Origin: a virus
Lineage: Duplodnaviria; Caudoviricetes
IMG/VR virus record: IMGVR_UViG_3300017784_003727
Span: 1-24,450 of that record
Length of the DNA: 24,450 nt
Strand: one strand, 5' to 3'
Shown: positions 1 to 24,450 of the stretch, in pieces
Layout of the letters: each line of letters starts with the position of its first letter
How positions within the stretch are numbered: the stretch's first letter is position 1
The notes under the pieces: generated by a model
The model's database searches: none
The model's input: only the letters and a program-made list of their open reading frames with translations
What the model was told of the DNA's origin: nothing
Made by a program: the position numbers and the translations under genes

Positions 1-48
1 AACTCTAACGTTTATTATCGCAAGGTAATTGTAAACAACATTATGTAA
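1..48 (+). CDS. gp23: Major capsid protein gp23, 3' end (partial)
   Basis: Frame 1 reads NSNVYYRKVIVNNIM*, matching the N-x-YYR-x-V-x-V-x-N-L/I-M C-terminus of T4-like major capsid proteins; followed by a strong terminator and lies upstream of gene 3. Confidence 0.85.
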   Translation, partial: NSNVYYRKVIVNNIM

Positions 49-106
49 TTTAACCTTACTAATTTTAAGGTAAGGATACATAAGACGGTTTCAAGCCGCA
101 AACTTT

Positions 107-134
107 AAGGGGAGCTTCGGCTCCCCTTTTTTTT
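107..134 (+). terminator. Rho-independent terminator after gp23
   Basis: AAGGGGAGC-TTCG-GCTCCCCTT hairpin with C(UUCG)G tetraloop followed by T8. Confidence 0.95.
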
Positions 135-135
135 A

Positions 136-143
136 TATAAATA
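136..143 (+). promoter_or_regulatory. T4-type late promoter TATAAATA
   Basis: Exact gp55 consensus, intergenic, directly after the terminator and 23 nt before ATG 167. Confidence 0.85.
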
Positions 144-166
144 GATGAAAGCGGAAAGAAAGTAAC

Positions 167-934
167 ATGAAGTCTTTTAAACATTTCATTAAAGAAAAAT
201 ATGTAAAACCAATTAAGCCATCAAGCGGTGCAATTGAGGTTGGTGATAGCATTAATGCTTTTGGTCGTGGCGCATTTAATTCAACGACTATGGATCTTGG
301 GAAATACGGAAGAGCTGGCGCTGAATATGGCGTAAAGAAACTATTAGGTCGTGATACAACATATCAGCAAGAGTTAGACCAAGAAAAAGAAAAAGATACA
401 TCAGCCCAAGAAAAGAACCCTACAGCATATAGTGCTGGTGGTTATACAGCTGATGCTGCAGCGATAGCAACTGGAGTTGGTGGTTTGGTTAAAGCTGGTA
501 CTAAATATGGTGTTAAACATATGGCTAAAGATATTTTATCATCAAAAAGAGTTGGCGGAGTATATGGTGACGATGCTGGAGAATACAGCGTTAACACTTT
601 AATTAAAAGAACCAAAGATAGAACTCCTGAAGAAATTCCTGTCAAAAATGTTATAACTAAAAACAAGGAATTGGGTACAAAAGAGGGTAATTTTGCGGAT
701 AATGTATATAATCCAAATCCCGATTTTAAAGTAAGAGCAAATAAATCAAACACTCAATATCCTATATTAACAGATAAAGATGGATATATAGTAGATGGCT
801 CACACAGAGTTGCTAAAACGTATTGGCAAAATCCAGAATCAGCTATTAAAGCTCAACAACTTTCTCCAGCAGATTTTGATGCTGCCAAAATTAAAAATCC
901 TATTCACAAATGGTTAGCTTCTAGAGTAAAATAA
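167..934 (+). CDS. Putative internal head protein with C-terminal ParB/Srx-like domain
   Basis: N-terminus MKSFKHFIKE resembles the T4 IP capsid-targeting sequence; Gly/Ala-rich middle; YPILTDKDGYIVDGSHRVAK ParB-N motif. Confidence 0.7.
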   Translation: MKSFKHFIKEKYVKPIKPSSGAIEVGDSINAFGRGAFNSTTMDLGKYGRAGAEYGVKKLLGRDTTYQQELDQEKEKDTSAQEKNPTAYSAGGYTADAAAIATGVGGLVKAGTKYGVKHMAKDILSSKRVGGVYGDDAGEYSVNTLIKRTKDRTPEEIPVKNVITKNKELGTKEGNFADNVYNPNPDFKVRANKSNTQYPILTDKDGYIVDGSHRVAKTYWQNPESAIKAQQLSPADFDAAKIKNPIHKWLASRVK

Positions 935-969
935 TGTCAGCAGTAGATAATACCCCATTAAATAGATGA
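934..969 (+). pseudogene. Relic of gene 3 5' end (MSAVDNTPLNR*)
   Basis: Overlaps the upstream stop (TAATG); translation is near-identical to the gene 3 N-terminus (x)SAIDNTPANK at 1580. Confidence 0.65.
957..964 (+). promoter_or_regulatory. Probable late promoter variant (ATTAAATA)
   Basis: TAAATA core inside a 13-nt block (TAAATAGATGAAA) identical to 138-150. Confidence 0.55.
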
Positions 970-983
970 AACGGAGACCGCTG

Positions 984-1541
984 ATGCTTTCTTTCAAACA
1001 ATTCATTAAAGAAAATGATAATAATGATACTTTCAGTGATGATCATCTCAGTATATATCCAGATGGTCGAGGATCCGATGTAGGGGATAATGTTCCTAAA
1101 AGCGAAACTACATTAATACCTACCAAATCTGCTTCTGGTAATGAACCAGATAAAGATGATTCATTCTTTAATAGTCCAGAAAAAGAAACCTATATGAATA
1201 AAATGTCTTCTGATATTAAAAAAGGCAAAGAGATGCCTCCAGTTATATCAACACCAAATCCAGCAGATCCAGAACACAACGTTGTTTTAGATGGTAATCA
1301 TAGAATGGAAGCTCACAAGCAAGCAGGTGTACCAAACATTCCTACACAACACGTCGATCATGATGATATTCATTTAGCTTCTCATGATTATGAACATCCA
1401 GATCAAACTTTTCATAAACTTTCATCATTTAGAGAACCAGATGGTTCATATGATATGAATAAACCAAGAGAACCATTGGGTGGAAAAAATTTAGGTCGTT
1501 ATTTTGTACAACCTAATGGAAGCCATCAATTTGAAAGTTAA
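984..1541 (+). CDS. Putative internal head protein, ParB/Srx-like domain
   Basis: Start moved to ATG 984 (GGAG at 973-976) giving MLSFKQFIKE; motif MPPVI...VVLDGNHRMEAHKQAGVPNIP. Confidence 0.75.
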   Translation: MLSFKQFIKENDNNDTFSDDHLSIYPDGRGSDVGDNVPKSETTLIPTKSASGNEPDKDDSFFNSPEKETYMNKMSSDIKKGKEMPPVISTPNPADPEHNVVLDGNHRMEAHKQAGVPNIPTQHVDHDDIHLASHDYEHPDQTFHKLSSFREPDGSYDMNKPREPLGGKNLGRYFVQPNGSHQFES

Positions 1542-1579
1542 TTCGAAAAATAGTTGTAAAAATTATATAGGAGGCTAAA

Positions 1580-2101
1580 ATTAGCGCTATAGATAATACA
1601 CCAGCAAATAAAAACTTTCTTTCTCCTCTTGGTTTTAAATTTCAAATCAAGAAAGCTCCTCATGTCAATTTTTTCATACAGCAAGTAAATATTCCTTCAA
1701 TTTTTTTACAACCTGTTGAAACAGGAAATCCATTTGTTAATATTCCATTTCCTGGAGAACATTTAAAATTTGGCGAATTGAAAATCTCTTTCAAAGTTGA
1801 TGAAGATTTAAAAAATTATCTTGAAATTTATAATTGGATTAGAGCTTTAGGTAAACCTGAAAATTATGATCAATATAAAACAATTCAAGATGAACCAATA
1901 GCTTCTGGCGATGGCATATATTCTGATATTTCGTTGATAGTTTTATCTAGCTCTAAAATGGCAAACTATGAAATAATATTTGTTGATGCATATCCTGTAT
2001 TAATAAACGATTTAAGTTTCAATTCAATTGATACAGACGTTAGCTATGTAAATGCAAGTGTAACATTTAAATATACTCATTTCACAATATCTGACATTTA
2101 A
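1580..2101 (+). CDS. gp3: Tail tube terminator / tail completion protein gp3 (ATT start)
   Basis: Open frame extends 66 codons upstream of the tracked ORF (SAIDNTPANKNFLSPLGFKFQIKKAPHVNFFIQQVNIP...); AGGAGG at 1569-1574; 173 aa; NFLSP.GF, FKVDEDLKNY.EIYNW and VTFKYT are gp3 motifs; canonical position before uvsY. Confidence 0.88.
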   Translation: MSAIDNTPANKNFLSPLGFKFQIKKAPHVNFFIQQVNIPSIFLQPVETGNPFVNIPFPGEHLKFGELKISFKVDEDLKNYLEIYNWIRALGKPENYDQYKTIQDEPIASGDGIYSDISLIVLSSSKMANYEIIFVDAYPVLINDLSFNSIDTDVSYVNASVTFKYTHFTISDI

Positions 2102-2104
2102 TTG

Positions 2105-2133
2105 TTGATTTTTCCTTAAAGTAATAGTATAAT
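2105..2133 (+). promoter_or_regulatory. Sigma70-type promoter for uvsY
   Basis: TTGATT-17 bp-TATAAT, intergenic. Confidence 0.8.
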
Positions 2134-2162
2134 AGAACTATTATGTAAGAGGAGGAATTTTA

Positions 2163-2597
2163 ATGAAGTTAGAAGAAATTTTTGAACAATGGAAAATTAA
2201 TTCTAATATCGACAAAACAGAGCTTGGTGACGAAGTTCTAAACATTCCAAAGTTACACCACAAATATTATCAGATATTAATAAACGAAAGGCTTCTTCTT
2301 AGATCTCATGAAGCCGAAATGAAAAAATTAAAATTAGATAAACATGAGTTTTTTACTCAGGGACCTAATGAAGAAACCAAAACAAAAGGTTGGAAACTTC
2401 CAGCAAAAGGTTTAATTTTAAAATCTGATATACCTATGTATATAGATGCTGATGATGATCTAATTAAACTGTCTCTTAAAATAGGTGTACAGCAAGAAAA
2501 AATTGATTTATTAGAATCTATTATCAGAACTTTGATGAATAGAGGTTATAATGTTAAAGCTGCTATAGATTGGCAAAAATTTATTAATGGTGGTTAA
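2163..2597 (+). CDS. uvsY: Recombination mediator UvsY
   Basis: IPKLHHKY...YIDADDD...NRGYNVKAAIDWQKF motifs; size; synteny with uvsW; GAGGAGG RBS. Confidence 0.92.
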   Translation: MKLEEIFEQWKINSNIDKTELGDEVLNIPKLHHKYYQILINERLLLRSHEAEMKKLKLDKHEFFTQGPNEETKTKGWKLPAKGLILKSDIPMYIDADDDLIKLSLKIGVQQEKIDLLESIIRTLMNRGYNVKAAIDWQKFINGG

Positions 2598-4072
2598 TGG
2601 AAATTATTGAAATTGTAAAATTTAATGAAACATATGTGAAAATATTATGTGAACCAAGTATATCCCAAGAACTAAACGATTATTTTACGTTTGATGTTCC
2701 TGGAGCTAAATTTATGCCTTCTTACAGAAATAAATTGTGGGATGGTAAAATTAGACTTTATAATTTTTTAACTCAATTATTATATACCGGTCTTACTCGA
2801 TATGTTGAAGAATTTTGCAAAACAAGAAAATACGAATTAGAATATAAGTATAAAAATATTTCTGAAGAATTTTCTATTCATGAAGCCAGAAATTTTATAA
2901 AGACTCTAAATATTCCAGAAAAGTATGAATCTCGAGATTACCAACTCGAAGCTTTTGTACATTCTGTTCGTGAAAATCGAGCATTATTGCTCTCACCAAC
3001 TGCTTCTGGTAAATCACTAATTATCTACTTATTAATGAGGTACTATAATGTTAAAACGCTTATTATCGTTCCTACAACAACTTTGGTCCACCAACTCGCT
3101 TCCGATTTTAAAGATTACGGCTACGGTAAACGATCAGATAACGGATTCAGTAACGACATCCACAAAATTTATGGAGGTCAAGAAAAAAGTTCCGAAGCCC
3201 AAGTCACCATCTCAACGTGGCAAAGCATCTACAAAGAAAACAAAGATTGGTTCAACAAATACGATGTAGTAATCGGCGACGAAGCTCATCTATTTAAAGC
3301 AAAATCTTTAATTTCAATTATGTCTAAATTAGAGAATTGCAAATACCGTTTTGGATTTACTGGGACATTAGATGGAACACAAACACATAAACTTGTGCTT
3401 GAAGGTTTATTTGGTCCTGTTCGTAAAGTTATAACAACATCAGAATTAATAGATCAAAATTATCTGGCTAATTTTAAAATAAAAGCTATAGTATTATCTT
3501 ACCCAGATGAAATTCGTAAAATGATTATTAGATCTGCAGATTATCAAGCAGAAATAGATTATATTGTAAAATTTAAGGCTAGAAATAATTTTATTAAAAA
3601 TTTATCACTTTCTTTAGAAGGCAACACTTTACTTCTTTTTCAATTCGTTGAAAAACATGGTAAATATCTTTATGATATTATAAACAAAGAATCAGGTAGT
3701 AAAAAAATATATTTTGTTCATGGAGGCGTTGAAGGTTCTGAAAGAGAATATATTCGTAAAATTGTTAATGAAGATATAGGTAATATTATTGTTGCTTCAT
3801 ATGGTACATTTTCTACTGGAATTAACATACCTAATATTGATAATATTATATTTGCTTCTCCTTCTAAATCCAGAATTAGAAATTTACAATCTATTGGTCG
3901 TGGTTTAAGAAAAACAAACAGAAAAACAGAAGCTACATTATTTGATATTGCTGATGATATAAGTTGGAAAAATAATAAAAACTTTACCTTGCTCCATTTT
4001 ATGGAACGTATAAAGATATACAACGAAGAGAAATTCAATTACAAAATATATAAGGTAAACATTAACATCTAA
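2597..4072 (+). CDS. uvsW: SF2 DNA helicase UvsW
   Basis: RDYQ, SPTASGKS, GDEAH, TGT, QSIGRGLR motifs; WDGKIRL N-terminal motif. Confidence 0.96.
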   Translation: MEIIEIVKFNETYVKILCEPSISQELNDYFTFDVPGAKFMPSYRNKLWDGKIRLYNFLTQLLYTGLTRYVEEFCKTRKYELEYKYKNISEEFSIHEARNFIKTLNIPEKYESRDYQLEAFVHSVRENRALLLSPTASGKSLIIYLLMRYYNVKTLIIVPTTTLVHQLASDFKDYGYGKRSDNGFSNDIHKIYGGQEKSSEAQVTISTWQSIYKENKDWFNKYDVVIGDEAHLFKAKSLISIMSKLENCKYRFGFTGTLDGTQTHKLVLEGLFGPVRKVITTSELIDQNYLANFKIKAIVLSYPDEIRKMIIRSADYQAEIDYIVKFKARNNFIKNLSLSLEGNTLLLFQFVEKHGKYLYDIINKESGSKKIYFVHGGVEGSEREYIRKIVNEDIGNIIVASYGTFSTGINIPNIDNIIFASPSKSRIRNLQSIGRGLRKTNRKTEATLFDIADDISWKNNKNFTLLHFMERIKIYNEEKFNYKIYKVNINI

Positions 4073-4129
4073 TAGATCACATCAACATAATTGATTATAC
4101 TCTTTTTTTAAAAAAAGTAAAGGACTAAA

Positions 4130-4690
4130 ATGGCTACTAAGAAAAAAAATAATTATATTAATAACAAAACTCTTTATACTGCGATGATTGAACATCGTAG
4201 AGACATAAAGGAAGCTCATGAAAATAATAAACCAAAACCAAGAGCATGCAAATATATTGGTGAGTCTTTAATTTTAATTTGTAACAATTTAGCTAAGAAA
4301 CCAAATTTTTCAGGATACACATATAAAGGAGATATGATCTCAGATGGCATTATTGATTGCGTCGCAGCTATCGATAATTTTAATCCTGAGAAAACTACAA
4401 ATCCTTTTGCATACTTTACTCAAATTGCTTGGAATGCATTTATTAGAAGAATACACAAAGAAAAAAAACAAACATATATTAAACACAAAAATTATGAAAA
4501 CAGTTTTCTGATGGATAGTATGGGTGATGTTGAACACACTATGCATTTAAATTCAAATGAGTATTCAGGAGAAATTGTAAAAAACTTCGAAAATAACTTG
4601 ATTAAAATTAAAAAAAATAGTATACTAAAGGGTATTGAAAAATTTTCAGAAGGAGAAATAAATGAAGAACCAGCATTTAATCCCAGCTAA
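4130..4690 (+). CDS. gp55: Late transcription sigma factor gp55
   Basis: NYINNK, KPNFSGYTY..DMISDG, NFNPEK..NPFAYFTQI..NAF.RRI.KEKKQ motifs. Confidence 0.95.
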   Translation: MATKKKNNYINNKTLYTAMIEHRRDIKEAHENNKPKPRACKYIGESLILICNNLAKKPNFSGYTYKGDMISDGIIDCVAAIDNFNPEKTTNPFAYFTQIAWNAFIRRIHKEKKQTYIKHKNYENSFLMDSMGDVEHTMHLNSNEYSGEIVKNFENNLIKIKKNSILKGIEKFSEGEINEEPAFNPS

Positions 4691-4883
4691 TGTAATTGAT
4701 TTGGTTGAAAAAATTAATTTTGCTGGTGAAAATGAAAAACCATATTTGTTGCAAAGACTTGAGGCTATTAGAGATTATTGTGATTATGTATTGATTAAAG
4801 CAAATAATCCAACTAAAAATTTATTTGATAAAAAAACTAAATCTAAATTAAATTATTCACGTGTTGGTAAAAATAACGTATGA
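4662..4883 (+). CDS. Hypothetical protein
   Basis: AAGGAG RBS; fills gap between gp55 and gp47 with ATGA overlap at its 3' end. Confidence 0.75.
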   Translation: MKNQHLIPANVIDLVEKINFAGENEKPYLLQRLEAIRDYCDYVLIKANNPTKNLFDKKTKSKLNYSRVGKNNV

Positions 4884-5944
4884 AAATAGTTTTGATAACA
4901 GACACACATTGGGGAATTCGTAATGATAATGTCGCATTTATTGACAACAGTAAAAAATTTATCGATAAAGTATTTTTTCCATATATCGACAGCAATAATA
5001 TTAGCACAGTTTTTCATCTTGGCGATCTTGTTGATAGGAGAAAATATGTAAATATAAACACAGCTAAAAGATTAAGAGAAGATTTTCTTATACCGCTTTC
5101 TGAAAGAAATTTAGATGTTCATTTAATTGCAGGAAATCATGATACATATTACAAAAATACAAATGATGTTAATTCACTTACAGAATTGGTTGTTGGTAAA
5201 TATAATTTCAAAATTTATGACAAAAACGCCCACGAGTGTATTTTTGATGGAGTGCCTATTATTTTTATTCCTTGGATTTGTGATGAGAATAGAAAACAAA
5301 TTTTAGATTCATTACAAAATACTTCAGCACAAATTGTGGTAGGTCATTTAGAACTTCAAGGTTTTGAAATGTATAGAGGATCTATAAATTCTCATGGTGA
5401 TGATCGTAAAATCTTTGATCGTTTCGATATTGTTATGTCTGGTCATTATCATCATCGTTCTAACGATGGACATATTTTTTACTTGGGTTCACATGGTGAA
5501 TTTACTTGGTCAGATTATGATGATCCACGTGGCTTTCATGTTTTCGATACTGAAACAAGAGAGTTAACTTTTATTGAAAATCCATATAAAATGTTTAAGA
5601 AAATTTGGTATAATGATAATGATGAAAATTTCTTACAAAAGAAAATAGATTATGCCCAATTTCAAGGGACTATGGTAAAAGTTATTGTCACAAACAAAAC
5701 TAATCATTTTTGGTTCGATAAATTTATTGAAAATATTGAAAATGAAAATCCTATTGATATGCAAATTGTAGAAGACCATTTACATCTAGATCATCTTCAA
5801 GATCAAGATATAATAAACGAAACTGAATCTACAATAAAAATATTTGAAAAATATATCGATTTGTATGAAGTTAAAAATCTAGATAAAAATAAACTTATGA
5901 AAAAAATTACTGAAATATATAATGAAGCAATAGGTGTAGGTTGA
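4880..5944 (+). CDS. gp47: Recombination endonuclease subunit gp47 (Mre11/SbcD-like)
   Basis: Metallophosphoesterase motifs TDTH, GDLVD, GNHD, GHLE, SGHYH. Confidence 0.95.
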   Translation: MKIVLITDTHWGIRNDNVAFIDNSKKFIDKVFFPYIDSNNISTVFHLGDLVDRRKYVNINTAKRLREDFLIPLSERNLDVHLIAGNHDTYYKNTNDVNSLTELVVGKYNFKIYDKNAHECIFDGVPIIFIPWICDENRKQILDSLQNTSAQIVVGHLELQGFEMYRGSINSHGDDRKIFDRFDIVMSGHYHHRSNDGHIFYLGSHGEFTWSDYDDPRGFHVFDTETRELTFIENPYKMFKKIWYNDNDENFLQKKIDYAQFQGTMVKVIVTNKTNHFWFDKFIENIENENPIDMQIVEDHLHLDHLQDQDIINETESTIKIFEKYIDLYEVKNLDKNKLMKKITEIYNEAIGVG

Positions 5945-6168
5945 AGATAATTCATATCAATCGTAATATAATACAGCAGAATGCCAAGCATGACAAAGAA
6001 GAACCTGTTGTCCGTGTAGAAGAAAACGGCAAGGTTCGTTATTGTATGGAAGTTGATATTAAAGGACCATCACGTATGATATATCGTCCAGATAAGCCAC
6101 GACCTTGTGGTGCAAAGCTGTGGATCGAGACAGATGCAGATGTTGAAATGATAGGTGTGAGAGTTTGA
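5941..6168 (+). CDS. Conserved hypothetical phage protein
   Basis: IIHIN...GPS..IY.PDKP..CGAKLWIET pattern recognisable from phage hypotheticals; TTG start, overlaps both neighbours. Confidence 0.75.
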   Translation: MKIIHINRNIIQQNAKHDKEEPVVRVEENGKVRYCMEVDIKGPSRMIYRPDKPRPCGAKLWIETDADVEMIGVRV

Positions 6169-7874
6169 TATATTTTAAGACGATACGATACAAGAACTTC
6201 CTTTCTACGGGCAATATTTTTACTGAATTAGAACTAAACACTTGTAACACAACTCTTATTGTGGGCGAAAATGGAGCAGGTAAATCAACTTTACTTGATG
6301 CTTTATCATTTGCTTTATTTGGAAAACCATTTAGAAAAATTAATAAACCACAATTATTGAATACAATAACTCAAAAAAATCTTGTTGTTGAACTTGAATT
6401 TGATATTGGTTCTAATAACTTTAAAATTATTCGTGGTGTAAAACCAAATATCTTTGAAGTTTTTCAAAATGATAAACTAATGAATCAGTCAGCTGAAATG
6501 AAAGATTATCAAGAAATTTTAGAAAAACAAATAATTAAAGTAAATCATAAATCTTTTAGTCAAGTTGTTGTTCTGGGTACAGCAACCTTCCAACCGTTTA
6601 TGCAACTTTCTGCTTATCAACGTAGAGAAGTTATTGAAGATTTACTTGATTTACAAATTTTTACAACTATGAATTCTTTGTTAAAAGATAAAATTACTAT
6701 CAATTTAGAAAGAATACAAACTTTATCTTCAGAAAAAAAAATAATTGAAGAAAAAATATCTTTAATTAAAGAACACCTTTCAGAATTACAAATTAATAAT
6801 GATAAATTTATTGAAGAAAAGAAAGCTAGAATTACTGAAACAAACGAACAAATACAGAAACTTGATAATGAATATTTGATTTATGAAAAAAACCGTAAAC
6901 AACTCGAAGAATCTTTAAAAGATGAAACTGCAGTTTCTAAAAAAATGAATAGGTTGAATCAATTAAAACACCAAATTGAAGCAAATCTCGGAATCTTAAA
7001 TAAGGAAGTTGGTTTTTTCCACAAGTATGATAATTGCCCAACTTGTAAGCAACAAATCGACGAGAAATTTAAAGTTGAAACCATTGATATAAAAGAAATT
7101 CAAATTAAAAAAATACAGGATGGTTTAGAAAAACTTAGTGAAGAATATAATATAGTTAGTTCTCGTATTAATGAAATGATGGAAATCCACTCTCAAATAA
7201 ACCAAAATAAACTTGAAATAAGTCGAGTTAAAACTAAAATATTTTCTTTGGTTGAGTATCGTGGCACTTTAGAAAAAGAAATTAAAAATGTTGGAGATAA
7301 AATTACAGCAGAAGAAAATAATAAAGTTCCTGAATTAGAGAAAAATTTTAAAGAAATTGAAAAAAATTATTATGATTATCTTGAAGAAAGAAACATACTG
7401 CATGTTGCATCTAATCTTTTAAAAGACGGTGGCATTAAATCTAAAATTGTTAAACAATATATTCCTATTATTAATAAGTTAATTAACAAATATCTTTCAG
7501 CTATGGAATTTATGTGTCAATTTGAATTAGATGAAGAATTTAACGAAACCATTAAATCAAGATACAGAGACATATTCAGTTATTCTTCTTTCTCTGAAGG
7601 TGAGAAAATGCGTATTAACCTTGCTGTTCTTTTTACTTGGAGAGCAATAGCCAAGTTAAGAAACTCAATTAATACAAATATTTTAATTATGGATGAAGTT
7701 TTCGATAGCTCTTTAGATTCAAATGGTACAGAAGAATTTTTAAAGATAATAAACACCTTGACTTCTGACACAAATACGTTTATAATAAGTCATAAGACAG
7801 ATCAACTTTATGACAAGTTCAACAAGGTGATCAAATTTGAGAAACGTAAAAATTTCTCGAAAATAGTTTCGTAG
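6165..7874 (+). CDS. gp46: Recombination ATPase gp46 (Rad50/SbcC-like)
   Basis: KNFLS.G, GENGAGKS Walker A, CPTC zinc hook in coiled coil, FSEGEK signature, MDEVFD, ISH. Confidence 0.96.
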   Translation: MIYFKTIRYKNFLSTGNIFTELELNTCNTTLIVGENGAGKSTLLDALSFALFGKPFRKINKPQLLNTITQKNLVVELEFDIGSNNFKIIRGVKPNIFEVFQNDKLMNQSAEMKDYQEILEKQIIKVNHKSFSQVVVLGTATFQPFMQLSAYQRREVIEDLLDLQIFTTMNSLLKDKITINLERIQTLSSEKKIIEEKISLIKEHLSELQINNDKFIEEKKARITETNEQIQKLDNEYLIYEKNRKQLEESLKDETAVSKKMNRLNQLKHQIEANLGILNKEVGFFHKYDNCPTCKQQIDEKFKVETIDIKEIQIKKIQDGLEKLSEEYNIVSSRINEMMEIHSQINQNKLEISRVKTKIFSLVEYRGTLEKEIKNVGDKITAEENNKVPELEKNFKEIEKNYYDYLEERNILHVASNLLKDGGIKSKIVKQYIPIINKLINKYLSAMEFMCQFELDEEFNETIKSRYRDIFSYSSFSEGEKMRINLAVLFTWRAIAKLRNSINTNILIMDEVFDSSLDSNGTEEFLKIINTLTSDTNTFIISHKTDQLYDKFNKVIKFEKRKNFSKIVS

Positions 7875-7901
7875 TTTATGCATAAAAACAGGTAAATAAT
7901 C

Positions 7902-8084
7902 ATGAAAAATAAATGGACTGTAGAATTACAAGAAGATCCAGAAACAAAAGAATTAATAATGCCCTTTCCGATTGATCTTCTCACACAAATGGGTTGGAGT
8001 GAAGAAACTGATCTTTGGTGGGAAATAGAAAATGATACTGTAATATTGAAAGTAAAAGATGAAACTAAATCTAGTAAATCATAA
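7902..8084 (+). CDS. Small protein, possible AbrB/MazE-like swapped-hairpin DNA-binding fold
   Basis: Pattern LIMPFP..LL..MGW.E...L.W......VIL; AGGT RBS. Confidence 0.6.
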   Translation: MKNKWTVELQEDPETKELIMPFPIDLLTQMGWSEETDLWWEIENDTVILKVKDETKSSKS

Positions 8085-8550
8085 TGATCCTATTTTAAAA
8101 AAATCTTGCGATGTTTTTTCATTTAGTAATCCCCCTATTGATCCTATTGAGTTTGCCAAAGACTTGGTTGAGACAATGTATGGTTATAATGGTATTGGTC
8201 TCTCTGCCAATCAAGTTGGAATACCTTATCGAGTATTTGCTATGCGTGGTCATCCTGAAAACTTCGTTTGTTTTAATCCAAAAATAGTTCAGCCCAGCAC
8301 AGCAGAAATTCTTCTTGAAGAAATATGCTTGACTTATCCAGGTCTTACAGTTAAAATAAAAAGACCACAACATATCCGTGTGCGTTTTACTATGGCTAAC
8401 GGAGAAACTGTGACAAAACAATTCACTGGTATTACTGCTAGAACATTTCAACATGAAATAGATCATTTAAATGGTGTACTATTCTACAATAGAGCTAATA
8501 GTTATCACAGAGAAAAAGCTTTTAAAAAACAAAAATTTGGTGAAATATGA
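8059..8550 (+). CDS. def: Peptide deformylase
   Basis: GIGLSANQVG (motif 1), EICLT (variant of EGCLS), QHEIDHLNG (HExxH). Confidence 0.92.
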   Translation: MKLNLVNHNDPILKKSCDVFSFSNPPIDPIEFAKDLVETMYGYNGIGLSANQVGIPYRVFAMRGHPENFVCFNPKIVQPSTAEILLEEICLTYPGLTVKIKRPQHIRVRFTMANGETVTKQFTGITARTFQHEIDHLNGVLFYNRANSYHREKAFKKQKFGEI

Positions 8551-9086
8551 ATATTTTTTATATTGATCATGATCCCGTTCAAGCAGCTATTTGGATGGTA
8601 GATAAACATGTTGTAAAAATGATTTTAGAATCAGCACAATTACTTTCAACTGCTCATCGTATTCATGATGGTATAGAAACTATGGGTAAAACTCCTACAG
8701 GTAGAAATGTAAAACGTTGGACATTACCAGATGCTAGAGAAACAGTTCTTTATTCAGCTACGCACAACAATCATCCTTCAGCTATCTGGTGTCGTAAATC
8801 TGTTGAGAATTATAATTGGTTAACAGATCATATGTTTGCTTTACTTGCAGAATATACATATCGTTATGATAAAGAGCATAAAGTTCAAGGTGAGTTAAGC
8901 TACATGTTACAATCTCCGCCAAATAATTTGCGAGAATATGATATAACACCAATGCCATCTGCAATGGCAAATGAATACAAAATATCAGATAATTCTCTTA
9001 TAAATTATCGTAATTATTACAAAAAAGGAAAAACACATTTGTTTAATTGGAAAAGACGTCAACCTCCAGAGTGGATTTATGAATAA
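8547..9086 (+). CDS. Pyrimidine-dimer DNA glycosylase (DenV)-related protein
   Basis: MNIF...DKHVVKMILESAQLLSTAH...TH.NHP..W...NY.WL....EY..RY...H pattern of the widespread DenV-like family. Confidence 0.7.
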   Translation: MNIFYIDHDPVQAAIWMVDKHVVKMILESAQLLSTAHRIHDGIETMGKTPTGRNVKRWTLPDARETVLYSATHNNHPSAIWCRKSVENYNWLTDHMFALLAEYTYRYDKEHKVQGELSYMLQSPPNNLREYDITPMPSAMANEYKISDNSLINYRNYYKKGKTHLFNWKRRQPPEWIYE

Positions 9087-9276
9087 AGTGCAAAAAAATA
9101 AAAAAATTATGGAACTTATGCGAATAATTGAAAACCAAATTATGATGTGTGATAATCATCAAGATTTAATTCTGATGGCTTCCGCAATGATTGTAACTGC
9201 CAAACAAATACTAACAACAAATGTTGGTAAAGAAGGCACAAAAAGAGTATTTGAAGAGGCAATTTATTATGACTGA
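9079..9276 (+). CDS. Hypothetical protein
   Basis: Overlaps both neighbours; helical composition. Confidence 0.7.
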   Translation: MNKVQKNKKIMELMRIIENQIMMCDNHQDLILMASAMIVTAKQILTTNVGKEGTKRVFEEAIYYD

Positions 9277-9652
9277 TATGTTTAATAGTGTAGTTGAGTT
9301 TCAAAAGGCGTTCGGACAACTTGTTTCTGATAAACCTGAGTTTCCTGATAGTAAAACTAGAATTCTTCGAATGAGACTTTTGTCTGAAGAATTTGTTGAA
9401 TATAACGCCGCCGAGCATGATAATAATCTTATTGAGGTTGCAGACGCTCTCGCTGATTTGATTTATATTGCATGCGGAACTGCAGCTTCTTATGGTATAC
9501 CTCTCAATGCTATTTTTGAAGAGGTGCATCGTTCAAATATGGCGAAACTAGTTGATGGTAAACCTCTTAAAAGAGAAGATGGTAAAATTATTAAACCAGA
9601 AGGTTGGAAACCTCCAGATATTGAAAAAATTATAAAAGAGACAAAAAAATAA
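9269..9652 (+). CDS. MazG-like all-alpha NTP pyrophosphohydrolase (DR2231-type, possible dUTPase)
   Basis: V.EF..AF, LLSEEFVEY, EVADALADLIY, EVHRSNMAK, DGKIIKP motifs; start set to ATG 9269 (GAGG upstream). Confidence 0.85.
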   Translation: MTDMFNSVVEFQKAFGQLVSDKPEFPDSKTRILRMRLLSEEFVEYNAAEHDNNLIEVADALADLIYIACGTAASYGIPLNAIFEEVHRSNMAKLVDGKPLKREDGKIIKPEGWKPPDIEKIIKETKK

Positions 9653-9660
9653 AAAAATAC

Positions 9661-9689
9661 TTTACTTATTCGTCAAATTGAGTTATTAT
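9661..9689 (+). promoter_or_regulatory. Sigma70-type promoter for the modification operon
   Basis: TTTACT-17 bp-TATTAT (overlapping TATAAT at 9687), intergenic; GGAGG RBS before 9732. Confidence 0.7.
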
Positions 9690-9731
9690 AATTGTATACA
9701 TATATTATGAAATTGTCTTTTGGAGGGCTAA

Positions 9732-11036
9732 ATGGTTGAAATAATTGTAAGAAAAAAAATAGATTCTGAAGAAACTCTTGGTACTTTTATTACTATGGAG
9801 CAATATAGTAATCGTTTAATTACTGAAGATTGCGATCTTTATGCAGAAACTGTTGATGGAGTTAATAGTGAAGAGAATATAATCTTCAAGTTTCGCAAAA
9901 ACGTTTTTACTAAAGAAGAAATGGATTTGGCATACGCCGGACTTCGTGAAGCAGCAACTGAATCACAAAATCGTGGTATGGCGGCAGGACCACGTGGTGA
10001 ACAGCTAGGGCAAGAAGGTAGAAGCAATCGTGATTGGGTAACTCCTGAACAAACTGAAATACTTTCTTTTATAGCTCGCCCTTTAAATACCTTTGAAGAT
10101 GGAACTACGATCGAATCAATTCGTGAAAGCCACAAGAAAGGTTCTAAGGAAGAAACTCGTGGTCAGGTTTGGCTTCGTTCAGCAGTAACTAAAAAATATC
10201 CTGAATATCATGGTTGGTTTGAACAGTGGCTTGTTGGTTTGCATAATCTTTCTCGTGAAAATCAAATTGCTGAAGCAAATTATGTAATTGAAAATTATAT
10301 CTCAGAAACAAACTATGCTCAGTCTGTAATGTCTGGTATTGCTGGTTATTTTGATCGTTATCCTCGTATTCCTCATGGTCGTACCTGTGCATACAACGAA
10401 AAAAATCCTGAAAAATTTAAGTTAGCTTTTCCTTATCTTAATAAATTGAACGAAATGTTTAGAGAACATTTGCCACTTCGTTGGGGTAATCAACGTCGTC
10501 AAGCGGATAAACTTGATCCAAGGTTTCTTGTTTCAGATACTGTATTTACTACACTTACTGTGAACCATAATTGGCGCACTGCTTGTCATCGCGATGCTGG
10601 TGATTTACATGAAGGATTCTCTAATATTTGTGGTATCACTGGTCCTGAAGGAAAGGGTTGGAAAGGCGCAGAATTTCTTCTTCCCGAATATCGTATTGCT
10701 ATTGATCTTCAACCTGGAGACATGTTGTTGGTAAATAATCATGGTGGTATTCATGCCAACGATGAATTAATTGGCGAAGACAATGATCGTTTGACATTAG
10801 TTTGTTATTTCCGTGAAAAAATGGTAGAACTAAAACTTTGGGATTACGAAATGCTTCGCAAACAATTTGTTGAAGAACGTCGTCAAAATAAAAATCATAA
10901 ATTTTATCGTCCTCTTTGGAATGGTGTTTCGCCTGGAATGTGGGATGAACAAGAATGGTTTGATTATATGGAGACTCATAATATAGAGGATCCTTACAAG
11001 AAAAAAGCATCAGCGAGCTTGGATGCATTTTTCTAA
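9732..11036 (+). CDS. TET/JBP-family 2-oxoglutarate/Fe(II) dioxygenase
   Basis: FTTLTVNHNWRTACHRDAGD (HxD), IDLQPGDMLL...GIHAN (distal His), RLTLVCYFRE (2OG-binding Arg). Confidence 0.85.
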   Translation: MVEIIVRKKIDSEETLGTFITMEQYSNRLITEDCDLYAETVDGVNSEENIIFKFRKNVFTKEEMDLAYAGLREAATESQNRGMAAGPRGEQLGQEGRSNRDWVTPEQTEILSFIARPLNTFEDGTTIESIRESHKKGSKEETRGQVWLRSAVTKKYPEYHGWFEQWLVGLHNLSRENQIAEANYVIENYISETNYAQSVMSGIAGYFDRYPRIPHGRTCAYNEKNPEKFKLAFPYLNKLNEMFREHLPLRWGNQRRQADKLDPRFLVSDTVFTTLTVNHNWRTACHRDAGDLHEGFSNICGITGPEGKGWKGAEFLLPEYRIAIDLQPGDMLLVNNHGGIHANDELIGEDNDRLTLVCYFREKMVELKLWDYEMLRKQFVEERRQNKNHKFYRPLWNGVSPGMWDEQEWFDYMETHNIEDPYKKKASASLDAFF

Positions 11037-11737
11037 TGTGCGGAGTGCTTGGCATCACAATTGCCGACTTTAACGAAAAAGATTACGAATTAGTTCGTAA
11101 TCTCTTTATTCAGTCCATGATTCGTGGTAAACATGCGACTGGTGTATCTTATGTTAAAAATGGAAAAGTCCACACAATTAAAGATCCTATTCCAGCCGAT
11201 AAATTTATCAGTAAACAAATTTTAGAAACTTGGAAAAACGAAGATGGTAATCTTTATTGTATTGGTCATGTTCGTTATAGCACTTCTGACTTACGTTTCA
11301 ATCAACCTTTTTCAACTGATGAGTTGGGCATTGTGCATAATGGAGTTATATCCCAAGAACCTCCTAGCACGTGGCTACAGTTATTTGGTTATGAAACAGA
11401 AACAGCCAACGATTCAGAACTAATTTTAAAAGCCTACGAAAATAACGATAATCCATTGGAGATATTTAATCTTGCTAGTATGGCAGTTTGTGTTTTGCAT
11501 GCTGATAAAAGATTGTCAGCTTTTCGTAATCATGAAAGACCGCTATATTATTATTCTGACGAAAGAACTACAATTTTTGCATCAACTAAAGACATTCTTG
11601 CTCGATCAGGGTTTCTTACAAAAACAAAAACTAGAATGTTTGAAATTTATAATGTAAATAATTTTAAGCTCAGTCATTTTGAAGTGGCTGATGATAAGTG
11701 GCTTAAAGAAACATTCAATATTGAGGATTTACAATGA
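11036..11737 (+). CDS. Class II (Ntn) glutamine amidotransferase
   Basis: N-terminal MCG nucleophile, RG.HATG, GHVRYST, HNG.I, NDSE motifs. Confidence 0.92.
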   Translation: MCGVLGITIADFNEKDYELVRNLFIQSMIRGKHATGVSYVKNGKVHTIKDPIPADKFISKQILETWKNEDGNLYCIGHVRYSTSDLRFNQPFSTDELGIVHNGVISQEPPSTWLQLFGYETETANDSELILKAYENNDNPLEIFNLASMAVCVLHADKRLSAFRNHERPLYYYSDERTTIFASTKDILARSGFLTKTKTRMFEIYNVNNFKLSHFEVADDKWLKETFNIEDLQ

Positions 11738-12657
11738 AGTATTATGACCCAAAAACTTTTACCTATGGTTTCGAAATAGAATGGGGCGACATTGATCGCA
11801 AAATGCAAATTCCTGAAGAACTTGGTTCTTGGGAATATTGCGAAACAGATATTATTAATGAGAGGGAACCTTATCGTGGTCTTGGCTCAGACCCGAAAGG
11901 AATTAATCCACCAGTTGGTGGTGAAATTAATATGAAGCCGACAAAGACTTGGCAGCATCAAGTTGATAACATCATGAAGGTCAAGGAACTATTTGATGCG
12001 CATGGGACTTCTCCCACTGCTGGTTGTGTTAACCATGGTCATTTACATATTCATGTTCCAGGATTAATTGAAGATATTGATGCATTGAAGAGACTTATGC
12101 GTTACATAAAAGAAAATCAACATATTGTTATGGATCGTATTTTTCAATTTAGAATTTATCCTAATATGGAACAAACTAAAACTGCTAAAACATATTTGAA
12201 ACATGATGGTGGGCGAATTGCACCTGATTGGTTGCTTGAGAACCTTGCGACTGTTCCTATTGATTTTGAAGATTGGCTTCGTGTACACTGTTGTGGTAAA
12301 AACGCCAAGACGCTCTCTCGCCCTTTCAGATATGGTATACACACATATGCATTGAAGAACTCAAAAACTGTTGAGTTTCGTTGTTTTCGTAGTTCTATTG
12401 ATCGTCGTGAAATTGAAGACAGCTTTAAGTTTGCTACTGCATTTATGGATGCTGCTCTTAATAATGGTCCAGATGTTCAAGAAATTTTGTTGGCGAATGA
12501 TTACAAATTTCCACCATTTACATACGATCATGAAATGTATATGGGTTGGGAAAAAACCAAACACCAAAGAACTGATCGTAATTTAGATAATGAAACAGCA
12601 CAAAAACTTGGTTTGACCGTTCTTGGAAAACAAAGAAAATTTCTAGAAGCAATATGA
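11734..12657 (+). CDS. Amidoligase (glutamine synthetase-like COOH-NH2 ligase)
   Basis: TYGFEIE, GGEIN, HGHLHIH, TVEFR motifs; coupled to a GATase. Confidence 0.8.
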   Translation: MKYYDPKTFTYGFEIEWGDIDRKMQIPEELGSWEYCETDIINEREPYRGLGSDPKGINPPVGGEINMKPTKTWQHQVDNIMKVKELFDAHGTSPTAGCVNHGHLHIHVPGLIEDIDALKRLMRYIKENQHIVMDRIFQFRIYPNMEQTKTAKTYLKHDGGRIAPDWLLENLATVPIDFEDWLRVHCCGKNAKTLSRPFRYGIHTYALKNSKTVEFRCFRSSIDRREIEDSFKFATAFMDAALNNGPDVQEILLANDYKFPPFTYDHEMYMGWEKTKHQRTDRNLDNETAQKLGLTVLGKQRKFLEAI

Positions 12658-13280
12658 TATATAAAACACTTGACAAAAATGATTATTTAAGGTATAATAA
12701 TACTTTAAAAGATAAAGATTTTAAATTTTCTAAAGTTGCTGTAGGAATGTGGGACTTTATGAAAGCTTGGGATGAATGGCCTCCAAGAGTTCTTGAAGAA
12801 AATGGACAAATTATTTCCGTTTGTTTTATGAAAATATCTAATCAAGTTAAATCTAAAGTTCTTTTTATATCAAACATCTTTACACCTGAAAATGGTAGAG
12901 GTAAAGGTACTGCTAAAGAAATGTTGAATAGGAATATCTTAGAAGCAGTTTGTTTTGGTGCAACCAGCATAAGATTAGATTGTAATAAATCTGCTCTTGG
13001 ATTTTATGATAAAATAGGAATGACTTATTGGGGAGCTACTATAAGTCATTCTATGTTTTGTGATTTGCCCATTAATAATAAAGGAGTTGATGGATTTTTA
13101 GATTATAAGAATTTATCATCATTAGAAATATTAAATTCTTATCCGCAAGAATTAAGAGCTGCTAAAATTAAATGGATAGCTAAAAAAGTAAAAAAACATA
13201 AAGAATTTGATTTCGGCCACCCTTCAAGATATAATGAATTTGTAAATGATTTTTTCAATGGAAATCAAATTGCATCGTAA
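12654..13280 (+). CDS. GNAT-family acyltransferase
   Basis: IFTPENGRGKGTA (acetyl-CoA motif A), N..ALGFYDKIG (motif B). Confidence 0.85.
   Translation: MIYKTLDKNDYLRYNNTLKDKDFKFSKVAVGMWDFMKAWDEWPPRVLEENGQIISVCFMKISNQVKSKVLFISNIFTPENGRGKGTAKEMLNRNILEAVCFGATSIRLDCNKSALGFYDKIGMTYWGATISHSMFCDLPINNKGVDGFLDYKNLSSLEILNSYPQELRAAKIKWIAKKVKKHKEFDFGHPSRYNEFVNDFFNGNQIAS
12670..12698 (+). promoter_or_regulatory. Perfect sigma70 consensus promoter inside the GNAT gene
   Basis: TTGACA-17 bp-TATAAT. Confidence 0.75.
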
Positions 13281-14250
13281 AACAGATTTTATTAATTGGT
13301 ATAAGTGGTCGTTGTCGATTAAAGATTGCGATCCAGCTATTTACATGACTAACTATTTGTTCGATAGATTTGAACATAATAAGGAGCAAAAATTATGGAT
13401 TTCTTGGATTTATGGCACAACATACTATTTACCAACAACATGGGTAATATGGAATGAATTCCCCGACATGGAACTTGTTGGAGTCAAAAGACTCCGAGAG
13501 TGGAACAATAACAATTACAAACGGCTCCGTTATCAAACTGACACCAAGTGGAACAAAGGTCATCTTCCAGCCCAGTTCGAAAGTTACAAGCAGTGGGTTG
13601 GAGATAAGACTCAGGAAGAAAAGTTCTACAGTGGATTCGTCAACGGAAATCCCAAGCACAATTTCAGAAATCTCTACGAAGAAGTAAAGACTAATTTTCA
13701 TAAGTTCGGTCGTTACTCAACTTGGTTTTATTTACAAACACTAAAGCAGTGTTGCAACCTACCAATAGAACCTGATAGTCTTATGCTTGAAGATTATGAC
13801 GGTAGTCGTTCACATCGTAATGGTTTGTGTATGGCTCTTGGACTTGATGACTGGTATAATAAGAAACTCGATATTGAACAGTTAGCTTATCTTGACGTTC
13901 AGTCTTATTTGATTCTTGAAGAAGTTCGAAAAGAGTTTTCGAATACAGATTATTTCGATATGGAAACTTGTCTTTGTTCTTTCAAGAAATTATTCAGAGT
14001 AAAGCATGGCCGTTATCTTGGTTACTATCTTGATCGTCAAGCTGAAGAAATCACTAAATGTGAAAGTGATGGTTGGATTGGTATTGATTGGCAACCAATG
14101 TGGGATGCTCGAACAGAAACTATAAATAATAAACTGTTGACTGATAAAATAAATAATAGTAAAATGGCATTATATACACAAAATGGTATTCTTGATGCTA
14201 CAAAACTATTCGAACAAAAAAAAGTCGGTTTAGAATCTTTTATGGAGTAA
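13246..14250 (+). CDS. Amino acid:DNA transferase / alpha-glutamyl-putrescinyl thymine pyrophosphorylase family
   Basis: DCDP, YG.TY, FGRYS.WFYL, GSRSHRNGL, ETCLCSFKK, RY.GYY.DR motifs; start may be ATG 13258. Confidence 0.8.
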   Translation: MIFSMEIKLHRKTDFINWYKWSLSIKDCDPAIYMTNYLFDRFEHNKEQKLWISWIYGTTYYLPTTWVIWNEFPDMELVGVKRLREWNNNNYKRLRYQTDTKWNKGHLPAQFESYKQWVGDKTQEEKFYSGFVNGNPKHNFRNLYEEVKTNFHKFGRYSTWFYLQTLKQCCNLPIEPDSLMLEDYDGSRSHRNGLCMALGLDDWYNKKLDIEQLAYLDVQSYLILEEVRKEFSNTDYFDMETCLCSFKKLFRVKHGRYLGYYLDRQAEEITKCESDGWIGIDWQPMWDARTETINNKLLTDKINNSKMALYTQNGILDATKLFEQKKVGLESFME

Positions 14251-14252
14251 AA

Positions 14253-14435
14253 ATGTTAATTTCACAAAAAGAATACTTAGAAAGATTAAAGGTTTTTGTA
14301 GAAACAAATTTAACAAAAGAAAATAAATTTCCAATTGGTATGTTTAATATTTCTAGACATTGGAATAAAAATAAAAAACAATTTGATGAATTATTAAAAG
14401 AACAAGGAATTAATGTCGAGAAAATAAAAGAATAA
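14253..14435 (+). CDS. Hypothetical protein
   Basis: GGAG RBS within the upstream gene end; fills gap in operon. Confidence 0.65.
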   Translation: MLISQKEYLERLKVFVETNLTKENKFPIGMFNISRHWNKNKKQFDELLKEQGINVEKIKE

Positions 14436-14445
14436 GGAATCAATA

Positions 14446-14982
14446 ATGAAAATATTTGCTATTGGTGGTGAGCCTGGATCTGGCAAAACTACCTTGATGA
14501 GACAAATGATCAATCATCTATCAGTTGAACCAAAATATAATTCTTACAAATTAGTTCCATATCTTCAAAAAGACAACATCTATATTTTAGGAAAATATGA
14601 AGATGGTGAACTATTTTCTGGTACAGATCGTATGAGTATGGCTGTCCAACCAGAAGCTATTAAATTTCTTGCCACTTTACCATCTGATTCAATAGTTTTT
14701 TTCGAAGGTGATCGTTTATTTACAGCTTCATTTTTAGAACATTGTTTAGAAAATTATGATTTAAAAATTATCTATTTGTCAACTAAAAAAGAAATTCGTC
14801 AAAACAGATATAAAGATCGTGGCAGTAATCAAAATAAAACTTGGTTACAAGGTCGTGAAACTAAAATTAATAATATATTAACAAACATGACTCTCATGTT
14901 TTGTACGTACAAATTTGAAAATAATACTTTTGAAGATCAAAAATTAATTTTTGATTTAATTTATGCTATGATTAAGGAATAA
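14446..14982 (+). CDS. P-loop nucleotide/DNA kinase (candidate 5-hydroxymethylpyrimidine kinase)
   Basis: GGEPGSGKTT Walker A, LGKY....SGTD, FEGDRL, R...RGSNQ; adjacent to aG/PT-PPlase. Confidence 0.8.
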   Translation: MKIFAIGGEPGSGKTTLMRQMINHLSVEPKYNSYKLVPYLQKDNIYILGKYEDGELFSGTDRMSMAVQPEAIKFLATLPSDSIVFFEGDRLFTASFLEHCLENYDLKIIYLSTKKEIRQNRYKDRGSNQNKTWLQGRETKINNILTNMTLMFCTYKFENNTFEDQKLIFDLIYAMIKE

Positions 14983-14987
14983 TTTAT

Positions 14988-15368
14988 ATGGTATGTAATT
15001 GTACAAAAATGTCTGAAACAAAATCAAATTTTAATTTTTCGGATAAATCTAAAAATATTTCATATAAATATGATGAAAATCTTATAATCTCAGATTTAAA
15101 AAACTATATAGATAACACATATAATGAACATTATATGACTGAATTTAAATCTATTGAGTGTTTTGATGCTTGGATTGCTCTTGGTGAATCTACACCAACT
15201 TTTAGAAATACTGCTATTAAGTATCTTTGGCGTTACGGTAAGAAAAACAATAACGATAAAAAAGACTTGATGAAATCACTACATTATATTATGATGTGTT
15301 TATACGTTGACCACTATAAAAATAATAAATTATGTCCAAAAACAAAAGGAATAGATAATGGAAATTAA
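14988..15368 (+). CDS. DUF3310-like protein (T7 gp1.7-related, possible nucleotide kinase)
   Basis: HY....IECFD...F...AIKYLWRYGKK...DL.K..HY pattern. Confidence 0.75.
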   Translation: MVCNCTKMSETKSNFNFSDKSKNISYKYDENLIISDLKNYIDNTYNEHYMTEFKSIECFDAWIALGESTPTFRNTAIKYLWRYGKKNNNDKKDLMKSLHYIMMCLYVDHYKNNKLCPKTKGIDNGN

Positions 15369-16209
15369 GATTGATCTTGAGATATTGAGAAAACGTAAGC
15401 TTTTTGTAGCCACACCAATGTATGGTGGTCAGTGTGCTGGTATGTTTACTCGTTCTATAGCTGATTTGTCTGCTATTTGTGCACAAAATGGCATCCCACT
15501 TCAGATGTATTTTCTTTTCAATGAATCTTTAATTACTCGTGCTCGAAATTATTGCGTTGATGAATTTATGAGATCAGATTCAGAACATTTAATGTTTATT
15601 GATGCTGACATTGGATTTAATCCACATGATGTTATCGCAATGATGTCGATGCAGGCTAATGAAGAAGAAAAATACAATATTATTGGTGGTCCTTATCCAA
15701 AGAAATGTATTTCTTGGGAAAAAATTAAAATGGCTGTCGATAAAGGCATTGCTGATGAAGATCCTAATGTTCTTGAAAAATTTGTTGGAGATTATGTATT
15801 TAATCCAAAAACGAATCAGGGTAGCATTCAAATTTCAGAACCTTGTGAAGTTCTTGAAATTGGAACAGGTTTCATGATGGTTTCTAAGTCAGCGATGAAG
15901 AAATTTATTGATTCTTATCCACAACATATGTATCGTCCTGATCATATTCGCACTGATGCTTTCGATGGTTCTAGAGAAATTGCAATGGCTTTTCAGGCTG
16001 AAATTGATCCAAAATCCAAGCGTTATTTGTCTGAAGATTATTGGTTCTGCCAAAAAGCTCAAGAAATTAATCTCAAAACTTGGTTTTGTCCATGGATGAA
16101 GATGCAGCATGTTGGAACTTACATTTTCGGTGGATCACTTGCTGATCTTGCCTCCATTGGTGCAAGTGCGACAGCTGACCCAAGCAAGCTCAAGAAAAAG
16201 AAAGCTTGA
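15358..16209 (+). CDS. GT-A fold glycosyltransferase-like protein
   Basis: VATPMYGG, SLITRARN, LMFIDADIGF (DxD), GTGFM, SEDYWFC, HVG motifs. Confidence 0.78.
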   Translation: MEIKIDLEILRKRKLFVATPMYGGQCAGMFTRSIADLSAICAQNGIPLQMYFLFNESLITRARNYCVDEFMRSDSEHLMFIDADIGFNPHDVIAMMSMQANEEEKYNIIGGPYPKKCISWEKIKMAVDKGIADEDPNVLEKFVGDYVFNPKTNQGSIQISEPCEVLEIGTGFMMVSKSAMKKFIDSYPQHMYRPDHIRTDAFDGSREIAMAFQAEIDPKSKRYLSEDYWFCQKAQEINLKTWFCPWMKMQHVGTYIFGGSLADLASIGASATADPSKLKKKKA

Positions 16210-16234
16210 TATATTCTACAAATTATAGTATAAT
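16206..16234 (+). promoter_or_regulatory. Sigma70-type promoter for gp45
   Basis: TTGATA-17 bp-TATAAT. Confidence 0.82.
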
Positions 16235-16267
16235 TTTGTTATGTAATTTAAATATGGAGACTACATT

Positions 16268-16918
16268 ATGAAGATTTCTACAAACACGGTAAACATTCTT
16301 AAAAACTTCGCTAAAATTAATCCTTCAATTTTTATTCAAGAAGGTAATACATTGAAGACAATGTCGCCTTCAAAAACAATAATGGCAAAGGCAACTGTAG
16401 ATACAGAATTTCCAAAAAGATTTGCCATTTATAATTTAGATCGTTTCATTTCAACTACCAGTTTGTTTAATGATCCAAATTTTGATTTTGGCGAAAATGG
16501 AGTAACTATTAAAGAAAACGACAAGAAAACAGATTATATGTATGCTCATGAAAACACAATAACAAAAACACCTGATCGTGAAATTAATCTACCTTCTGTT
16601 GATGTTAGTATTACACTAATTAATGAACATCTTCAAGAAGTTGCAAAAGCTGGTGGTGTTCTTGGACTTCCAGAAATTCTTATTGTTGGTGACGGATCAA
16701 ATATTTTTCTTCAGGCTGCTGATAGTAAAACAAATGGGGACGTTTATTCAATAAAGATTGGTGAAACTAATAAAACCTTTAAGGTTGTTTTTAAAACTGA
16801 AAATATTAAAATAATTCCTGGAAATTATGATATTACTGTCAGTGCAAAGGGCATATCTAACTTTAAAGGCAAGGAAGTTGAATACTGGATTGCGATTGAA
16901 GGCAATTCAAATTTCTAA
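16268..16918 (+). CDS. gp45: Sliding clamp gp45
   Basis: MKIS..T..ILKNFA.IN.SI, FAIYNL..F, EN.KIIPGNY, YWIA.E motifs; synteny. Confidence 0.95.
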   Translation: MKISTNTVNILKNFAKINPSIFIQEGNTLKTMSPSKTIMAKATVDTEFPKRFAIYNLDRFISTTSLFNDPNFDFGENGVTIKENDKKTDYMYAHENTITKTPDREINLPSVDVSITLINEHLQEVAKAGGVLGLPEILIVGDGSNIFLQAADSKTNGDVYSIKIGETNKTFKVVFKTENIKIIPGNYDITVSAKGISNFKGKEVEYWIAIEGNSNF

Positions 16919-16920
16919 TT

Positions 16921-16951
16921 ATGTGGGGAGCCATGGCTCCCCATATTTTTT
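16921..16951 (+). terminator. Terminator/attenuating hairpin between gp45 and gp44
   Basis: Perfect palindrome TGGGGAGCCATGGCTCCCCA (16924-16943) followed by a T-run. Confidence 0.85.
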
Positions 16952-16965
16952 AAACATTATATATT

Positions 16966-17919
16966 ATGGAAAGTTTTGACATGTTAGATCAATTTTTATG
17001 GTGCGAAAAATACAGACCAAAAACTATTGAAGAAGTTATTCTTCCTGTTGAGTTGAAAACAATATTTCAACAATTTATTAATCAAAAAAATATTCCTAAT
17101 TTAATTTTATCTGGCACTGCTGGTGTTGGTAAAACTACAGTAGCACGTGCTATGTTAGATCAAATAGAGGCAGATTATATTATTATTAATGGGAGTATGA
17201 ATGGCAACATCGACACACTTAGGAACGAGATTCTTAACTTTGCTTCCTCGGTATCTTTTACGGGGGGAAGAAAGTACGTCATCCTTGACGAGGCAGACTA
17301 CCTTAATGCAAACTCTACACAGCCAGCTCTACGCAATTTCATGGAGGAATTCTCAAGGAACTGCGGCTTCATACTCACCTGTAATTTTAAAAACAGAATC
17401 ATTGAGCCCCTACACTCGAGATGTTCGGTAATAGATTTTAAGATCAGTAAAAAAGATATGGCAAAACTTGCAATGCAATTTTTAAAACGTATTGAAGGTG
17501 TTTTAACTTATGAAAATATTGAATTTGATAAATCTGTTGTCGCTCAAATTATCGAAAAATATTTTCCTGATTGGCGACGAGTTTTAAATGAACTTCAAAG
17601 ATATTCTTCAACTGGTAAAATAGACAGTGGTATCCTTGCTAATATACAGCAAACTAGCATTCGTGATCTTATCAATATGATGAAAGATAAAAATTATACT
17701 GAAGCTCGTAAATGGGTTAAAAATAACATTGACACTGACGTTAATTCTCTCTACAACGAATTTTATGAAACCGCATCTCAATTTTTTAGTACAAAAGATA
17801 TTCCTTTACTTGTAACTTTGATTGCAAAATACCAATATCAAAATGCATTTGCTGCAAATTCAGAAATTAACTTTGCTGCTTTTCTAGCAGAGGTAATGCT
17901 GGATGCGGAGTTTGCATGA
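16966..17919 (+). CDS. gp44: Clamp loader large subunit gp44
   Basis: LW.EKYRP, GTAGVGKTT, ILDEAD, SRC motifs; start may be ATG 16981. Confidence 0.96.
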   Translation: MESFDMLDQFLWCEKYRPKTIEEVILPVELKTIFQQFINQKNIPNLILSGTAGVGKTTVARAMLDQIEADYIIINGSMNGNIDTLRNEILNFASSVSFTGGRKYVILDEADYLNANSTQPALRNFMEEFSRNCGFILTCNFKNRIIEPLHSRCSVIDFKISKKDMAKLAMQFLKRIEGVLTYENIEFDKSVVAQIIEKYFPDWRRVLNELQRYSSTGKIDSGILANIQQTSIRDLINMMKDKNYTEARKWVKNNIDTDVNSLYNEFYETASQFFSTKDIPLLVTLIAKYQYQNAFAANSEINFAAFLAEVMLDAEFA

Positions 17920-18395
17920 AATTTTTAGATGTAACTCTACAAGAAAGAGAAGAACCAAAAATTGAACAAGAAACACAATCATCAAAATATGATTGGAGGT
18001 TTGAGAATAGTATTAATTTTGGAACAAAATTTCTAGAAATAGAAAAAGATAATTTTAAATATAATAAATGGAGAACTAATAATTCTTTATCTAACTTTAT
18101 TGATACTTTATTTTATTCTAATGAAATGAATTTAAATTATCATGTTACAGATCAAATGCATTATGACTATCTTTTTTATGCTATTAGAAAAACTAAAAGA
18201 TTTAATAAAAAGAAAACAGAATCTGATCTTAAATTAGAGAAACTTCAAGAACAAGAGAGAGAGAAAATATCTTTAATTCAAGAATATTATAAATATAACA
18301 TAGTCAAATCTAAAGTTGTTTTAAAAATATTAAACGAATCTCAACTTGAAACAATAAGAAAAAGACTAGAGCGTGGCGGTGATAAGAAAATATGA
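17916..18395 (+). CDS. gp62: Clamp loader small subunit gp62
   Basis: LS.F.DT..Y.NEMN, YDYL...IRK.KRF, I.EYYKYN motifs; between gp44 and regA. Confidence 0.9.
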   Translation: MKFLDVTLQEREEPKIEQETQSSKYDWRFENSINFGTKFLEIEKDNFKYNKWRTNNSLSNFIDTLFYSNEMNLNYHVTDQMHYDYLFYAIRKTKRFNKKKTESDLKLEKLQEQEREKISLIQEYYKYNIVKSKVVLKILNESQLETIRKRLERGGDKKI

Positions 18396-18434
18396 TAGCA
18401 TCATAAAAACAAAAAAATAAAAAGGTGGAGCTAA

Positions 18435-18842
18435 ATGAATGAATTACTGGAGACACTTATTGAAGTAAAAATAGGCGAAGAAGAAGATTTTTTAAAGATT
18501 AAAGAAACTCTGACACGTATTGGTGTGGCTTCTAGAAAAGAAAAAAAACTTTATCAATCTTGTCATATATTTCATAAACAAGGTAAATATTATATAGTGC
18601 ACTTTAAAGAAATGTTTGCTATTGACGGTAAACCCTCTAATTTTTCTGATGAAGACAAAGGTCGTAGGAATAAAGTTGCTGAACTTCTCCAAGACTGGGA
18701 TTTATTAAAAGTAGTCGAAAAAGATAAAATTAAAGAACCTTCGGTTTCTATGAGTCAAATTAAAATAATCAGTCACAAAGAAAAAAATGACTGGATCCTT
18801 GAAGCAAAATATAATATGGGAAGAAAAAAAGTTAATGTTTAA
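18435..18842 (+). CDS. regA: Translational repressor RegA
   Basis: DFLKIKETLTRIGVA, LYQSCHI.HKQG.YYIVHFKE motifs. Confidence 0.96.
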   Translation: MNELLETLIEVKIGEEEDFLKIKETLTRIGVASRKEKKLYQSCHIFHKQGKYYIVHFKEMFAIDGKPSNFSDEDKGRRNKVAELLQDWDLLKVVEKDKIKEPSVSMSQIKIISHKEKNDWILEAKYNMGRKKVNV

Positions 18843-18949
18843 AACCTGTAAAGAAATTGCTGAAGACATTCAAGAATTAAAAAAAAATCTACAAAAATAC
18901 AATTTTTGTGACATCAGTATAAAAAATAAAAATAGTGAGAAATTAAATA

Positions 18950-19300
18950 ATGAAATTTCCGTGGAAAATAAAGAAAAAAATAGAAACACCAGCAGAACAA
19001 AAACTTGAACAAATTAAAAATTTGTTGTATCCTCAATTAGTTACAGAGGAAGAACTTGGTAATGATGGAGCTATATTCAAGTTTCACATTGACCATTCTG
19101 TTGACAGCAATTTAGATGCAGCTCTTATTGATCTACAAGAAGGTCATAACGACGAAATTGTTCAAGCAACAATTAATGAGGTCGTTAAAAAATTAATAGA
19201 AGTCCGTAGGTTGCTAGAAGCATACGCCAAGATGGACCCAGAAGCAAAATATATTATTGTAGAAAATCCAAAAAACGATTCAATTGAAGATATCGTTTGA
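18950..19300 (+). CDS. Hypothetical protein
   Basis: 116-aa ORF with normal codon usage filling the regA-gp43 gap. Confidence 0.75.
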   Translation: MKFPWKIKKKIETPAEQKLEQIKNLLYPQLVTEEELGNDGAIFKFHIDHSVDSNLDAALIDLQEGHNDEIVQATINEVVKKLIEVRRLLEAYAKMDPEAKYIIVENPKNDSIEDIV

Positions 19301-19325
19301 CTCTTTAACAAAGTTAAGCTATACT
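19297..19325 (+). promoter_or_regulatory. Sigma70-type promoter for gp43
   Basis: TTGACT-17 bp-TATACT. Confidence 0.82.
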
Positions 19326-19350
19326 AATATGATATATTTTTGGAGTTATT

Positions 19351-21831
19351 ATGGATTTTTATACAAATATTTATCAACGTGGCGATAAAATTTATGTTCG
19401 TGGTTACAAAAATGGTAACCGAGAAAAATACATAGAACAATATCATCCTTATATGTTTATTCCAAAACAGAGCGGCAAGTATTACACACTTGACGGTAAA
19501 CCTGTTGAAAAAATGATGTTTGATAGTATAAGCGATGCTAAAGACTTTATTTCTCGTTATGCAGATGTTTCAAATGTGGAAATCTATGGTTTAAATACAT
19601 TTGCTTATGTTTATATCTTTGACAATTTCAAAGGTGAAATTAATTACGATCCAAAAACAATTCGTATTGGCAATATCGACATTGAGTGCGCCGCTGACGA
19701 AGGTTTCCCCGACATTCAAAAAGCAAACAAAGAAATTACTGCCATTACGCTTCGGTTTGATGGTATTAATTACGTATTTGGATGCGGTGAATTTAAAACA
19801 AATAACAGTAATACAAAATATCTAAAATGTAAGAATGAACATGATTTACTTGGTAAATTTGTGAAAGCTTGGCAAAATTTAGATATGGATATTATTACTG
19901 GCTGGAACATTGAATTTTTTGATATGCCATATCTAATTAATAGAATTAAAAATCTTCTTGGTATAATGGAAGCAAAGAAATTATCTCCTTGGGGTATTCT
20001 TAATGAACGTATGGTTGAATTTAAAGGCAAAGAAAACCAAAGCTATGACCCTGTAGGTATTTCAGTTCTAGATTATTATCAACTTTATCGTAAATTTACT
20101 TTCGGTAACCAAGAATCATACAAACTTGATTATATCGCTCAAATTGAACTTGGTGAAAAGAAAATTGATTATTCAGAATATGGTAATTTGTTAGAACTTT
20201 ACAAAAATAATTATCAAAAATTTATTGAATATAATATCCAAGACGTCGAGCTTGTCGAAAAGCTAGATGATAAAATGAAATTTATTGAGCTTGTTATGGC
20301 TTTCGCATATGATGCGAAAGTTAACTATGGTGATACAATGACAACTGTTCGCCCTTGGGATGTTATTATCCATAACTATCTTCTTGAACGTAATATTGTT
20401 ATTCCGCAATTTAAAAAACAATACGACAATGAGGCATTAGTTGGGGGTCATGTTAAAGAACCAAAAATAGGATTAAGTCATTGGGTTGTTTCCTTTGATT
20501 TGAACAGTCTTTATCCACATTTGATTATGCAATATAATATTAGTCCAGAAACATTTGCAGGAAAGGTAGCATTTCCATCTATAGACTTTATGTTAGATGG
20601 TACGTGGGAATATCGCGATGGAATGGTAGCCTATGCTGCAAATGGTTGCACATATAAGAAAAATAAACAGGGATTTCTGCCCGCCCTTATGGAGAAAATG
20701 TATAACGATCGCACTATTTACAAGAAAAAAATGATTGAGGCTAAAAAAAGTTATGAGAAAACTAAAAATCTTGAAGATGAAAAATTAATAGCTCGTTATC
20801 ATAATATGCAATTAGCCAAAAAAATTCAGTTAAATTCAGCTTATGGTGCTTTGGGTAATCAGTATTTCCGTTGGTTTAATCATAACCATGCTGAAGCAAT
20901 TACAATGTCTGGTCAACTTTCTATTCGTTGGATCGAAAAGAAAATGAACAAGTTTATGAATAAGATGCTTAAAACTAATAACGTTGATTATATTGTTGCT
21001 TCTGATACAGACTCGATTTATGTTGAAATGAATGAAGTTGTTAACGCTGTATTTGGTGGTAGAGATGGTGGCCCAGATAATCTTATAGTTGTTGATGCGC
21101 TAGACAAATTCATTGAAGCAAAGATTCAACCTTACATAGATAAATGCTATGAAGAGTTGGCTGATATGATGAACGCCTATGAACAAAAAATGAAAATGAA
21201 ACGAGAAACAATTGCTGATAAAGGCATTTGGCGTGGCAAGAAAATGTATATTCTTAATTGTTGGAACGTTGAAGGTGTGCAATACGATAAACCGAAGTTG
21301 AAGATGTCTGGCATTGAAGCGGTTCGTTCGTCAACCCCTCATGCTTGCCGTGAGAACATCAAGAAAGCATTTAATATTGTTATGAATGGTGATCAAAATG
21401 AACTAATTCAATTTATTGATGAGTTCCGAATTAATTTTGCAACTATGCCCTTTGAAGAAGTAGCTTTTCCTCGAGGGATAAAAGGCATTTCTAAATACCA
21501 TGATTCATCTTCAATATATAAAAAGGCAACACCAATCCAAGTTAAAGGTGCATTACTTTTTAATTATTGGATTAAAAAGAAAAATATAAAAAATATCCCT
21601 CCAATTATGGATGGAGATAAAATTCGTTTTGCTTATTTAAAAGTACCAAATCCTATTCAAGACAGTGTTATTGCTACTCCAGATAGTTTACCTGTTGAGT
21701 TTAATCTAGATAAGTATATTGATAGAGATATGCAATTCGATAAATCATTTCTTGAACCAATTAAATCTATTACAAGTGTAATAGGATGGGATGTTGAACA
21801 CAAGTCAACACTAGAGAATTTCTTTTCTTAA
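19351..21831 (+). CDS. gp43: Family B DNA polymerase gp43
   Basis: ExoI DIE, ExoII GWN..FD, ExoIII YNIQD, SFDLNSLYP, K..LNSAYG, SDTDS; uninterrupted, no intein or intron evident. Confidence 0.98.
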   Translation: MDFYTNIYQRGDKIYVRGYKNGNREKYIEQYHPYMFIPKQSGKYYTLDGKPVEKMMFDSISDAKDFISRYADVSNVEIYGLNTFAYVYIFDNFKGEINYDPKTIRIGNIDIECAADEGFPDIQKANKEITAITLRFDGINYVFGCGEFKTNNSNTKYLKCKNEHDLLGKFVKAWQNLDMDIITGWNIEFFDMPYLINRIKNLLGIMEAKKLSPWGILNERMVEFKGKENQSYDPVGISVLDYYQLYRKFTFGNQESYKLDYIAQIELGEKKIDYSEYGNLLELYKNNYQKFIEYNIQDVELVEKLDDKMKFIELVMAFAYDAKVNYGDTMTTVRPWDVIIHNYLLERNIVIPQFKKQYDNEALVGGHVKEPKIGLSHWVVSFDLNSLYPHLIMQYNISPETFAGKVAFPSIDFMLDGTWEYRDGMVAYAANGCTYKKNKQGFLPALMEKMYNDRTIYKKKMIEAKKSYEKTKNLEDEKLIARYHNMQLAKKIQLNSAYGALGNQYFRWFNHNHAEAITMSGQLSIRWIEKKMNKFMNKMLKTNNVDYIVASDTDSIYVEMNEVVNAVFGGRDGGPDNLIVVDALDKFIEAKIQPYIDKCYEELADMMNAYEQKMKMKRETIADKGIWRGKKMYILNCWNVEGVQYDKPKLKMSGIEAVRSSTPHACRENIKKAFNIVMNGDQNELIQFIDEFRINFATMPFEEVAFPRGIKGISKYHDSSSIYKKATPIQVKGALLFNYWIKKKNIKNIPPIMDGDKIRFAYLKVPNPIQDSVIATPDSLPVEFNLDKYIDRDMQFDKSFLEPIKSITSVIGWDVEHKSTLENFFS

Positions 21832-21862
21832 TTTAAATTTTATTTACAAAGGAATTATTTCA

Positions 21863-22090
21863 ATGAAATTAGACGAATCAGATGATTTCGGTTTTTCTTT
21901 TACTGATTCTAAAGAAATAGCAATCAAAGTTACAGCTACCGAAGATAAACTTCAGGGGTTAAAAGATATGATTATGCCACTTTTAAGAAACTTGATGAAA
22001 AATCCTGAAAAAGATACTATTGTTTGGCCAAATCGTAAACAAAAAATTGAAGAATTTATAAAGAAAATGGAAAATTATATTTCTGAATAA
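21863..22090 (+). CDS. Conserved hypothetical T4-like phage protein
   Basis: DDFGFS...IMPLL.NL.KNPEKD.I.WPNR pattern; AAGGA RBS. Confidence 0.78.
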   Translation: MKLDESDDFGFSFTDSKEIAIKVTATEDKLQGLKDMIMPLLRNLMKNPEKDTIVWPNRKQKIEEFIKKMENYISE

Positions 22091-22118
22091 TCAATGTAGT
22101 TTTCTGGTTCAATTAGGG

Positions 22119-22337
22119 ATGAAGAACATGACGACAAAATGGATCTGTACTTTTAAAGTAGGTAATAAAGAATCAAAAATTTATTTAAATTCTAAAGAGG
22201 ACTATTTTTTTGTTGACTATTACGAAAATGGTAGTATAATAGGGGATGAACATTATCCCAACAAAAGCTTTGCTTGGGTAAAAGAATGTGTAGAAAATTG
22301 GTTTAATGGTGTAAAGAAAACTGTAGATGGCGATTGA
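22119..22337 (+). CDS. Hypothetical protein
   Basis: ORF overlapping the gp41 start; VDYYENG...PNKS...ENW pattern. Confidence 0.7.
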   Translation: MKNMTTKWICTFKVGNKESKIYLNSKEDYFFVDYYENGSIIGDEHYPNKSFAWVKECVENWFNGVKKTVDGD

Positions 22338-23730
22338 AAGAATTATCTTTAATAATCTTGTATATAATGAAAATTATGGTCGTAAAGTAATTCCTTTTTT
22401 AAAAGAGGAATATTTTGTTGATTTTAATGAGAAAATTGTTTTCAACCTTATTGATTCGTATGTAAAAAAATATAATTCTTTTCCCAGTAAAGAAACAATT
22501 GCTATTGATCTTTCAAATGAATCTAATGTTAATGAAGATGCATTTAACAAATGCAAACAAATCATTGAAACTATCGACAAAGATAATGATACCAATATTG
22601 ATTGGTTGACAGATCAAACTGAAAAATGGTGTCAAGAAAAAGCTCTTTATATTGCAATTATGAAATCTATCCAAGTTATGGATGATAAAAGTGGAAAATT
22701 GAGTAAAGGTTCTATTCCTCAAATTTTAACAGATGCACTTGGTGTTTCTTTTGATACTCATATCGGTCATGATTTTATTGAAGATGCTGACTCTCGTTTT
22801 GAATTTTATCATACAATTGAATCTAAAGTTCCATTTGATTTAGAATATTTTAACAAAATTACTCATGGTGGTTTGTCTAAAAAAACGTTAAATATTGCAT
22901 TAGCTGGCACTGGTGTTGGTAAATCTTTGTTTATGTGTCATTGTTCTGCAGCAAATATGATTGCAGGTCTTAATGTCCTTTATATAACTATGGAAATGGC
23001 TGAAGAACGCATTGCTGAACGAATAGATGCTAATCTTCTAGATGTATCTGTAGATGATCTAAAGCTATTACCTAAAGATTCTTACAATAAAAAAATAGAA
23101 AAAATTAAAAATAAAACAAAAGGCAAACTTGTTATCAAAGAATATCCAACAGCTTGCGCAGGTTCAGCAAATTTTCGTCATTTACTGAATGAATTGAAGA
23201 TTAAGAAAAACTTTTCACCTGATATTATCTATATCGATTATTTAAATATTTGTCTATCATCAAGGATTAAAAATGGAGCCAACGTCAATTCTTATACCCT
23301 TATCAAAGCAATCGCAGAAGAACTTCGAGGGTTGGCAGTTGAATTCAATGTTCCTATCGTCTCTGCGACTCAAACAACTAGAAGTGGATATTCGAGCAGC
23401 GACGTGGGACTGGAAGATACATCAGAATCTTTCGGACTCCCAGCCACAGCTGATTTTATGTTTGCACTCATCACAACCGAAGAACTTCAAGATTTGGGTC
23501 AAATTATGGTTAAACAGCTTAAAAATAGATACAATGATCCTGGGATCAATCGTAGGTTCGTCATTGGTGTTGATCGTGCAAAAATGCGTCTCTATGATGT
23601 AGAACAGCTAGCCCAAGAAGATATTCTTGATGGACCTGTAATGGATAATACAAAATTTGGTGAAGAAAATAATGAACGAAAACGATCAAATTTCAAATTC
23701 GATCGTAAAAAATTTGATGGATTTAAATGA
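22327..23730 (+). CDS. gp41: Replicative DnaB-like helicase gp41
   Basis: LAGTGVGKS, TMEM, IKEYPT, IDYL, SATQTTR, SESFG.P.TAD, QLKNRY motifs. Confidence 0.97.
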   Translation: MAIERIIFNNLVYNENYGRKVIPFLKEEYFVDFNEKIVFNLIDSYVKKYNSFPSKETIAIDLSNESNVNEDAFNKCKQIIETIDKDNDTNIDWLTDQTEKWCQEKALYIAIMKSIQVMDDKSGKLSKGSIPQILTDALGVSFDTHIGHDFIEDADSRFEFYHTIESKVPFDLEYFNKITHGGLSKKTLNIALAGTGVGKSLFMCHCSAANMIAGLNVLYITMEMAEERIAERIDANLLDVSVDDLKLLPKDSYNKKIEKIKNKTKGKLVIKEYPTACAGSANFRHLLNELKIKKNFSPDIIYIDYLNICLSSRIKNGANVNSYTLIKAIAEELRGLAVEFNVPIVSATQTTRSGYSSSDVGLEDTSESFGLPATADFMFALITTEELQDLGQIMVKQLKNRYNDPGINRRFVIGVDRAKMRLYDVEQLAQEDILDGPVMDNTKFGEENNERKRSNFKFDRKKFDGFK

Positions 23731-23749
23731 TACACAAATAAAAAAATGG

Positions 23750-23778
23750 TTGACTTATTTTAAAAAATATAGTATTAT
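23750..23778 (+). promoter_or_regulatory. Sigma70-type early promoter
   Basis: A-rich UP region, TTGACT-17 bp-TATTAT, then AGGAG RBS. Confidence 0.8.
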
Positions 23779-23798
23779 TGATAATATAGGAGATTATA

Positions 23799-24053
23799 AT
23801 GAAAACCAGTATTGAACTACAATCAGAACAGGTCGATTCTATCGTTTTGCAAGAACTTCAGAATGCCCTTGAGACAAACATCCGTGATTATATCAGCAAG
23901 CTAATGGTATGTGAGACTCGTAAGGAGCATCGTAAGCTGATCAAGTCACTTCGCCGTACAGTCGCATACTTCATGGTGCATGAAGATTTTCTAGATTATA
24001 TGGATGAACTTGAATGGCCTGTCGGTGATGAAGAAGACAAGTACGAGTGGTGA
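23799..24053 (+). CDS. Hypothetical protein
   Basis: AGGAG RBS, downstream of promoter. Confidence 0.8.
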   Translation: MKTSIELQSEQVDSIVLQELQNALETNIRDYISKLMVCETRKEHRKLIKSLRRTVAYFMVHEDFLDYMDELEWPVGDEEDKYEW

Positions 24054-24057
24054 TAAG

Positions 24058-24354
24058 ATGACCAAGATCGTATATAATGCCTGCTATGGTGGGTTTGGAT
24101 TATCTAAAAAGGCAATTGAACGATATTGGGAGCTCAAAGGTGAGCCACGTCCAGAGCATTGGTGGGATGATGACTTACATCGCACTGATCCTATCTTAGT
24201 ACAGGTTGTGGAGGAATTAGGTGAAGGTGCTAACGATGCTCATTCATATCTTGACATCCGTGAGCTTCCTGCAGGTGCCTTGTACCGTATCGAGGAGTAT
24301 GACGGCATGGAGAGGGTGACTACTCAAGATGAATATGAATGGAGCGTGGCATGA
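24058..24354 (+). CDS. Conserved hypothetical phage protein
   Basis: Start moved to ATG 24058; KIV.N.CYGGFGLS...RTDP.LVQVVEELG..AN...IEEYDG.E pattern. Confidence 0.8.
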   Translation: MTKIVYNACYGGFGLSKKAIERYWELKGEPRPEHWWDDDLHRTDPILVQVVEELGEGANDAHSYLDIRELPAGALYRIEEYDGMERVTTQDEYEWSVA

Positions 24355-24450
24355 TTAAGAAAAAGATATGGGATCCTGTGATGGATCCAGAAAAGAATCC
24401 ACTGGCATCATTGCCGCCAGTTCCTAGATATCAGATCATGACTGTTCTGG
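24351..24450 (+). CDS. Hypothetical protein, 5' part (runs off window)
   Basis: ATGA overlap with GGAG RBS; MIKKKIWDPVMDPEKNPLASLPPVPRYQIMTVL... Confidence 0.65.
   Translation, partial: MIKKKIWDPVMDPEKNPLASLPPVPRYQIMTVL

Follow-up and report, generated by a model that had tools for sequence, protein, structure and literature searches.

The window, a 24,450-nucleotide stretch of DNA from an uncultured T4-like phage, contains six densely packed genes, from a TET/JBP dioxygenase to a P-loop kinase, which on balance appear to form a post-replicative pathway that turns some thymines into N-acylated 5-aminomethyluracil by way of an amino acid:DNA transferase (AADT) fed by a glutamine amidotransferase (GATase). 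More tentatively, this AADT subfamily may represent a two-subunit glutamine-dependent amidotransferase acting on DNA, with an amide base (for example N-acetyl-gamma-glutamyl) as the product and with TET and AADT working on the clamp independently of ParB. The genes and sites are the following.

9269..9652, + strand: MazG-like/PRA-PH nucleotide pyrophosphohydrolase, neighbour 5' of the cassette (PF01503, E 4e-19)
9653..9731, + strand: gap of 79 nt with a candidate promoter (sequence scan)
9732..11036, + strand: TET/JBP Fe(II)/2OG dioxygenase, 434 aa (PF12851, E 8.8e-17)
11036..11737, + strand: stand-alone Ntn (class II) glutamine amidotransferase domain, GATase (PF13522, E 4e-12)
11734..12657, + strand: amidoligase of the glutamine synthetase / glutamate-cysteine ligase fold (by fold; PF12224 E 0.012, below cut-off)
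12654..13280, + strand: GNAT acetyltransferase (PF00583, E 7e-7)
12670..12698, + strand: TTGACA-17-TATAAT site within the GNAT 5' end (12/12 sigma-70 match)
13246..14250, + strand: AADT (aGPT-PPlase2, amino acid:DNA transferase), 334 aa (PF18724, E 4.5e-25)
14253..14435, + strand: short ORF, 60 aa, absent from the earlier ORF list (ORF call)
14446..14982, + strand: P-loop kinase, Ploopntkinase3 (PF18751, E 2.8e-12, at cut-off)
14988..15368, + strand: DUF3310 protein, conserved neighbour (PF11753)
15358..16209, + strand: GT-A-like protein with a DAD motif at 82-84 (Anp1 E 0.0098, no Pfam family above cut-off)

The names that a sequence-only reading had given to the TET/JBP, GATase, amidoligase, GNAT, AADT and kinase genes hold, with profile or fold matches and conserved catalytic residues, and its ORFs all lie on the + strand of the window. 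The overlapping or close spacing and the insertion into the replication module that it described are also found: junctions from TET through GT range from -35 to +10 nt, the adjacent GATase and amidoligase genes overlap by 4 nt, and the block sits between gp46 and gp45 of the T4-like replication module. Judged by gene content across relatives, the swappable cassette is the six genes from TET to kinase, with MazG, DUF3310 and GT-A outside it. The 60-aa ORF was seen only in near-identical copies (L051, L052) and is probably dispensable. The AADT profile matched 158 viral stretches and the amidoligase profile 417.

In the proposed pathway, TET/JBP probably hydroxylates T to 5hmU in DNA, and the kinase, going by its homologues, would phosphorylate this to 5-phosphomethyl-U. 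The AADT would then plausibly form a Cys244-C6 adduct and an exocyclic methylene, as shown for the M6 and ViI enzymes, and the attacking nucleophile may well be ammonia, released from glutamine by an AADT-docked GATase to give 5-aminomethyl-dU. The amidoligase, using ATP, would plausibly join a carboxylate to the 5-aminomethyl amine, most simply, at a guess, the gamma-carboxyl of glutamate. GNAT might acetylate the remaining free amine, and the order of these last two steps is also a guess.

The AADT is related to the serine:DNA transferase gp247 of Salmonella phage ViI, the closest characterised AADT compared (27% identity, E 2e-29). Its E240 and C244, invariant in 55 sequences, align with the catalytic Glu and Cys in the ETxxC motif of ViI gp247 and M6 gp51, the M6 profile alignment being weak (probability 1%). 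The kinase has an intact P-loop (GEPGSGKT) and belongs to PF18751 rather than PF18748 or PF18747. Pairwise, it matches M6 gp54 (27% identity, E 1e-5) and has no match to ViI gp243, and Gordonia phage Wooper gp4, which lies beside TET and AADT, is of the same Pfam family. It is likely to be a 5hmU-DNA kinase. The core of the earlier proposal, in which the kinase activates, the AADT substitutes and other enzymes tailor, is supported.

The pairing of GATase with AADT is the central element of the model. GATase residues C2, R30-G31, R80, N102-G103 and D126 are invariant in 42 sequences, and we take C2, R80, N102-G103 and D126 to be the N-terminal Cys nucleophile, the Arg, the Asn-Gly oxyanion motif and the Asp of class II enzymes. 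Where the AADT is at least 40% identical to that of the window, GATase is present in 62/62 distinct loci (which come from related phages and hence are not 62 independent events), amidoligase in 57/62 and GNAT in 53/62. GATase is thus retained without amidoligase in five of the 62. It was also found in 41/41 loci retrieved with TET or AADT as the query, and in 0/5 loci with distant AADTs.

Complex prediction docks GATase on the AADT with a score of 0.61, the best of three controls scoring 0.00; the mark for such scores is attained by 116 of 157 solved pairs and by 2 of 215 mismatched ones, figures that apply only roughly to this model, which had three chains, unlike the calibration. One of three runs scored 0.00, the runs have at least 1% of contacts in common, and the partner pLDDT is at least 81. 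Every confident contact joins the active-site face of GATase to the AADT and none reaches the amidoligase, and the GATase score falls to 0.00 when the AADT is replaced and the amidoligase kept. In GATase-less AADTs, interface residues are kept slightly less often than other conserved residues (0.29 versus 0.38 over 7 distant rows), a weak difference. The GATase had previously been cast as a later tailoring enzyme, but its co-occurrence with AADT and the predicted docking favour a role beside the AADT as ammonia supplier.

The amidoligase model (pLDDT 90.5) gave GS/GCS/PafA-Dop folds in all of its best 18 VIA-align rows, with Z 10.7, r.m.s.d. 4.3 and 220 aligned residues against 1tt4, versus Z ≤5.7 for unrelated rows; the best Foldseek E was 2.6e-3. 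E14, E16, E64, H103, E214 and R216 are invariant in 39 sequences and correspond to the ExE, E, H and E-x-R metal/ATP residues of the fold. At one locus (L152), an amidoligase 76% identical and a GNAT 53% identical to those of the window adjoin a PLP enzyme with 47.5% identity to ViI gp226. Phage Simon encodes a 26%-identical amidoligase next to an FAD enzyme that has 41.6% identity to the FAD oxidoreductase of PaMx11, and its 60.9-kb genome has no PF13522 match. Likewise, a further locus (L220) has an amidoligase without GATase beside an enzyme of the amine-unmasking type. L152 and L220 are genome fragments (9% and 28% complete), so a GATase may lie elsewhere in those genomes. ViI-type decarboxylases and PaMx11-type FAD enzymes are published amine-unmasking enzymes (PMC8989533). 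The amidoligase likely acylates a DNA-borne amine, and the GNAT, one of three interchangeable types among relatives, likely performs N-acetylation.

Some of the encoded proteins end in a polymerase-like L-D/E-x-F-F peptide: SLDAFF in TET and LESFME in the AADT, as compared with TLENFFS in gp43. In T4, a motif of this type binds gp45. The pattern, defined only after tails had been seen, occurs in 57/58 TET, 53/68 AADT, 5/5 gp43 and 6/6 TET-associated glycosyltransferase (TAGT) sequences, but in only 5/295 unassigned ORFs and 0/51 GT-A proteins. It was found in 0/42 amidoligases, 0/61 kinases and 2/17 GNATs of this type, even though the proposed pathway places all three enzymes at work on DNA, and within the last ten residues of 1/20 gp55 sequences. 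Through these tails, TET and AADT are predicted to travel with the gp45 clamp. There is a precedent with another enzyme: in the available sections of PMC13216743, T4 alpha-glucosyltransferase co-purifies with the clamp, although its share of modification depends mainly on factors other than clamp binding.

A rather unlikely alternative is that the AADT adds intact glutamine or another amide that the Ntn-hydrolase then cleaves on DNA, or that GATase, amidoligase and GNAT together build a small-molecule donor off DNA, to be transferred by the AADT in one step. The GATase-AADT pairing and docking would fit these schemes equally well, and GATase, amidoligase and this GNAT type are without clamp-type tails, as expected of enzymes acting on free metabolites. 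The kinase too has no tail, however, and a missing tail therefore does not imply action off DNA. Moreover, AADTs 75-80% identical occur with differing tailoring sets, a pattern more readily accounted for by tailoring after transfer, and the amidoligase and GNAT of L152 accompany a decarboxylase of a type with demonstrated activity on DNA adducts (PMC8989533).

The textbook expectation would pair the GATase with the amidoligase instead. The AADT would then add an amino acid such as Gly, Ser or Glu, whose free carboxyl GATase and amidoligase would amidate with ammonia from glutamine before acetylation; we consider this doubtful. Ammonia is indeed used by GS-fold enzymes, the two genes are adjacent and overlapping, and all characterised AADTs take amino acids or polyamines (PMC8989533, PMC13458397). 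However, GATase persists without amidoligase in five loci, amidoligases without GATase adjoin carboxyl-removing enzymes, and the complex model places GATase on the AADT. These observations agree better with GATase-supplied ammonia as the AADT nucleophile.

The TET match to PF12851 (61 bits, cut-off 34.9) includes the HxD...H iron triad and the 2OG-binding Arg; H286, D288, H341 and R354 are kept in at least 95% of 56 sequences. The enzyme belongs to a long-insert T4-like subfamily: over residues 190-364 it is 40% identical to a ParB-linked TET, from which it differs by additional inserts and by an extension at its C-terminus. TETs 75-82% identical head either AADT-kinase cassettes or cassettes with TAGT alone. 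O'Toole et al. (PNAS 2026; PMC13229309) showed that phage dioxygenases of 5mYOX clade C1, a clade associated, as in the window, with GATase, AADT and a PF18751 kinase, convert T to 5hmU on DNA. The window's TET and seven of the tested enzymes have a DRYPRIP motif in common, the likeness being one of motif and neighbourhood only. In the available parts of that paper, tested enzymes are about 210-335 aa and many depend on ParB, whereas the window's TET has 434 aa, long inserts, a C-terminal extension, a clamp-type tail and no cassette ParB; its insert and extension motifs occur in 0/12 supplement files. Some ParB-less members of clade C1 showed no activity in E. coli (PMC13229309). No ParB-like ORF lies between 9269 and 16209 of the window. 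Two ParB/Srx-like ORFs occur 8 kb upstream, and relatives often have an inserted ORF of 430-490 aa that matches ParB_N weakly, below the cut-off.

Thymine is the likely substrate, because a 98%-complete relative (G001, 162 kb) has ThyX and no match to PF00303 or PF00145, that is, neither a dUMP hydroxymethylase nor a C5-methyltransferase. ThyX is present in 3/5 relatives and either of the two families in 0/5; PF00303 does recover the thymidylate-synthase-family gene of the phage Simon modification cluster (E 2e-22). The absence of a hydroxymethylase gene from the window, reported earlier, extends to all five relatives. The same reading allowed TET to oxidise T or 5mC; oxidation of a methylpyrimidine in DNA is supported, but 5mC is much less likely. 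A cytosine derivative made from 5mC, supplied by a host or unlinked methyltransferase, is highly improbable: the in vitro activity of phage T-dioxygenases extends to 5mC (PMC13229309), Methylophilales phage Melnitz-2 combines a C5-methylase, TET and a related kinase, and the window is part of an incomplete genome, yet the cassette region contains no C5-methylase, PF00145 is missing from all five relatives, and the AADT and kinase homologues have their characterisation on 5hmU only.

The flanking genes behave differently from the cassette. The MazG-like gene is present whichever cassette follows (elsewhere in the genome in Cr30 and DLP6), and DUF3310 is retained with every cassette type; the earlier inclusion of MazG, DUF3310 and GT-A as members is not upheld. 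In 55/56 distinct loci, the GT-A-like gene is no more than 1.2 kb upstream of gp45. phiM12 carries a homologue of 45% identity in the gp46-gp45 interval, and its whole genome gives no PF12851 match; in Cr30 the homologue is set apart from TET. By gene context, GT-A and DUF3310 are conserved clamp-gene neighbours, independent of the cassette. The GT-A protein itself has an invariant D82-x-D84 (42 sequences) and an Atlas neighbour in which 32% of members carry PF03452; its single-sequence fold model reaches a pLDDT of only 33.6, and no PDB sequence matched. That it glycosylates the modified base within the same pathway is the least credible reading, since its overlap with DUF3310, its position after the kinase without a large gap and the label 'dpG-synthase-like' on one GenBank homologue are outweighed by this constant position beside the gp45 gene whichever cassette is present, by its occurrence without TET in phiM12 and apart from TET in Cr30, and by its lack of the tail found in TAGT.

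Transcription from one promoter, as first suggested, is not borne out. A sigma-70-like candidate (TTTACT-17-TATTAT, 9661-9689, with a Shine-Dalgarno-like GGAGG) lies in the 79 nt between the MazG gene and TET, so MazG is upstream of it. Many relatives have 10-12/12 sites at the equal position, and those with MazG abutting TET have no such site there. The site inside GNAT is the sole 12/12 match on the window's + strand and recurs (10-12/12, equal offset) among relatives that carry this type of GNAT, in 12 of their 15 rows, one of them near-identical to the window. It could act as an internal promoter of the AADT and kinase genes. Promoter-like sites are not enriched in the window overall (48 versus 43.3 ± 6.2 in shuffles).

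The cassette architecture is already in print (Lee 2021; O'Toole 2026). The suspicion that related neighbourhoods had been predicted proved right: available sections of Lee et al. (PMC8989533) describe metavirome clusters in which TET_JBP replaces the dUMP hydroxymethylase beside 5-HMUDK and aGPT-Pplase2, note amidoligase and glutamine amidotransferase genes, and propose T to 5hmU. Those sections give no product and no role for GATase or amidoligase, and their Fig. 2 possibly already draws the identical gene order. In the available parts of O'Toole et al. (PMC13229309), steps after T oxidation are not reconstituted. The characterised phages ViI, M6, PaMx11, SP10 and phiW-14 use pre-replicative 5hmdU, whereas the window has no dUMP hydroxymethylase gene. 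ViI gp247 works with a PLP decarboxylase and has no GATase partner. PaMx11 makes 5-acetylaminomethyl-dU with gp46 AADT, gp47 FAD enzyme and gp48 GNAT, and has kinase, AADT, GNAT and the proposed 5-aminomethyl-dU intermediate in common with our scheme; there, however, 5hmdU arises at the nucleotide level and the amine comes from glycine via the FAD enzyme (PMC8989533, PMC11472151). The window's cassette is TET-primed and has GATase and amidoligase but no FAD enzyme.

What is new here is the predicted glutaminase-transferase pairing, which would be a new route for nitrogen onto DNA. The comparative pattern and docking model propose roles for the amidotransferases and amidoligases of thymidine-hypermodification clusters, namely ammonia as the AADT nucleophile and a peptide-like amide on DNA. 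If true, this would mean a new DNA base and a new amidotransferase acting on the DNA polymer, as well as enzymes for placing amines and amides on thymine. The modified base would likely serve as protection against host nucleases. Uncultured T4-like phages commonly carry the cassette, which may therefore be relevant to their escape from host nucleases and to a possible under-sequencing of modified viral DNA.

The window, a virus record of 24,450 bases, covers a T4-like replication region in which, by Pfam matches and homology with annotated phages, genes for uvsW, gp55, gp47, gp46, a peptide deformylase and a denV-like protein are followed by a cassette block and then by gp45, gp44, gp62, regA, gp43 and gp41. 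By TET identity, the closest cultured phages are Stenotrophomonas phage DLP6 (45%), C48C1 (44%) and Caulobacter phage Cr30 (41%). Every gene named in the sequence-only reading was found in its place:

9269-9652, MazG-like gene
9732-11036, + strand, TET/JBP gene
11036-11737, + strand, Ntn glutamine amidotransferase gene (GATase; PF13522)
11734-12657, + strand, amidoligase gene
12654-13280, + strand, GNAT gene
13246-14250, + strand, amino acid:DNA transferase gene (AADT; aGPT-PPlase2, PF18724)
14446-14982, + strand, kinase gene
14988-15368, DUF3310 gene
15358-16209, GT-A-like gene

The TET/JBP and AADT products both score above their Pfam cut-offs, which bears out the families proposed for them, as do GATase, GNAT and DUF3310; the kinase sits at its cut-off. 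Conserved catalytic residues are found in TET (H286, D288, H341 and R354), GATase (C2, R80, N102, G103 and D126), amidoligase (E14, E16, E64, H103, E214 and R216) and AADT (E240 and C244). The AADT is 27% identical to ViI gp247, whose conserved Cys and Glu were shown to be essential (PMC8989533). Over 143 residues the kinase shares 27% identity with M6 gp54, and BLAST finds no relationship with ViI gp243. The amidoligase falls below its Pfam cut-off (E = 0.012), and 19 of 39 relatives match at E ≤0.05. Its model (pLDDT 90.5) aligns with glutamine synthetase and glutamate-cysteine ligase folds (best Foldseek E = 2.6e-3; VIA-align Z = 10.7, rmsd 4.3, 220 aligned), and PDB sequence searches with its profile returned nothing meaningful.

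The most likely route, in which we place moderate confidence as a whole, would start with oxidation of T to 5hmU by TET and phosphorylation by the kinase to 5-phosphomethyl-U. The AADT, supplied with ammonia by a docked GATase, would convert this to 5-aminomethyl-U, which the amidoligase would turn into an amide, probably with glutamate as the donor. N-acetylation by GNAT would come last.

The central step is suggested by the company that each gene keeps, in counts where the loci are kin and not independent events. Of 67 distinct loci that include both TET and AADT, 62 have an AADT at least 40% identical to that of the window, and these carry GATase in 62/62, amidoligase in 57/62 and GNAT in 53/62, whereas loci with distant AADTs (24-31%) have no GATase (0/5). 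Taking only loci found by the TET or AADT query, GATase is present in 41/41. The amidoligase also occurs in other settings. The related viral locus L152 has an amidoligase and a GNAT 76% and 53% identical to those of the window, then a PLP enzyme that shares 47.5% identity with ViI gp226, and also a distant AADT, with no GATase. Phage Simon, whose whole genome gave no GATase match, combines an M6-type AADT (40% to gp51) with an amidoligase (26% identical) and with an FAD enzyme sharing 41.6% identity with the FAD oxidoreductase of PaMx11. Locus L220 has the Simon-like set (amidoligase, FAD enzyme and AADT, without GATase) plus TET and a ParB-like gene. L152 and L220 are 9% and 28% complete, so the absence of GATase there concerns fragments only. 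A search with the Simon amidoligase retrieved no further loci. A quick AADT tree with long branches for the references, used only for the scatter of tailoring sets, disperses these sets within one subfamily. Both ViI gp226 and PaMx11 gp47 leave a primary amine on the base (PMC8989533). Because the amidoligase travels with three upstream sets, two of them known to yield an amine, GATase plus AADT is most simply read as a third amine-yielding set upstream of it. Beside this amine-yielding reading, transfer of intact glutamine or synthesis of the donor off the DNA appears unlikely, and amidation of an amino-acid adduct on the base slightly less likely still.

Another type of amidoligase (L105:2661-5106, L121, L208-L219, L205 and phage Simon, L141:6980-8393) has an LMW-PTP-like gene after it in every case, often together with a GT-B-like gene bearing a clamp-type tail. 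L205 holds both amidoligase types in tandem.

Complex prediction supports docking of GATase on AADT. With GATase as the partner of AADT and amidoligase, the three-chain score was 0.61 (runs 0.74, 0.61 and 0.00), and the best of three controls gave 0.00; that score mark was attained by 116 of 157 solved pairs and by 2 of 215 mismatched ones, figures that carry over to a three-chain prediction only roughly. The runs have at least 1% of contacts in common, and the partner pLDDT is 81 or more. Every confident contact is between GATase (1, 28-33, 81-83, 103-109, 166-169 and 183-186) and AADT (40-48, 70-82 and 278-284), and replacing the AADT while keeping the amidoligase abolished the score. Recall of a solved complex is unlikely, since a PDB sequence search with the AADT profile found nothing resembling it. 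A weak test looked at AADT positions with at least 90% conservation across 51 GATase-linked rows: in 7 rows without GATase, the 19 interface positions were retained at a rate of 0.29 and the other 163 at 0.38.

That thymine is hypermodified in general is very probable. [quoted passage not shown] The window is all that is available of its own genome. Five long relatives were searched, including the 162 kb G001 (98% complete). None of the five matched PF00303 (thymidylate synthase/dUMP hydroxymethylase) or PF00145 (C5-methylase), and ThyX matched in three; it therefore seems that these phages produce ordinary dTMP and would depend on TET for their supply of 5hmU. The homologues tested on T oxidise 5mC too (PMC13229309), and Melnitz-2 links a methylase, TET and a related kinase; 5mC as the substrate nevertheless seems very doubtful.

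Across the IMG/VR loci compared (46 from the TET query and, for AADT, the best 80 of 158), a fixed slot runs MazG, TET, swappable contents, DUF3310, GT, gp45. In the 30 distinct TET loci of 46 with at least 700 nt downstream, TET is followed by GATase (16), TAGT glycosyltransferase (6), distant AADT (4), another pair (2) or other genes (2). Of 56 distinct loci, 55 have the GT-A gene upstream of gp45; the gene is found between gp46 and gp45 in phiM12, whose genome has no TET match, and stands apart from TET in Cr30, so that its proposed part in the pathway can be practically dismissed. Given the swappable slot and a GT-A gene kept beside gp45 independently of TET, we take the cassette to run from TET to the kinase, 9732-14982. 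It is real, intact and of a published kind; the pathway first outlined stands, within narrower borders that leave out MazG, DUF3310 and GT.

The GT-like protein is likely GT-A from a motif and weak family leads only; its single-sequence fold has pLDDT 33.6, and a PDB sequence search with its profile gave nothing meaningful. It is very conserved, its position upstream of gp45 being fixed in this phage group and phiM12-like phages, and it may glycosylate DNA or protein in a role of its own. GenBank lists a distant homologue as 'dpG-synthase-like', a label traced to no paper.

Several relatives (L223-L225, L011, L036 and L050) have ViI-like cassettes in the same slot, with TET, a methyltransferase-like gene, a PLP decarboxylase, a distant AADT and a kinase; L050 has two AADT-like genes. 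Between GNAT and AADT, 31 of 60 spanning loci (duplicates counted) contain ORFs of 430-490 aa that are absent from the window (L068:8686-10026, L124:7839-9323 and relatives). Their ends look nuclease-like by eye and two match ParB_N weakly, making homing endonucleases or ParB-type activators candidate identities. Directly upstream of the slot, a denV/Pyr_excise-like gene (8547-9086) is conserved in most relatives. The cultured Cr30 (L003:9001-17894) carries a TET of this long subfamily together with an AADT, and has a TAGT-like gene and the kinase nearby.

One operon behind one promoter, as first suggested, does not fit the layout: MazG lies upstream of the promoter-like site that precedes TET, and a second, perfect TTGACA-17-TATAAT lies inside the GNAT start. 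The latter is kept at 10-12 of 12 positions in 12 of 15 relatives' rows, which are themselves related. Its CTT and GAC codons are minority choices here (39% of Leu and 17% of Asp), which hints at DNA-level constraint. RNA runs contained only 6-10% of the words, in scattered short contigs, and gave no evidence bearing on expression, promoters or habitat. A near-palindrome, GTATAYATAC (9690-9705), lies after the promoter-like site and ahead of TET; it recurs in TET leaders of many relatives and is a possible operator.

Candidate clamp tails were counted as an L-D/E-x-F-F-type motif in the last ten residues, a pattern drawn up after the tails were seen. They are present in TET (57/58), AADT (53/68), gp43 (5/5), TAGT (6/6) and the GNAT type found without amidoligase (3/4), and rare or absent in GATase (0/48), amidoligase (0/42), kinase (0/61), GT (0/51), the window's GNAT type (2/17), gp55 (1/20) and unassigned ORFs (5/295). 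T4 gp43 binds gp45 through such a C-terminal tail. T4 alpha-GT co-purifies with gp45 (PMC13216743). No ParB gene is present in the window's cassette, whose TET has long inserts when compared with a ParB-linked TET; the clamp or the inserts may replace ParB. Elsewhere in the window, ORFs 167-934 and 966-1541, without Pfam match, both have a DGxHR motif like that of ParB/Srx proteins, and their basic N-terminal leaders resemble each other and are of the kind found in T4-like internal head proteins; packaged proteins and unlinked TET activators are both possible identities.

In the available parts of Lee et al. (PMC8989533), contigs without dUMP hydroxymethylase encode TET_JBP near a kinase and aGPT-Pplase2, and amidoligase and amidotransferase genes are noted with no role assigned. 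O'Toole et al. (PMC13229309), in the portions available, show that T is oxidised and connect clade C1 with GATase, kinase and AADT. The TETs tested by Burke 2021 (PMC8256090) may include this long subfamily; related partial sources are PMC13458397, PMC11472151 and PMC13216743. Titles, abstracts and passages, with most subscription journals outside their scope, nowhere report what such a cluster makes, or amination by an AADT that a GATase feeds. The kind of cassette is already published, and what is added here is a proposed assignment of the GATase to the transferase, AADT, which is testable.
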